A stretch of 64,000 nt of DNA from Mycobacterium sp. GTDB taxonomy: Bacteria > Actinomycetota > Actinomycetes > Mycobacteriales > Mycobacteriaceae. Shown here piece by piece: positions 1-64,000 of this stretch. The stretch covers positions 16,037-80,036 of the forward strand of contig JAOPWC010000127.1 in NCBI GenBank assembly GCA_025965895.1, written 5' to 3'. Position numbers and translations under genes: made by a program. Numbering within the stretch: position 1 is the first letter of the stretch; each line of letters opens with the position of its first letter. The notes beneath the pieces are model-generated. The model had not been told where the DNA came from. It did not search any database and saw only the letters and a program-made list of their open reading frames with translations.

Positions 1-735
<735 letters not shown>

Positions 736-904
736 CCAGCGGCCAAGTCGCGTACGCAGCGACGCATATCCGCAGGACATGGGAGCCGCATCTGGTGTCC
801 GGACCGCCTGCCTCACTAGCAGACACCACGCCGGGCCCACACACATCCCACCTCACCTCAGCAGGGAGATCTAACCTGCAAGAACGAGGAAGGAAAACCG
901 CATC

Positions 905-1018
905 GTGGGCAAATGGGAACGCGGGTTCTACATCTTTTGGGCCGTCGGAACCGCGATCACCATCATCACCGCCGCCGTCACCGACGATCCCGAATGGGAG
1001 TTCGAAGACCGCCGCTAA
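905..1018 (+). CDS. Unannotated 37-aa single-TM mini-protein (VGKWERGFYIFWAVGTAITIITAAVTDDPEWEFEDRR)
   Basis: GTG start about 10 nt after GGAAGGAA. In-frame TAA at 872-874 upstream, so the ORF is delimited. High GC3. One hydrophobic helix plus an acidic W-E-F-E-D tail. Below the 60-aa cut-off of the ORF track. Confidence 0.35.
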   Translation: MGKWERGFYIFWAVGTAITIITAAVTDDPEWEFEDRR

Positions 1019-1048
1019 GCGCACGCTGCGATGAAGAACGGTTAGGCG

Positions 1049-2488
1049 TCAGACGTCGGGTGTGCGGTGGGCCCAGGGGTTCGCCTGTTCGAGCTGGCTG
1101 GCGATGCGGAACAGGACGTCTTCACGACCGTAGGCGGCGACGAGCTGCGCGCCGACCGGCAAGCCCTCGGCCGTCCACTGCAGCGGGAGGCTGATGGCTG
1201 GTTGGCCGCTGGTGTTGAACGGGGGAGTGAACGGCACGAACTGGCCGGCGCGCCGCATCGCCGACATCGGATGATCGGGGTTGTTGACGATGGTGCCGAG
1301 CTTGATCGGCACCTCGGCGAGTGTCGGCGTGAGCAGCAGATCCCAGCCGTCGTGCCACCACGACTGCAGCGCCCGCCGGTACTGGGCGACGGCTGACAGT
1401 GCGAGCGCATAGTCGATGGAGGTGAAGTGCCTGGCGAAGTCGGCCTGGACCCGGTTCATCGGCTCCAGTTCGTGATCGGCCAACGGACGGCCGAGCTGAT
1501 CTTCGAAGCGGCGCTGCGACAGTCCCATGTTGGCGCTCCACAGCGCGCCGAACTTCGAGCCGAACGTGTCGTCCTGCAATGCCGTCGGCCACGCCGCCTC
1601 GACATGGTGGCCCAACGATTCGAGCAGCTTGCCGACGGCCTGCGTGGCATCGCTGACGTCAGCCTCGACAAGGCCGCCCTGCGGGTGATGGTCGAGGATC
1701 CCGATGCGCAGCCGGCCCGGGTCCGCGCCGAGCTCGTCGACGTACGGACGTGTGGGCGGTGGCGCCATCACGGTGTCGCCGATGCCGGGCCCGCGGGTCG
1801 CGTCGAGCAACGCGGCGCTGTCGCGAACGGTGCGGCTGAGGCAGTGCTCGACCGACAGTCCGCTCTCGTCGCGGACCGGGCCGAGCGTGATGCGGCCCTG
1901 GCTCGGTTTGAGCCCGACGAGCCCGCAGCACGACGCCGGGATGCGGATCGACCCGCCGCCGTCGCTGGCGTGGGCGAACGGCACCATCCCCGCCGCGACG
2001 GCTGCGGCCGCACCACCGCTTGATCCACCGGGCGTGCGCGTGATGTCCCATGGGTTGCGGGTCGGTCCCCACGCGACCGGCTCGGTGGTCGGCACGCTGC
2101 CCAGCTCCGGGCTGTTCGTGCGGCCGGCGATCACCAGCCCCGCCGCGCGGTAGCGGCTGACCAGGGTCGTGTCGGCATCGGAGATGACGCGCGCTTCCTT
2201 GAACGCGACGTTGCCGTTGCTGATCGGCTGCCCCGCGTACCCGGCGAAGAGGTCCTTGATGAGGAACGGCACGCCGCGGAACGGGCCGTTGGGCAGATCG
2301 GCGCTTGCGGCGGTCTCGCGCGCGTGGTCGAACCAGCGGATCACGACCGCGTTGAGGACCGGATCGATGCGTTCGATGCGCTCGATCGCTGCCTCCAGCA
2401 GCTCGCTCGGCGACACCTCGCCCGACGCGACCAGGGCCACCTGATCGGTCGCATCCATCCAACGGGTCTGATCGGCAAGCGCGCTCAC
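1049..2488 (-). CDS. Amidase (amidase-signature family)
   Basis: 479 aa. AS motif [46 protein letters not shown]. Confidence 0.9.
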
Positions 2489-2602
2489 GCCAGCCTGTGT
2501 AGCACGAAATGCTCACGCCGTGAACGGGTCATCCGCCCGCGACGCATCGTGCCGGACTTTCGGCTGGCGGAAGTCATCTGACCAGCGCAAACGAACTGCT
2601 CG

Positions 2603-2713
2603 TCAGTCTTCGAAGTGACGGTCGTAGTCCCACCGCTCAATCCGCGACTGTAAGACGTGCATCCCGATGGTGGCTCCCAGGCCGATCAGCACAATCAACA
2701 CCACAGCCAACAT
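2603..2713 (-). CDS. Unannotated 36-aa single-TM mini-protein (MLAVVLIVLIGLGATIGMHVLQSRIERWDYDRHFED)
   Basis: The ATG lies 2 nt after the TGA of the upstream propeller gene. It is preceded by GAGGAGG (GCCGAGGAGGCGTGACGATG). Hydrophobic N-terminus with an acidic W-D-Y-D tail. Good GC3. Confidence 0.45.
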   Translation of the reverse strand: MLAVVLIVLIGLGATIGMHVLQSRIERWDYDRHFED

Positions 2714-2715
2714 CG

Positions 2716-4008
2716 TCACGCCTCCTCGGCGTCGCGCGGTAGCGATGCCACTGAGATGACGGTGACCGTGCCGGCCCAATAGTCCGCGACATAGAGCCGC
2801 TCACCGTCAGCGCTGAGCGCCACCGCCTCCGGATCGCCACCGACGTCGATCGTGTCGAGGACCGCGTTGCTGATCGTGTCGATCACCGACACGGCATGGT
2901 GGCCGAAATCCGTTATGTAAGCCCGCTTCCCGTCGCCACTGAACTGCAGCCGACGCGGCAGATCACCGGCACGGACAGATTCCGCGAGATTGGTCACCGT
3001 GTCAACGACGACCAGCGCGTCCAGGCATGTGACGTACAACTGCGTGCCGTCCGGTCGCACCGCTGCTGACAGCGGGGCGTCCACAGGGGAGACCGAGGTC
3101 GCGCATTGACGGGCCAGGTCGATCGACGAGACCGCGTTGGTGTCGTAGTGGGTGACGTAAAGCCCTGAACCGTCGGGGCTGACGGTGACGGTGCTCGGCG
3201 ACACCGGCACCTCAATAGTGTCGACGACGGTGTGAGCGTCGGTGTCGATTACCGAAACCGAACCGGAGCAGTACTGGTAGTAGGAGCTGCGCTCGCGTGT
3301 CACGACGTACAGGCGGCTGCCGTCGGGACTCACATCCAAGTCTGCCGCGTAGCTGTCCACCGGCACCATGGCCACCTTCGTGCCGTCGGCATCGATGACG
3401 GAGATCCAACTACTGTCACCCTCGCCGAGCATCGGGTGATGCGCCGAATAGATGTACTTGCCGTCCGGGCTGACGACCTCAGCGGTGCTCGGACTGTTGA
3501 CGACACTGCTCGCCGTGTTGTCGGCGGTGTTGATGATCGTGAGCGAACCGTCGTAGTCGGTGACGTAGAGAATTCTTCCGTCACCGCTCATACTCAGCCG
3601 TTTGACGTCGTGGCCGGTGGGAATGGTGGCGACGACGTGGTGGAAAGCACTGATCGCCATGACCGAGTCAGTGGTGGCGATGTACAGCTGATCATTGCCG
3701 GGGCTGACCGCGATGTCGCACACCCGGACGCCAAGCGGGATCGTCGTGACGACGGGCTCGCGTGTCCGCTCGCCGGCATCCGGAATCGAGGTGGCGTGCC
3801 GATCGGCCTTCGTGTCAACTGTCCATAGATGAGTACATGCCGGGCATTGCAGTAAAAGGCGCGTGCCTTCGTTCCGCAGCAAGTATTGCCAGTGGGTATC
3901 GCAATTGCGACGGCTTTCGCACTCAGCGCAGCCGTCGCCCTGATTGCAGTTGGGACAGGTAAGCCATGCCCGCCTGCTGCCGTCAGCGTCGGGGTCGATA
4001 GGCAACAT
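2716..4008 (-). CDS. Cys-rich zinc-ribbon + YVTN-type beta-propeller repeat protein (about 430 aa)
   Basis: ATG at 4008 is preceded by AAAGGA. N-terminus has CPNC-x5-CAEC-x6-C-x2-H ... CPAC-x-H. Eight repeats of the type VSPDG(K/S)xLYV (VSPGNDQLYIAT, MSGDGRILYVTD, VSPDGKYIYSAH, VSPDGSRLYVVT, VSPDGSGLYVTH, VRPDGTQLYVTC, FSGDGKRAYITD, LSADGERLYVAD). The frame stays open upstream to 4575, so a non-ATG start with a TM segment (GTG at 4161) cannot be excluded. Confidence 0.75.
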   Translation of the reverse strand: MLPIDPDADGSRRAWLTCPNCNQGDGCAECESRRNCDTHWQYLLRNEGTRLLLQCPACTHLWTVDTKADRHATSIPDAGERTREPVVTTIPLGVRVCDIAVSPGNDQLYIATTDSVMAISAFHHVVATIPTGHDVKRLSMSGDGRILYVTDYDGSLTIINTADNTASSVVNSPSTAEVVSPDGKYIYSAHHPMLGEGDSSWISVIDADGTKVAMVPVDSYAADLDVSPDGSRLYVVTRERSSYYQYCSGSVSVIDTDAHTVVDTIEVPVSPSTVTVSPDGSGLYVTHYDTNAVSSIDLARQCATSVSPVDAPLSAAVRPDGTQLYVTCLDALVVVDTVTNLAESVRAGDLPRRLQFSGDGKRAYITDFGHHAVSVIDTISNAVLDTIDVGGDPEAVALSADGERLYVADYWAGTVTVISVASLPRDAEEA

Positions 4009-4261
4009 GGTCAGTCCTTTAGATACTGTTATCTGTCCAGATCGCGCCGTCGCCGTCGAAAGCCAGATCGAATGCAAACGCAGCCGAAATATCCTGTGGC
4101 TCAACAGCTCGCCGGCTGCTATGAATAAGACAATCCCAGTTGTGAAACCAATTGTCGCCACTGCTGGCAGCCATTTGCCATACTTGCCAGCTGCAATTTC
4201 GCGGTGCTTGCCAGCTCCACCAGCGGCGATCGTGCCAGGGGCTCGACGCCCGTACAGCCCC

Positions 4262-4906
4262 TCAGCCGGCCCGGCGGTCCGCCACGAGTTCCTGGTGAGC
4301 GGCCTCGGTGAGCAGTTTGCGCAGTCGCTGTCGCCCCCGGTGGAGTCGCGACATGACGGTGCCTTTGGGGGTGCCCATGATCTCGGCGATCTCCCTGTAC
4401 CGGAACCCCTGCACATCGGCGTAATACAGCACAGTCCGGAACTCCTCCGGCAAAGTCTCCATCGCCGCCTTGATCGGGCTGTCAGGCAGCGCATCGAGCG
4501 CCTGGTCTTCGGCGGAACGCGTTGCCGCCCAGCCCGGAAGGGTATCGGTCCGGAGTTGCTGGTCTGTTGAGTCATCGAACGGGAACGCGGTCGGGCGGCG
4601 CTTGTTCTTGCGATAGCCGGTGATGTAGGTGTTGGTCATGATCCGGTGCAACCACGCGGTGGCGTCGGTTCCGGTCCGAAACGACCCAAAGCCGGCGTAT
4701 GCCCTCAGCATCGTCTCCTGGAGCAGATCCTCGGCATCCGCGTGATTGCGTGTCGTGCGCAGGGCGTGGTGGTAGAGCCGGGCCGCGACGGGCAGGGCAG
4801 CGGATTCGAAACGCGCACGATAGTCGTCCTGAGCCGAATCCTCTTCCGCTTGACCGCCATTTGCCGCCTCGACGCCCAAAGGCGGTTGCGGGGCAAGCGA
4901 TGTCAT
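4262..4906 (-). CDS. ECF RNA polymerase sigma factor, SigH family paralogue
   Basis: Region 2: [24 protein letters not shown]...[21 protein letters not shown]. Region 4: [41 protein letters not shown]. Collinear by eye with mycobacterial SigH. Confidence 0.9.
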
Positions 4907-5017
4907 GGGTCAAGGATTGCGGTATCGACACCACATGTCGTCAACGCTGGCGCCCATTGTTCTTTACTGCCAGCCGGAAAAGCCTGACAACGCCGCGCGT
5001 CGCCGCCGCGCCGCGGA

Positions 5018-5401
5018 CTAAGCCTGGCCGTCGATCAGTAGCCCATGAATTGCAGACGCGGACAGCGCCGCCTTCGGCACGAATCCCAGCGCGGGGCTGT
5101 CCTCTATCAGTTCCGCGAAGTCCTGTTGGGAGTGGGTCGAGGTCAAGATCACCGCGGGCGAACCCGCGCCTTCCCCCCGGTGCAGCCTCTGAGCCAAGTC
5201 GAATCCGTCCTCGCCGCCCAGGTCGACGTCGACGAGCATGACGTCGGGACCTAGCTGGGCGGCAGAATGCAACGCCTCGGCGATGGTCGATGCCACACCG
5301 ACCACTGCGATGCCACCGCTCTCGAGGACGCTCGTTGCGGTTTCCAGAAACTCGCGGTTGTCATCAACGATGAGGCAACGCACGGACTTCTGCGACACCA
5401 T
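5018..5401 (-). CDS. Stand-alone response-regulator receiver (CheY-like, no output domain)
   Basis: LIVDDNREF...DVMLVDVDLGGEDG...VILTS...GFVPKAAL, i.e. canonical DD / D / T / K receiver residues. Start chosen at MVSQKS; upstream Met codons are possible. Confidence 0.75.
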   Translation of the reverse strand: MVSQKSVRCLIVDDNREFLETATSVLESGGIAVVGVASTIAEALHSAAQLGPDVMLVDVDLGGEDGFDLAQRLHRGEGAGSPAVILTSTHSQQDFAELIEDSPALGFVPKAALSASAIHGLLIDGQA

Positions 5402-5682
5402 CAGACCACTCTCTCGATCGAAGGGACATTTGCGCATCCCGGCTAGCGGGAACCTGCAGCGCATGCCGCCAGGATGTTACCGCGCGATTACCTGTGCCGG
5501 TTGTCAACAGGCTTGGCGTAGTTGCTCCGCCCACCGTGTTCGGGAACGCGGCCAAACCCAGACTTGGGTGGTGGCTCCCAGCCGGGCCCTGACTCCCAGG
5601 ATGTGTACCTCGATTTCACGATCCCGCAGCAGCGCTCTGGGTGAGAGTCGTGACGGTGTTGTGCGCATGAGGTCGATCCTTC

Positions 5683-6597
5683 TCACCGACGTGCTTTTTC
5701 CGCTGCGGTGACGGCTGCGGCGACGTCGTCGTCGCCGTGTCCGTCTGCGATTGCTCGCCGCCACCGCTCGAGCAGCGCGGTCGTAAGGGCAAGTTGGACT
5801 CCGTGGTCGCTCGCCGCGTCTACTGCCAGGGTGGCGTCTTTCGCCGCATGTCGCAGCGGGAACCCGGGGGCGAAGTCGCCGCTCAGCATTGCGCCGGCTT
5901 TGTCCATGGCATAGCGCGCCGCCAATGCGCCGCCGTCGATGGTAGTCAAAAACAGCCGCGGATCCAGGCCCAGCCCCTCACTGAGCGCGAGCGATTCGGC
6001 AATTCCTTCGACAAGGATCGCCAGCCAGTTGTTGAGTACCAGCTTGAGCCGGCTACCGTCGCCCACCTCCGTCAGCCACACCGTACGGGACCCTAAGGTG
6101 CCGAAGATCGGCTCGAGCCGGGCCCGATGTGGCCGGCCTCCTGAAGCCAGGATGACCAGCTGTCGATGCCTGGCCGCCTCGGCGCTCCCGGACACCGGAG
6201 CGTCAACGAACGCAACTCCCTGCTGAGCGCCCAACTGCGCCAAGCGATCACACCACTTGACACCGACGGTGCTCATCTGCACCCATATTGCGCCCGGCTT
6301 GACCGCGTGCAGTGCCCCGTCGGGACCCGTCATCACGGCATCCACGGTGGCGCCGTCGCTGAGCATGGTGATCAGCACGTCTGCTCCGTGGGCCGCGAGG
6401 GCGGGGGAGGCCCGGTACGCGGCACCCGCTTGGATCAGCGCTTCGGTCTTGGCCCGCGAGCGGTTCCAGATTTGCACCTCGAACCCGGCGGTCAGCAGGT
6501 TGCGGACGAACTCCGAGCCCATGATGCCCGTGCCGAGCACCGCGATTCGCTGCACCTCAACGCGCGGTTGCGGCCCACCCGCGGTGTCGTCGCTCAT
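5683..6597 (-). CDS. NAD(P)-dependent oxidoreductase, 3-hydroxyisobutyrate/6-phosphogluconate dehydrogenase-like
   Basis: Rossmann motif IAVLGTGIMGSEFVRNLLTAGFEVQIWNRS. Start set at MSDDTAGG rather than the longest ORF. Confidence 0.8.
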   Translation of the reverse strand: MSDDTAGGPQPRVEVQRIAVLGTGIMGSEFVRNLLTAGFEVQIWNRSRAKTEALIQAGAAYRASPALAAHGADVLITMLSDGATVDAVMTGPDGALHAVKPGAIWVQMSTVGVKWCDRLAQLGAQQGVAFVDAPVSGSAEAARHRQLVILASGGRPHRARLEPIFGTLGSRTVWLTEVGDGSRLKLVLNNWLAILVEGIAESLALSEGLGLDPRLFLTTIDGGALAARYAMDKAGAMLSGDFAPGFPLRHAAKDATLAVDAASDHGVQLALTTALLERWRRAIADGHGDDDVAAAVTAAEKARR

Positions 6598-6756
6598 GCT
6601 TTCAGGATCGCCTGCGCGGGGGCTTGGTGTCGTCAACGCTGACGCCCATCCGAGATTCCGGTCAGCTGCAATCGGCGCCGCCGGCCAGGTGCCGACAGCC
6701 GTTTCGCCCGACCGTTTCGCCCGACTCGCCATGCCAAGTGGTGTGCTCGGTGCAAG

Positions 6757-7506
6757 ATGGTCTCGCAAGCTAGTCGCACCGCTTCGGAAGGACACCCGTT
6801 GCCCGACACGTCCAGCGCTCACGCCGGCCGGCCCGACGACGCCGATTCAGCGGCTGTCCCGTTGCGTGCGGTGGTCGCCGAAGACGAAACCCTGCTCCGC
6901 GAGGGTTTGGCCAGCCTGCTGGACCGCTCCGGATTTGCGGTCGTCGGTCAGGCCGGTAATGCCGTCGAATTGCTCGCGATCGTGCGCGATCAGTCGCCCG
7001 ACGTGGTGGTGGTCGACATCCGGATGCCGCCCACTCATACCACTGAGGGCCTGGACGCCGCCCGGGTGATCCGCCAGGAACTGCCTGACACCGGGATCAT
7101 GGTGTTGTCCGCCCACATCGATGTCGAGCACGCGATGGAGTTGCTGGCCAGCGGCCACGGGATCGGGTATCTCCTCAAGAGCCGGGTCACTGATGTCGCC
7201 GATTTCGTCGACAGCTTGCAGCGGATCGCAAAAGGCGCCTCGGTGGTGGACCCGGCACTGGTGCAGGAACTGGTGTCGGGACGTCGCCGTGACGACCCGC
7301 TGGCGGTGCTTTCCCCGCGCGAAGTCGAGGTGCTGGCGTTGATGGCCGAGGGCCGCTCCAACGCCGGCATCGCCCGTCGGCTATGGGTGACCGAGGGCAC
7401 CGTCGAGAAGCACGTCCGCAGCATTCTGACCAAACTGAACCTGCCCGAGGCAGACGACGACCATCGCCGGGTGCGTGCCGTGATCACGTTCCTTGACGCC
7501 AGGTGA
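6757..7506 (+). CDS. NarL/LuxR-family response regulator
   Basis: Receiver: AVVAEDETLLREGL...DVVVVDIRMPP. LuxR HTH: LSPREVEVLALMAEGRSNAGIARRLWVTEGTVEKHVRSILTKL. Start uncertain; an in-frame TTG at 6862 would give a typical short N-terminus. Confidence 0.85.
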   Translation: MVSQASRTASEGHPLPDTSSAHAGRPDDADSAAVPLRAVVAEDETLLREGLASLLDRSGFAVVGQAGNAVELLAIVRDQSPDVVVVDIRMPPTHTTEGLDAARVIRQELPDTGIMVLSAHIDVEHAMELLASGHGIGYLLKSRVTDVADFVDSLQRIAKGASVVDPALVQELVSGRRRDDPLAVLSPREVEVLALMAEGRSNAGIARRLWVTEGTVEKHVRSILTKLNLPEADDDHRRVRAVITFLDAR

Positions 7507-7657
7507 CGCGGCGCGGTTACCACTAACGGGTGGTCGGCTCTGGCGGCTGGCCGGAAGTCTCGATGGATGTCAGCGTCAACGACACCTCCTCAGATGTCGG
7601 CCAGAGTGGTCGTGCGGAGCCTGTGCGGGCGTTCATCCAGGGAGAGACACCATCGAC

Positions 7658-8632
7658 ATGAAAACCACAACACTCGGCAAGAGCGGGCTCCACGTTTCGC
7701 GGATAGCGTTCGGGACGTGGCAGCTCGGCGGAGATTGGGGCAGCTTCGACGAGGATGCCGCGATCGCGACGATCCGCCGGGCAAATGACGTCGGGGTCAA
7801 CTTCTTCGATACCGCCCAGGGCTACGGATTCGGCGCTTCTGAGCGCATCCTCGGCAAGGCCCTTCGTCCTGAGCTGATCCGCGAACGGGATCAGATTGTG
7901 ATCGCGACGAAAGGCGGTCTGCGGCCCACGGAGTCGGGACTGGTGCGCGATGCCAGCCCGGAATGGCTGCGCCGCGGCGTCGACGCCAGTCTGACCGCGC
8001 TTGGTGTCGAGCAGATCGACCTCTACCAGGTTCACTGGCCCGATCCCAAGGTTCCTGCGTCTGAGACGGCTGGTGCGCTCGCCGATCTCATCGCCGAGGG
8101 CAAGATCGCCCACGTCGGAGTGTCGAATTACGACACCGCCCAGATGGACCAGTTCTCAGCGACGCTTCCGGTGGAAACAGTGCAACCGCCCTATCATTTG
8201 TTCCGCCGCGACATCGAGGCCGAGCTGCTGCCGTATTGCCGCGTGCACGACATCGGCGTGTTGGTATACGGACCGTTGGCGCACGGTTTGCTCACTGGAA
8301 CACTCCAGCCCGACAGCCGGTTCGCCGACGACGACTGGCGCAGCAAGAGCGCAGTTTTCAGCGGCGAGACCTACCGGCGCAATCTCGAAGTCGTCGACGA
8401 TCTGAAGCGCTTCGCCGGCCAACTCGACGTCACGGTCAGCCAATTGGCCATCTCCTGGGTTCTTTCTCAGCCCGGCGTGCACGTCGCCATCGTCGGTGCG
8501 CGACGTATCAGCCACCTTGACGACAGCCTCGGCGCGGCCGACATCACCCTGACCGATGACGACCTTGCTCACATCGACAAGATCATGGGTTCGGCAACTC
8601 CGGTCGACGGCCCGTCTCCCGAAAGCGTGTGA
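7658..8632 (+). CDS. Aldo/keto reductase
   Basis: MKTTTLGKSGLHVSRIAFGTWQLGGDWG...FFDTAQGYGFGASERILG. Start at ATG 7658 rather than the longer ORF. Confidence 0.9.
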   Translation: MKTTTLGKSGLHVSRIAFGTWQLGGDWGSFDEDAAIATIRRANDVGVNFFDTAQGYGFGASERILGKALRPELIRERDQIVIATKGGLRPTESGLVRDASPEWLRRGVDASLTALGVEQIDLYQVHWPDPKVPASETAGALADLIAEGKIAHVGVSNYDTAQMDQFSATLPVETVQPPYHLFRRDIEAELLPYCRVHDIGVLVYGPLAHGLLTGTLQPDSRFADDDWRSKSAVFSGETYRRNLEVVDDLKRFAGQLDVTVSQLAISWVLSQPGVHVAIVGARRISHLDDSLGAADITLTDDDLAHIDKIMGSATPVDGPSPESV

Positions 8633-8642
8633 CGCCAACCGC

Positions 8643-8849
8643 TCACTGATGCACTGCCATCACTCGCCGCCGCGACAAATCCACCAGCGCCAGCGTGCCG
8701 GTGTCGTTCCGTGCGACCGTCACAGCGCCCGGTTGAACCGCGGTCACCCGTCCGTAGAACCCGCCTGGGCTTGCGTCCGACACGTGAACGTGCAAACCGG
8801 TGGCCGGCTGGCCGCCGGGCCCGCTGCCCCAAACGATCGTTGCGCTCAT
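8643..8849 (-). CDS. Hypothetical 68-aa protein
   Basis: ATG preceded by AAGGTGG. No recognisable motif. Confidence 0.3.
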   Translation of the reverse strand: MSATIVWGSGPGGQPATGLHVHVSDASPGGFYGRVTAVQPGAVTVARNDTGTLALVDLSRRRVMAVHQ

Positions 8850-9043
8850 GACGGCACCACCTTGATCTCGACGAATCTCGAAGATAAGCATCAGTTCTGT
8901 GGTGACAGATGTCGTCAACGCTGCCGGCCATCTCCGCATGGGGCAGCCGTCAGTTAAGACATACCTGCCAGCCGCCATCGACCGGCAGACAAGACAAGGA
9001 GCCGGCAGACAGGGCAGACAAGGAGAGGGCCTGCCGTCGAAAG

Positions 9044-9559
9044 CTAAAGTGCGTACAGGGCCGGGAGATTGACGACGATCGCCTCTTGTGTGGTACGCGC
9101 GACCACGATCACGGCAGCCTCGTCGGGGTTCGGGTTCTCTTCGCGGTGCGGCAGGTAGGGCGGAACGAAGATGTAGTCGCCCGGATTCGTGGATACCCGG
9201 ACTTCGCGTTCACCATCGTGAAAGACGAACTCCGGATGGCCACTGCGGACAAAGATGGCTGTTTCAGATTCGCCATGGTGATGGTTGCCGGACGCCACCT
9301 GCGGTCCGACGTGCGTCTCGCCCATCCACAGCTTCTCCGAACCGGCACTTCGTCCACTGATCGCGGCGAACCGGCGCATACCCTCTGTTTGTGCGGTTTC
9401 CGCATCGATCTCGGATGCCCTGACGTGATACACGCGGTTGGGCGGCCGCTCGCCGCTCGCAGTCGGAAGGTCGGGATGGAAGGCGTCGTGCGCCACTGTT
9501 GGTGCTCCTTTTTCGTAAGCCGGTTCATTGCCACAGCGAACCCGATTGAAGAATTCCAC
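9044..9559 (-). CDS. Cupin-domain protein
   Basis: 171 aa. GNHHHGESETAIFV...GDYIFVPPYLPHREEN is a cupin metal motif. Confidence 0.7.
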   Translation of the reverse strand: MEFFNRVRCGNEPAYEKGAPTVAHDAFHPDLPTASGERPPNRVYHVRASEIDAETAQTEGMRRFAAISGRSAGSEKLWMGETHVGPQVASGNHHHGESETAIFVRSGHPEFVFHDGEREVRVSTNPGDYIFVPPYLPHREENPNPDEAAVIVVARTTQEAIVVNLPALYAL

Positions 9560-9651
9560 TGTGGCGTGCGGAAGTCGTCACCGTTGGCCTACATCGACGG
9601 TGGGTGCCAGCGGGAATCGGCGGTTTTTGGTCGCGGTGACGTCGCCTGGCG

Positions 9652-11802
9652 TCATACGGCCGCGGGGCTGTCTCGTGCTGTCGGATACGCCAACTCGAGC
9701 TCACCGAGGTTGGCTGCGACCGCGACGAGCGGGAGCGCGGCATCGACGGCCGTGCGGTCGTCGGTCGCCTCGGCGCGCAGTGCCCGCACAAAGTCGTCGC
9801 TGATCGCAGGCTGGGCCGCGTTGCCGCTGTCGGCAAGTCGCCCGCAGACAGATTCTTCGTGCGTCTCCAACACCGTGCGGGCAGCGGGGTAGGTCGATGA
9901 CGGCGGCAGCGTTGTGATGTCGGCGATCACGTCCGCTGCGACGCGAATCAGCGTAGCTCGGTTGGCCGCACTCACCACCGGCGTCCGAAGGTTTGCCCCA
10001 CTGCCAGTCTCCGAAAGATAATGGCGTACCGCATCATCAACTGTTCGACTGGCAACCAGCGCGTCGCGGCTCAGTGCCTTCACCGTGGCATCGATATCGG
10101 CGGAGGGTCCACGCGTGACGCGCAGCACGGCCGTGTGGAGATAGCGCGAAGACACCTCGAATGCGGCATCGATGACTGCGGACACGGCTGCGGAGGCCCC
10201 CCGCGGCCACAGCAGCACCGACACGAGGACTCCGACCGCGGCACCGATCGCCACATCTTCGATGCGTACCAAACCGATTCGCCATCCGGTGGGGGCGACG
10301 AGGTTCAGGATGATCAGAACAGTGGCCGCGATCATGGCCTGACCGGCAATGAAGGAGAACACCCGGGGCACGTAGGCCGATCCGAACACCGCGATGGGCA
10401 GCAGTGACCACAGCACAGCCGGTTCGACACCGAAAGCCGCGATGAGCAATCCGCCGACGATCACCCCGATTGCAGTGCCGATCACCGCCCGCACCATGTT
10501 GGTTCCCGTGCTCAACGTGCTGCTTCCCAGCACGACGATTGTTCCCAGCACCACCCAGAAGCTGTGCTGGACAGGGAAAAGGTGAGTGATCGCTACCGCG
10601 AGGGCCAGCCCGACTCCGGTTCGCAAACTGTTACGTGCCGCGACCGACCTCGTGGCCAGAAAGCCGGTGGGGATGGTCGCGACAGCCACCGTTTCCGGCA
10701 ACAATCGGTCAGCGATGCCGGTGGAGGGTAGTCGTAGCCCGAGGGCGCGCGCCCATACCGGCCGGGCGTCGGCGGTCGCCGCGGTGGCGATGACCCGTCC
10801 CGTCAGGGCGATCGTCGTTGCGATCGTGCGGCGCTTCAGCAGCGAGCGGCCGACTGCTGCGGCCCCGGCGTCGTCGGGCTCGCCGAGGATCTGTGTGACA
10901 TCGTCGCGATAGCGGCCACGCGCCACCGTCCGCAACGTGCTGAGCGCGAGCTCGAGTTCGGCACGATCAGCAGCGCGATGAGCAAGCCGCGATTCGTCGA
11001 GCACTCTTGCGCAGCAACGCAGGACACGGATGGCGGGCTGCTGCATTGATCCCAGGGCGTCCTGGTTGTGGTCATCGACGCGGGCGCTGACCAACTCCAG
11101 GTTGTCAACCACGCGGACAAGACCCCGACTTCCGGCGCTGAGCCCCACCGGGCGGAAGTTAGCGGCAAAAAAGTTGGCCCTCAGTGCGTCCATGGCTGTC
11201 GTCACTTCGGCGACCGAGCCGGTTCCCTCGAGCCGGTCGGCCAGCGCGTCGCACACCTGTGCCGCGTGACGGCGCAGCTCCCCGTGATGGCGTGGCGGAA
11301 ACAGAAACAACGCGGCGGGCACACACAACGCCAGTGCGACCAGCCAGCCCAGCAGGCGCTCACCGATCGGCCCCACCGGTGTGCATACCGGCCATACATA
11401 CAGCAACAACGTCGCGCGTTGACCGGCGGAGACGGTCTCGCTGAGCACCCCGGCCAAGGTGACCGCCACACCCAGCACGAACATCACGGTCACCGCAAGC
11501 CACGGAATGGGAGCAACCAGGGTGCCGAGCGTGATCAGAACGATCCCGTTGAAACCCAGCCCCAGGTAGCCGACGGCGCGGCTTTGCCGATTACCGGGAA
11601 AATCGGCGAGCACCATCAACCAGAACGCGCCCAGCATTGTGAACAGCGGAGCCTGTGTGCCGCCGATGACGGCGAGGCTGAATCCGGCCGCAAGCGGAAC
11701 CGTGATCGCGGCACGGATGCCGCGACGCAGCGCATCGCACTCCGGGTCCTGTGCGCGCAGCCTCTCTAGTGTCCGCCGAAACAGCGCAGCCGGGGTCAGC
11801 AT
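9652..11802 (-). CDS. FUSC-family (fusaric-acid-resistance/aromatic acid exporter-like) integral membrane protein
   Basis: 716 aa. Two multi-TM blocks separated by a long soluble helical linker, the typical FUSC layout. Confidence 0.75.
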   Translation of the reverse strand: MLTPAALFRRTLERLRAQDPECDALRRGIRAAITVPLAAGFSLAVIGGTQAPLFTMLGAFWLMVLADFPGNRQSRAVGYLGLGFNGIVLITLGTLVAPIPWLAVTVMFVLGVAVTLAGVLSETVSAGQRATLLLYVWPVCTPVGPIGERLLGWLVALALCVPAALFLFPPRHHGELRRHAAQVCDALADRLEGTGSVAEVTTAMDALRANFFAANFRPVGLSAGSRGLVRVVDNLELVSARVDDHNQDALGSMQQPAIRVLRCCARVLDESRLAHRAADRAELELALSTLRTVARGRYRDDVTQILGEPDDAGAAAVGRSLLKRRTIATTIALTGRVIATAATADARPVWARALGLRLPSTGIADRLLPETVAVATIPTGFLATRSVAARNSLRTGVGLALAVAITHLFPVQHSFWVVLGTIVVLGSSTLSTGTNMVRAVIGTAIGVIVGGLLIAAFGVEPAVLWSLLPIAVFGSAYVPRVFSFIAGQAMIAATVLIILNLVAPTGWRIGLVRIEDVAIGAAVGVLVSVLLWPRGASAAVSAVIDAAFEVSSRYLHTAVLRVTRGPSADIDATVKALSRDALVASRTVDDAVRHYLSETGSGANLRTPVVSAANRATLIRVAADVIADITTLPPSSTYPAARTVLETHEESVCGRLADSGNAAQPAISDDFVRALRAEATDDRTAVDAALPLVAVAANLGELELAYPTARDSPAAV

Positions 11803-12009
11803 TACTGGATAGTAGGGCGGCTGCTTGATGCTGTGTAGCTTGTCGACGGCAAGACTGCAGCTGACGCCTAGGGAATCTCCGGGTAACGGGAATGTATGGG
11901 GGTCACCGGCTCGGTCACACTCGCGGGCGGGTCTCCCTGACTGACCGGTGCAACCTGCGGTGCGGCTGCTGAGAACAACTGCCCGACTGCGAGAAGTGGA
12001 TAAGGATCG

Positions 12010-12148
12010 ATGGCGACGTTGCGGGTAGCGATCGTCGGCGGTGGTATCGGCGGTCTTTCGGCAGCGGTGGCGCTGCGCGACTGCCAGTCTGAGCTATCCG
12101 TGGGTGCAGGACTACGACGTGGAGCTCGAGGCCCGCGCCGTCTGGTGA
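12010..12148 (+). pseudogene. Remnant of an FAD-dependent monooxygenase (N-terminal dinucleotide-binding motif fused out of frame to a C-terminal tail)
   Basis: AAGGA SD plus ATG, then MATLRVAIVGGGIGGLSAAVALR. The sense is then lost. The +1 frame reads SYPWVQDYDVELEARAVW-stop. The whole enzyme core is missing. Confidence 0.4.
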
Positions 12149-12149
12149 G

Positions 12150-12848
12150 TCAGCGCGAGGCGTCGTCCCCGAACGGCGAGTTCGGCTCGGCAGCGATGCC
12201 CAGCGCCCGCAGCGTGCTCGTGTGATGAATCCTCACCGCTTCCAGGGCCTCGCGGACATCACCGTCTCGCACAGCTTGGGCGATACTGCGGTGCTCGTTG
12301 ACGATGGTGGTGATGCGCTTCGGGTCACGGATGGCCGATTCGCCGATCATCCGCATCTGGCGGTCTCTCAGCGAGGTGTAGAAACCGGTGAGAATGGCGT
12401 TGTCGGCGTGTTCGATGGTGACGGAGTGGAATGCCCGGTCTGATTCGAGGAAATCACGCAGATCGCCGGCATTGCCGACTCGGCGCTGTCGTTTCAGCTC
12501 CGCCGACAGCCGCTCGTACACCGCTTTGCGTTCCGTGGGGCCGCGCCGGATCACCTTGTCGGCCGCGAACTGTTCCAAAATCAGCCGGGCCTCCATGACC
12601 GCACGGACCTCGTCGGCTGAGACGGGGACGACCAGCGCCCCACGCTTCGGATAAAGCCGTAGCAGCCCTTCCGCCTCCATCCGCAGAAAGGCTTCCCGTA
12701 CCGGGGTGCGGGACATGCCGAGCGCGGTGGCGACCTCGCCTTCGCTGATCAGTTCCCCACCGGCGAATTCGCCTGTGAGCACCCGGGTTTTGACGTAGTC
12801 AAGAGCGCGGTCGCTCGCGGCGACGCGGTCGGCGCCGGTTGTGGCCAC
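12150..12848 (-). CDS. GntR-family transcriptional regulator (FadR/FCD type)
   Basis: wHTH: ISEGEVATALGMSRTPVREAFLRMEAEGLLRL. All-helical C-terminal domain. Start set at GTG (VATTGADR), because the longer ORF runs through the AT-rich intergenic region. Confidence 0.85.
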   Translation of the reverse strand: MATTGADRVAASDRALDYVKTRVLTGEFAGGELISEGEVATALGMSRTPVREAFLRMEAEGLLRLYPKRGALVVPVSADEVRAVMEARLILEQFAADKVIRRGPTERKAVYERLSAELKRQRRVGNAGDLRDFLESDRAFHSVTIEHADNAILTGFYTSLRDRQMRMIGESAIRDPKRITTIVNEHRSIAQAVRDGDVREALEAVRIHHTSTLRALGIAAEPNSPFGDDASR

Positions 12849-12880
12849 AGCAGCCCCCTTGTGCCCAGCATCACGCAAAC

Positions 12881-12913
12881 ATAGATACAAGATAAATACA
12901 AGATAGATACTAT
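12881..12913. promoter_or_regulatory. Three tandem 11-bp direct repeats (ATAGATACAAG / ATAAATACAAG / ATAGATACTAT) in the divergent GntR-bicupin promoter region; candidate GntR operator
   Basis: Read directly. This is the most AT-rich stretch of the window, located between divergent starts at 12848 and 12957. Confidence 0.45.
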
Positions 12914-12956
12914 AGAGGTGTAACCACAAAGTTCATAGATTTAGAGGTGATTGACG

Positions 12957-13994
12957 ATGTCCATCGCGAATACGGAAACGCCGGCCGTGGCCCCGACCGA
13001 CCTTGACCCGACCGACCTTGACCCGACCGTCCCGGCGCCGATGACCAATGTGGCGGAATATGGATTCGAGGGCCGCTTTGCGGACTGGGCCGACGACGCG
13101 CGCTACTTCGAGTATTCCAAGGCGGCCAATCCGATTGGGTCCGGGTTCACCCCGAAGATTCCGGTCGTGCGGTTCAGCCCGGGGGTCTACCTGGATGAGC
13201 CCACCGGGGTGGTGCCGCTGGATCTGTCCACACAGCTGGGCATCGCGTCCGGCGAGGCGACGAGCCCCGGGTTGTTGGCGAACTTCGTGCGCATTCGCGC
13301 CGGGGAGCACATCGACACCAGCGCCAATGCCACCTCGCAGTTGTACTACGCCCTTTACGGACGCGGTTTCGCCGCAGTCGACGGCCGGCTGGTTCGGTGG
13401 GAGAAGGGTGACTTTCTGACCCTGCCCGCCGGTGCGCGCTCGGTGTTTTACGCCGACGCTGACGCGGCTCTTTACTGGGTGCACGACGAGCCGCTGCTGC
13501 GCTATCTGGGCGCGCAGGCGACCGAACCGAGGTTCCGGCCCACCAAGTTTCGCCGCGCCGATGCGGTGGCCACCCTGCAGGGCATCGCCTCACGCCCGGG
13601 TGCGAACGACAAGAGCAGGGTCAGCGTGTTGTTGGCCAACGCCGAAGAGGAGCAGACGCTGACCATCACCCATGTGCTGTGGGCCATGTTCGGTTTGCTG
13701 CCTGCCGATCAAGAGCAGCTGCCACACCGGCACCAGTCGGTCGCCCTGGATCTGATTCTGGACGCCGAGCCGGGCTGCTACACGCTGCTGGGCACCCGGC
13801 TGAACGATCGTGGCGAGATCGTCGACCCGATCCGGGTGGACTGGGAGGCCGGCGGCGCGTTCGTGACTCCGCCGGGCATGTGGCACGCGCACTTCAACGA
13901 ATCGGGTTCCCCGGCACACCTGATCCCCATCCAAGACGCCGGGCTGCAGACCTATCTGCGCAGCCTCGACATCCGTTTCACCCAGCGCCGGTAA
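12957..13994 (+). CDS. Bicupin protein, gentisate-1,2-dioxygenase-like fold
   Basis: ATG preceded by GAGGTGA. Two cupin barrels. Only the C-terminal one has HRH...H (LPHRHQSVALDL...MWHAHFN). Confidence 0.75.
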   Translation: MSIANTETPAVAPTDLDPTDLDPTVPAPMTNVAEYGFEGRFADWADDARYFEYSKAANPIGSGFTPKIPVVRFSPGVYLDEPTGVVPLDLSTQLGIASGEATSPGLLANFVRIRAGEHIDTSANATSQLYYALYGRGFAAVDGRLVRWEKGDFLTLPAGARSVFYADADAALYWVHDEPLLRYLGAQATEPRFRPTKFRRADAVATLQGIASRPGANDKSRVSVLLANAEEEQTLTITHVLWAMFGLLPADQEQLPHRHQSVALDLILDAEPGCYTLLGTRLNDRGEIVDPIRVDWEAGGAFVTPPGMWHAHFNESGSPAHLIPIQDAGLQTYLRSLDIRFTQRR

Positions 13995-14185
13995 CGCCTG
14001 TCAACCGCTGCGCCTCAGGAGAATCCACCGAGCGGCGGCTGCCGGTTGGCGGGAACCGAAGATTCCGGGTAACCGGGCCGACTGATGGGCGACAGCAGCG
14101 ATGAACTCGACTGCTCTGCGGCAGATTCTGGATGATGTAAGGAAGCGGAAAAGGCGAGATGATCGATCAGAAAAGGAGCATCACC

Positions 14186-14413
14186 ATGACTTTTGGACTG
14201 AAGCGCATTGCACCGGCGTTGGCGGTGGGCGCCGCCGCGCTGGCCATTGCCGGGGCACCCACGGCCATGGCCCAGACTGCGACGGCTCAACCCGCGACAG
14301 CCGCCAGCGCGCCTGCGGTCGTGGCCGCAGGATGGCACGGCGGCCATGGCGGTTGGCATGGCGGCGGCTATGGCGGCGGCTGGGGCCACCGCGGCTGGGG
14401 CTGGGGCTGGTAA
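14186..14413 (+). CDS. Small secreted Gly/Trp/His-rich peptide (75-aa precursor)
   Basis: AAGGAG lies 7 nt before the ATG. Signal peptide MTFGLKRIAPALAVGAAALAIAGAPTAMA-QT. Tail GWHGGHGGWHGGGYGGGWGHRGWGWGW. High GC3. A strong hairpin lies immediately downstream. Confidence 0.7.
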   Translation: MTFGLKRIAPALAVGAAALAIAGAPTAMAQTATAQPATAASAPAVVAAGWHGGHGGWHGGGYGGGWGHRGWGWGW

Positions 14414-14428
14414 AGCCGAGCTGACGCC

Positions 14429-14472
14429 ACACGGGCGCCGGGGTGCGGTTGTCCTCACCCCGACGCCCGTGT
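14429..14472. terminator. 17-bp stem (one mismatch) / 10-nt loop hairpin between convergent genes
   Basis: ACACGGGCGCCGGGGTG-cggttgtcct-CACCCCGACGCCCGTGT. Confidence 0.55.
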
Positions 14473-14490
14473 CGCGCGTCGTGCGGCCGG

Positions 14491-15684
14491 TCAGCTCACT
14501 TTCAACGCGATACGGGCCCAGGCATTGTTTGCGTATCCTCTCGGATTCCACAGCGATGCAGGGCATTCGGGCTGGGTGACCCCGGTGTCGTCCCAGGCGC
14601 GGGCGGTGACGCTCAACGGCCCGGGTTGGGCCTCGACGGTGACCGACCAGAATCGCCATGCCCACCGGCTTTCGACGGGTTCAAGATCAGCTTGCCGCCA
14701 GCTGCGACCATTGTCGAGGGAAACATCGACACGGGCGATTCCGTGACCATCACCGACCACGGCGTATCCGCGGATCGTCAGCGCGCCGGCAGGGACGTGG
14801 GCGTCCTCTTCGGGAACCAGAATGTCGGCGTTGAGCGCCAGCAACGACAACGAAATGCCCTCCCCCGATGTCACCGTGTCGGGGTCGGCGTCCTCGGGCA
14901 GAATGCGGTAGTCGAGGGCCTGAAAGTAGTTCTCCGACGGGACCGGTTGCACAGTCACGCCGGTGACCCACTTCACGCTGCGCGCGCCGATATAGCCCGG
15001 CACCACGACGCGCACCGGGCCACCGTGAAGGCGCGGAAGCGGTTGGCCGTTCATCTTCCACGCCAGCAGAACTTCTTCGGACAGAGCTTTGGTCAGCGGG
15101 ATGGAACTCCCGTAGGGCTGCACGGGGCGTGCCTCCTGGGCCACGTCCGGGGCGGCGAAGGCAACATGGAATCCTTCACCGGGACGCACCCCGGCCGCCT
15201 CGAGCACATCTGCCAACCTGGCGCCGCGCCATTCTGCGGTCGAGATCGCCCCGTGCGACCACGGCTCCTTGCCGGGTATCGGGCGCACCTTGAGTAGTTC
15301 AGCGCGGCGATTGCCGGCGCACGCCAGTGTGGCCACCACCGAATGGGAGGCGAACCGGGTGGTCAGTTGGTCATACGTCAGGACGAGCGGCTTGTCGACC
15401 ATGCCATCGACTGTCAGGCGCCACTCCTCGGGCACAACATCGGGAATCGGGCCGTGATTTCGACAGTAGAACGCGTCCAGCGGCGTGAGGTCACCATCGG
15501 CCAACGCCGACGCATGGGGCTCCGCATTGAACGGTGACTGGTTGTGAACAATCATGCCCTCACGCTTAACCGACACCGTGTGCGCCGCTCTTGCCATCAC
15601 CGGCCTCCCGATGGTCGCCAACCCGGCTTCCGGCCTGTGGCGAGGATCACTGCCCGTTGACCGCAACGATGACAGTTCGTTCAT
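14491..15684 (-). CDS. Molybdopterin-dependent oxidoreductase, sulfite-oxidase family
   Basis: FYCRNHGPIP...WRLTVDGMV. Moco Cys motif VATLACAGNRR. C-terminal dimerisation/Ig-like domain. Start uncertain. Confidence 0.85.
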   Translation of the reverse strand: MNELSSLRSTGSDPRHRPEAGLATIGRPVMARAAHTVSVKREGMIVHNQSPFNAEPHASALADGDLTPLDAFYCRNHGPIPDVVPEEWRLTVDGMVDKPLVLTYDQLTTRFASHSVVATLACAGNRRAELLKVRPIPGKEPWSHGAISTAEWRGARLADVLEAAGVRPGEGFHVAFAAPDVAQEARPVQPYGSSIPLTKALSEEVLLAWKMNGQPLPRLHGGPVRVVVPGYIGARSVKWVTGVTVQPVPSENYFQALDYRILPEDADPDTVTSGEGISLSLLALNADILVPEEDAHVPAGALTIRGYAVVGDGHGIARVDVSLDNGRSWRQADLEPVESRWAWRFWSVTVEAQPGPLSVTARAWDDTGVTQPECPASLWNPRGYANNAWARIALKVS

Positions 15685-15783
15685 CCGATGTCGCTACCGC
15701 TGGCACCCATCTGGCATACCGGCTGGCCGTAAGCTAGGACGCTAATAGTTAGGGTACTAGCTATACCGGCGTACGCTGAAAGC

Positions 15784-16275
15784 ATGACCAGAGCAGTCGC
15801 GCAGGGAGCCGATCCGCTCGCACTGGAACGGCAGGTGTGTTTCGCGCTTGCCATCACCAACCGTGCGGTGCTTGCGGTGTACCGGCCATTACTCGAGCCG
15901 CTCGGGCTGACCCATCCGCAGTATCTGGTGTTGCTGACGCTGTGGGACAACGCCAAATCCGGCGGAGAAGCTTTGTCGGTCAAAGAGATCGCGGGGCTGC
16001 TGCAGATGGATTCGGCCACCCTGTCGCCGATGCTCAAAAGGTTGCAGGCGCAGGGCTTGATCACCCGGTCGCGCAGTGCGACCGACGAGCGCACCACCCG
16101 GGTCCAGCTGACACCCAAAGGGCGCAACCTGCGCCGCCGGGCGCTCGACATTCCCCCTGCGGTGGTCGACCGGCTCGGTGTCGAACTCGCTGAGCTGGAG
16201 CATCTCCATGAGGCGCTCACCAGAATCAATGCTGCCGCCCTCGCCGCCGGGGCCATTGACGCGGAGGCGAATTGA
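15784..16275 (+). CDS. ohrR: MarR-family regulator, OhrR-like (organic hydroperoxide sensor type)
   Basis: N-terminal sensing Cys context LALERQVCFALAITNRAV. wHTH THPQYLVLLTLWD...SPMLKRLQAQGLITRSRSATDER. Confidence 0.75.
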   Translation: MTRAVAQGADPLALERQVCFALAITNRAVLAVYRPLLEPLGLTHPQYLVLLTLWDNAKSGGEALSVKEIAGLLQMDSATLSPMLKRLQAQGLITRSRSATDERTTRVQLTPKGRNLRRRALDIPPAVVDRLGVELAELEHLHEALTRINAAALAAGAIDAEAN

Positions 16276-16724
16276 TGAAGCGACGCGAAAACCCGCCGCG
16301 GCTCGTTTCGGGACGGGCAGCCACCGACGACCGACGACGTCGACCCGATCCGGCCCGCTGGATCTGGTACACGTTCGGTGGTTCGCTTCGTGCGCGGTAT
16401 CGAGGCTGGGTGTTGCACGACCTCACGTCCCGCTCCCGCTGGTTGCGCCAGGCGGCGCGGGCGATGGTGCAGGTGGCACCGCTCGAAGTGGTGTTGTTAC
16501 TCGTGCTGGGGTTCGGCTGGATCACCTACGTGGCGTTGGTCGGCGGCCTGGTGATGGCTCTGATCTACTCCCTCGCCTACTTCGATCAGTCGACAGACAA
16601 CCGCCTCGTCAAGCACGGGTATCCGCCGGGCACCGCGGGCCAGATCCGACGTGAGCGCGAACGGGCGAAGGACCCCGATGCGATGCGCCGCTACCTGCAG
16701 ACCTACCGCGGCAACGCGAACTAG
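16272..16724 (+). CDS. DUF5313-like membrane protein
   Basis: ATGA overlap with the ohrR stop. WIWYTFGGSLRARYRGWVLHDL followed by TM helices. Confidence 0.65.
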   Translation: MMKRRENPPRLVSGRAATDDRRRRPDPARWIWYTFGGSLRARYRGWVLHDLTSRSRWLRQAARAMVQVAPLEVVLLLVLGFGWITYVALVGGLVMALIYSLAYFDQSTDNRLVKHGYPPGTAGQIRRERERAKDPDAMRRYLQTYRGNAN

Positions 16725-16740
16725 CCGAACAGCCTCGAGA

Positions 16741-19700
16741 TCAGGGGGTGTGCGCCGGGATCGTGATGCCCAGCGACGTTCCGGACCCCTGCGGGCTCAC
16801 CACTTCGATGTGTCCGCCGAGCGCTTCAATGCGGTCCTTGAGCCCGATGAGTCCAGACCCTTTGCGCGCGTCCGCTCCTCCTACACCGTCGTCGCGAATC
16901 GACAGGTAGAGATTGTCGTCATCGGTGCGGGCGGACACGGATACCTCCGAGGCCTGAGCATGCTTGGCAGCGTTGGTGAGGGCTTCGGCGACCACGTAGT
17001 AGGTGGCCACCTCGACAGGATCGGCGAACCGTCGATCGATGGTGAGGTCGAGGTTGACCGGGACCGCGCAGCGACGGGCGAGCGTCTTCAGCGCCGGGCT
17101 GAGGCCGCCCTTGGAGAGGATCGCCGGATGGATTCCGCGCGATATCTCCTGGAGATCCCTTGAGACGGCGGCCACTCCGGACAGGATCTCCGACAGCTGC
17201 CGTCTGTGGTCCTGCAGTTCGGGCGGCATTGAATCCTCCGCCATGCGTAGTTGCAAGCCCAGCGAAACCAGTCGTTGTTGAGCCCCGTCGTGCAGGTCGC
17301 GTTCCAGACGGCGTCGTGCCTCGTCGGCGGCGGCGACGATGCGGGCGCGTGAGGCGATCAACTCTGCGCCCGTGGCGGCGTTCGCGATCGCCGTGGCGAC
17401 GAGATCAGCGAAGTCGGCGATGCGCACCTCGGTGTCCGGCGACAACGGCTCCGGCCGCAACGAGCCGACGACAGCGGCACCCCACACGCGCCCGTCGATG
17501 ACGATGGGGACTCCCACCGCCGAATGAATGCCCAGTCCGCGAATGCGTCCGGCGTGGGGGCCGGGAGCATCGTCATGTCTGTCGATCCGTGCGGTCCGGC
17601 CGGTACGTAACACAGTCGCCGCGACATTGTCGGCCGCTAACGTGAGGCGTAGGCCTTTGGGCAGCTTCTGCCCGCCGTGGTGATAGATGGCAAGGGGGAC
17701 GAGCGTGTCGTCGGCGTCGTAGCGGTACACCGCGGCGTGGCCCACATCAAGAAACCGCGCCATCTCGTCGGCGACTGTGGAGAACACCTCGGACGGGCTG
17801 ACACCGCGCGCAACGAGGGTGGCGACGCGCCGCAGCGCGGCCTGCTGGTCGGCCAGGGCAGCAAGCTCGTCTCGGCTGGCCTGCAGTTCGGCGCGAGTGG
17901 CGGCGTTGGCGATTGCGGTAGCCACCAGGTCGGCGAAATCGCCGATACGGCCTTCGGTGTCGAGCGGCAGCGGCTCCGGTTGCGACGTACCGACGACCGC
18001 CGTTCCCCATACCCGTCCGTCCACGACGATCGGAGCGCCCACCCTGCACTGCACGCCCATCACACGCAGCCGTTCGGCGAGGGAGCCCGTGGCTGTCGCG
18101 TAGTCGTCCATCCGCGCGGCGCCGCTCGTACGTAATACCCTCGCGGCGACGTTGTCGCCCTCCAGCGTGACCAGCTCACCGACTGAAAGGTGTGGCTCTC
18201 CCGCTTCGGCGTAAGAGGCGAGGACGACCGCTGCGCCGTCGTCCTCGTAGCAGAACACCTCAGCGTTATCGACGTTCAGGCACCGGGCCATCTCCTCGGC
18301 CACCGCGGAAAACAGCTCCGACGGACTGACGCCGCGCGCGACGAGTGTCGCCACCGCACGCAACGCGGACTGCTGCGTCACGAGCACGCTGAGACTGTCG
18401 CGGCTGGCCTGCAAGTCGGTTCGGGCGGCGGCATTGGCGACGGCGGTAGCGACGAGATCGGCGAAATCGGCGATGCGCAGCTCGGTGTCCGGCGGCAGCG
18501 GCTCGGGGCCCTGGGAGCCGAGAGCGACCATGCCCCAGACCCGGCCGTTCACAACGATCGGGGCTCCCACCGTGCCGCGAAGCCCCATCGCGCGGATCTG
18601 TGCCGAGACGGGGCCAGGTGCGTTCTCGTGGCTGTCCATCCGCGCGGCGTGACCGCTGTCCAACACCCTCACAGCGAGGTTGTCGCCTTCCATCGAAAGC
18701 CGCTGCCCTATCAACGGTATGTTCTTCAGCCTGGGATCGAGGCGGCCGAGGGCCAGGATGACCAGCGTGCCGTCGTCGTCGAATCGGGTGACCGTGGCGT
18801 TAGCCGAATGCAGCCAGCCCGCCAATTCATCGGCCACCGCCGAAAACACCTCTGAGGGCATGGCTCCGCGCGCAACCAGCGTGGCGACCCGTCGCAGGGC
18901 GGCCTGCTGCTCGGCGAGCACGGCAAGTTCGTCACGGCTGTCCTGCAGTTCGGAGCGCGTCGCCGCGTTGGCGATCGCGGTGGCGACCAGGTCGGCGAAG
19001 TCGCAGATCCGTTCCTCGGTGTCCGGCGGCATCGGGTCCGGGCCGACCGAGCCGACGATCGCCGCCCCCCACAGCCTGCCGGTGACGACGACCGGCACCC
19101 CCACGATCGAACCGATGGCCGCCGCGCGGATGCGGGCGGCCTCCGGCCCGCTGACCTTGGCGTGGTTGTCGATTCTCGCGGGCAGGCCCGTGTGCAGGAC
19201 CCGCGCTCCGACGTCGTCGCCGACCAGCGGGATGCGCTCGCCGGTGGCCGGCATCTTGGCGATCCCCGGCTCGTACTGGACCGCCACCACCAACCCGGTG
19301 TCGTCGGGTTCGTAGCGCAGCAGCCCGGCGTTCACCACATGAAGGACTCGGGCCAGCTCGTCGGTAACGGCGGAGAACACCTCCGACGGACTGGCCCCAC
19401 GCGCCACCAGAGTGGCGACCCGCCGCAACGCGGCCTGCTGCTCGGCTAACACACTCAACCGGTCACGACTCGCTTCGACCGCGGCCTGGGCGCGGCGCAG
19501 CTGCGCCTGCTCGCCGCGCCGTTCGGTCACATCGCGGCCCACCGCATAAGACAGGCCGCGACGCCACACGACACTCCATTCGATCCACCGACGCGAGCCG
19601 TCGCTGCAGATGACCCGGTTCTCGACACTGACAGGGTCAGCGCTGATGGGCAGGCGCTCCAGCGTCTCGCGCGCCCGGTCCCGATCCTCGGGCACGACCA

Positions 19701-20622
19701 ACTCGAGATATGGTCGCGACACCAGCTGGTCGAGTGAGTAGCCGAGGAGCTGCTGTAACGCGGGATTGACGCGGATCACGTGCTGCGGGTCGCTGATGCA
19801 CAGCAGGTCGGAGGACAGTTGGAAGAAGCGCGCCAGTTCCTCGCGACTTGCCTCGAGGTCGCTGTTGATCGCCTCACGCTCGAGCCCCTCCCGAAGCATT
19901 TCCTCAAGCGGTGGCGCGACCCGCGCCCGGATGCGGCGCAGGCTCGGGTCCGGCAGATCAGCCGGAACCAGCAGCGTGCCGAGCCGGTTCGCGCCGTCGC
20001 ACAGGGGTAGCGCCGTGCGGTTGGTGTCCGACGCCACCGCCCCGAGCTCCAGCGCCGCGAACCGCAGCCCGAGGGCGCGGGCCAGGTGGTCGGCGGCGGT
20101 GTCGAGTGCGCCGCGCAGGTCGGCGGCGCCCAGGATGACACGGGCCAACTCCGCGGCGAGGTGCGATTCCCGGCGACGCTGATCTGCTTCGGTCGCGTGG
20201 GCGCGAGCCAGGCCGGCGACGAAATTCGTGCACAGCGCCACCACCAGGAAGACGGCCGCGGCCACGCCGTTCTGCAGGCTGAACAGTGCGAACCCACCGG
20301 CGGGCCAGTTACGGAAGTAGGCAAAGGCCAGTGTGCTGGCCACCGACACGGCAACCGAGAGGCCCAGCCCCCACAGCGATGAAACCACCAAGACGCCGAG
20401 GAGATAGATCGTGCCGAACGACTGCGCCCCGTCGATCTGCTTCAGCAGCACCACCAGAAGTGTTTCCAGGGCAATGGCTACGGCGCCCACCACGATGCCG
20501 ACCGCAAGCGGAGGAGCCGTCGGCCTGAGCAACAACTTCAGCACGAGTGCGCGGGCGCCGCCGCCAACCGCCGAACGTCCGATCGATGTCCAGCCAGCCA
20601 GGGGTGACCCGCGCTTGGTCAC
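16741..20622 (-). CDS. Giant sensor histidine kinase: DUF4118-like membrane domain - GAF-like - PAS - 4 tandem GAF - HisKA_3 - HATPase_c
   Basis: 1293 aa, GTG start. KdpD-type TM block at residues about 30-140. PAS about 265-365. HisKA_3 box RRRLERDLHDGAQQRL. ATPase: VVAEALTNAAKHA...IRDDGVGG...GSGLIGLKDRIEALGGHIEVVSPQGSGTSL. Confidence 0.9.
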   Translation of the reverse strand: MTKRGSPLAGWTSIGRSAVGGGARALVLKLLLRPTAPPLAVGIVVGAVAIALETLLVVLLKQIDGAQSFGTIYLLGVLVVSSLWGLGLSVAVSVASTLAFAYFRNWPAGGFALFSLQNGVAAAVFLVVALCTNFVAGLARAHATEADQRRRESHLAAELARVILGAADLRGALDTAADHLARALGLRFAALELGAVASDTNRTALPLCDGANRLGTLLVPADLPDPSLRRIRARVAPPLEEMLREGLEREAINSDLEASREELARFFQLSSDLLCISDPQHVIRVNPALQQLLGYSLDQLVSRPYLELVVPEDRDRARETLERLPISADPVSVENRVICSDGSRRWIEWSVVWRRGLSYAVGRDVTERRGEQAQLRRAQAAVEASRDRLSVLAEQQAALRRVATLVARGASPSEVFSAVTDELARVLHVVNAGLLRYEPDDTGLVVAVQYEPGIAKMPATGERIPLVGDDVGARVLHTGLPARIDNHAKVSGPEAARIRAAAIGSIVGVPVVVTGRLWGAAIVGSVGPDPMPPDTEERICDFADLVATAIANAATRSELQDSRDELAVLAEQQAALRRVATLVARGAMPSEVFSAVADELAGWLHSANATVTRFDDDGTLVILALGRLDPRLKNIPLIGQRLSMEGDNLAVRVLDSGHAARMDSHENAPGPVSAQIRAMGLRGTVGAPIVVNGRVWGMVALGSQGPEPLPPDTELRIADFADLVATAVANAAARTDLQASRDSLSVLVTQQSALRAVATLVARGVSPSELFSAVAEEMARCLNVDNAEVFCYEDDGAAVVLASYAEAGEPHLSVGELVTLEGDNVAARVLRTSGAARMDDYATATGSLAERLRVMGVQCRVGAPIVVDGRVWGTAVVGTSQPEPLPLDTEGRIGDFADLVATAIANAATRAELQASRDELAALADQQAALRRVATLVARGVSPSEVFSTVADEMARFLDVGHAAVYRYDADDTLVPLAIYHHGGQKLPKGLRLTLAADNVAATVLRTGRTARIDRHDDAPGPHAGRIRGLGIHSAVGVPIVIDGRVWGAAVVGSLRPEPLSPDTEVRIADFADLVATAIANAATGAELIASRARIVAAADEARRRLERDLHDGAQQRLVSLGLQLRMAEDSMPPELQDHRRQLSEILSGVAAVSRDLQEISRGIHPAILSKGGLSPALKTLARRCAVPVNLDLTIDRRFADPVEVATYYVVAEALTNAAKHAQASEVSVSARTDDDNLYLSIRDDGVGGADARKGSGLIGLKDRIEALGGHIEVVSPQGSGTSLGITIPAHTP
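17350..19467 (-). repeat. Four tandem GAF-domain repeat units of about 530 bp inside the kinase gene (18937-19467, 18403-18936, 17875-18402, 17350-17874)
   Basis: Each unit starts RD(E/S/R)L(A/S)(V/A)L..QQ(A/S)ALR(R/A)VATLVARG..PSE(V/L)FS(A/T)V. Each ends PP/PL/SPDTE.RI.DFADLVATA(I/V)ANAA....L(Q/I)(A/D)S. Similarity is also visible at DNA level. Confidence 0.85.
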
Positions 20623-20636
20623 CAGAAAAGCTCACA

Positions 20637-23600
20637 TCAACCGTCGACCACATGCAACCCGTTTCCGCTCTGGATCAGCCCGAGATGACGCAGGTCGCTG
20701 ACGTATTTGTCGATCAGTTCGGCAGACAGGTGCGGGATGTCTTTATCCGGACCCACTTTGGCGGCCCGCACCGCGCCGTGAAACACCTCGGTCGGGGCGG
20801 CGGCGCCCCGGATCGGCTTCTCGGGTCTGGCGTACGCCTGGAGCAGGGGCAGGACCGATTCCTGGCGCTGCTTGTCCGGTAGCGCCCTCAGCACGGTTTC
20901 GAAACGCTCGAGCCAGCGCCGGTAGTCGTCGATCCTCTGAATCGCCTGGCCGCCCTCGACGAGCCAGTCCACGAAGGTGTCCAGTGAGATGCCGTCGTCG
21001 TAGGGGTTCATCACGTCGAACGAGCGGAACCCTTCGGTGCTCTGTGCGCCCAGCGTGGTGATCGCCTCGGCGACGAAATCGACGGGTAGCCCGTCGTAGT
21101 GTGCCCGGGGCCGCTCGCCCGACCCGCCGGTGTCGTAGAACGAGCTCGGCGCGATGCCGGTGGCCAGCAGGCTGAATATCAGCCTGGTGAACGCGTCGGG
21201 AACATTCAGCTGCCCGGCGTAGGTGCTGTGGGCGAGGATCATGTCGGAGCGGAACACCGCAACCGGCATGCCGCACAGGTCGTATGCCTCCCGCAACAGC
21301 ACCTCGCCTGCCCACTTGCTGTTCGCGTAGCCGTTGGCGTAGGTGTCGTCGATCGGGCGGACCGGACTGATCGCGCGGATATCGCCGTTCTCTGAAAAGT
21401 CATCGGGGGGGACTGTCATTGCGACCGCGACGCTGGAGAGGTAGCTGACCGGCTTGATTCTGGCGGTGATCGCCAGGCGGATCAGCTCCGCCGTCCCGAC
21501 GACGTTGGGACCGAACAGTTGGTCGTACGGAAGCACGTGGTTGACCAGCGCAGCGGGGTGAACGATCAGATCGACGTCGCGGGCCAGCCGCTTCCATGCC
21601 GCCGCGTCCAGGCCGAGGCTCGGCTCACCGATGTCCCCGGCGAGAACCTCGAGGTGATCGACGGCCAATTCCTTGAAGCGTCGCAGCAATGCGGGGTCAC
21701 CGCTGTCGAAGGCGCGCTCGAGCCGTCCCGTGGCCTGTGCCGCGTCGCCCCCTCGGACAATGGCGATCAGCGTCCCGCCCGTCTGTGACAACCGCTCCAG
21801 CCATTCCAGCGCCAGGAAGCGCCCGAGCCAGCCGTTCGCGCCGGTGAGCAGAACGGTGTGCGGTTCGGCGACGCCACGCGGCAGCGATTTGGCGTCAGCC
21901 AGTGTCTTGGCGTCGATGAACTTCTCCAGCGTCAATTCGCCCGCGTGGACCTCGGTGCTGCCGCGCCCGTGCACTGTCGCGAAGGTTGGCCGCGTGACCT
22001 GTGACCCCCCGCGGTGTCCTTCGACGTAATCCGCGAGTTTCTGAAGGGTGCTTGCCGGGCCGATGATGACCCCCACCGGCACCTCGACGCCGAACATGTC
22101 CTGCAGCAGATTGGAGAACGTCAGCGCCGAGAGCGAGTCGCCGCCGAGATCGGTGAAGTGCGCGTCGACGTCGATGTCGAGATCCGCCGATCCCAGCACC
22201 GCCCGTGCGGCACCGACGACCGTGCCGATCACCGGGCGTTCTGCGGCCGTCTCGCGCAGCACGCGCACCTCGTCCACCCGTGCGGCGGCAAGATCGGCGT
22301 ACATCTGCTCCAGCCGCTCGCCGTAGTGGTCCTTGAGCTTGGGCCGCAGTATTTTGCCCACGCCCGAGAGCAAGCCGTTGGCCGTGCTGAATGGATCGGT
22401 CTCGATCAGGAAGTCGGCAGGCACTTCATAGGACTGAAGCTCGGCCAGCCCGGCCGTTTCGCGAAGCGATTCAGCCAGCGCCGTCTTCAGCGCAGCGGTG
22501 TCGTCGCCGAACTTCTCCAGCGCATCCGGGGTGGGAACGATGACCGCGAGGAGGTAGGACCGTTCGCTGTTGCCGTATACGAATATCTGGCGGACGAGCG
22601 GCGCCGCCGCGAGCACCGCCTCGAGGTTGGCGACAGCGACGAACTCGCCCTGCGCGAGCTTCAAGACGTTCTTGCTCCGGTCGACGTAGACGAGGTGATC
22701 CGGTGCGATCTCGGCCATCACGTCGCCGGTGTGATAGTAGCCGTCGGCGTCGAACACCTCGGCGGTCACTTGGGGCCGTTTGTAGTAGCCCGGTGACACC
22801 GTTTCGGACTTGACGAGCAACTCGCCCCGCGGGTGGGGCTGGTCGGTGAGGAAGTAGCCCAGCTCCGGAACGTCGACGAGCTTGTAGTCGATCACCGGCG
22901 GACGGGTGATGACGCCGTCCCGGTAAACCGCCCCGACCTCCGTCGCGCCGTAGCCATCGGCCACATGCACATCCAGGCACGAATCGATGAACCCCTTCAT
23001 CTCGTCGGCCAGGGGTGCGGTTCCGACGAACCCGTCGAGCACGCGGCCACCCAGGACATGCTCCCGCAGCTCGTTCTCCGCCTCGCGGCGCGCGACAGCC
23101 GCGTCGGCACCCATGCTCACGCGGCGGTCCACCGCGCTGCGATAGCGCTGGAACAGCATATCGACGACGCGCGGCACGAGCCCCATTTCCGTGGGACGCA
23201 CCAGCGCCCAGTCCTCGAACAGCGTCGACAGATCGGATTCGGGAACGAAATAACTTGTGCCGCCCGCACGGAACGACGACACCAGCGGCAACCGGCCGCC
23301 CAGGTGGTTCATCGGCATGAAATTCACATTGAATACCGGTATCCCGGATTCACGCGTGAACGCCGAGGCGGTCCAGAGCTTGGCGACGATCCGCTCGGTG
23401 TACATGGCGCCCTTCGGCGTCCCGGTGCTTCCGGAGGTGTACATGATCATCGCCAGCCGCTCGTCGGTGCCTGCGGTGTAAACGGGTTCGGCCGGCAGCG
23501 CTTCGCCGCGCTCGACGACGTCGGAGAGTGTGTCGATGACCACCGCCATGCCGGCATCCTGCAGACGGGTGCGTGCCCGCTCCAGGTTCTCGCGGTGGTC

Positions 23601-24236
23601 ATCGACCCCGGGCTGGTAGTCGAAGACGAGCAGATGGCGCAGCGACCCGCTGCCGAGAGCGGCTTCGACGGCAAGATCCAGGTACGGGGCGCTCACCGCG
23701 ATGACCCGCGGCTCGGCCTCGTCGATGATCGGCTTCAACTGCGACACGGGCGCGTTGTGCTGCAGCGGCACCGAGACCAGGCCCAGGTGGGCACACGCCA
23801 GATCGACGGTCAGGTAGTCAGGACTGGCAAAACCGATCGTGGCCACGAAATCGCCCGCATTGAGCGGTTGAGTCGGATGGTGCCGCCAGGCGGAAGCGAT
23901 CGCGGTCACGCGCTGCCCCAGCTCCCGGTAGGTGATTGTCTCGAACCGCGGCAGCAGCTGCGCCGATGTGCGTCCGGTCGCCGGATCTGTCGTCAACACT
24001 CGGGAGCGCTGCCCGAGCGCCGGCCGGTCTGCGTATCCGTCCATGAACGTCTGCAGGATCTGCGCGAGCCGCAGGCCGGGCTGGCGCGCCGCCGCGATCA
24101 CCTCGGGATCGGGCCTGGCGGCGGCAAACTGCGGGTCGGTCGCATACAGGTCGTCGGCGCGGCGCGCAAGTCGCTCGGCTCGATTGCGGCTCACATCGTC
24201 GGGGGTACCGACACCAGCCTGTACATGGGTCGTCAT
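20637..24236 (-). CDS. car: Carboxylic acid reductase (adenylation - PCP - thioester reductase; FadD9/CAR family)
   Basis: 1199 aa. [12 protein letters not shown]. Carrier motif [14 protein letters not shown](P) motif [18 protein letters not shown]. Confidence 0.92.
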
Positions 24237-24489
24237 GGGGCAGCCTTTCGGTCAACGCGTCTCCTTCTCAAACCCCCGCCGCGCCTTGTCGTTTCCGCCT
24301 GGCGGGTGTGAGTGTCGACACACAGGGTCCGCACAGGGGTGCCCGCCCGGTGCTACCGGTAGCGATGTGCGCACGACGTGCAGTCAAGAACGCCAGGTAG
24401 CAGGGGTAAACGTTGGGCGCCAGCGGCAGCGACGGCAGTTTGCCCGCACGAGATTCTTGGAGATGAGACCGCAAGATCAGGAGGACGTG

Positions 24490-24726
24490 ATGAGGCAGCG
24501 GAGCGACCCGGATCAACTGGTGTTCGTGTTCGACGTGACCTCCGACGAGATGCGTCGGCGCAGCGCCATATTCCACGCGATCGGAGACGACTGGAATCCG
24601 GCCGAGGCGCTGGCGCAGGAGGACCGGGCCTACGAAATGCTGTACTCCGGCCTCGACGCCGAACAACGGCGGATCCATGACGAGTTGGTGAGGGCGGGGG
24701 TCCTCCCCCCAAGGGCGGATCGCTAA
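24490..24726 (+). CDS. Hypothetical 78-aa protein
   Basis: AGGAGGA lies just before the ATG. Good GC3. No recognisable motif. Confidence 0.45.
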   Translation: MRQRSDPDQLVFVFDVTSDEMRRRSAIFHAIGDDWNPAEALAQEDRAYEMLYSGLDAEQRRIHDELVRAGVLPPRADR

Positions 24727-24760
24727 CTGGCTGCCGCCGTAGCCATTCGGACAATCAGGC

Positions 24761-24776
24761 GCAACATTTCGGAAAC
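24761..24776 (+). promoter_or_regulatory. Candidate GlnR-type box GCAAC-n6-GAAAC upstream of the nitrate reductase gene
   Basis: GCAACATTTCGGAAAC. Flanked by the direct repeat CATTCGGACAATC / CATTTCGGAAACATC. Matches the actinobacterial GnAAC-n6-GnAAC half-pattern only. Confidence 0.3.
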
Positions 24777-24889
24777 ATCGCATCTCTAGCTTGGCCATTA
24801 GGCGGCAGTGCTGATGGGGGTGTCATGGAGCGTAGGGGCAAATCGGGCCCCCGGGGGCTGCGCTGCGCCTTCGCCGGGTAGCGGTCTTC

Positions 24890-26998
24890 ATGAGTTCATC
24901 ACCGGTCAAGACGCATTGTCCGTACTGCTCACTGCAATGCGGGATCACCCTCGACGTGTCCACCGATCCCGTCACGCTTGCCCCGCAGGACGACTTCCCG
25001 ACCAATCGGGGCGGCTTGTGTGCGAAGGGGTGGACGGCGGCCGAGCTCTTAGGCCACCCCGAGCGGTTGACTCGGCCGCTGGTGCGCGACAGCCGCACAT
25101 CTGCGTTGCGTCCGGCGGCATGGGATGAGGCGCTGGAGCGGATCGTCGACGCGTTCCAGGTCGCTCAGCGGGTGTCCGGACGTCACGCGGTGGGCTGCTT
25201 CGGCGGCGGCGGCCTGACGAATGAGAAGGCTTATCAGTTAGGAAAATTCGCCCGTGTAGCGTTACGAACCTCGGCCATCGACTACAATGGCCGGTTCTGC
25301 ATGTCGTCGGCGGCGGCAGCGTCGATCCGCTCGTTCGGAATCGACCGCGGCATGCCCTTCCCGCTGACCGACATCGCGCACGCCGACGTGATACTTCTCG
25401 TCGGCGGCAACCCCGCCGACACACTGCCGCCGGCGATGCAGTTCTTCGAGAAAGGCCGCGCGCGGGGGGCTGTGCACATCGTCGTCGACCCCAGGCGCAC
25501 CGCGACCGCCCGCACCGCGGATCTGCACCTGCAACCGGTGCCCGGCACGGACCTGGCGCTGGCCAACGGCATACTCAACGTCGCCATCCGCGAACACCTC
25601 ATCGATGACACGTACATTGCGGAGCGGACAACCGGATTCGAGGCGGTCCGCCGGGCCGTGCGGCTGTACTGGCCGGATCGGGTCGAGCGGATCAGCGGGG
25701 TGGCCGAAACTGACATCGTCGCCGCGGCCCGGCTCCTGGCCGGCGCGCAGCGGGCGATGGTCCTGACGGCCCGTGGCGCGGAGCAGCACAGCTCCGGGAC
25801 CGACACCGTCCAGGCGTTCATCAACCTGGCCCTGGCGCTGGGGCTGCCCGGCAGCCGGTATTCGGGTTTTGCCACGATCACCGGCCAGGGCAACGGCCAG
25901 GGCGGTCGCGAGCACGGCCAGAAGGCAGATCAGTTGCCGGGGTATCGGAAACTCGACGACCCCGTCGCGCGTGCCCATGTCGCGGCGATCTGGGGCGTCG
26001 ATCCCGGCGATCTGCCGTTACCGGGGCGGTCAGCCTACGAAATGCTCGACGGCATCGGCACTCCGGCAGGTGTGCGCGCGCTGTGGGTGATGGCGTCCAA
26101 TATCGCTGTCTCGGCACCGCGCTCGCGGCACATTGCCGACAAATTGGGGCAGCTCGACTTCCTGGTCGTTTCCGACATCTTCCTTTCAGAAACGGCGGCC
26201 ATGGCCGACGTCGTGTTGCCGACCGCCCAGTGGGCCGAGGAGTCGGGCACGATGACCAATCTGGAGGGCCGCGTGATTCTGCGGCGGCAGGCGACATCAC
26301 CTCCCGGGGAGGTGCGTACCGACCTCGACGTGATGGCCGACCTTGCTAAAAGACTTGGTGCTCAGGGTTTCTCGGCTGACGCGGACGAAGTGTTCGACGA
26401 GTTGACGCGAGCGAGCCGGGGCGGCAGCGCCGACTACGCCGGCATCACATACGAACGGATCGCCGCCGGGAGCGGCGTGTTCTGGCCGTGCCCGTCGCCT
26501 CGGCATCCGGGCACGCCCCGGCCTTTCACCGAGGACTTTCCGACGCCTGATCGACGAGCACATTTTCATGCCGTCGAGCAGCGTGGTGCCGCAGAGCAGC
26601 CCGACGAGCAGTTCCCCTACTACCTGACGACGGGGCGACTGCTCCGGCAGTACCAGTCGGGCACCCAGACACGCCGGGTGGGATCGCTGTTGGAGGCGGA
26701 ACCGGAGCCGGTGGCTCAGATCCATGCCGACCTGGCCCGCCGCATCGGGGTCGCGGATGGCGACACGGTGCGACTGGCGACTCGGCGCGGCGAAGCGGTC
26801 ATGGCGGTACGCATCGTCCCCGGCATCCGGCCCGATACCGTGTTCGCGCCGTTTCACTGGGGTGGATCGGGAAATGTCAACCAGCTGACCAATCCCGTGC
26901 TCGACGAGCACTCCCGAATGCCCGAGTTCAAAGTGTGCGCGGTCGCCGTCGCCCGCGTCGACGTACCCGGTTCGACCGAGGAAGGTGCCACCGCATGA
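24890..26998 (+). CDS. nasA: Assimilatory nitrate reductase catalytic subunit (molybdopterin oxidoreductase, NasA/NarB type)
   Basis: N-terminal 4Fe-4S CPYCSLQCG. MGD-binding domains. Cluster context with nirBD/narK. Confidence 0.88.
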   Translation: MSSSPVKTHCPYCSLQCGITLDVSTDPVTLAPQDDFPTNRGGLCAKGWTAAELLGHPERLTRPLVRDSRTSALRPAAWDEALERIVDAFQVAQRVSGRHAVGCFGGGGLTNEKAYQLGKFARVALRTSAIDYNGRFCMSSAAAASIRSFGIDRGMPFPLTDIAHADVILLVGGNPADTLPPAMQFFEKGRARGAVHIVVDPRRTATARTADLHLQPVPGTDLALANGILNVAIREHLIDDTYIAERTTGFEAVRRAVRLYWPDRVERISGVAETDIVAAARLLAGAQRAMVLTARGAEQHSSGTDTVQAFINLALALGLPGSRYSGFATITGQGNGQGGREHGQKADQLPGYRKLDDPVARAHVAAIWGVDPGDLPLPGRSAYEMLDGIGTPAGVRALWVMASNIAVSAPRSRHIADKLGQLDFLVVSDIFLSETAAMADVVLPTAQWAEESGTMTNLEGRVILRRQATSPPGEVRTDLDVMADLAKRLGAQGFSADADEVFDELTRASRGGSADYAGITYERIAAGSGVFWPCPSPRHPGTPRPFTEDFPTPDRRAHFHAVEQRGAAEQPDEQFPYYLTTGRLLRQYQSGTQTRRVGSLLEAEPEPVAQIHADLARRIGVADGDTVRLATRRGEAVMAVRIVPGIRPDTVFAPFHWGGSGNVNQLTNPVLDEHSRMPEFKVCAVAVARVDVPGSTEEGATA

Positions 26999-27348
26999 AT
27001 GACAGCAGCGTGCCCCAGTTCCTGCAGGGATTCTTCACGTTCGAGGGCAAGGGTTTCGACGCACCGTTGCTGCTCGACCCGGCACTGCGCTACGTCGTCC
27101 CCGCGGGGGCGACCACCCAGCCCGTCTACTTTCGCGGCGGCAACAGCTCCACCGAGATGATCACCGTCGTCCTGATGCGCGACGGCGTCCCGATGCGCTA
27201 CTTCCCGATCGCGGCGAAAGGGTCGGTGCATGTGTCGCTTCGGGTTGTCGAGGACCTACTCGCCGACACGGTTCTCGAAGTCTTCATCGCCGCCCCGGCC
27301 GAGGCCATCGGCACCGTCGTCGTCGATCTTGGCCTGATTGAAATCTGA
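26995..27348 (+). CDS. Hypothetical 117-aa protein translationally coupled to nasA
   Basis: ATGA overlap with the nasA stop. High GC3. Beta-rich sequence MNDSSVPQFLQGFFTFEGKGFDAPLLLDPALRYVVPAG... Confidence 0.55.
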   Translation: MNDSSVPQFLQGFFTFEGKGFDAPLLLDPALRYVVPAGATTQPVYFRGGNSSTEMITVVLMRDGVPMRYFPIAAKGSVHVSLRVVEDLLADTVLEVFIAAPAEAIGTVVVDLGLIEI

Positions 27349-27351
27349 GCT

Positions 27352-27389
27352 TTCTCACTGCAAAGGACATCTCTCACTGCGAAGGACAT
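27352..27389 (+). repeat. Perfectly adjacent 19-bp tandem direct repeat (TTCTCACTGCAAAGGACAT / CTCTCACTGCGAAGGACAT) ending 3 nt before the nirB ATG
   Basis: Read directly, 17/19 identical. Each copy carries an AAGGA Shine-Dalgarno-like core. Confidence 0.8.
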
Positions 27390-27392
27390 TGC

Positions 27393-29912
27393 ATGACACA
27401 GCTTTCCGAGACATCGACAAACGGGCGCGACAACGGCCGGCGTTCGCCGGCGCCCACCCTGGTGGTGGTGGGCAACGGGATGGCAGGTGTCCGCGCTGTG
27501 GAAGAGATCCTGGGCCGCTCCGGCGGCGAGCGCTTCGACATCACGGTCTTCGGCGACGAGCCGTACGGAAACTACAACCGCATTCTGTTGTCCAACGTGC
27601 TCGCCGGGTCCGACGACACGTCCGAGATCTACCTCAACCCGATGGACTGGTACGCCGACAACAACGTCGACCTGCGTGCCGGAGTGCGGGTGGTGCGGCT
27701 CGACCGGTTCGCCCACCTGGTCCACGCCGACGACGGAACCACCATTCGCTACGACAAACTGGTCCTCGCCACCGGCAGCCGGTCGTTCTTCCCGCCCATG
27801 GACGGCATGTGGCGCGACAACAAGAACCTGATCCGCGGGGTGTTCGGGTTCCGCAGCCTCGACGACTGCGAGTCGATGGTCGAGTTCTCCAACGGCCGTT
27901 CCAAAGCCGTCGTGATCGGTGGCGGCCTGCTCGGCCTGGAAGCCGCGCGCGGACTGCAGAACCGGGGTTTGCAGGTCGACGTGGTGCACGCGTCCGACAC
28001 GTTGATGAACGCCCAACTCGACGACAACGGCGGTGCCATCCTGCGACGCTCCGTCGAAGGGCTGGGCATCAGTGTGCACACCGCGAAACGAACCACCAGG
28101 GTCCTCGCCGGCGACGGCGCGATCGTCGGGATCGAGTTCTCCGACGGCACCCGACTGGAGTGCGACATGTTGGTGGTGGCGGCCGGAATCCGGCCCAATG
28201 TGGGGTTGGCGCAGCGCGCCGGATTGACGGTGGAGCGCGCGATCGTCGTCGACGATCACATGCGTTCCATCGATGACGACGACATTTACGTGGTCGGTGA
28301 ATGCGCCCAGCACCGCGGCCAGGTGTACGGACTTGTCGCGCCGCTGTGGGAGCAGGCGACGGTGCTGGCGGGTCATCTGACCGGCGCCGATCCCGCGGCG
28401 GCCTATCACGGGTCGCGGACAGCGACCAAGCTGAAAGTCGCAGGAGTGGACGTGGCCGCCATGGGACTGAAAGCACCCGAGCGCGACGACGACGAGTTCG
28501 TGCAGTACTCCGAGCCGAAACACGGCGTGTACAAGACCGTCGTGGTGCGCAACGACAAACTCGTCGGCGCCACGCTGGTCGGTGATGTCAGCAAGGTTGC
28601 GTTTTTGATGCAGGCCTTCGACCGCGGGCTTCCGCTTCCGGCCGAACGCATTTCGCTGATGTTCGATATCGGCACCCCCGACGTGGCGGTCGGCGCCGCC
28701 GAGCTGGCCGACGACGCCCAGGTGTGCAACTGCAACGGGGTGAACAAGGCGACGATCGTCGACCGCGTGAAGGGCGGCGAGAAATCCGTCAGCGGGGTGA
28801 TGGCCGCCACCCGGGCAGGAAAAGGTTGTGGATCGTGCAAGGGCCTCGTGGCGCAGATCGTGGAGTGGGCCGCCGGTGGGGCGGTGTCCGAGGATCCGTC
28901 CGCAAACTGGTACGTACCCGGAGTCCCCTACGAGAAGCCGGAATTGATGCGCCTGATCCGTGAGCTGAACCTGCGTTCGGTGTCGTCGGTGTTCGCGTCG
29001 CTGGCGCCGGACGGCCGTGAGGACGCCGGCTCGAAGATGGCATTGTCTTCGTTGCTACACATGATGTGGGGCGACGAGTTCGTCGACGAACGTGACGGCC
29101 GATTCATCAACGACCGCGTACACGCCAACATTCAGCGGGATGGCACGTTCTCGGTGGTGCCGCAGATGAAGGGCGGGGTGACCAACCCGGATCAGTTGCG
29201 CAAGATCGCCGACGTCGCCGACAAGTACCAGATCCCGATGATCAAACTGACCGGGGGCCAACGCATCGATCTGCTCGGCGTGCGCAAGGAAGACCTTCCC
29301 GCGGTCTGGGCCGACCTCGGGATGCCGTCGGGATATGCCTACGGCAAAAGCTTCCGAACCGTGAAAACCTGTGTGGGAAGCGACTTCTGCCGCTACGGGG
29401 TCGGCGACTCGACTGCGCTGGGCATCGCTATCGAAGAACGATTCCAGGGCATACCCAGCCCGGGCAAGATGAAGCTGGCGGTGACCGGGTGTCCGCGCAA
29501 CTGCGCCGAGGCGCTGTGCAAAGACCTCGGCGTCGTCGCGATCGAAGGCGGCCGCTGGGAAATCTACGTCGGAGGCGCCGCCGGCTCACACGTCCGCAAG
29601 GGTGACCTGCTTACCACCGTGGACTCCGCCGAGGAGGTCGTCACACTCACCGGCCGCTTCCTGCAGTACTACCGGGAGAACGCGAACTGGCTCGAGCGCA
29701 CGTACGCGTTCGTGCCGCGGGTCGGCATCGAGAAGATCCGTGCCGTCGTGGTGGACGACAGCGAAGGTGTCGCCGCCGAACTGGAGGCCCGGATGCAACG
29801 GTCGGTCGATTCCTACCGCGACCCGTGGCAAGACGGTCAATCCCCCGCCACGGCCGGGCAGTTCCGTACCTCGCTGCCGCTGATCCCGCTACCGCAGGTG
29901 CCTGTGCGATGA
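27393..29912 (+). CDS. nirB: NAD(P)H-nitrite reductase large subunit
   Basis: 839 aa. FAD/NAD folds (VVVGNGMAG, AVVIGGGLLGLEAA). BFD-like 2Fe-2S (CNCNGV...GCGSCK). Sirohaem/4Fe-4S (CVGSDFCRYG...TGCPRNCAE). Confidence 0.95.
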   Translation: MTQLSETSTNGRDNGRRSPAPTLVVVGNGMAGVRAVEEILGRSGGERFDITVFGDEPYGNYNRILLSNVLAGSDDTSEIYLNPMDWYADNNVDLRAGVRVVRLDRFAHLVHADDGTTIRYDKLVLATGSRSFFPPMDGMWRDNKNLIRGVFGFRSLDDCESMVEFSNGRSKAVVIGGGLLGLEAARGLQNRGLQVDVVHASDTLMNAQLDDNGGAILRRSVEGLGISVHTAKRTTRVLAGDGAIVGIEFSDGTRLECDMLVVAAGIRPNVGLAQRAGLTVERAIVVDDHMRSIDDDDIYVVGECAQHRGQVYGLVAPLWEQATVLAGHLTGADPAAAYHGSRTATKLKVAGVDVAAMGLKAPERDDDEFVQYSEPKHGVYKTVVVRNDKLVGATLVGDVSKVAFLMQAFDRGLPLPAERISLMFDIGTPDVAVGAAELADDAQVCNCNGVNKATIVDRVKGGEKSVSGVMAATRAGKGCGSCKGLVAQIVEWAAGGAVSEDPSANWYVPGVPYEKPELMRLIRELNLRSVSSVFASLAPDGREDAGSKMALSSLLHMMWGDEFVDERDGRFINDRVHANIQRDGTFSVVPQMKGGVTNPDQLRKIADVADKYQIPMIKLTGGQRIDLLGVRKEDLPAVWADLGMPSGYAYGKSFRTVKTCVGSDFCRYGVGDSTALGIAIEERFQGIPSPGKMKLAVTGCPRNCAEALCKDLGVVAIEGGRWEIYVGGAAGSHVRKGDLLTTVDSAEEVVTLTGRFLQYYRENANWLERTYAFVPRVGIEKIRAVVVDDSEGVAAELEARMQRSVDSYRDPWQDGQSPATAGQFRTSLPLIPLPQVPVR

Positions 29913-30235
29913 GCGAGGTCACGTTGGGTCGGGCAGACGACATCCCGGTGGGGGAGGGCCGCGCGTACGCGCTCGGGGGCCGGCAGATCGCCGTGTTCCG
30001 GCTGCGGGACGGATCGTTTCGCGCGCTCGATGCCGTCTGCCCGCACCGCGGCGGACCGCTGGCCGACGGCCTCGCCGACGACCGCGTGGTGATCTGCCCG
30101 CTGCACAACTACACCTACGACCTCGTCACCGGATGCGAGGTGGCCAACGGCGGCGCCGCCGTGGCCGCCTACCGGGCACACGTCGACGCCGCCGGAGCGC
30201 TGCGGCTCCGCGTCGACGCTGACGTCCATGCCTGA
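29909..30235 (+). CDS. nirD: Nitrite reductase small subunit (Rieske-like)
   Basis: ATGA overlap with nirB. CPHRGGPL...CPLHNY. Confidence 0.9.
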   Translation: MSEVTLGRADDIPVGEGRAYALGGRQIAVFRLRDGSFRALDAVCPHRGGPLADGLADDRVVICPLHNYTYDLVTGCEVANGGAAVAAYRAHVDAAGALRLRVDADVHA

Positions 30236-30300
30236 GCACCATTAGCGCAACGGCGCGCTTCGCTGTCCCTCCGAAGACCGACCACCCCCAGGAGGCCGCC

Positions 30301-31794
30301 ATGACGGCTCAACCCGTAACCACCGTCACCACAGCACCGCCGGCGTCGCGGCTGCGTCGGCGCGGCCATCGCATCTCCGGGTGGGACCCCGAGGATGTCA
30401 CCGCGTGGAAAGCCGGCGGTGCGAAAGTTGCCCGGCGCAACCTCATCTGGTCGATTTTCGCTGAACACATCGGCTTTTCGGTGTGGTCGATCTGGTCGGT
30501 GATGGTGCTGTTCATGCCGCAGAACGTCTACCACATCGACGCCGCGGGCAAGTTCTTCCTGGTGGCCATGCCGACTTTGGTCGGAGCAGTGTTGCGGTTG
30601 CCGTACACCACCGCAGTCGCCCGATTCGGCGGTCGAAACTGGACGATCGTCAGCGCACTGTTGCTGCTGCTGCCGCTGATCTTGACGTGGTATTTCATGC
30701 TGCGGCCGCCTACGTCGTACACCACCTTCATGATCCTTGCCGCGTTGGCGGGGTTCGGCGGGGGCAACTTCGCCTCGTCGATGACCAACATCAACGCGTT
30801 CTACCCTCAGCGGCTCAAGGGCTGGGCGCTCGGCCTCAACGCCGGCGGCGGCAACATCGGCGTGCCGGTGATCCAGCTTGTCGGGCTGCTGGTGATCGCC
30901 ACCGCCGGTGTTCGTCGGCCCGAGCTGGTGTGCATTGCCTATCTGGTCCTGGTCGTGATCGCAGCGCTGGGTGCGGCGTTGTTCATGGACAACCTCGACA
31001 ACCAAACCTCCAACGGTGCAGCCATGCTGGGGGTGCTGCGGTTCTCCGACTCCTGGGTGATTGCGTTCCTCTACATCGGTACGTTCGGGTCATTCATCGG
31101 CTACAGCTTCGCGTTCGGGCAGGTGCTGCAGATCAACTTCCTGACCACACCGGGCACCACTGCGGCCGCAGCGTCACTGCACGCCGCCCAAATAGCTTTT
31201 CTCGGTCCACTTCTCGGTTCGCTGAGCCGGCCGCTGGGAGGGCTGCTGGCCGACCGGATCGGCGGTGCGAAGATCACGATGTGGTGCTTTGTCGCGATGG
31301 CGCTTGCCGCGGGGGTGCTCGTCGCAGCCGGCACCCGTCAAGATGCCCACAGCGGCAAGATCAGCACCGGCATCATGGTGACCTACGTCGTCGGGTTCAT
31401 CGCACTGTTCGTCATCTCCGGAATCGGCAACGGCTCCGTGTACAAGATGATCCCGTTGACGTTCGCAACGAAGTCGCTTGACCTGAAGGACGTTTCATCG
31501 GTCGAGGCTGCGAATTGGGCGCGCTCGAGGTCGGGGGCGTTGATCGGCATCGCCGGCGCGATCGGGGCCCTCGGCGGGGTCGGGATCAACATCGTCTTGC
31601 GCGCCTCCTATGCGGGAGCCGACAAGTCGGCCACGATGGCGTTATGGGTCTTCCTGGCGTTCTATCTGGTGTGTCTTGCGGTCACCTGGAGCGTCTTTGT
31701 GCGACGCATGGTGCCTACCGGCGCCCGACTCGCTTCTGATGCCACCGCAGGCGGAGCAACAGAAGCCGACGGTGTGCCTCGAAGCCAAGGATGA
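30301..31794 (+). CDS. narK: MFS nitrate/nitrite transporter
   Basis: 497 aa, 12 TM. AGGAGG SD. Cluster context. Confidence 0.88.
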   Translation: MTAQPVTTVTTAPPASRLRRRGHRISGWDPEDVTAWKAGGAKVARRNLIWSIFAEHIGFSVWSIWSVMVLFMPQNVYHIDAAGKFFLVAMPTLVGAVLRLPYTTAVARFGGRNWTIVSALLLLLPLILTWYFMLRPPTSYTTFMILAALAGFGGGNFASSMTNINAFYPQRLKGWALGLNAGGGNIGVPVIQLVGLLVIATAGVRRPELVCIAYLVLVVIAALGAALFMDNLDNQTSNGAAMLGVLRFSDSWVIAFLYIGTFGSFIGYSFAFGQVLQINFLTTPGTTAAAASLHAAQIAFLGPLLGSLSRPLGGLLADRIGGAKITMWCFVAMALAAGVLVAAGTRQDAHSGKISTGIMVTYVVGFIALFVISGIGNGSVYKMIPLTFATKSLDLKDVSSVEAANWARSRSGALIGIAGAIGALGGVGINIVLRASYAGADKSATMALWVFLAFYLVCLAVTWSVFVRRMVPTGARLASDATAGGATEADGVPRSQG

Positions 31795-31805
31795 AAGGGT
31801 CGTAC

Positions 31806-31822
31806 CGCGGCCGTAGGCCGCG
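31806..31822. terminator. Short GC hairpin CGCGGCC-GTA-GGCCGCG between convergent narK and the DMT transporter
   Basis: Perfect 7-bp stem 12 nt after the narK stop. No U-tract, which is common in mycobacteria. Confidence 0.35.
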
Positions 31823-31914
31823 CCTGGCTTCAGACCTCATGATCATGATAGTTCTACTGTCGCACGCCCGTTCGCTATTGCCACGCGACGCGCCGGGTTC
31901 GACGGCAGATGCCG

Positions 31915-32805
31915 CTACGGTGAGCGCTGCGCCACCGCTGCTTCGAGCTGTTCTTCGTAGGCGCCTTCTTCCCGACCAAGTGCGATCGCGGCTGCCGCCA
32001 TCCCGACGACAGCGATGAGCAGCGCCACGGCGGCGACGCCGGACACGGCAAGGTGCTCCCCGAGAACGAACGTGCCGAGGGCAACGGCAACCAACGGCTC
32101 GAGCACCAGCATCGTCGGTACCGACACCTGCAGCGCACCGGCATGAAACGCGGACTGCTGCAACATCGTCGCCAGCACCGCGAGCACGACGAGCAGGTAC
32201 GGCGCGGGGATCTTCAGCGTCGCGAACAGACCCTCGTCGGCCAGCTTGTGCATGGTGATCTTGGTCAACACCGCAACGACGCCGAACAGCACGGCCACGG
32301 CGGCGGCGAGTAGGACCGCTCGCTGCCGCCCCGAAGTGCGCACGGCGAAAGCCACGCACAGCACGACCAGCGGTGCTATCACCACTGTCGCGGCACTCCA
32401 TGCCGCGAGCTGCGAGTGCGGGTGACCGGGGCGTGCCTGTGCCACCACCACGAACACCGCCAACGCGATGGTCAGCATCAGCGCCCACGCCCATTCCCTG
32501 GCGGTGACCCGTCGGTGCGCCAACCAGGCGCTGAGCGGCAATGCGAACAACAGCGACGAAACCAGCAAGGGCTGCACCAACAGCAGCGAGCCGTGTGTCA
32601 ACGCCAGTGCCTGGCACGCGTACCCGGCGATACTCGCGGCGGTGCCGGCCCACCACAGTCGGTTGCGCACGAGCGTCGCCAGCATCGCGGTACTCACACC
32701 CTGCTCGTGCGGCACTTCGACGGTGGCCCGCTGCCTGACCACTATGCCGATCGCCGAACACACCGCGGCGAGCAGCGCCAGCAGCACGACCAGACCCTGC
32801 GGCAT
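31915..32805 (-). CDS. DMT/EamA-family transporter
   Basis: About 10 TM helices. Start set at MPQGLVV. Confidence 0.7.
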   Translation of the reverse strand: MPQGLVVLLALLAAVCSAIGIVVRQRATVEVPHEQGVSTAMLATLVRNRLWWAGTAASIAGYACQALALTHGSLLLVQPLLVSSLLFALPLSAWLAHRRVTAREWAWALMLTIALAVFVVVAQARPGHPHSQLAAWSAATVVIAPLVVLCVAFAVRTSGRQRAVLLAAAVAVLFGVVAVLTKITMHKLADEGLFATLKIPAPYLLVVLAVLATMLQQSAFHAGALQVSVPTMLVLEPLVAVALGTFVLGEHLAVSGVAAVALLIAVVGMAAAAIALGREEGAYEEQLEAAVAQRSP

Positions 32806-32879
32806 CACACCACCGTACGGATCTCCGGTACCCAAGCTGCCCGCTCCAAGGTAAGCCAGGTAACCCCTATCGTTGAGCT

Positions 32880-33851
32880 GTGAGCGCGGATGCGCGGGCG
32901 GACTTGGTGTGTGAAGGCGGCGGTGTCCGGGGGATCGGTCTGGTCGGTGCGATTCACGCGCTCGCGGCCGCCGGCTACGAATTCCCGCGGGTTGCGGGAT
33001 CCAGCGCCGGTGCGGTCATCGCATCCATGGTAGCGGCGCTGCAGGTCGCGGGCGAGCCGCTGAGCCGCCTGGACGAACTGGCGCGCAGGCTCGTTTACCG
33101 CAAGTTCGCCGACCCCGGCTTCTTGGCACGCATCCCGGTAGTCGGCGGGGCGTTGTCGCTGCTCACGACCAACGGGATCTACCAGGGCAACTATCTGGAG
33201 AAGCTGCTGACCGGCCTGCTCGGCGACCTGGGCGTGCGCACGTTCGGTGATCTGCGCACCAGCGATCGGCAACAGCAGTACGCGTGGTCGCTGGTGGTCA
33301 CCGCGAGCGATTTGTCACGACGCCGTTTGGTGCGCATCCCGTGGGACCTCGGCTCCTACGGGATCGACCCCAACGAGTTCCCGGTAGCCCGTGCGGTCCG
33401 GGCGTCCGCCGCCGTGCCGTACGTGTTCGCACCGGTTCACGTCGGCGGTTCGACCTGGGTTGACGGCGGTCTGCTGTCCAACTTCCCGGTGCAGCTGTTC
33501 GACCGCCGCGACGGGATGCGCCCCCGCTGGCCGACGTTCGGCATCCGGCTCAGCGTCCGCCCCGGCATCCCCCCGACCCACCCGGTGCACGGTCCGGTGT
33601 CGCTCGGCATCGCGGCGGTCGAGACGTTGCTGAGCGCTCAGGACGCGGCCTACATCGACGATCCGTGCACAGTGCATCGCACGGTCTTCGTGCCCGCACT
33701 GGACGTCAGTCCGCTCGACTTCAACATCTCGCCGACGGAGCAACAGGCGCTCTACGGCCGCGGAGTCCAGGCCGGGGAGAAGTTCCTCTCGTCGTGGAGT
33801 TTTCCCGACTACATGGCGCAGTGCGGCGATCCGGCGGCGCGCGGGACCTAG
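32880..33851 (+). CDS. Patatin-like phospholipase
   Basis: GGGVRGIGLVGA (oxyanion) and the AGSSAG nucleophile elbow (GxSxG). DGG near the C-terminus. Confidence 0.88.
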   Translation: MSADARADLVCEGGGVRGIGLVGAIHALAAAGYEFPRVAGSSAGAVIASMVAALQVAGEPLSRLDELARRLVYRKFADPGFLARIPVVGGALSLLTTNGIYQGNYLEKLLTGLLGDLGVRTFGDLRTSDRQQQYAWSLVVTASDLSRRRLVRIPWDLGSYGIDPNEFPVARAVRASAAVPYVFAPVHVGGSTWVDGGLLSNFPVQLFDRRDGMRPRWPTFGIRLSVRPGIPPTHPVHGPVSLGIAAVETLLSAQDAAYIDDPCTVHRTVFVPALDVSPLDFNISPTEQQALYGRGVQAGEKFLSSWSFPDYMAQCGDPAARGT

Positions 33852-34564
33852 CTCGCGGTCGGGTTCGCTTTGTCGACGAGGTCCTGCGCGAGCTGGATCA
33901 GCCGGACGTTGGAATCTTGCGACAGCTTCTTGAGCATCTCGAACGCCTGGACCGCGCCGATCGCGTACCGCTCCATGATCATGCCTTTGGCCTGGCCGAT
34001 CGTGTCCCGGCTGGCCAGTGCCTGGCGGAACTGTTCGTCGCGGCGCGCCGAATTCCATGCCACCGCCGAGTGAGTCGCGAAGATCAGCCCGATTTCTTCG
34101 CTCTCCTTGTCGAAGGCATTCGGTTCCTCGGCGTACACGTTCAGTGCGCCCATTGACTCGTCAGCGATGAACAGTTGAAACGCCATGATCGCGCGGACCG
34201 GCGTCTCGGCGAGCGCGTCGCGCCGATACCCCGGCCATCGGAAATCCTTCGTCAGATCGGCGATGTAAATCGTGTTGTGCTCCCAGGCCGACGCCAGGCA
34301 CGGCCCCTGCTGGTGGCGCTGCTGAATAACGTCCAGCATGATCGCGTACCTGTGGGTCGCGGCGGGAGTGTCAACGGTCTTGTTGTTGGTCGTGACGGTC
34401 ACGCCCGCGTACTGCGCCGCGGGAATCTCCACCACCGCGTATTCGGCCAACTCGGCGATGACGGTGTCGGAGTCGATCGCCGGGCGGTCGTGCAGCGACC
34501 GGACGATATCCGCGATGCGGCGATGGGAGGCGCGCGTGTCCACCTGATCGCTCACCTGCATCAT
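33848..34564 (-). CDS. GAF + ANTAR RNA-binding antiterminator-type regulator
   Basis: C-terminal ANTAR: LASRDTIGQAKGMIMERYAIGAVQAFEMLKKLSQDSNVRLIQLAQDLV. GAF N-terminal half. Confidence 0.85.
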   Translation of the reverse strand: MMQVSDQVDTRASHRRIADIVRSLHDRPAIDSDTVIAELAEYAVVEIPAAQYAGVTVTTNNKTVDTPAATHRYAIMLDVIQQRHQQGPCLASAWEHNTIYIADLTKDFRWPGYRRDALAETPVRAIMAFQLFIADESMGALNVYAEEPNAFDKESEEIGLIFATHSAVAWNSARRDEQFRQALASRDTIGQAKGMIMERYAIGAVQAFEMLKKLSQDSNVRLIQLAQDLVDKANPTAS

Positions 34565-34714
34565 CCTGTCTCGAACCGACACGTTGCCCGTTGACGCTAC
34601 GCGGTGAACCGGCACGCCGCCGGTTATTGGCTTCGCCGACGATGGTCAGCCCCTGATCCGATCTGCAACGCCGGCGCTGATCTTCACGCTCCGTGGGGAC
34701 CAGGAAACGCTCGC

Positions 34715-35212
34715 TTAGACCGCAGACAAGTACCGCCTCGTGACGACGCGCTGCACCAACGACGTCAGAGGCGCCGCGGCCTTGCTCCACCATGTCGCGT
34801 GCCGGGAGAACGCCGTCACCTCCGCACGGACCTCGTCGCTGACGGGGTCGTAGCGCACCGCGAATTTCTCCTCGCCGGACTCGGCGTGCCCGCGCAGCGT
34901 GCCGTAGGCGAATCCGCGCTCGTTGTCGTCGTCGATGACGTAGACCACCCGCGACGGCGCGGAAACCGGGCCCAGCCGGACAACGACCACCGAACCGACG
35001 TCGGCGACCTCTGTGCTGGCCGTCACACCGAGGCCGGCGCCCCGCAGCATGCCCCACCGCATGACCTTCGCGGCCGCCGACTCGAACCGGTCGCGACCCC
35101 GCCCGATGACAGCTGACTCGCGGACGTGGTGATACCCGCCCGGCAGCTCGTGTGCGGTCGCGCCGACCTCTGCGTAGGTGAAAGCCATGTCGGCGAGACC
35201 GGCCAGGTCCAT
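34715..35212 (-). CDS. DUF1990-family protein
   Basis: FTYAEVGAT...LPGGYHH...[18 protein letters not shown]. Confidence 0.7.
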
Positions 35213-35252
35213 CAGCGTGCCTCCAGGTTGTGGTCGGCGTACGGTCATCAAA

Positions 35253-36125
35253 ATGACCACACCAGGTGTCGCTCAAGCATCAGGCACACTCACTCTTGGC
35301 GGCGACCTCACCGTCAACCGGCTCGGATTCGGTGCTATGCGGTTGACCGGCAAGGGTGTTTGGGGCCCGCCCGACGACCACGACGAGTGCATCCGCGTGC
35401 TGCGGCGCGCGGTCGAACTCGGGGTCAACTTCATCGACACCGCCGACTCCTACGGCCCGTACGTCTCCGAGGAATTGATCCACGAGGCGTTGCACCCGTA
35501 TCCGGACGGCCTTGTCATCGCCACCAAAGCCGGCTTCGTGCGTACCGGGCCGGATGAGTGGTCCCCGCTCGGCTTTCCGCCCTATCTGCGCCAGGAGTGC
35601 GAGATGAGCCTTCGCCGGCTGGGCGTCGAGCGCATCGATCTGTTTCAGCTGCACCGCATCGACTCGAAGTTCCCCGCGGAGGATCAGATCGGCGAGCTGG
35701 TCGCGCTTCAGCAGGAGGGCAAGATCCGCCACATCGGGCTCTCGGAAGTCAACGTCGACCAGCTCGAAGCCGCACAGAAGAGTGCGCGGATCGTCTCGGT
35801 ACAGAATATGTACAACGTGACGGCCCGCGGTGCGGAACCCGTGCTCGAGGCGTGCGAAGCCCAGGGCATCGGATTCATCCCCTGGTTCCCGCTGGCGGCC
35901 GGGCCGCTGGCCGCGCCGGGCGGGCTGCTGCAGCGCCTCGCCGAGAAGCATCACGCCACCCCGGCGCAGCTGGCGTTGGCGTGGCTGCTCAAGCGTTCGC
36001 CGGTGATGCTGCCGATCCCCGGCACGTCCAAAGTCGCCCACCTCGAGGAGAACGTGGCGGCCGTCGAGATCGAGCTGACCGACGAGGAGTTCGAGGAGTT
36101 GAGTAAAGCCGGATCTGCCGGCTGA
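35253..36125 (+). CDS. Aldo/keto reductase
   Basis: [17 protein letters not shown]...[17 protein letters not shown]. Confidence 0.9.
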
Positions 36126-36149
36126 CCCCCGGGGCCATACGGTGACCGG

Positions 36150-36779
36150 GTGGCCAGCCAACAACCCGTCGACAAACATCGTGGCGGCGGATTCAATCCG
36201 CCCGAGCCAACCACCGGTGGTGGACCGGACTACGGCAGGTTCGTCGAAGCGGTCCGCACTCTGCAGGACCACACCCGTGCGGTGGACGCACCGGACGAGG
36301 TGATCACCGAAGCCGCGGACATCCTCGAGAGGGTGTCGAAGCTCCTGGCGCCCTATGACGCCGACGAGTGGGCGTCCCCGTCCGGGCGGCGAATGGACCT
36401 GCCCAATCGCGGCAACGTCCTGCAGGTGCCGGTGCGGCTGGCCAGGACCGACGACGGCAGGATCGGGGGTGTCGCGCGCTTCCGCCGTTTTCATCTGGGC
36501 CGCAACGGCGCCGCGCATGGCGGCTCGATCTCGATGCTGTTCGACTCCATGCTGGGCTACACCGCCGCCAAACTCACTCGAAGCCTCTACCAGCGCACTG
36601 CGTACCTGCGCGTCAACTACCGCCGCATTGTGCCGATAGAAAAGGAGCTGCAGATCGACGCCGGAGTCGACCGTGTCGAGGGCCGCAAGATCTTCGTCGC
36701 GGGCCGGTTGCTGGACGGGGAAACGCTGCTGGCCGACGGGGAAGCGTTGTTCGTCAAGCTTCGCCCCGGTCAGCCATGA
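36150..36779 (+). CDS. PaaI/hotdog-fold thioesterase-like protein
   Basis: GAAHGGSISMLFDSMLG...YLRVNYRRIVP, a hot-dog pattern. Confidence 0.65.
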   Translation: MASQQPVDKHRGGGFNPPEPTTGGGPDYGRFVEAVRTLQDHTRAVDAPDEVITEAADILERVSKLLAPYDADEWASPSGRRMDLPNRGNVLQVPVRLARTDDGRIGGVARFRRFHLGRNGAAHGGSISMLFDSMLGYTAAKLTRSLYQRTAYLRVNYRRIVPIEKELQIDAGVDRVEGRKIFVAGRLLDGETLLADGEALFVKLRPGQP

Positions 36780-36852
36780 GGTGGGGTCGTGAGCCGCCGC
36801 CCCGATAGCATGGTCCGCGATTGTCCACACCCGTCAGCTTGGAGAGCCGTCG

Positions 36853-38907
36853 ATGAGCCCCGCCGGAAGTCCCGCCCCCGCAGCCCCGATCCGGGTCGCT
36901 GCCGGGACCACCGCGGGCGCGGCCGTCCGTGAGGCGGGGCTACCCGCTCGGGGCTCGTCCGACGCAATCGTCGTGGTCCGTGACGCCGGCGGACACCTGC
37001 GCGACCTGAGCTGGACGCCGGACACGGACGCCGAGGTGACGCCCGTCGCGGCGAGCACCGAGGATGGCCGCAGCGTGATCCGGCACTCGACGGCCCACGT
37101 GCTGGCGCAGGCCGTCCAAGACCTGTTCCCGCACGCCAAGCTCGGCATCGGGCCGCCGATCACCGACGGCTTCTACTACGACTTCGACGTTCCGGAGGCT
37201 TTCACGCCCGAGGATCTCAACGCGCTCGAGAAGCGGATGCGCCAGATCGTCAAGGAAGGTCAGCTCTTTTCGCGCCGGGTCTACCAGTCCAAAGACCAGG
37301 CCCGCGAAGAGCTGGCCGACGAGCCGTACAAGCTCGAGCTCGTCGACGACAAGTCCGGCGATCCCGAGGTGATGGAGGTCGGCGGCGACGAGCTGACCGC
37401 CTACGACAACCTCAATCCCCGTACCCGCGAACGCGAATGGGCCGACCTGTGCCGAGGCCCGCACATCCCGACAACCCGCTACATCCCGGCGTTCAGGCTC
37501 ACCCGCAGCTCGGCCGCGTACTGGCGCGGCGACCAGGACAACCCCAGCCTGCAACGCATCTACGGCACCGCATGGGAATCGCAGGAGGCGCTCGACCACC
37601 ACCTCGAACTCATCGAGGAGGCGCAGCGCCGCGACCACCGCAAGCTGGGCGCCGAGCTGGACCTGTTCAGCTTTCCCGACGAAATCGGTTCTGGTCTGGC
37701 GGTTTTCCACCCGAAGGGTGGCATCGTTCGCCTCGAGATGGAACAGTACTCCCGTCAGAAACACCTTGAGGCCGGCTACGAGTTTGTCAACACGCCGCAC
37801 ATCACCAAGGCGCAGCTGTTCCACACCTCCGGTCACCTGGACTGGTACGCCGACGCCATGTTTCCCCCGATGCACGTCGACGCCGAGTACAACGAGGACG
37901 GCACCGTGCGCAAGCCGGGCCAGGACTACTACCTCAAGCCGATGAACTGCCCGATGCACTGCCTGATCTACCGCGCACGTGGCCGCTCCTACCGGGAACT
38001 TCCGTTGCGGCTCTTCGAGTTCGGCACCGTGTACCGCTACGAGAAGTCCGGCGTGATCCACGGACTGACGCGGGCGCGCGGCTTCACGATGGACGACTCG
38101 CACATCTACACGACTCGTGAGCAGATGCGCGACGAGCTCACCTCACTGCTGCGGTTCGTGCTGGACCTGCTCGGCGACTACGGGCTGACGGATTTCTACC
38201 TCGAGCTCTCAACCAAGGATCCCGACAAGTTCGTCGGATCGGACGAAGCGTGGGAGGAGGCCACCGACACGCTGGCGGAGGTCGCCGCGCAGTCGGGGCT
38301 GGAGCTTGTGCCCGACCCGGGCGGGGCCGCGTTCTATGGCCCGAAGATCTCGGTGCAGGCCAGAGACGCGCTCGGCCGCACCTGGCAGATGTCGACGATC
38401 CAGCTCGACTTCAACTTCCCGGAGCGCTTCGACCTGGAGTACACCGCAGCCGACGGCACCAGGCAGCGGCCGGTGATGATCCACCGTGCGTTGTTCGGAT
38501 CGATCGAGCGGTTTTTCGGCATCCTCACCGAGCACTACGCCGGCGCGTTCCCGGCGTGGCTGGCACCGGTGCAGGTGGTCGGCATCCCGATCGCCGACGA
38601 TCACGTGCCCTATCTGGAAAGCATTGCTGCAGAGCTTAAGTCGCGAGGCATCCGGGTGGAGATCGACGCGAGCGACGATCGGATGGCCAAGAAGATCGTC
38701 AACCACACCAACCAGAAGGTGCCGTTCATGCTGCTGGCCGGCGACCGCGACGTCGAAGCCGACGCGGTGAGCTTCCGGTTCCGGGACCGCAGCCAGCTCA
38801 ACGGCGTCCCCCGGCGGGACGCGGTCGAGGCGATCGTGACCTGGGTCCGCGATCGCGAAAATGCTTCGCCGACAGCTGAATTGTTCAATCCGGGTGGCGC
38901 GAGGTGA
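36853..38907 (+). CDS. thrS: Threonine--tRNA ligase
   Basis: 684 aa. TGS, editing, class II core ([32 protein letters not shown]) and anticodon-binding domains. Confidence 0.97.
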
Positions 38908-39482
38908 GCGAAGAGCCAACCGCTGCACAGAATGGCGACGACCGCACTATCGCCGACCGCGGCGTGGGCGAGCCCGACCACCTGCAGCGGCTGTGGACCC
39001 CGTACCGGATGAACTACATCACCGAGGCGCCGATGATGCGCGACCCGTCGTCGCCGTCGCAGCCGTTCACCGACATCCCGACACTGTCGGACGAGGACGG
39101 CCTCGTCGTCGCCCGCGGCGAACACGTCTACGTCGTGCTCAACCTCTATCCCTACAACCCGGGCCACCTGATGGTCGTGCCGTATCGCCGGGTAGCGGAG
39201 TTGGAGGATCTCAGCGAGGGCGAAAGTGCTGAGTTGATGAGATTCATGCAGAAGGCGATCCGCGTGATCAAGGCGGTGTCGCGGCCGATGGGCTTCAATG
39301 TCGGAGTGAATCTGGGCAAGGTGTCCGGCGGGTCGCTGGCCGAACACCTGCACATGCACGTGGTGCCGCGCTGGATCGGCGACGCGAACTTCATCACGAT
39401 CATTGGCGGCTCGAAAATCATCCCGCAGTTGCTGCGCGAGACCCGGCATTTGCTCGCGACGGAATGGGCCAGGCAGCCGTGA
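38904..39482 (+). CDS. HIT-family nucleotide phosphorylase/hydrolase (Rv2613c-like)
   Basis: GTGA overlap with thrS. HIT motif [10 protein letters not shown]. Confidence 0.9.
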
Positions 39483-40141
39483 GCAACTTCTACCTGCTGT
39501 CTCGTGCCGCGTACGTCAAGCTCAGCACGCCGGCCGCCAAGGCGGCGCTACGGGCGGGACTTACGCCGGACAGCGTCACGATCATCGGCACCGCCGCCGC
39601 GGTGATCGGTGCGCTGACGCTGTTCCCCATCGGCCGGCTGTTCTGGGGCACGCTGGTGGTCTCGTTCTTCGTGCTGGCCGACATGCTCGACGGCGCGATG
39701 GCACGCGTCAAAGGTGGCGGCACCAGGTTCGGCACCGTGCTCGACGCGACGTGCGACCGGATCAGCGACGGCGCGGTGTTCGCCGGGCTGCTGTGGTGGG
39801 CGGGTTTCGGTCTCCAGAGTGCCGAGCTGGTGGTCGCTACGCTGATCTGCCTGGTCACCTCGCAGGTGATTTCCTACATAAAGGCACGGGCGGAGGCCAG
39901 CGGCCTGCGCGGCGGTGGTGGGATCATCGAGCGCCCGGAGCGACTCGTCATCGTGCTGGTCGGCGCGGGACTGTCCGACCTGCCGTTTTTCCCGCTGCCC
40001 TGGGCGCTGCACATCGCGATGTGGTTGCTGGCGGTGCTGAGCCTCGTCACCCTGGGGCAGCGGTTGCACACCGTCCGGACGTCGCCGGGTGCGATGGAGA
40101 AAATGGAGCAGCCCGAGAAGCCGGAGACGAGCCAGCCGTGA
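39464..40141 (+). CDS. pgsA: Phosphatidylinositol-phosphate synthase (CDP-alcohol phosphatidyltransferase)
   Basis: DMLDGAMAR...GTVLDATCDRISD. Alternative GTG start at 39479 overlaps the HIT stop. Confidence 0.9.
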   Translation: MGQAAVSNFYLLSRAAYVKLSTPAAKAALRAGLTPDSVTIIGTAAAVIGALTLFPIGRLFWGTLVVSFFVLADMLDGAMARVKGGGTRFGTVLDATCDRISDGAVFAGLLWWAGFGLQSAELVVATLICLVTSQVISYIKARAEASGLRGGGGIIERPERLVIVLVGAGLSDLPFFPLPWALHIAMWLLAVLSLVTLGQRLHTVRTSPGAMEKMEQPEKPETSQP

Positions 40142-41130
40142 TCAATGCCTCCGCGTCGCCCCGGCGGCCCCGCAGCAGCCGCGCCGCGCTTGGACAGCAT
40201 CTCACGGACTGGGGCTTCGCAGCAGGCTGGCTGATGGTGCGTGCGATGCCCGATGTACTGGCACGCAACGCTTTCGATGTCGGCGCACGCTTTGCCGCGC
40301 GTGACGGGGGACCAGGACAATTACGCAAGAACCTGGCCCGCGTCGTGGGCGTCGCACCCGAGCACGTGCCCGACGCGTTGATGCGCGCGTCGTTGGCGTC
40401 CTACGCCCGCTACTGGCGCGAGGCGTTCCGGCTCCCGTCAATGGACCAGACGCAGCTCAGGGTGCGCCTCAAAGACTGCCTGCGGGGCCGCGAGCACATC
40501 GACGCCGCCCTGGCGGCCGGCCGCGGTGCGGTGCTGGCGCTGCCGCACAGCGGCAACTGGGACATGGCCGGGGTGTCGCTGGTCCAGCATTACGGCAGGT
40601 TCACCACCGTGGCCGAACGGCTCGAGCCTGAGTCGCTGTACCGTCGCTTTCTCGACTACCGGGAAACCCTGGGATTTGAGGTATTGCCGTTGTCGAAAGG
40701 AGCGCGCCCGGCATACGAGGTGCTGGCCGAGCGGTTGCGGGCCAATCGGCTGGTCTGCCTGATGGCCGAGCGCGACCTCACCCGCAGCGGGGTGCAGGTT
40801 CAGTTTTTCGGGGAACCCACACGGATGCCTGCCGGATCCGCGCGCCTGGCCATCGACACAGGCGCCGCGCTGCTGCCTTCGCACTGCTGGAACCAGCCCG
40901 ATGACTGGGTGGTCGACATCCGCCCGCCGCTGGACACCAGCTCAGGTGACGTCGGCATCGTCACCCAGGCGCTGGCCGACCAGTTCGCGCACGATATCGC
41001 CGCCCACCCCGCTGACTGGCACATGCTGCAGCCGCAGTGGCTCGCCGATCTGTCCGCCGAACGCCGGGCCCGCCTTGCCCCGGGGGTGGTCGGGGAGCGA
41101 CCGGCGGCCAGTCCGGGAGACAATCCCTAA
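40138..41130 (+). CDS. patA: Phosphatidylinositol mannoside acyltransferase (LpxL/HtrB-type)
   Basis: GTGA overlap with pgsA. LPHSGNWDMAG. The 575-aa track ORF is an out-of-context N-terminal extension. Confidence 0.85.
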   Translation: MINASASPRRPRSSRAALGQHLTDWGFAAGWLMVRAMPDVLARNAFDVGARFAARDGGPGQLRKNLARVVGVAPEHVPDALMRASLASYARYWREAFRLPSMDQTQLRVRLKDCLRGREHIDAALAAGRGAVLALPHSGNWDMAGVSLVQHYGRFTTVAERLEPESLYRRFLDYRETLGFEVLPLSKGARPAYEVLAERLRANRLVCLMAERDLTRSGVQVQFFGEPTRMPAGSARLAIDTGAALLPSHCWNQPDDWVVDIRPPLDTSSGDVGIVTQALADQFAHDIAAHPADWHMLQPQWLADLSAERRARLAPGVVGERPAASPGDNP

Positions 41131-42255
41131 ATGCGCATCGGGATGGTGTGCCCCTACTCGTTCGACGTACCCGGTGGCGTCCAGTCACACGTGCTGCAGT
41201 TGGCGGAGGTGATGCGCGGGCGCCACCACGACGTCAGCGTGCTGGCACCGTCGTCGCCGCACGTCGACCTGCCGGACTACGTCGTCTCCGGGGGTAAGGC
41301 CGTGCCGATCCCGTACAACGGGTCCGTCGCGCGGCTGCGGTTCGGCCCGGCCACGCACCGCAAGGTCAAGCGCTGGCTGGCGGACGGCAACTTCGACGTG
41401 CTGCATCTGCACGAGCCCAACGCGCCCAGCTTGTCGATGCTCGCGCTGATGATCGCCGAGGGCCCGATCGTCGCGACGTTTCACACCTCGACCACCAAGT
41501 CGCTGACGCTGTCGGTGTTCCAGGGCATTCTTCGGCCCTGGCACGAGAAGATCGTCGGGCGCATCGCGGTGTCGGACCTGGCCCGGCGCTGGCAGATGGA
41601 GGCCCTGGGGTCGGATGCGGTCGAGATCCCCAACGGCGTCGGCGTCGCGTCGTTTGCGCACGCGCCGCTGCTGGATGGCTATCCGCGGTCCGGCAAGACC
41701 GTGCTGTTCCTCGGCCGGTTCGGCGAACCCCGCAAAGGCATGGCGGTGCTGCTGCGGGCGCTGCCCGCGCTGGTCGAGCGGTTCCCGGACCTGCAGCTGC
41801 TGATCGTGGGCCGTGGTGACGCCGACGAGTTGCGCGAAGAGGCCGGGGCGCTGGCCGCTCACCTGCGTTTCCTCGGCCAGGTCGACGACGCGGAGAAAGC
41901 GTCGGCGTTGCGCAGCGCCGACGTGTACTGCGCGCCCAACACCGGCGGTGAGAGCTTCGGCATCGTCCTCGTCGAGGCGATGGCCGCCTGCACGCCGGTC
42001 GTGGCCGGCGACCTCGACGCGTTCCGCCGCGTCCTGCTCGACGGTGAGGCCGGCCGCCTGGTGGCGGTCGATAACGCTCAAGCGTTCGCCGAGGGGATCA
42101 CCGAGGTGCTCGAGGACGACGAGTTGAGGTCGCGCTACGTCCGGGCAGCCAATGCCGCAGTGCGCCGGTACGACTGGTCGGTGGTGGCCCAGCAGATCAT
42201 GCGGGTGTACGAGACGGTCGCAGGCACGGGCGCGAAGGTGCAGGTGGCCAGTTGA
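41131..42255 (+). CDS. pimA: GDP-mannose-dependent phosphatidylinositol alpha-mannosyltransferase
   Basis: GT4: MRIGMVCPYSFDVPGGVQSHV...ESFGIVLVEAMA. Confidence 0.93.
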   Translation: MRIGMVCPYSFDVPGGVQSHVLQLAEVMRGRHHDVSVLAPSSPHVDLPDYVVSGGKAVPIPYNGSVARLRFGPATHRKVKRWLADGNFDVLHLHEPNAPSLSMLALMIAEGPIVATFHTSTTKSLTLSVFQGILRPWHEKIVGRIAVSDLARRWQMEALGSDAVEIPNGVGVASFAHAPLLDGYPRSGKTVLFLGRFGEPRKGMAVLLRALPALVERFPDLQLLIVGRGDADELREEAGALAAHLRFLGQVDDAEKASALRSADVYCAPNTGGESFGIVLVEAMAACTPVVAGDLDAFRRVLLDGEAGRLVAVDNAQAFAEGITEVLEDDELRSRYVRAANAAVRRYDWSVVAQQIMRVYETVAGTGAKVQVAS

Positions 42256-43286
42256 TCACCTGGGCGGCGATCCTCCTTGCGGTGGTCGTCGTCGCGCTCG
42301 TCGCGATCGCGGCGTGGGCCTACCAGACGGCCACCAGGCTGGACCGGCTGCACGTCCGCTACGACTTGTCCTGGCAGGCGCTGGACGCCGCACTGGCCCG
42401 TCGCGCGGTGGTCACCCGCACGGTGGCCGCCGACGCCAACGGCGACACCACGAAGTCCAAGCGACTGGTGGCATTGGCCGACGCCGCCGAGCGGGCGCCG
42501 CGGACCTCCCGCGAAACCGTCGAGAACGAACTGTCGGCCGAACTCGCGACGGTCGACACTACTGCGCTTCGCCCCGCGCTGATCGCCGAGCTGGCCGATG
42601 CCGAGGCGCGGGTGCTGCTGGCACGCCGCTTTCACAACGACGCGGTCCGCGACACGCTCGCGCTGCGGGAGCGGCGTCCGGTGCGTTGGCTGCGGCTGGG
42701 CGGCACCGCCCCGCTGCCAACCTATTTCGAGATCGCGGAGCGGGCCGAGTCGGCCCTTGCCACCGATTCGGGGGTGGTGAACGTCCGCACCTCGGCGCGC
42801 ATCGTGTTGCTGGACGACGACGGCTGCGTGTTGCTGTTCTGCGGCTCGGATCCGGCGGTCGTCAACGGCGACGCGCCGAAGTGGTGGTTCACCGTTGGCG
42901 GTCAGGCCCGCGACGGGGAGACGCTCGCCGAGGCGGCCGCCCGTGAACTCCTCGAGGAGACCGGCTTACGGGCCGGGCCCGGGGCGATGATCGGGCCGGT
43001 CTGGCAACGCGACGCGATCATCGACTTCAACAACTCGGTGATCCGCAGCCGCGAACTCTTCTTCGTGTACCGCACCCGTCGCTTCGAGCCGTCGACCGCC
43101 GGCCACACCGCGCTGGAGCGCCGTTACCTCCATGGCCACCGGTGGTGCGACGCCGACGACATCGCCGCGCTCGTCGCCGCCGGCGAGGCGGTCTACCCGC
43201 TGCAGCTGGCCGAGTTGCTGGCCGAAGCCAACGCGCTGGCCGACGCTGCGGTCAAAATGCCACGAGAACCCCAGCCCATCCGCTGA
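42252..43286 (+). CDS. Membrane-anchored NUDIX hydrolase (Rv2609c-like)
   Basis: TTGA overlap with pimA. N-terminal TM. Nudix box GGQARDGETLAEAAARELLEETG. Confidence 0.8.
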   Translation: MITWAAILLAVVVVALVAIAAWAYQTATRLDRLHVRYDLSWQALDAALARRAVVTRTVAADANGDTTKSKRLVALADAAERAPRTSRETVENELSAELATVDTTALRPALIAELADAEARVLLARRFHNDAVRDTLALRERRPVRWLRLGGTAPLPTYFEIAERAESALATDSGVVNVRTSARIVLLDDDGCVLLFCGSDPAVVNGDAPKWWFTVGGQARDGETLAEAAARELLEETGLRAGPGAMIGPVWQRDAIIDFNNSVIRSRELFFVYRTRRFEPSTAGHTALERRYLHGHRWCDADDIAALVAAGEAVYPLQLAELLAEANALADAAVKMPREPQPIR

Positions 43287-43361
43287 ATCACGACCAAAAC
43301 CCGCTTGGTAGCCACCACTAGACTAAAGCGGTACCGGGCGTTACCTAGGAAAGAGGCAACT

Positions 43362-44273
43362 GTGGACACCGCGGCTCATTCGAACGGGTCGGGGCAGACC
43401 GGAACCGCGCGGGTCAAGCGCGGAATGGCCGAGATGCTCAAGGGCGGCGTGATCATGGACGTCGTCACGCCCGAGCAGGCCCGCATCGCCGAGGGCGCGG
43501 GCGCCGTCGCGGTGATGGCGCTCGAACGGGTGCCCGCCGACATCCGGGCCCAGGGCGGCGTCTCGCGCATGAGCGATCCCGACGTGATCGAGGGCATCAT
43601 TTCCGCGGTCACCATCCCGGTGATGGCTAAGGCGCGGATCGGGCACTTCGTCGAGGCGCAGATCTTGCAGAGCCTCGGCGTGGACTACGTCGACGAATCT
43701 GAGGTCCTGACGCCCGCGGACTACGCCCACCACATCGACAAGTGGAAGTTCACCGTGCCGTTCGTGTGTGGGGCCACGAATCTCGGCGAGGCGCTGCGCC
43801 GCATCAGCGAGGGCGCGGCGATGATCCGGTCCAAAGGCGAAGCCGGCACCGGTGACGTGTCCAACGCCACCACGCACATGCGGGCGATCGGCGGCGAGAT
43901 CCGGCGCCTGACCTCGTTGCGCGACGACGAACTTTTCGTCGCCGCCAAGGAGCTGCAGGCGCCTCATGAACTGGTGGGGGAGGTGGCGCGGGCCGGCAAG
44001 CTGCCCGTGACGCTGTTCACCGCCGGCGGCATCGCGACCCCGGCCGACGCCGCGATGATGATGCAGCTCGGCGCCGAGGGCGTGTTCGTCGGATCCGGCA
44101 TCTTCAAGTCGGGGGACCCGGCTCAGCGGGCTGCGGCGATCGTCAAGGCGACGACGTTCTACGACGATCCCGACGTGCTGGCGCGGGTGTCCCGCGGGCT
44201 GGGCGAGCCGATGGTGGGGATCAACGTGGAGGAGATCGCGGCCCCACACCGGCTGGCCGAACGCGGCTGGTAG
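43362..44273 (+). CDS. pdxS: Pyridoxal 5'-phosphate synthase lyase subunit
   Basis: GTG after [23 protein letters not shown]...[11 protein letters not shown]. Confidence 0.95.
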
Positions 44274-44282
44274 ATATTCCGG

Positions 44283-45131
44283 ATGGCAATCGAGGAGATC
44301 CTTGATCTCGAACAGCTCGAGATCAACATCTTTCGCGGCAGCGTCGCCAGCACCGGACCGGGTATCCGCAACCGGACGTTCGGCGGCCACGTCGCCGGCC
44401 AGTCGCTGGTGTCGGCGGTGCGGACCGTTGACGACCGCTACCAGGTGCACTCGCTGCATGGCTATTTCCTGCGGCCCGGCGACCCGCAGAAGCGCACGGT
44501 CTTTCTCGTCGAGCACGTGCGGGACGGCAGCTCGTTCTGCACCCGGCGGGTCAACGCGATCCAGCGCGGCGAGACGATCTTTTCGATGTCGGCGTCGTTC
44601 CAGACTGAGCAGCGCGGCATCGAGCATCAGGACGAGATGCCGGCGGCTCCCACACCCGAGGAACTGCCCGAAGTTCGGTCCACGCACTATCTCGACAGCG
44701 ACGTATTCCGCCAGTTCCAGGAATGGGATCTGCGGATCGTTCCCCGTGACCGGTTGGAGCTGACCCCGGGAACGGCCTCGCAGCAGCGGGTGTGGTTCCG
44801 GCACCGCGATCCGTTGCCCGACGACAGGGTCCTGCACATCTGCGCGCTGGCCTACATGAGTGACCTGACCCTGCTGGGCTCGGCGCAGGTGATTCACAAA
44901 ACCGTCCGTGAGCACCTGCAGGTGGCGTCGCTGGATCACGCGTTGTGGTTCCTGCGGCCGTTCCGCGCCGACCAGTGGCTGCTCTACGACCAGTCCTCGC
45001 CGTCGGCAAGCGGCGGACGAGCGCTCACGCAGGGCAAGATCTTCGACCGCAACGGGCGCATGGTCGCCGCGGTCGTCCAGGAAGGGCTGACCCGCTACCC
45101 GGGCGATTACACACCGCCGGCCGCCGGGTGA
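44283..45131 (+). CDS. tesB: Acyl-CoA thioesterase II
   Basis: Double hot-dog. [13 protein letters not shown]...[12 protein letters not shown]. Confidence 0.9.
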
Positions 45132-45724
45132 GCGCGCCGCGGGTCGGCGTACTGGCCCTGCAGGGCGACACCCGCGAACACCTGGCGGCGTTGCGCGAGG
45201 CCGGGGCCGAGGCGACGACAGTGCGCCGCCGGGGCGAGCTGGACGCGATCGATGCGCTCGTGATTCCCGGCGGGGAGTCGACGACGATGAGCCACCTTCT
45301 GCGTGAGTTCGAGGTACTCGAGCCGCTCCGGGCGCGGGTGTCCGAAGGGCTGCCGGTCTACGGTTCGTGCGCGGGGATGATTCTGCTGGCCACCGACATC
45401 GTCGACGCCGGCGCCGAGGGACGCCAGGCACTGCCGTTGCGGGGCATCGATATGACCGTGCGCCGCAATGCATTCGGGCGCCAGGTGGATTCGTTTGAAG
45501 GTGACATCGCGTTCGAGGGCCTGGACTCACCCGTGCATGCGGTGTTCATCAGGGCACCGTGGGTCGAACGTGTGGGGGAGGGCGTGCAGGTGCTCGCGCG
45601 GGCGGCGGACCATGTGGTGGCCGTGCGGCAGGGTCCGATGCTGGCCACCGCGTTTCACCCGGAGATCACCGGCGATCGCCGGGTGCATCGGCTGTTCGTG
45701 GACATCGTCAGGGGCCGGGCCTGA
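45128..45724 (+). CDS. pdxT: Pyridoxal 5'-phosphate synthase glutaminase subunit
   Basis: GTGA overlap with tesB. GGESTT, SCAGMI, FHPE. Confidence 0.93.
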
Positions 45725-45789
45725 ATGATGGCGGGGTCACCTCCGGATTTGGGCGAAGTAATCCGCGACGCGGGTCGGGTCATCGAGTT

Positions 45790-45944
45790 CTGGACCGGCT
45801 GGTGCGCAGCGGGCTGATCGCCTCGCAGTTGATGGGTTTGGCGATGATGCGCCACCTCTAAAAGATTGAGCCGGTCGCGTCGATGAGCACGACGAGGTGT
45901 TCGCCGCGATCTCGCCGTCCGTGCAGCGCTACATCGGCACGTAG
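45790..45944 (+). pseudogene. C-terminal remnant of a TetR-family regulator (in-frame TAA plus frameshift)
   Basis: LVRSGLIASQLMGLAMMRHL-TAA-KIEPVASMS, then a +1 shift to DEVFAAISPSVQRYIGT-stop. No N-terminal HTH is present upstream. Confidence 0.4.
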
Positions 45945-45987
45945 ACTCGTCAGGTTGAGACTTGAGGTTGAAAAGAGGTAGCGCCTG

Positions 45988-46743
45988 ATGAGCGGCCATT
46001 CCAAGTGGGCCACCACCAAGCACAAGAAGGCCGTCGTCGACGCCCGCCGCGGCAAGATGTTCGCCCGGCTGATCAAGAACATCGAGGTGGCCGCGCGCGT
46101 GGGGGGCGGCGACCCGGCCGGCAATCCCACCCTGTACGACGCCATCCAGAAAGCCAAGAAGAGCTCGGTGCCCAACGAGAACATCGAGCGGGCCCGCAAA
46201 CGCGGCGCAGGTGAGGAGGCCGGCGGCGCCGACTGGCAGACCATCACCTACGAGGGCTACGGCCCCAGCGGCGTGGCGGTCCTCGTCGAGTGCCTCACCG
46301 ACAACCGCAACCGGGCCGCCGGCGAGGTTCGGGTGGCGATGACCCGCAACGGCGCCAGCATGGCCGATCCCGGCTCGGTGGCGTACCTGTTCTCGCGTAA
46401 GGGCGTGGTCACCTTGGAGAAGGACGGACTCACCGAGGATGACGTGCTCGCCGCGGTCCTCGACGCCGGCGCCGAAGACGTCAACGACCTCGGCGACAGC
46501 TTCGAGGTCATCTCGGAGCCCTCCGATTTGATCGCCGTACGCAGCGCTCTGCAGGACGCCGGCATCGACTACGAATCGGCTGAAGCCGGTTTCCAGCCGT
46601 CGGTGATGGTGCCGGTGGCCGCGGACGCCGCCCGCAAGGTGCTCAGGCTCGTCGACGCGCTCGAGGACAGCGACGACGTGCAGGACGTCTACACCAACGC
46701 CGACATCCCCGACGAGGTGCTGGCCGAACTCGACCACGAGTAG
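45988..46743 (+). CDS. YebC/PmpR-family transcriptional regulator
   Basis: [37 protein letters not shown]. Confidence 0.95.
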
Positions 46744-46808
46744 GTTCCGCGCAGTCGTGCCGTCGCAGCGTGTCCTGCCCGTTGATGTCGCGGAAGGCAG
46801 CTAGGCTC

Positions 46809-46824
46809 TCGAACGATTGTTCGG
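46809..46824. promoter_or_regulatory. LexA (SOS/Cheo) box TCGAAC-GATT-GTTCGG upstream of ruvC
   Basis: Matches the mycobacterial TCGAAC-N4-GTTCGA at 15/16 positions, 13 nt before the ruvC start. Confidence 0.65.
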
Positions 46825-46836
46825 GAAGGGGCTGGC

Positions 46837-47403
46837 GTGCGGGTGATGGGAGTCGACCCCGGCCTGACTCGCTGCGGATTGTCCGTGATCGAGAGCGGGC
46901 GCGGCCGGCAGGTGATCGCGCTCGACGTCGACGTGGTCCGCACGCCCAGCGATCAACCGCTGCACCGGCGGCTGCTGGCGATCAGCGACGCCGTCGAATA
47001 CTGGATGGACACCCACCGGCCCGACGTCATCGCGATCGAGCGGGTGTTCTCCCAGCAGAACGTGTCGACGGTGATGGGCACCGCGCAGGCCGGTGGAGTG
47101 ATCGCGCTCGCGGCCGCACGCCGCGACATCGACGTGCACTTCCACACGCCGAGCGAGGTGAAGGCCGCCGTCACCGGCAGCGGCGGCGCGAACAAAGCCC
47201 AAGTTACCGCGATGGTCACCAGAATACTTGCGCTGCAGGCCAAGCCGACGCCCGCAGATGCCGCTGATGCGCTCGCCCTGGCGATCTGCCACTGCTGGCG
47301 GGCGCCTATGCTGGCCCGGATGGCCGAAGCCGAGGCAATGGGCGCCGCGCAGCGCCGCAAGTTCGCCGCCCGGATATCGGCCGCCGGCAAGGCCGCCAGA
47401 TGA
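46837..47403 (+). CDS. ruvC: Holliday junction resolvase
   Basis: [14 protein letters not shown]...AIERVF...[12 protein letters not shown]. Confidence 0.95.
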
Positions 47404-47993
47404 TCGCCTCCGTGCACGGCGAGGTGCTCGACGTCGCCCTCGACCACGTCGTGATCGAGGCGGCCGGTGTCGGATACCGGGTCAACGCCACCCCCTCGAC
47501 GCTGGCCGCGCTGCGCCGCGGCGAACAGGCCCGGCTCATCACGGCGATGGTGGTGCGGGAAGACTCGATGACGTTGTACGGCTTCGCCGACGCCGACGCG
47601 CGCGACCTGTTTCAGGTGCTGCTGACGGTGTCGGGTGTGGGACCGCGCACCGCGATGGCGACGCTGGCCGTCCACGACGCGTCGGCCCTGCGACAGGTGC
47701 TCGCCGACGGCGATGTGACCGCGCTGACTCGGGTGCCGGGCATTGGCAAGAGGGGCGCCGAGCGGCTGGTGCTGGAACTGCGCGACAAGGTCGGGGCAGC
47801 CGCGCCGTCAGCCGTGGGAGTGGCGCTGGGCACCCACGCAGTGCGCGCCCCGGTAGTGGAAGCGCTTGTGGGGCTTGGCTTTCCGGTCAAACATGCCGAG
47901 GAGGCCACCGACAAGGTGCTGGCCGGCGATCAATCGGCGACAACCAGCGGCGCGTTGCGGGCGGCGCTGTCTGTGCTGGGGAACTCGAAATGA
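47400..47993 (+). CDS. ruvA: Holliday junction branch migration protein RuvA
   Basis: ATGA overlap. [10 protein letters not shown]...GVGYRV...[12 protein letters not shown]. Confidence 0.95.
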
Positions 47994-49048
47994 GCAGATT
48001 CGAACCCGAAGATCCCGAGGAGCGGGAGGTATCGGCGGCGCTGACCGTCGGCGAGGGCGACGTCGACGCCAGCCTGCGGCCCCGTTCGCTGCACGAGTTC
48101 ATCGGCCAGCCGCGGGTGCGGGAGCAGCTGCAACTGGTGATCGAGGGTGCCAAGAACCGGGGCAGCACGCCGGATCACATTCTGTTGTCGGGCCCACCGG
48201 GCCTGGGCAAGACGTCGCTGGCGATGATCATCGCCGCCGAACTCGGCAGCGCACTGCGGGTCACGTCCGGACCGGCGCTGGAACGGGCCGGGGACCTGGC
48301 CGCGATGCTCTCCAACCTCGTCGAGCACGACGTGCTGTTCATCGACGAGATCCACCGCATCGCGCGGCCGGCCGAGGAAATGCTGTATCTGGCGATGGAA
48401 GACTTCCGCGTCGACGTCGTCGTCGGGAAAGGCCCTGGCGCCACGTCGATTCCGCTCGAGGTGGCGCCCTTCACGCTCGTCGGGGCCACCACCCGCTCTG
48501 GCGCGCTGACCGGTCCGCTGCGTGACCGGTTCGGCTTCACCGCGCACATGGACTTCTACGAGCCGGCCGAACTGGAGCGGGTGCTGGTCCGGTCGGCGGG
48601 AATCCTCGGCCTCGAGCTCGGAGCCGAAGCCGGCGCCGAAATCGCGCGCCGCTCCCGTGGCACACCGCGGATCGCGAACCGGCTGCTCCGGCGCGTCCGT
48701 GACTACGCCGAGGTGCGCGCCGACGGCGTGATCACCCGCGATGTCGCCAAGGCCGCACTCGCGGTCTACGACGTCGACGAACTCGGCCTCGACCGGCTGG
48801 ATCGGGCGGTTCTGACGGCGCTGACCCGCAGCTTCGGCGGCGGCCCGGTCGGCGTGTCGACGCTGGCCGTCGCGGTCGGGGAGGAGGCCGCCACCGTCGA
48901 GGAGGTGTGCGAGCCGTTTTTGGTCCGCGCCGGGATGATTGCCCGCACGCCGCGAGGTCGGGTGGCCACCCCGCTGGCGTGGACCCACCTCGGGATGACG
49001 CCGCCGGCCGGTGCCGGTGGATTCGGCCAACCGGGGCTTTTCGAATAG
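47990..49048 (+). CDS. ruvB: Holliday junction branch migration ATPase RuvB
   Basis: ATGA overlap. [12 protein letters not shown], Walker [14 protein letters not shown]. Confidence 0.96.
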
Positions 49049-49285
49049 CGCCGTCGTTCGTCGCCGCCATGATTCTCGCGGCATCCGTGTTGATCTGGCG
49101 TACCGGCGCACTGCCCAGGTGGACCAGCTTGGGCGCCGTTCTGGGGGTGCTGCCGCTGGCGCACACCCGGATAGGGTTGCCGGGGCGGTGGGGTTGGTGA
49201 TGATGATTACGCCCGGCGGGCCCGCCCCGGCGGAGCAGAGCAGCGTCGACACCGATGGCGCTCCGGGAATCCTGAAGGGACAACG

Positions 49286-49672
49286 ATGATCGTCGCGGGT
49301 TTGATCGCTGCCGGCCTCGCCGCCGTCGTGCACCTCTACATCTTCGTCCTGGAGTCGTTGCGATGGACCGCCCCGCGTACCCGGGCGATCTTCGGAACCA
49401 GCGAGCAGGAGGCGGCCACCACCAAGTTGCTCGCGTTCAACCAGGGCTTCTACAACCTCTTTTTGGCCATCATCACTGCGGTCGGCATCATCGCCGTCGC
49501 GATCGGCTGGACGGCCGTCGGCGCCGCGCTGGTCTTCGCCGGCACCGGGGCCATGGCGCTGGCGGCATTGGTGTTGGTGTTGTCCTCGCTGGACAAGGCC
49601 CGCGCGGCTGCCACCCAGGGCACGTTTCCGCTGCTCGCGGTGGTGTTGCTCGCGATCGGGCTTGCGCTGTAG
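49286..49672 (+). CDS. DUF1304-family membrane protein
   Basis: VHLYIFVLESLRW...LAFNQGFYNLFLA. Confidence 0.75.
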   Translation: MIVAGLIAAGLAAVVHLYIFVLESLRWTAPRTRAIFGTSEQEAATTKLLAFNQGFYNLFLAIITAVGIIAVAIGWTAVGAALVFAGTGAMALAALVLVLSSLDKARAAATQGTFPLLAVVLLAIGLAL

Positions 49673-49740
49673 CGCGGCGTTGCCGCAGGTTTATCGCTTC
49701 GCAGAACCCGGGTACTCGTCCACGTCACTAAGGAGGCGTC

Positions 49741-50439
49741 ATGAACGACTTAGACACCGGAGTTCGCTCGCGGGGCAGGCTGGATATGCCGCGCAGCCGG
49801 GGTGCGGCGAGCGGATTTCTGCTGATTCTGCTGGGGGCGTGGGGGGCGCTGATCCCCTTCATCGGGCCCTACTTCAACTTCGCGTACACGCCGGATCAGG
49901 AATGGACCTGGACGTCTGCGCGAGGCTGGCTCGAGGTGTTGCCGGGAGCAGCCACCGCGGTTGGCGGGCTGCTGCTTCTCGGCTCCCGCAACCGCGCGAC
50001 CGCGATGCTTGGCGGCTGGCTCACCGTTGTCGCGGGCGCGTGGTTCATCGTCGGCCCGGTCCTCGCCGGTCCGCTGGGCATCGGTGATCCCGGCAGCCCC
50101 GTCGCATCGACAGACGCGAAGCGGGTGGCGCTGGAGCTCACCTACTTCTCAGGGCTCGGTGCGCTGATCGTGTTCCTCGGCGCCGTGGCGTTGGGCCGGT
50201 TGTCGATTCGCAGCCTGCGCGACATCCGTTATGCGCAGCGCCCGGTCGGCGCGGCCGCGGTGCCGCCGGAGCGGACGGCAGAGCCGGGCCGCCCCGACGC
50301 GCCGCCACCGGGCGAGGCCGGTGAACCGGTGACCGAGCGGGTGGACGCACCGGGAGGCGAGGTGCCCGCAACCGAGCCGCGGCGCCGTGGGCTGGGCGGC
50401 ATGTTCGGCCGTCGCCACCCGACCACCGCAGACCGCTAG
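49741..50439 (+). CDS. Conserved mycobacterial membrane protein with Pro-rich C-terminus
   Basis: Strong SD AAGGAGG. Four TM helices. No enzymatic motif. Confidence 0.7.
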   Translation: MNDLDTGVRSRGRLDMPRSRGAASGFLLILLGAWGALIPFIGPYFNFAYTPDQEWTWTSARGWLEVLPGAATAVGGLLLLGSRNRATAMLGGWLTVVAGAWFIVGPVLAGPLGIGDPGSPVASTDAKRVALELTYFSGLGALIVFLGAVALGRLSIRSLRDIRYAQRPVGAAAVPPERTAEPGRPDAPPPGEAGEPVTERVDAPGGEVPATEPRRRGLGGMFGRRHPTTADR

Positions 50440-50442
50440 CGT

Positions 50443-51876
50443 TCAGGTGATCTTGGCCATCACGTGCTTGACGCGGGTGTAGTCCTCGAACCCGTACATC
50501 GACAGATCCTTGCCGTGGCCCGAGGACTTGAAACCGCCATGCGGCATCTCGGCGACCACCGGGATGTGGGTGTTGATCCACACACATCCGAAATCCAGCG
50601 CGGCCGACACCCGCAGCGCCACGGACACATCCCTGGTCCAGACCGACGACGCCAAGCCATACTCGACGCCGTTGGCAAGCCGGATCGCCTCGTCCTCGTC
50701 GGCGAACGACTGCACCGTGATCACCGGCCCGAAGATCTCGTGCTGCGTGAGCCGGTCGTCCTGGGTCAGCCCCCCGATCACCGTCGGTTCGACGTAATAG
50801 CCCGCTTCGCCCTGTCGACGGCCGCCGGCCGCAACCGAAGCATGGTCGGGCACCTCGTTCAGGAAGCCGAGCACACGGTCGAACTGGTTGACGTTGTTGA
50901 TTGGCGGCACCCAGGCGTCCTCGGCGTCGGCCGGCTTGCCGAATGTCGTTGTCGCCGCGGCAGCCTGCTCGGCCAGCGCGGCGGTCAGGTCGGCGGCCAC
51001 CGAGGCATGCCCCAACACCCTGGTGGCCGCGGTGCAGTCCTGACCGGCGTTGAAATAGCCCGCCACCGCGATGTCTTCGGCGGCTTTGGCGATGTCGCTG
51101 TCCGGGAACACGATCACCGGGGCCTTGCCGCCGAGCTCCAGATGTGTGCGCTTGAGGTTGCCGCCGGCTGACGCCGCGACGGCACGCCCGGCGGCAACCG
51201 AACCGGTGATCGAAACCATCTGCGGTGTGGGATGTGCCACCAGCGCCGCACCGGTCCCGCGGTCACCCGTCACAACGTTCAGCACACCGGGGGGCAGATG
51301 CCTGGATGCCAACTCCGCCAGCATCACCGTGGTGACCGGCGTGGTGTCGCTGGGTTTGATCACGACCGTGTTGCCGGCCGCGATAGCGGGGACGAACTTC
51401 CAGATCGCCATCATCATCGGGTAGTTCCACGGCGTCACCTGCCCGATGACGCCAATCGGTTCGCGACGGATCCAGGAGGTGTGGCCCGCCATGTACTCAC
51501 CGGCCGACTTGCCCTCGAGAATTCTTGCGGCACCGGCGAAGAAGCGGATCTGATCGATCATCGGCGGAATCTCTTCGGCCATCGTCACGTGACGCGGCTT
51601 GCCGGTGTTGCGGCCTTCGGCCTCAACCAGCCCCTCGGCGGCGTTCTGAACCTCGTCGGCGAAATCGAGCAGCGCCTTCTGCCGGTGCGCCGGAGTGGTG
51701 CGCTTCCACTCGGAAAAGGCGCGCGCCGCGGCGGCGCAGGCATTGTCGACGTCCTCCTCGTTGGACACCTGGGCGCTGCCGTACCGCTCACCCGTACTGG
51801 GGTCGACGAGCGGCATCATCGCACCGCCGCCGGAGTCCACCAGCTTGCCGTCGATGAAATTCTGGACCGTTGTCAT
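50443..51876 (-). CDS. NAD-dependent aldehyde dehydrogenase (aminobutyraldehyde/succinic-semialdehyde type)
   Basis: ELGGKAP, catalytic Cys context NAGQDCTAA. 18 nt downstream of gabT. Confidence 0.88.
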   Translation of the reverse strand: MTTVQNFIDGKLVDSGGGAMMPLVDPSTGERYGSAQVSNEEDVDNACAAAARAFSEWKRTTPAHRQKALLDFADEVQNAAEGLVEAEGRNTGKPRHVTMAEEIPPMIDQIRFFAGAARILEGKSAGEYMAGHTSWIRREPIGVIGQVTPWNYPMMMAIWKFVPAIAAGNTVVIKPSDTTPVTTVMLAELASRHLPPGVLNVVTGDRGTGAALVAHPTPQMVSITGSVAAGRAVAASAGGNLKRTHLELGGKAPVIVFPDSDIAKAAEDIAVAGYFNAGQDCTAATRVLGHASVAADLTAALAEQAAAATTTFGKPADAEDAWVPPINNVNQFDRVLGFLNEVPDHASVAAGGRRQGEAGYYVEPTVIGGLTQDDRLTQHEIFGPVITVQSFADEDEAIRLANGVEYGLASSVWTRDVSVALRVSAALDFGCVWINTHIPVVAEMPHGGFKSSGHGKDLSMYGFEDYTRVKHVMAKIT

Positions 51877-51894
51877 CGTTGGTGCTCCTCTTCG

Positions 51895-53235
51895 TTAGAG
51901 GTCCGCGAGGATCAGAGCGAGAACATCAAGGCCTTCGGTGAGCAGCTCGTCGCTGATCGGCAACGGCGGCAGGAAGCGCAGCACGTTGTTGAACGTGCCG
52001 CAGGTGAGGACGATGACGCCTGCGGCGTGCACTCGCGAGGCCAACTCCCGGGTCAGATCGGGGTCGGGGTCCGCGGTGCCCGAGCGCACCAGCTCCATGG
52101 CGATCATCGCGCCGCGCCCGCGCACGTCGCCGATGCGGTCGTCCTCGGCCTGCATCCGCCCCAGCCGGTCCTTCATCAGCTGCTCGATACAGGCAGCGCG
52201 GCCGAGCAGGCCCTCAGCCTCGATCGTCTCGATGGAGGCCAGTGCCGCTGCGCACGCGACGGGGTTGCCGCCATAGGTGCCGCCGAGACCGCTGACGTGG
52301 GGGGCGTCCATGATTTCGGCACGGCCCGTGACCGCCGACAGCGGCAGCCCGTCGGCGATCCCCTTGGCGGTGACGATGAGGTCCGGCTCGATGCCCTCGT
52401 GTTCACAGGCGAACCACCGGCCGGTCCGCGCGAAGCCGGTCTGCACCTCGTCGGCGACGAACACCACGTCGTTGCGGCGGCACCAGTCCAGCAACGCGGG
52501 GAGGAAGCCGTCGGCCGGCACGATGAAGCCGCCCTCACCCTGGATCGGCTCGATGACGATGGCGGCCAAGTTGTCGGCGCCGATTGTCTTCTCGATTACC
52601 GAAATCGCTCTACGGGCCGCCAATTCGCCGTCAGTGGCCAGCTCCTTGTTCAGCTGCGCGTCCCGGTAGGGGTACGACAGCGGCGCACGGTAGACCTCTG
52701 GCGCGAACGGCCCGAAACCGCTCTTGTACGGCATCGACTTGGCGGTCAGCGCCATCGTCAGGTTGGTGCGGCCGTGATACGCGTGGTCGAACGCCACCAC
52801 CGCGCTCTTGTGGGTGTAGGCGCGAGCGACCTTGACCGCGTTCTCGACGGCCTCGGCGCCGGAGTTGAACAGCGCGGACCGTTTCTCGCCCGCGACCGGG
52901 GTAAGCCGGTTGAGTTCCTCGGCGACCGCGACGTAACCCTCGTACGGCGTGATCATGAAGCAGGTGTGCGTGAAGCGTGCGGCTTGTGCGCTCACCGCCT
53001 CGACGACGCGCGGCGCGGCGTTTCCGACTGTGGTCACCGCGATGCCCGAGCCCAGGTCGATCAGCCGGTTGCCGTCGACGTCCTCCACGATCCCGCCGCC
53101 CGCCCGCGCGGCATAGACGGGCATCGTGGTGCCGACTCCGCGCGCCACCGCGGCCGACTTGCGGTTGATCAGCTCCAGGGAACGGGGACCGGGAATCTCG
53201 GTGACGAGCCTGCGGCTCTGTTCCAGGATGCTCAC
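51895..53235 (-). CDS. gabT: 4-aminobutyrate aminotransferase
   Basis: Class III aminotransferase. FVADEVQTGFARTG, PLP-Lys region DLIVTAKGIADG. Confidence 0.92.
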   Translation of the reverse strand: MSILEQSRRLVTEIPGPRSLELINRKSAAVARGVGTTMPVYAARAGGGIVEDVDGNRLIDLGSGIAVTTVGNAAPRVVEAVSAQAARFTHTCFMITPYEGYVAVAEELNRLTPVAGEKRSALFNSGAEAVENAVKVARAYTHKSAVVAFDHAYHGRTNLTMALTAKSMPYKSGFGPFAPEVYRAPLSYPYRDAQLNKELATDGELAARRAISVIEKTIGADNLAAIVIEPIQGEGGFIVPADGFLPALLDWCRRNDVVFVADEVQTGFARTGRWFACEHEGIEPDLIVTAKGIADGLPLSAVTGRAEIMDAPHVSGLGGTYGGNPVACAAALASIETIEAEGLLGRAACIEQLMKDRLGRMQAEDDRIGDVRGRGAMIAMELVRSGTADPDPDLTRELASRVHAAGVIVLTCGTFNNVLRFLPPLPISDELLTEGLDVLALILADL

Positions 53236-53377
53236 GGTTCTCCTTGCGGGGCCTGCGCAGAGTGTCGAGCGGTCCCCGCGCGCAGATCGAGCCTAGTCGG
53301 AAGGCACGTCAAGAGTCGGTCCGTCGACCCGGTCGACGGCCGTGACCGGTGACCGGTGACCGGCGACGCGATTGTGC

Positions 53378-53854
53378 TCAAACCGGCGGTGTCGTCTGAA
53401 ATCCGGGACCAGCCTCCGGCGTCACATTCCGGGCGGTGATCTCTTCGCCACAACGCCCGCACGTGAGTTGCGGTTCGGCGATCTCACCGCAGCTCTCGTG
53501 ACGCAGCACGATCGGCGGCCCACTGGGGTGGGGCAGATGCTCGTCACCCCACCGCATCAGCGTCACGATCGATGCGAACAGGTCACCTCCGGCGTCCGTG
53601 AGCCGGTACTCGTGGCGCTCGGGATCACGCGAATACGGCACACGCTCGAGCAGGCCGGCGTCGACGAGCGTCCGCAGGCGTGCGGACAGCGTCGGGCGTG
53701 GGATGTTCAGGTTGCGCGTGAATTGACCGAACCGCCGCACCCCGAAGAAGGCTTCGCGCAAGATGAGCAGCGTCCAGCGCTCGCCCACCAGATCAAGGGC
53801 GCGCGCAACCGACTCGGCCTCGAACCGGTGGGAGAGGTCAGACGGTACCGCCAT
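53378..53854 (-). CDS. HxlR-family transcriptional regulator with Cys-containing C-terminal extension
   Basis: RWTLLILREAFFGVRRFGQFTRNLNIPRPTLSARLRTLVDAGLL. Confidence 0.85.
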   Translation of the reverse strand: MAVPSDLSHRFEAESVARALDLVGERWTLLILREAFFGVRRFGQFTRNLNIPRPTLSARLRTLVDAGLLERVPYSRDPERHEYRLTDAGGDLFASIVTLMRWGDEHLPHPSGPPIVLRHESCGEIAEPQLTCGRCGEEITARNVTPEAGPGFQTTPPV

Positions 53855-53916
53855 GGTTCAAGTATTGCACTGGTTCAGGAATTGAACCAGCAGTGGTAAC
53901 GTGATTGAACCAGTGC
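53854..53916. promoter_or_regulatory. Nested inverted repeats built on TGGTTCA/TGAACCA in the divergent HxlR / acyl-CoA-dehydrogenase-like promoter; candidate HxlR operator
   Basis: CTGGTTCA-GGAAT-TGAACCAG (53870-53890) is perfect. GCACTGGTTCA (53867-77) pairs with TGAACCAGTGC (53906-16). A further TGGTTCA lies at 53854-60. Confidence 0.5.
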
Positions 53917-53943
53917 ACGCGCCATCGACCACCGAGGCTTTTC

Positions 53944-55104
53944 ATGAACCACACCGATACCCTGACCGCGGCGCGAACGCCAGCGGCCACCGAGATCGCG
54001 ACGGTCGCAACGCAGATCGCCGAGGCGGCCCGGGAAGTGTCCGGCCAGATCGACGAAAGCCGGACTATTCCAACCGAACTCCTGACACGACTGCGCGACG
54101 CCGGCCTGTTGCGCGCCGGCGCACCCGTTGAGGTCAAAGCGCTCGAGCTACCGCCCGGCGTTGCGCTCGGCTGCGCGGAGGCCTTGGCTCGCGGGAACGC
54201 GTCGGTGGGGTGGTGTGTGTCGATCGCGATCACCAGCAGCCTTTTGGTCGGCTACCTGCCGACTACCAGCCGCGACGAGTTGTTCGGCGACGGCCGTGGC
54301 GTCGCCGCCGGCGTGTGGGCACCGCGCGGCAAGGCACGGTCGGTCGACGGCGGAGTCGTGGTGTCGGGTCGGTGGGCGTTCTGCAGCGGGATAACACACG
54401 CCGACGTGATGTTCGCCGGCTGCCTGCTCGACGACCTACCCCGGCCGTATGTGGTGGCGCTCCCCAAAGCCGACCTCGCGGTGCTTGACACCTGGCACAC
54501 GCTGGGTCTGCGCGGCACCGGCAGCCACGACACCGTCGCCGACGAAGTCTTCGTTCCCAGCGACCGGGTGCTGTCGATTTTCGACGGGCCGGCCGTGGAC
54601 CGCCCGCTCTACCGCTTCCCGGTGTTCGGCTTCTTTGCCCTCTCGATCGGGGCGGCCGCGCTGGGCAACGCGCAAGCGGCCATCGACGACTTGATCGACC
54701 TGGCGGGCGGCAAGAAGGGGTTGGGATCCACGCGGACCCTCGCCGAACGGCCGGCCACCCGAGCGGCAGTCGCCTCGGCCCAGTCGGCCCTGGACGCCGC
54801 CCGCGCGCTGTACTACCAGGCAATCGATGCGGCGTGGCGCGCCGGTCAGCACACCGAACCGGTGTCTGTCGCGTTGCGCAACCGGCTGCGGTTGGCGGCT
54901 ACACACGCTGTGCGCACTTCGGCTGATGTCGTGCGGGCGATGTATGAACTCGGCGGCGGCAGCGCCATCTACGACACTTCCCGGCTGCAACGACGATTCC
55001 GCGACGCTTTCACCGCCACGGCCCACTTCCAGGTCAACGACGCCTCCCGGGAACTGCCGGGGCGGGTCCTGCTCGGCCAGGCCGCCGACACGTCGATGTT
55101 GTGA
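53944..55104 (+). CDS. Acyl-CoA dehydrogenase-fold flavoprotein (possibly flavin-dependent monooxygenase type)
   Basis: 387 aa, three-domain ACAD layout. No adjacent ETF genes. Confidence 0.65.
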   Translation: MNHTDTLTAARTPAATEIATVATQIAEAAREVSGQIDESRTIPTELLTRLRDAGLLRAGAPVEVKALELPPGVALGCAEALARGNASVGWCVSIAITSSLLVGYLPTTSRDELFGDGRGVAAGVWAPRGKARSVDGGVVVSGRWAFCSGITHADVMFAGCLLDDLPRPYVVALPKADLAVLDTWHTLGLRGTGSHDTVADEVFVPSDRVLSIFDGPAVDRPLYRFPVFGFFALSIGAAALGNAQAAIDDLIDLAGGKKGLGSTRTLAERPATRAAVASAQSALDAARALYYQAIDAAWRAGQHTEPVSVALRNRLRLAATHAVRTSADVVRAMYELGGGSAIYDTSRLQRRFRDAFTATAHFQVNDASRELPGRVLLGQAADTSML

Positions 55105-55138
55105 CGCCGCCATGCCCCCACTGGACAGGAGAACGATC

Positions 55139-56170
55139 GTGAGCGCTGTCAATCGTCAATGCCGGTTGGCTGCCAGGCCGAGCGGCCTGCCCAGGCCCGA
55201 CGACTGGCAGCTGGTCGACGAGCCGCTCGACGATCCTGACGACGGCCAGTTTGTGGTACGCGTCGAACACCTTTCGATCGACCCGGCGATGCGGTCGTGG
55301 ATGAACGCCGGCCGCTCGTACGTCCCGCCGGTCGAGATCGGCGAGATCATGCGGGCCGCCGGCATCGGACGCGTCGTCGAGTCCCGTCATCCCGAATTCA
55401 GCGTCGGCGACCAGGTGTACGGCGTCTTCGGGGTGCAGCGCTACGCGGTGTCTGACGGGTCCGGTGTAACCAGGGTGGACACCACGCTGGCGCCGGCCCC
55501 GCTGCATTTGAGCGCTCTCGGGATCAGCGGTCTGACAGCATATTTCGGGCTTCTTGAGATAGGGCGACCGCAAGCGGGGGAGACGGTTGTCGTGTCGGGC
55601 GCCGCGGGCTCGGTCGGGAGCATCGCCGGTCAGATCGCACGGATCATGGGTTGCCGGGTCATCGGGATAGCCGGCGGGCAGGAGAAGTGCCGGTGGTTGG
55701 TCGACGAGCTCGGGTTCGACGCTGCCGTCGACTACACCACCGGTGACCTGCGGGCGCAGCTCAAGTCTCAGGCGCGCGAGGGCGTCGACGTGTTCTTCGA
55801 CAACGTCGGGGGAGAAGCATTGGAGGCAGCGCTGGCTCGGCTGGCGCGGGGTGCCCGGGTCATCCTGTGCGGCGCTGTGTCGCAGTACAACGCCACTGAG
55901 GCGCCCCGCGGACCGGCCAATTACATGCAGTTGTTGGTCGCGCGGGCATCGATGACCGGGTTTGTGATCTTTGACTACGCGGACCGCTACCGGCAAGGTG
56001 TTGCGCAGCTCGCGACGTGGTGGCGCAGCGGCGAGCTGCGCTCGCGCGAGGACATCGTCGAAGGTGACGTCAACGACTTCCCCGACACCCTCCTGAAGCT
56101 CTTCCGTGGCCACAACACGGGCAAGCTGATTCTGTCGCTCAACGAATCCTCGCGCAGAAGTGGGTGTTGA
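55139..56170 (+). CDS. NADP-dependent oxidoreductase, medium-chain (enone/quinone reductase-like)
   Basis: GTG after GGAGAA. VVVSGAAGSVGSIAGQIARIMG nucleotide motif. Confidence 0.82.
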   Translation: MSAVNRQCRLAARPSGLPRPDDWQLVDEPLDDPDDGQFVVRVEHLSIDPAMRSWMNAGRSYVPPVEIGEIMRAAGIGRVVESRHPEFSVGDQVYGVFGVQRYAVSDGSGVTRVDTTLAPAPLHLSALGISGLTAYFGLLEIGRPQAGETVVVSGAAGSVGSIAGQIARIMGCRVIGIAGGQEKCRWLVDELGFDAAVDYTTGDLRAQLKSQAREGVDVFFDNVGGEALEAALARLARGARVILCGAVSQYNATEAPRGPANYMQLLVARASMTGFVIFDYADRYRQGVAQLATWWRSGELRSREDIVEGDVNDFPDTLLKLFRGHNTGKLILSLNESSRRSGC

Positions 56171-56201
56171 CCGGAGGGCACGCCGGGAGGACGCTGATCG
56201 T

Positions 56202-56405
56202 GTGCCCGACATCAGTGAGCGGACATCGATCGACGAGGTCGAGCGTCGCCTCATCCAGCGGTACGCGACGTTACCGCCTGCTCAGGTCTCAACCGCCGTC
56301 CGGCAGGCCCATGCGCGATTCGAGCAGAGCCGAATATGGGATTTCGTTCCCTTGTTGGTGGAACGTCGCGCCGGCCACGAACTGGCCCACGTCACCGGGT
56401 TGTGA
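56202..56405 (+). CDS. Small 67-aa helical protein (actinobacterial three-helix-bundle-like family)
   Basis: GTG after GGGAGGA. IDEVERRLIQRY...IWDFVPLLVERRAGHEL. Confidence 0.45.
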   Translation: MPDISERTSIDEVERRLIQRYATLPPAQVSTAVRQAHARFEQSRIWDFVPLLVERRAGHELAHVTGL

Positions 56406-56766
56406 GCCGGCTCACCGTCAATAGCGAGCGGCCCCCCGGGTCGATTGTCTGCGCCGAGCTCGCCGGACGGGTGGTCCTGGAGATCGGTCCATCCAGGGAG
56501 AAGCGCGAATCGAGTTCTTCGATCAGGCGTTTCACCGTTTCGCGTTCACGTTCCTCATCACGGATGATCCGCCGCATCCGCCTGGCTTCCGACGATTCGT
56601 CGCGATTCTGATACCTGGTCAGCAGCCTCTGGTGGCCGGCGATCTTGTCACCGAGTTGCGTGTAGCGCTCGTGCAGCAGGCGCCGGAAGTACTCGGCCTG
56701 GCGTCGGTCGGCGGCGTGAGCCTCAGTGGCGGCATCCTCGGGAGCATCAGCCACAGGTGCTTTCAT
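56392..56766 (-). CDS. Hypothetical charged coiled-coil protein
   Basis: 124-aa ORF, Arg/Glu-rich heptad-like core. Its 3' end overlaps the convergent small gene by 14 nt. Confidence 0.4.
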   Translation of the reverse strand: MKAPVADAPEDAATEAHAADRRQAEYFRRLLHERYTQLGDKIAGHQRLLTRYQNRDESSEARRMRRIIRDEERERETVKRLIEELDSRFSLDGPISRTTRPASSAQTIDPGGRSLLTVSRLTTR

Positions 56767-56882
56767 CCGTGCAAACTAACCCACGTCCACTGCTCTGCAC
56801 GTGAGATCAACAAAAGCTAGCGCCTCATCTCGTCCTGCCCCGGTGTCTGTACATGTGACCACCAAGACCTTCTCCCACATCG

Positions 56883-57044
56883 TCAAACTGACCTACGAGC
56901 CGCGCTACCAATAATTTCGCTACCCGACGCAAAGTCGGCGAAGCGCCGCAGCCCGAGCGCCCAGCCATCGGGCGAGCCAACCGCATCGGCCATCCCCTGG
57001 CCGCCGTCACCCAGTCGCCAGAACTCGCTGTGGACCAGAACCAT
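56883..57044 (-). pseudogene. Truncated SRPBCC (Aha1/START-like) remnant downstream of ArsR
   Basis: MVLVHSEFWRLGDGGQGMADAVGSPDGWALGLRRFADFASG resembles only the last third of the about 150-aa SRPBCC proteins usually paired with ArsR. Overlaps the arsR 3' end in another frame. Confidence 0.35.
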
Positions 57045-57351
57045 CCTCGGTTGTGCTGTTGGCGAAATCTGCGAACGACCCCAAGGCGTCGCGCCACATG
57101 ACGTCGAGCCACTGGCGGAGCACCTCGAAGCCGTCGGTTGTCACGGTGTACACGCGTCGGGTGCCGACGGGCTCCGCCGAGACGATGCCCGCGTCCTTGA
57201 GAATTTTCAGGTGCTGTGACACCGCAGGCCTGCTTATCGGAAGTTGATCGGCCAGTTCCTGCACCGACGACGGGCGGCCGCGCACCAGGTCGAGGATCTG
57301 GCGGCGCATCGGGTCGGCCAGCGAGTCCAGGACCTTTCCGTAAGTCACCAC
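57007..57351 (-). CDS. ArsR/SmtB-family transcriptional regulator
   Basis: LADPMRRQILDLVRGRPSSVQELADQLPISRPAVSQHLKILKDAGIV. Confidence 0.88.
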   Translation of the reverse strand: MVTYGKVLDSLADPMRRQILDLVRGRPSSVQELADQLPISRPAVSQHLKILKDAGIVSAEPVGTRRVYTVTTDGFEVLRQWLDVMWRDALGSFADFANSTTEDGSGPQRVLATG

Positions 57352-57509
57352 TTACCGTTCATATCAGCTTACGGACAGGCGGTCAAGCTCCGGCGAGACG
57401 ACGCGCTGCGCCGCGACCTGTGAAAGAAGTGGCACACTGGTCAGTTGCGAGGCCCCTCAACTGACATGCCGGGGCCTGACATGCCTGAACTAGAAAGACA
57501 CTTGCTGCC

Positions 57510-57869
57510 ATGGACGTATTCGTCTTTTTGCCGCTCCTGATCGTCTTGGGGGCCTTCATGTACTTCGCGTCGCGGCGCCAGAAGCGCGCGATGAAGGCCA
57601 CCATCGACCTGCAGGAATCGCTACAGGTCGGAGACCGGGTGCACACCACCTCCGGAATGGAGGCCACCATCGCCGGGATCGGGGACGACACCGTCGACCT
57701 CGAGATCGCGCCCGCCGTGATCACCACCTGGATGAAGCTGGCGGTCCGTGACCGTATCGAGCCGGACACCGACGACGACGACGAGGATGCCGTCGACGAC
57801 GCCCCGGCCACGGCCGAATTGACCGACAGCGACGCGACCGGCGAACCGGGCCGCCTGACCAAGGACTGA
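57510..57869 (+). CDS. yajC: Preprotein translocase subunit YajC
   Basis: N-terminal TM plus RRQKRAMKATIDLQESLQVGDRVHTTSGMEATI. Confidence 0.92.
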   Translation: MDVFVFLPLLIVLGAFMYFASRRQKRAMKATIDLQESLQVGDRVHTTSGMEATIAGIGDDTVDLEIAPAVITTWMKLAVRDRIEPDTDDDDEDAVDDAPATAELTDSDATGEPGRLTKD

Positions 57870-57935
57870 GCCGCCTCTGGCGGCACGTAGGCTCTGCCGC
57901 TGTAGACGAACCGAACTCGAGGAGACCCTAAGAAC

Positions 57936-59717
57936 GTGGCATCGTCTTCGCCGCCGGTGCACCCTGCCCGCTATCTGACTCTTTTCCTGGTACTGCTCGT
58001 CGGCGTGTACCTGCTGGTGTTCCTCACCGGGAACAAGCAGGCCAAGCCAAAGCTGGGCATCGACCTCCAGGGCGGGACGCGCGTGACGCTCACCGCTCGT
58101 ACGCCCGACGGCTCGGCGCCCACCCGCGAAGCGCTGGCCCAGGCACAGCAGATCATCAGCGCGCGCGTCAACGGGCTCGGTGTATCCGGATCAGAGGTCG
58201 TCGTCGACGGCGAAAACCTCATCATCACCGTGCCGGGCAGCGACGGGAACGAGGCGCGAAACCTCGGTCAGACGGCACGCCTCTACATCCGCCCGGTGAT
58301 CCACGCGATACCGGCACAGTCACCACAACCGGCCCCGCCTGCCGGGCAACCCCCTGCCGGGCAACCCCCTGCCGGGCAACCCCCCGCTGGTCAGGGGCAG
58401 CCGCCCGCGGCGCCCGCCCCCGCCGGGCAACCCGTTCCCACCGGCGAACCTGCGCCGACAACCGAGCCGGCGCCCCCGGCCGCCCAGCCGCGCCCGTATC
58501 CGCAGCAGCCTGCGCCGACCCCGGAGCCGACCACTCCACCCGCGCCCGGCGCGCCGCCGGCCACACCCGCTCCGGCGCCCGCGCCTGCGCCGGCTCCCGG
58601 CACCCGCGAGGCGCTCGCGCAGCGGATCTCCGCGGAGAAGGAGTTGCGTCAAAGCACCGACCAGACCATGCAGATTCTCGCGCTGCAGTACGAGAGCACC
58701 CGCTGCAACCAGGACGACCTGCTGGCGGGCAACGACGACCCGAACCTGCCCCTGGTCACCTGCTCGACAGACCACAAGCAGGTGTACCTGCTGGACAAAT
58801 CGATCATCAGCGGTGAGGAGATCGACAGCGCCAGTTCGGGTTTCAACCAACAGACCGCCCAGAACGTGGTGGATGTCAAGTTCAAGGGCGCCGCGGGCGC
58901 GACCTGGGCTGACTTCACTGCTTCGCACGTGGGCACCCAGACCGCCTTCGTACTCGACTCGCAGGTGGTCAGCGCGCCGGAGATCCAGGAGGCCATCCCG
59001 GGCGGCCGCACGCAGATCACCGGAAACTTCACCTCAGCGCAGGCCCGCGATCTGGCCAACGTGCTGAAGTACGGCTCGCTGCCACTGTCGTTCGAGTCGT
59101 CGCAGGCCGAAACCGTCTCAGCGACTCTGGGACTCACTTCACTGCGGGCGGGCCTGATCGCCGGCGCGATCGGCCTGGCGCTGGTCCTGGCTTATGCGCT
59201 GATCTATTACCGACTGCTGGGCCTGCTGACCGCCCTGTCCCTCGTCGCCTCCGGCGCAATGGTCTTCGCGATCCTGGTGCTGTTGGGCCGCTACATCAAC
59301 TACACACTCGACCTCGCCGGCATCGCAGGTCTGATCATCGGCATCGGAACCACCGCAGACTCGTTCGTGGTGTTCTTTGAACGCATCAAAGACGAGATAC
59401 GCGAGGGCCGTTCATTCCGGTCCGCCGTACCGCGCGGATGGGTACGGGCGCGGAAGACGATTCTGTCGGGCAACGCGGTCAGCTTCCTGGCCGCTGCTGT
59501 GCTGTACTTCCTGGCCATCGGCCAGGTGAAGGGCTTCGCGTTCACACTGGGCCTGACCACGATCCTCGACACGGTGGTGGTGTTCCTGGTGACCTGGCCG
59601 CTGGTGTACTTGGCGTCCAAGTCGACACTGCTGGCCAAACCGGCGTTCAACGGGCTGGGCGCGGTCCAGCAGATCGCGCGGGAACGGCGGGCCGCACATG
59701 CGATCGGGCAGGGGTAG
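57936..59717 (+). CDS. secD: Protein translocase subunit SecD (with mycobacterial Pro/Ala-rich insert)
   Basis: 593 aa. [14 protein letters not shown]-terminal 6-TM SecDF domain. Confidence 0.95.
58338..58397 (+). repeat. 15-bp tandem repeat (CCTGCCGGGCAACCC x3 plus one degenerate copy) encoding (PAGQP)n in SecD
   Basis: Read directly. Three perfect copies at 58338-58382, fourth copy diverged. Confidence 0.85.
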
Positions 59718-59721
59718 GGCA

Positions 59722-61020
59722 ATGGCTTCGTCAGGGGCTTCAGGGGCTTCAGGAAAGATGTCCGAAACCACCGGCAGGCACTCGCACGACGTAGCGGCCA
59801 CCGCCGGGACGCCACAATCCTCGGCAGCGGAAGAGACCGGCGACTCGTCGGCGCTCCCGCGCCACGGGTTCTTCACCCGGCTCTACACGGGAACCGGGGC
59901 GTTCGACGTCATCGGGCGGCGGCGACTCTGGTTCACCGTCAGCGGAATCATCATCGTGATCGCGATCGCCAGCATCGCGATCCGTGGGTTCACGTTCGGC
60001 ATCGACTTCAAGGGCGGCACAACGGTGTCGTTCCCCCGCGGCAGCGCCAGCGTCCAGCAAGTCGACGACGTGTACCGCCAGGCGCTCGGCCACGATCCCG
60101 AGTCGGTGGTGATGGTCGGCAACGGAAACTCCGCCACCGTGCAGCTCCGGTCCGTGACGCTGTCGAACGACCAGACCGCCAAGCTGCGCGACGCGCTGTT
60201 CAGGGAATTCCAGCCCAGGGGCCCGGACGGCAAACCGAGCGCGCAGGCGATCAGCGACTCGGCGGTGTCGTCGACGTGGGGCGGCCAGATCACCAAGAAG
60301 GCCGTGACCGCGCTGGTGGTGTTCCTCGTCCTCGTCGGGCTCTACATCATGGTGCGCTACGAGCGGTACATGGCCATCTCAGCGCTGGCCGCGCTGGTGT
60401 TCGACCTGCTCACGACCGCCGGGGTGTATTCGCTGGTCGGCTTCGAGGTGAGCCCTGCCACCGTCATCGGTCTGCTGACCATCCTCGGGTTCTCGCTGTA
60501 CGACACGGTGATCGTGTTCGACAAGGTGGAGGAGAACACCCACGGGTTCCAGCACACCGCCCGGCGCACCTTCGCCGAACAGGCGAATCTCGCGATCAAC
60601 CAGACGTTCATGCGGTCGATCAACACCAGCCTCATCTCGGTGATCCCGGTTATATCGCTGATGATCGTCGCGGTGTGGCTGCTCGGCGTCGGCACACTGA
60701 AGGACCTGGCACTGGTGATGCTGGTCGGCATCTTGACCGGCACCTATTCCTCGATCTTCTTCGCCACGCCGCTGCTGGTGACGCTGCGCGAGCGCACCGA
60801 CATGGTCCGCACCCACACCCGACGGGTGATGCGACGCCGCAAACCCGCTGACGCCGCCGCGGCGGCGGACGACGACATCGTGGCCGCCGACGAAGAAGAC
60901 CACCGCGCGGAGCCGGTCGCCGCGCTTGCCGGCAAGCCCGCGCCGGGCGCACGTCCGGTCCGGCCGTCGAGCAGCCGCGCGGGACGACCGTCGGGCAAGC
61001 GAAGCACCCGGCGGCGCTAG
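59722..61020 (+). CDS. secF: Protein translocase subunit SecF
   Basis: FGIDFKGGT and a 6-TM domain. Basic/Ala-rich tail. Alternative ATG at 59758. Confidence 0.93.
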   Translation: MASSGASGASGKMSETTGRHSHDVAATAGTPQSSAAEETGDSSALPRHGFFTRLYTGTGAFDVIGRRRLWFTVSGIIIVIAIASIAIRGFTFGIDFKGGTTVSFPRGSASVQQVDDVYRQALGHDPESVVMVGNGNSATVQLRSVTLSNDQTAKLRDALFREFQPRGPDGKPSAQAISDSAVSSTWGGQITKKAVTALVVFLVLVGLYIMVRYERYMAISALAALVFDLLTTAGVYSLVGFEVSPATVIGLLTILGFSLYDTVIVFDKVEENTHGFQHTARRTFAEQANLAINQTFMRSINTSLISVIPVISLMIVAVWLLGVGTLKDLALVMLVGILTGTYSSIFFATPLLVTLRERTDMVRTHTRRVMRRRKPADAAAAADDDIVAADEEDHRAEPVAALAGKPAPGARPVRPSSSRAGRPSGKRSTRRR

Positions 61021-61024
61021 GTCG

Positions 61025-62674
61025 ATGTTCCTTCGGCGCCGGCCCGCAGTCGTTTTCGCGGCAGCCGCGGCACTGCTGGTCGCGCCGTTGGGGGCGACGT
61101 CGTGTTCCGGCAGCGCAGCTGATGAGATCAACTACGCGGTCGACGGGACGCTGACCACCTACAACGCCAACACGGTCGCAGGCGCGGCGTCGTCGGCACC
61201 ACAGGCGTTCGGCCGGGTGCTCACTGGGTTCGGCTATCACGGCCCGGACGGTCAGATCGTCGGTGATCACGATTTCGGCACCGTCTCGGTGGTCGGTCGC
61301 GAACCCCTGCTGCTCGATTACCAGATCGCCGACAACGCCGTCTACTCCGACGGCAAGCCCATCACCTGTGACGACATGGTGCTGGCCTGGGCCGCGCAAT
61401 CCGGGCGTCTGCCCGGCTTCGACGCCGCCAGCCGCGCCGGCTACAGCGACATCGCCGCGGTCGACTGCCAGCCGGGACAGAAGACGGCCCGCGCGACATT
61501 CTCCCCGGACCGGCCGTTCGCCGATTTCGCGCAGCTGTTCACTGCCGATTCGATGATGCCGTCCCACGTCATCGGCGACGAGCTCGGCGTCGACGTCACG
61601 GGCGCATTGCAGAACAACGACGCGGCGACGGTGGCGCGCATCGCCCAGCTCTGGAACACCACATGGGACCTCAAGCCGGGCGTCGATGTGAAGCACTTCC
61701 CGTCATCCGGGCCGTACAAGCTCGACTCGGTGCGCTCCGACGGCTCGGTGCTGCTGGTCGCCAACGACCGCTGGTGGGGGGCCAAGCCGGTGACCAAGCG
61801 GGTCACCGTGTGGCCGCGGGGGGTCGACATACAAGACCGGGTCAGCAAAGGAGCTTTCCACGTCGTCGACATCGCGGCCGGGTCGTCGGGAACGTTGAAC
61901 CTGCCCGACAGCTACCAGCGCAGCGATGCGCCCTCGGCGGGCATCGAGCAGCTGATCTTCTCGGGACAGGGCCCGTTGGCAGCGCCCCCGGCACGCCACG
62001 CGCTGGCGCTGTGCACGCCCCGCGACCTGATTGCCACCAGTGCGGGCGTGCCGATCTCGAACTCGCGGCTCAATCCCGCCAACGACGACGCGTTCGGGGC
62101 CGCCGAGAGCGCCGCCGAAAGTGGCCAGTTCAGCAAGTCCAACCCCGACGCCGCCCGCGCCGCACTCAACGGCAAGCCGCTTGCCGTGCGGATCGGTTAC
62201 CAGGCGCCGAACGCGCGTCTGGCGGCGGCGGTCGGCACCATCGCACGGGCCTGCGTAGCCGCCGGGATCACCGTGCAGGACGTCTCCGGCGAGACCACCG
62301 GGCCGCGATCGCTGATCGGTGGCCAGATCGACGCGCTGCTGGCCGGCACCGGCGGCGCGGCAGGCAGCGGGTCCAGCGGGTCGTCGGCGATCGACGCCTA
62401 TGACCTGCATACCGGTAACGGCAACAACCTGTCCGGCTACTCCAGCCCGCAGGTCGACAACGTGATCAACACCCTGGCCATCACGAGTGACCTGAAACAG
62501 TTCGGCAAGCTGCTGTCCGACGGCGCCGCGGTGCTGTGGGCCGACATGCCGACATTGCCGCTGTACCGCCAGCAGCGGACGCTGGTCACATCGAAGAAGA
62601 TCTATGCCGTGAGCGCCAACCCGACCCGCTGGGGGGCCGGGTGGAACATGGACAGATGGGTGCTGAGCCAGTGA
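61025..62674 (+). CDS. Lipoprotein, ABC-transporter family-5 substrate-binding protein (Rv2585c-like)
   Basis: Lipobox LGATSC after a signal peptide. Conserved position between secF and apt. Confidence 0.85.
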
Positions 62675-63198
62675 CGCGTGACGTCGCCGACGTGATCGCG
62701 TCGCTGACCCGCGAAGTACCGGATTTTCCGTCACCGGGCATCCAGTTCAAGGATCTGACGCCGCTGCTCGCCGACCCGGACGGGTTGGCTGCGGTGACCG
62801 GCGCGCTGGCTGAGATCGCGTCGGGCGCCGAACTGGTGGCCGGCATCGACGCCCGAGGTTTCCTGCTCGGCGCTGCGGTCGCCATCCGGTTGGGCACCGG
62901 CGTGCTGGCCGTCCGCAAGGGGGGCAAACTGCCGCCGCCGGTCCGCAGCGAGACCTACACCCTCGAGTACGGCACCGCGACGCTGGAAATTCCGGCCGAG
63001 GGTATCGACCTGGCCGGCCGCAACGTCGTGATCATCGACGACGTGCTCGCGACGGGCGGAACGTTGGCGGCCACCGCACGGCTGTTGGACGACGCCGGGG
63101 CGGCGGTCAGCGGGGCGGCCGTGGTCCTGGAACTCGCCGCGCTGCGCGGCCGCGAAGCGGTGGCTCCGCTGCCGGTCAGCAGCTTGCTCACAGTGTGA
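62671..63198 (+). CDS. apt: Adenine phosphoribosyltransferase
   Basis: GTGA overlap. [19 protein letters not shown] motif [14 protein letters not shown]. Confidence 0.93.
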
Positions 63199-63235
63199 GG
63201 GATATCCTCGTTGTGGGCGTTGAGGAGGTGTGGCG

Positions 63236-64000
63236 ATGGCTGACGACCCCGGCTTGACGCAGGCTGTGAAAGCGCCTCCGACACCGGAGATGCCGTCGCC
63301 CGAGGTACCCAAGCCGGCGTCGAGCGCATCGCGGCGGGTGCGGGCACGGCTGGCGCGCCGGATGACCGCGCAGCGCAGCGCCGTCAATCCGGTGCTCGAG
63401 CCGCTGGTCGCGGTGCACCGCGAGATCTACCCCAAGGCCGACTTGACGATGCTGCAGCGCGCCTACGAGGTCGCCGACCAGCGCCACGCCGAGCAGTTCC
63501 GTCGCTCCGGGGATCCGTACATCACTCACCCGCTGGCGGTCGCCAACATCCTGGCCGAGCTCGGCATGGACACCACGACGCTGGTCGCGGCGCTGCTGCA
63601 TGACACCGTGGAGGACACCGGCTACACGCTGAATTCGCTGACCGGCGACTTCGGCGACGAGGTCGGGCATCTGGTCGACGGCGTGACCAAGCTCGACAAG
63701 GTGGTGCTGGGCAGTGCCGCCGAGGGCGAGACCATCCGCAAGATGATCATCGCCATGGCTCGCGACCCGCGGGTGCTGGTGATCAAGGTCGCCGACCGGC
63801 TGCACAACATGCGCACGATGCGGTTCCTGCCGCCGGAGAAGCAGGCCCGCAAGGCCCGCGAGACGTTGGAAGTGATTGCGCCGCTTGCTCACCGGCTGGG
63901 CATGGCCACCGTCAAGTGGGAGCTCGAGGACCTGTCCTTTGCGATCCTGCACCCGAAGAAGTACGAGGAGATCGTGCGGCTGGTGGCCGACCGGGCGCCG
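63236..64000 (+). CDS. relA: GTP pyrophosphokinase / (p)ppGpp synthetase-hydrolase, 3' partial
   Basis: ATG after GAGGAGG. HD domain [21 protein letters not shown]...LLHDTVEDT...ADRLHNMRT. The frame is open to the window end, so it is absent from the ORF track. Confidence 0.95.

Follow-up and report, generated by a model that had tools for sequence, protein, structure and literature searches.

SigH-family sigma factors are normally held by zinc/thiol proteins, and the locus described here raises the question of what controls a close relative of SigH that has no such gene beside it. Directly downstream of this sigma gene lies the gene for a protein that joins a Cys-rich N-terminus to a beta-propeller, and its product might be either an unusual anti-sigma factor or one of the proteins that the sigma factor controls. 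The locus belongs to a 64,000-nucleotide stretch of Mycobacterium sp. DNA that was analysed as a whole and is called the window throughout. The features that bear on the question are listed by position in the window, with the evidence for each in parentheses.

2603-2713, minus strand: 36-aa single-pass membrane peptide, translationally coupled (ATG 2713, GAGGAGG Shine-Dalgarno)
2716-4008, minus strand: whole zinc-ribbon propeller gene, 430 aa plus stop (ORF, homologues)
2752-3753, minus strand: predicted eight-bladed YVTN beta-propeller, residues 86-419 (TIGR02276 repeats, AlphaFold2)
3814-4008, minus strand: putative N-terminal double-zinc module, residues 1-65, 7 Cys and 1 His (invariant ligands, no Pfam or NCBIfam family)
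4009-4261, minus strand: non-coding spacer of 253 bp, an apparent decayed promoter and leader-ORF cassette (alignment, register table, GC3, no RNA family)
4262-4906, minus strand: ECF sigma factor, SigH paralogue, 214 aa (Sigma70_r2 and r4_2 domains, SigH profile, SigH identity)
4942-4967, minus strand: cassette copy ahead of the sigma gene, with the -10 GTTG kept and the -35 weakened to GTAAA (in-register alignment)
5018-5464, minus strand: stand-alone receiver domain, a solo response regulator (Pfam Response_reg, E 5e-17)
5683-6597, minus strand: NAD-binding dehydrogenase of the 6PGDH/HIBADH type (Pfam NAD_binding_2 and NAD_binding_11)
6634-6659, minus strand: intact predicted SigH-type cassette, GGAAT-N17-GTTG, with a conserved leader to ATG 6597 (in-register alignment with the cassettes of relatives)
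6757-7506, plus strand: NarL/GerE-type response regulator (RR-GerE), divergent from the minus-strand operon (Pfam Response_reg and GerE)
8652-8825, minus strand: homologue of the small protein p74, a conserved cluster member (homology)
about 8914-8939, minus strand: cassette copy lacking the -35, ahead of the p74 homologue (in-register alignment)

Members of the SigH subfamily have only sigma-2 and sigma-4 domains; the sigma factor has Sigma70_r2 and r4_2 and is 63% identical to an annotated SigH. Against the SigH_actino profile (TIGR02947) it scores 223.6 bits, below the cut-off of 251.55, and we therefore regard it as a close SigH paralogue and not an equivalog. Two promoter-reading segments of annotated SigH are kept, the sigma-2 loop WLxRI(L/M)TNTYI and an 11-residue segment of the sigma-4 helix, and the promoter specificity is probably SigH-like. 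No HxxxCxxC motif occurs in any real reading frame from 2400 to 5600, where a ZAS gene next to the sigma gene would lie, and no other anti-sigma candidate or anti-sigma-like ORF is visible in the window. Set beside SigH/RshA of Mycobacterium, SigR/RsrA of Streptomyces and ECF12 sigmas with ZAS partners, the window sigma is alike in its identity to SigH, in its promoter-reading segments and in the SigH-type GGAAY-N17-GTT promoters that precede the sigma genes of its orthologues, but it falls below the TIGR02947 cut-off, is followed by no ZAS gene and has two-component proteins as its conserved neighbours.

The downstream protein is predicted by AlphaFold2 (pLDDT 86.6, above 90 in the propeller) to form 32 strands arranged as eight four-stranded blades, and the best TM-scores of the propeller model are to 8-bladed propellers. 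The sequence itself shows eight S/RxDGxxxY motifs, and the YVTN profile TIGR02276 matches at 90.9 bits (cut-off 27.85). YVTN repeats are shared with YncE-type propellers, including the stress-induced mycobacterial family NF048007 (MmpL3/TtfA complex stabilizer), but that family is seven-bladed, and the partial match to it, at 88.8 bits, is far below its 600-bit cut-off. To our knowledge, no characterised propeller carries an N-terminal zinc module of this kind. Translation very probably begins at ATG 4008, since nearly all homologues start with M/V, zero to three residues and LPIDP, and AAGGA stands 7 nt upstream. From this start there is no signal peptide, and the protein is predicted to be cytoplasmic. 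A twin-arginine-like SRRAWL was considered as a Tat signal and rejected, as no hydrophobic region follows it. The ATG of the 36-aa peptide lies 2 nt past the propeller stop, behind GAGGAGG, and the peptide gene has a GC3 of 0.81. Homologues of the peptide were found in L007, after a pair of DUF6400 and zinc-module genes, in L043, and in L090, after the sigma gene.

Much of this arrangement had been recognised in a sequence-only reading, and its description held: a sigma factor collinear with mycobacterial SigH, now confirmed by domains and identity; no RshA-type ZAS gene; a same-strand stand-alone receiver gene preceding the sigma gene; a 253-bp lower-GC spacer open in frame; a protein of about 430 aa with eight YVTN-like blades, starting at ATG 4008 without a signal peptide; and a Shine-Dalgarno-driven 36-aa transmembrane peptide 2 nt downstream. 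Profile searches of both parts of the protein had also been proposed there, and they returned the YVTN repeats for the propeller and, for the Cys-rich N-terminus, no family and a weak similarity to TFIIS/Rpb9 ribbons. The cysteine pattern reported in that reading was right in its motif, with one spacing in need of correction (x5 where x6 had been given).

The corrected pattern of the module is CPNC-x5-CAEC-x5-C-x2-H...CPAC-x-H. Poor conservation of the cysteines had been raised as a possible objection to a functional role; all eight candidate ligands (C18, C21, C27, C30, C36, H39, C55 and C58) are the same in each of 19 homologues. The module matches no Pfam or NCBIfam family, no zf-HC2 and no anti-sigma domain. 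AlphaFold2 models give it one 4-residue helix and a three-stranded beta sheet, followed by a disordered linker to the propeller. This is not the helical fold of anti-sigma domains; the nearest folds are zinc ribbons, in matches that are not significant. The TFIIS-type ribbon PF01096 scores 14-16 bits in Pfam (cut-off 21), the best ribbon matches, all below threshold, have E 0.008-0.035, with PDB Rpb9 at E 0.008, and Foldseek against zinc ribbons gives E 0.36 with a TM-score of about 0.5. These weak matches are nonetheless the best, and the C-terminal ribbon of TFIIS/Rpb9 likewise has C-x2-C...C-x2-C flanking a three-stranded sheet. The module differs in its interleaved second site, CxxC...C-x2-H, and in having no acidic hairpin, and homology is unproven. 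From sequence and models, we propose that the module may represent an unnamed zinc-ribbon family (C4 + C3H) and a new domain family.

This family is rare, with 70 clusters among 1.84 billion representatives. Most of the 175 relatives recovered from genomes are stand-alone proteins of about 75 aa whose start overlaps a DUF6400 gene; their neighbourhoods, taken from annotated contigs, vary and show no link to sigma genes. The window module is 60-73% identical to stand-alone members (tblastn) and shares with these unnamed small Cys-rich proteins of Actinobacteria the LPIDP N-terminus and all eight invariant ligands, in the pattern C-x2-C-x5-C-x2-C-x5-C-x2-H...C-x2-C. It differs from them in its fusion to a propeller and in being preceded by a decayed spacer instead of an overlapping DUF6400 gene. 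The only DUF6400 gene of the window (24517-24726) is 20 kb away and has no zinc partner. The GC3 of the module is 0.65, against 0.81 for the propeller. Hits of 160-210 aa from an exhaustive search proved to be no new architectures but gene-call artefacts of frameshifted propeller genes. Literature searches on DUF6400 and on propeller-type anti-sigma factors returned nothing relevant. The earlier statement that a Cys/Zn module fused to a propeller is not a known anti-sigma architecture holds.

A survey of sigma linkage among propeller homologues had also been suggested, and adjacency does recur. The propeller gene lies directly downstream of a sigma gene in six of 18 fusion loci (the window, L001, L003, L004, L005 and L031) and within 8 kb of one in 10. 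A single metagenome survey supplied many of the related loci, which are possibly not independent of one another. In seven of the 18, the window being counted in that total, neither a sigma nor a receiver gene is nearby. The six-locus adjacency is above chance, and since an interaction between the two proteins would also explain it, it counts against a reading in which the propeller gene belongs only to the regulon; the same can be said of the lack of any other visible anti-sigma candidate in the window.

The intact cassette at 6659-6634 heads the operon, the dehydrogenase being the first gene behind it; the core of the cassette in general is GGCGTYAGCGTTGACGACA. It agrees with the SigH consensus of M. 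tuberculosis, GGAAYA/GTT (PMC6411747). In the sigma orthologues of L087, L089 and L090, a perfect GGAAT-N17-GTTG stands upstream of the sigma start, always equally far from it, as the autoregulatory GGAAY-N16-18-GTT promoter of the SigH subfamily would; in the window, ATG 4906 keeps the conserved distance from the copy at 4942-4967, with its GTAAA -35. The same cassette precedes a leader ORF and the propeller gene in L003, and variants differing by one base do so in L001, L004, L005 and L031, while in L007 and L043 the corresponding cassette has GGCAC. The bare motif GGAAY-N15-19-GTT occurs 8 times in the window, where 9.9 occurrences are expected, and is thus not enriched; only the extended in-register cassette is informative, and we treat these cassettes as predicted SigH-type promoters. 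Conservation extends into the N17 spacer and the stretch after the -10, beyond what a sigma factor needs, and some copies lack a -35 altogether; the cassette could therefore be the target of a different regulator. Generic scans found no sigma-70 promoter and no intrinsic terminator. In a coding test on the leader ORF of the relatives, synonymous changes made up 29% in frame and 16-19% out of frame, a modest signal, and we thus call it a candidate ORF.

The 253-bp spacer appears from its alignment to be a dead copy of this promoter and leader-ORF cassette. Its GC content is 0.515-0.58, against about 0.65 on both sides, and although open in frame with the propeller gene it has a GC3 of 0.55 in all three frames (0.78-0.81 in genes) and no coding signature. 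It aligns with the cassettes of relatives, with CGCG..ATTGCAGCTG in common, and mutations have struck the -35, the -10 and the leader ATG alike: GTATG remains at 4183-4179, GTGG at 4161-4158, and the former start codon is now ATA at 4122-4120. In relatives, the sigma-propeller gaps are 319-421 bp and hold their own SigH-type promoter, and the leader stretch lies in another frame, its stop overlapping the propeller start. As the window copy ahead of the propeller gene is degenerate, any sigma dependence here would be indirect. A riboswitch or other leader RNA was considered for the spacer and dropped, because an Rfam scan of 2400-5700 gave nothing relevant and the folding z-score was only -1.2.

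The neighbours of the sigma gene point to a two-component system. A homologue of the solo receiver adjoins the sigma gene in 12 of 14 assessable sigma loci, the RR-GerE protein is 71-87% identical across related clusters, and RR-GerE and a PAS/GAF HisKA_3 kinase recur around the sigma gene in related loci. A kinase and a response regulator are thus conserved nearby, with no anti-sigma gene. Because the sigma factor has no ZAS partner and has a solo receiver, a NarL-type regulator and a PAS/GAF kinase as its conserved companions, a two-component system is the most likely route of its control, acting via transcription or through the receiver. For Mycobacterium, the ECF12 subgroups s2 and s9 are recorded as having no anti-sigma factor and as being "transcriptionally regulated" (PMC8999054), and other ECFs are known to be under two-component control (PMC7826278). 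Like ECF39 sigmaE-CseBC, ECF32, ECF234 and ECF12s2/s9, as these are listed in reviews, the window sigma has no anti-sigma gene in its neighbourhood and has a histidine kinase, a DNA-binding response regulator and a receiver conserved beside it. Descriptions of sigmaE-CseBC include neither an additional solo receiver nor a strong autoregulatory cassette, both of which occur here.

In the four closest sigma-orthologue loci recovered (L087-L090), where the sigma factor is 67% identical, the common order is kinase, p74, AKR, RR-GerE, solo receiver and sigma, and none has a propeller gene. Compared with these loci, the window has the dehydrogenase gene as an insertion between the RR-GerE and solo receiver genes; L032 has it after the sigma gene. 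The sigma gene of the four loci is followed by a tightly coupled gene for an uncharacterised 219-235-aa protein that is unrelated to the propeller. As a candidate novel anti-sigma factor, the family-less 219-aa form is preferable to the propeller protein. Other sigma loci have AKR, TetR or methyltransferase genes after the sigma gene.

The sequence-only reading had preferred a thiol- or metal-responsive, non-canonical anti-sigma factor, in which the Cys/His module would bind the SigH paralogue and release it on thiol oxidation or zinc loss, with the propeller as sensor or scaffold. Its same-strand position directly downstream of the sigma gene in the window and five other loci, the invariance of all eight ligands and the literal H-x3-C-x2-C, as HG[HR]DCxxC, of most homologues are what such a protein might show, and SigH-family sigmas are usually bound by zinc/thiol proteins, for which the window has no other candidate. 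The window protein itself, however, has CNQGDGCAEC, with Gln in place of His at a position that is not invariant, and so lacks the H-x3-C-x2-C that ZAS proteins carry together with an upstream ligand in an anti-sigma domain. The module is predicted to be a beta ribbon and matches neither zf-HC2 nor an anti-sigma domain. ZAS genes are co-transcribed with their sigma genes and usually translationally coupled to them, whereas here the two genes are uncoupled and stand apart across a non-coding gap of 253 bp (319-421 bp in relatives, where it holds a separate promoter); the loci of the closest sigma orthologues have another coupled partner and no propeller gene; and the module mostly stands alone with DUF6400, apart from any sigma gene. 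We consider this reading quite improbable. A broader version of it, to which we give slightly less credence still, would make the double-zinc module a new zinc/thiol switch of Actinobacteria that binds sigma factors or RNA polymerase, stand-alone with DUF6400 and, as a propeller fusion tethered by the peptide, modulating an RshA-less SigH paralogue.

That the propeller and peptide genes are an unrelated cassette, akin to the DUF6400-zinc-peptide modules, which landed beside the sigma gene in a variable signalling island, is unlikely, although less so than an anti-sigma role. About half of the fusion loci have no sigma gene, gene order and orientation around the sigma gene vary, and the GC3 of the module is unlike that of the propeller. 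The same response regulators are accompanied in L007 by a DUF6400-zinc-peptide trio and in L043 by a peptide homologue, and neither locus has a sigma gene in range. Against this, the same extended promoter and leader cassette precedes both sigma and propeller genes in several loci, which argues for co-regulation and not mere co-location. A longer protein begun at GTG 4161, the other start considered in the sequence-only reading, would be anchored in the membrane with the Cys module and propeller outside the cell. The frame is open and the residues encoded from 4161 to 4090 look hydrophobic, but the extension shows the GC3 of the spacer and not the 0.81 of the gene, the LPIDP start of homologues and the different frame of the leader stretch in relatives speak for ATG 4008, and the GTG coincides with the -10 position of the decayed promoter. 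This form is hardly credible.

The evidence instead favours the other suggestion made from the sequence, a sigma-controlled protein. We hold it slightly more probable than otherwise that this environmental Mycobacterium has here a SigH-family (ECF12-like) sigma island that is positively autoregulated and linked to a two-component system, and that the zinc-ribbon propeller is cargo of the regulon and not the anti-sigma factor. The cargo would be a cytoplasmic protein made of a double-zinc ribbon (C4 + C3H), a disordered linker and an eight-bladed YVTN propeller, together with the coupled 36-aa membrane peptide, which may tether it to the membrane. Relatives would transcribe its gene from a dedicated SigH-type promoter, GGAAY-N17-GTTG, with a leader ORF of about 60 aa in between. 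Here the cassette would have decayed into the low-GC spacer, and the propeller gene is probably read through from the dehydrogenase-receiver-sigma operon with its intact cassette. By inference, the protein would most likely serve as a scaffold or adaptor induced by stress, its zinc ribbon being the partner-binding module.

The locus does not overturn current understanding. For the many SigH paralogues of environmental mycobacteria, about whose regulons and control little is understood, it supplies a SigH-family sigma apparently tied to a two-component system and not to a ZAS protein, with a cassette that marks likely targets. It also exposes a rare putative zinc-ribbon family, absent from Pfam and NCBIfam, that occurs with DUF6400 or fused to an eight-bladed propeller.

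The locus lies on the minus strand, and a stand-alone receiver precedes a SigH-like sigma gene there, as had been read from the sequence alone:

5018-5464, minus strand: stand-alone receiver
4262-4906, minus strand: ECF sigma factor with Sigma70_r2 and r4_2 domains
253 bp between the sigma gene and the 430-aa ORF, minus strand: spacer
2716-4008, minus strand: 430-aa ORF, the Zn-propeller gene
2603-2713, minus strand: 36-aa ORF

The sigma appears to be a close SigH paralogue, since TIGR02947 (SigH_actino) is its top NCBIfam match, at 223.6 bits where the cut-off is 251.55, it shares 63% identity over 173 residues with an annotated Mycobacterium SigH, and the promoter-reading sigma-2 loop and sigma-4 helix are conserved between the two. 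The absence of a gene for ZAS, the RshA/RsrA-type zinc anti-sigma that normally partners SigH, was borne out: the genuine reading frames of 2400-5600 are free of H-x3-C-x2-C strings. At the window edge (22-735, plus strand) lies a C-terminal domain like that of Rpf (resuscitation-promoting factor), which fits a mycobacterial origin.

The 430-aa protein begins MLPIDPDADGSRRAWLTCPNCNQGDGCAECESRRNCDTHWQ...LQCPACTH, which carries the Cys pattern described by the sequence-only reading, save that the gap from CAEC to the next Cys is x5 and not x6. Eight ligands (C18, C21, C27, C30, C36, H39, C55 and C58) are invariant in 19 homologues, a conservation that an anti-sigma role required, and they would be enough for two tetrahedral zinc sites. 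Profile searches returned no Pfam or NCBIfam family above threshold for the module. The only family hint is the TFIIS/Rpb9 zinc ribbon, with all matches sub-threshold: C27...C58 gave E 0.008-0.035 in Pfam, E 0.008 against Rpb9 in the PDB, and E 0.36 with a TM-score of about 0.5 in Foldseek. The module is modelled with a single short helix and a sheet of three strands (pLDDT 74-87), and on this model would not be a helical anti-sigma domain. A disordered linker (residues 66-81) joins it to the propeller, where the proposed eight YVTN-like blades are upheld by TIGR02276 repeats (90.9 bits) and by an AlphaFold2 model built from 27 homologues (mean pLDDT 86.6), with 32 strands forming eight four-stranded blades across residues 86-419; eight-bladed propellers give the best TM-scores. 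GC3 is 0.65 in the zinc-module codons (3814-4008) versus 0.81 in the propeller part (2719-3813), a difference that could stem from separate origins or from constraints on codon choice. The 36-aa ORF noted downstream also stands: it starts 2 nt past the propeller stop behind GAGGAGG, has a coding-like composition (GC3 0.81, GC2 0.31), and has homologues in three related loci from other genomes or metagenomes (L007, L043 and L090). The first two of these also have Zn-module genes, and the L090 homologue follows a sigma.

The module family is rare, with 70 clusters at E <= 1e-3 in an exhaustive HMMER search of 1.84 billion representatives; longer matches that looked like new architectures were gene-call artefacts. 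Most of the 175 relatives in genomes stand alone as proteins of roughly 75 aa, found in Mycobacterium, Mycolicibacterium, Rhodococcus, Actinokineospora and Streptomyces, and propeller fusions are a minority. The start of the stand-alone gene overlaps the stop of a DUF6400 gene, in varying surroundings. Co-occurrence of the fusions with a sigma is mixed: counting the window, a sigma lies directly upstream on the same strand in six of 18 loci and within 8 kb in another orientation in four, while eight have none, and the stand-alone relatives are paired with DUF6400. The stand-alone proteins (L014-L083, about 8001-8240 in each) have an Arg-rich tail and very often end in '-AA', recalling ClpX-type C-terminal degrons. 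All other genomes examined have the DUF6400 and zinc-ribbon genes as an overlapping pair; the window's own DUF6400 gene (24517-24726, plus strand; PF19938, E 1e-31) lacks a zinc-ribbon gene behind it, and a molybdopterin-type oxidoreductase starts past it at 24890.

The ATG at 4008, with AAGGA 7 nt upstream, is the better supported start of the Zn-propeller gene, because nearly all full-length homologues and stand-alone relatives begin with M/V, zero to three residues and LPIDP. The spacer is 253 bp long, low in GC and open in frame, as described, yet GC3 stays at 0.55-0.58 whichever of the three frames is read, versus 0.78-0.81 in surrounding genes, and the spacer is non-coding. It matched no Rfam family, and folding revealed no unusual RNA structure. 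Five related loci share the order sigma, gap, propeller, with gaps of 319-421 bp and a common block, GATTGCAGCTGACC-GGAAC-N17-GTTG-ACGACATCC. A candidate leader ORF of some 60 aa (MG[FY]xPHPxGSPL[VL]RRWIA[IT]HMAD...) begins at an ATG about 35 nt further on; its coding signal is modest, and its stop codon overlaps the start codon of the propeller gene (ATGA or GTGA). The window spacer aligns with this block and has CGCG..ATTGCAGCTG in common with it, but the -35 is now GTATG, the -10 GTGG, and the leader ATG has become ATA (4122-4120), which makes the spacer a decayed promoter and leader cassette. The GTG at 4161, put forward as the start of a TM-anchored form, sits exactly at the former -10 and was rejected.

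Mtb SigH has the consensus GGAAY-N17-GTT (PMC6411747). Taken alone, this motif shows no enrichment across the window; the extended cassette recurs in register, its distance to the start codon being fixed. Four copies of this promoter/leader unit of about 100 nt, intact to decayed, lie inside 5 kb of the window, and others lie in relatives:

6634-6680, minus strand: core 6659-6634, ATG 6597, before the NAD-binding dehydrogenase heading the minus-strand operon
4942-4985, minus strand: core 4967-4942 with weakened -35 (GTAAA), ATG 4906, before the sigma
~8914-8960, minus strand: no -35, before the small conserved ORF 8652-8825
4158-4200, minus strand: the spacer copy
L087, L089 and L090: GGAAT-N17-GTTG before the sigma gene of these closest orthologues
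Metagenomic relatives: before the leader ORF and Zn-propeller gene

The cassettes are presumably sigma-dependent, and the simplest reading of their placement would be positive autoregulation together with a local regulon to which, in relatives, the Zn-propeller gene belongs. Conservation also extends into the N17 spacer (..GATTGGCGTYAGC) and past the -10 (ACGACATC), which is more than a sigma would need; the cassette may therefore also be bound by a second regulator, for example the neighbouring NarL-type protein. Cassette cores without a -35 (GGGCGCTAGCGCTGACGACAG) occur just 3' of sigma-less Zn-propeller genes (L006 9371, L008 9383, L010 9318).

Close sigma homologues (67% identity) occupy loci syntenic with the window, sharing the order PAS/GAF HisKA_3 kinase, p74 (a small conserved protein), aldo-keto reductase, NarL-type response regulator (RR-GerE), solo receiver and sigma.

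p74 (..HVSDASPxGFxGxVTAV..): window 8652-8825, minus strand; L001 11068-11274; L003 5767-5991; L087 2430-2591
219-235-aa cytoplasmic protein coupled to the sigma: L087 5671-6330; L089 5669-6334; L090 5684-6391

The constant companions of the sigma are two-component proteins and not the propeller, because a solo receiver adjoins it in 12 of 14 assessable loci, the kinase and RR-GerE are syntenic, and the downstream genes differ (elsewhere an aldo-keto reductase with dehydrogenase, TetR or methyltransferase genes). In relatives p74 lies directly 5' of a second Zn-propeller paralogue, and it has no family match save a weak precomputed one to DUF7393. The window's 1293-aa PAS/GAF/HisKA_3 kinase (16741-20622, minus strand), 48% identical to that of related clusters, lies about 12 kb away from the sigma and is probably the cognate one. 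According to reviews, Mycobacterium ECF12 subgroups s2 and s9 have no anti-sigma and are presumably transcriptionally regulated (PMC8999054), and two-component systems control several other ECF groups (PMC7826278). We infer two-component control for this sigma.

These observations bear on the proposal that the Cys-module/propeller protein is a non-canonical anti-sigma inhibiting the sigma. Its ligands are conserved, but three defining features that could be checked (motif, fold and coupling) all came out against it and the distribution data weaken it further, leaving it very unlikely. The better novel anti-sigma candidate is the 219-235-aa protein, which follows the sigma in the closest orthologue loci with a 25-nt gap or an overlap, is followed by Ku in L087 and L089, and has no family match; no homologue of the 219-aa form was found in the window, and none of the four closest orthologue loci has the propeller gene.

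Another reading, which we consider unlikely, treats the Zn-propeller/peptide pair as a cassette unrelated to the sigma that resides in the same variable signalling island. L007 fits this, with a DUF6400-Zn-peptide trio (about 5000-5570) beside RR-GerE and a solo receiver and no sigma in range, as does L043 with its peptide homologue (region about 3534-3926). On balance we lean, by a little, toward an autoregulated SigH-family sigma linked to a two-component system, whose local regulon would take in the cytoplasmic zinc-ribbon/eight-blade protein and its coupled membrane peptide. The Zn-propeller gene's own promoter has decayed in this genome, its transcription would come from read-through of the upstream operon, and the protein might act as a scaffold or adaptor.

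SigH paralogues without ZAS partners and two-component-linked ECFs are already known kinds; the particular combination at this locus is new. By-products are a new zinc-ribbon family and its fusion to an eight-bladed propeller, the conserved 36-aa peptide, the repeated promoter/leader cassette, and, at the closest sigma-orthologue loci, a candidate anti-sigma with no family match. The results are not surprising, and they are relevant to specialists in mycobacterial signalling.
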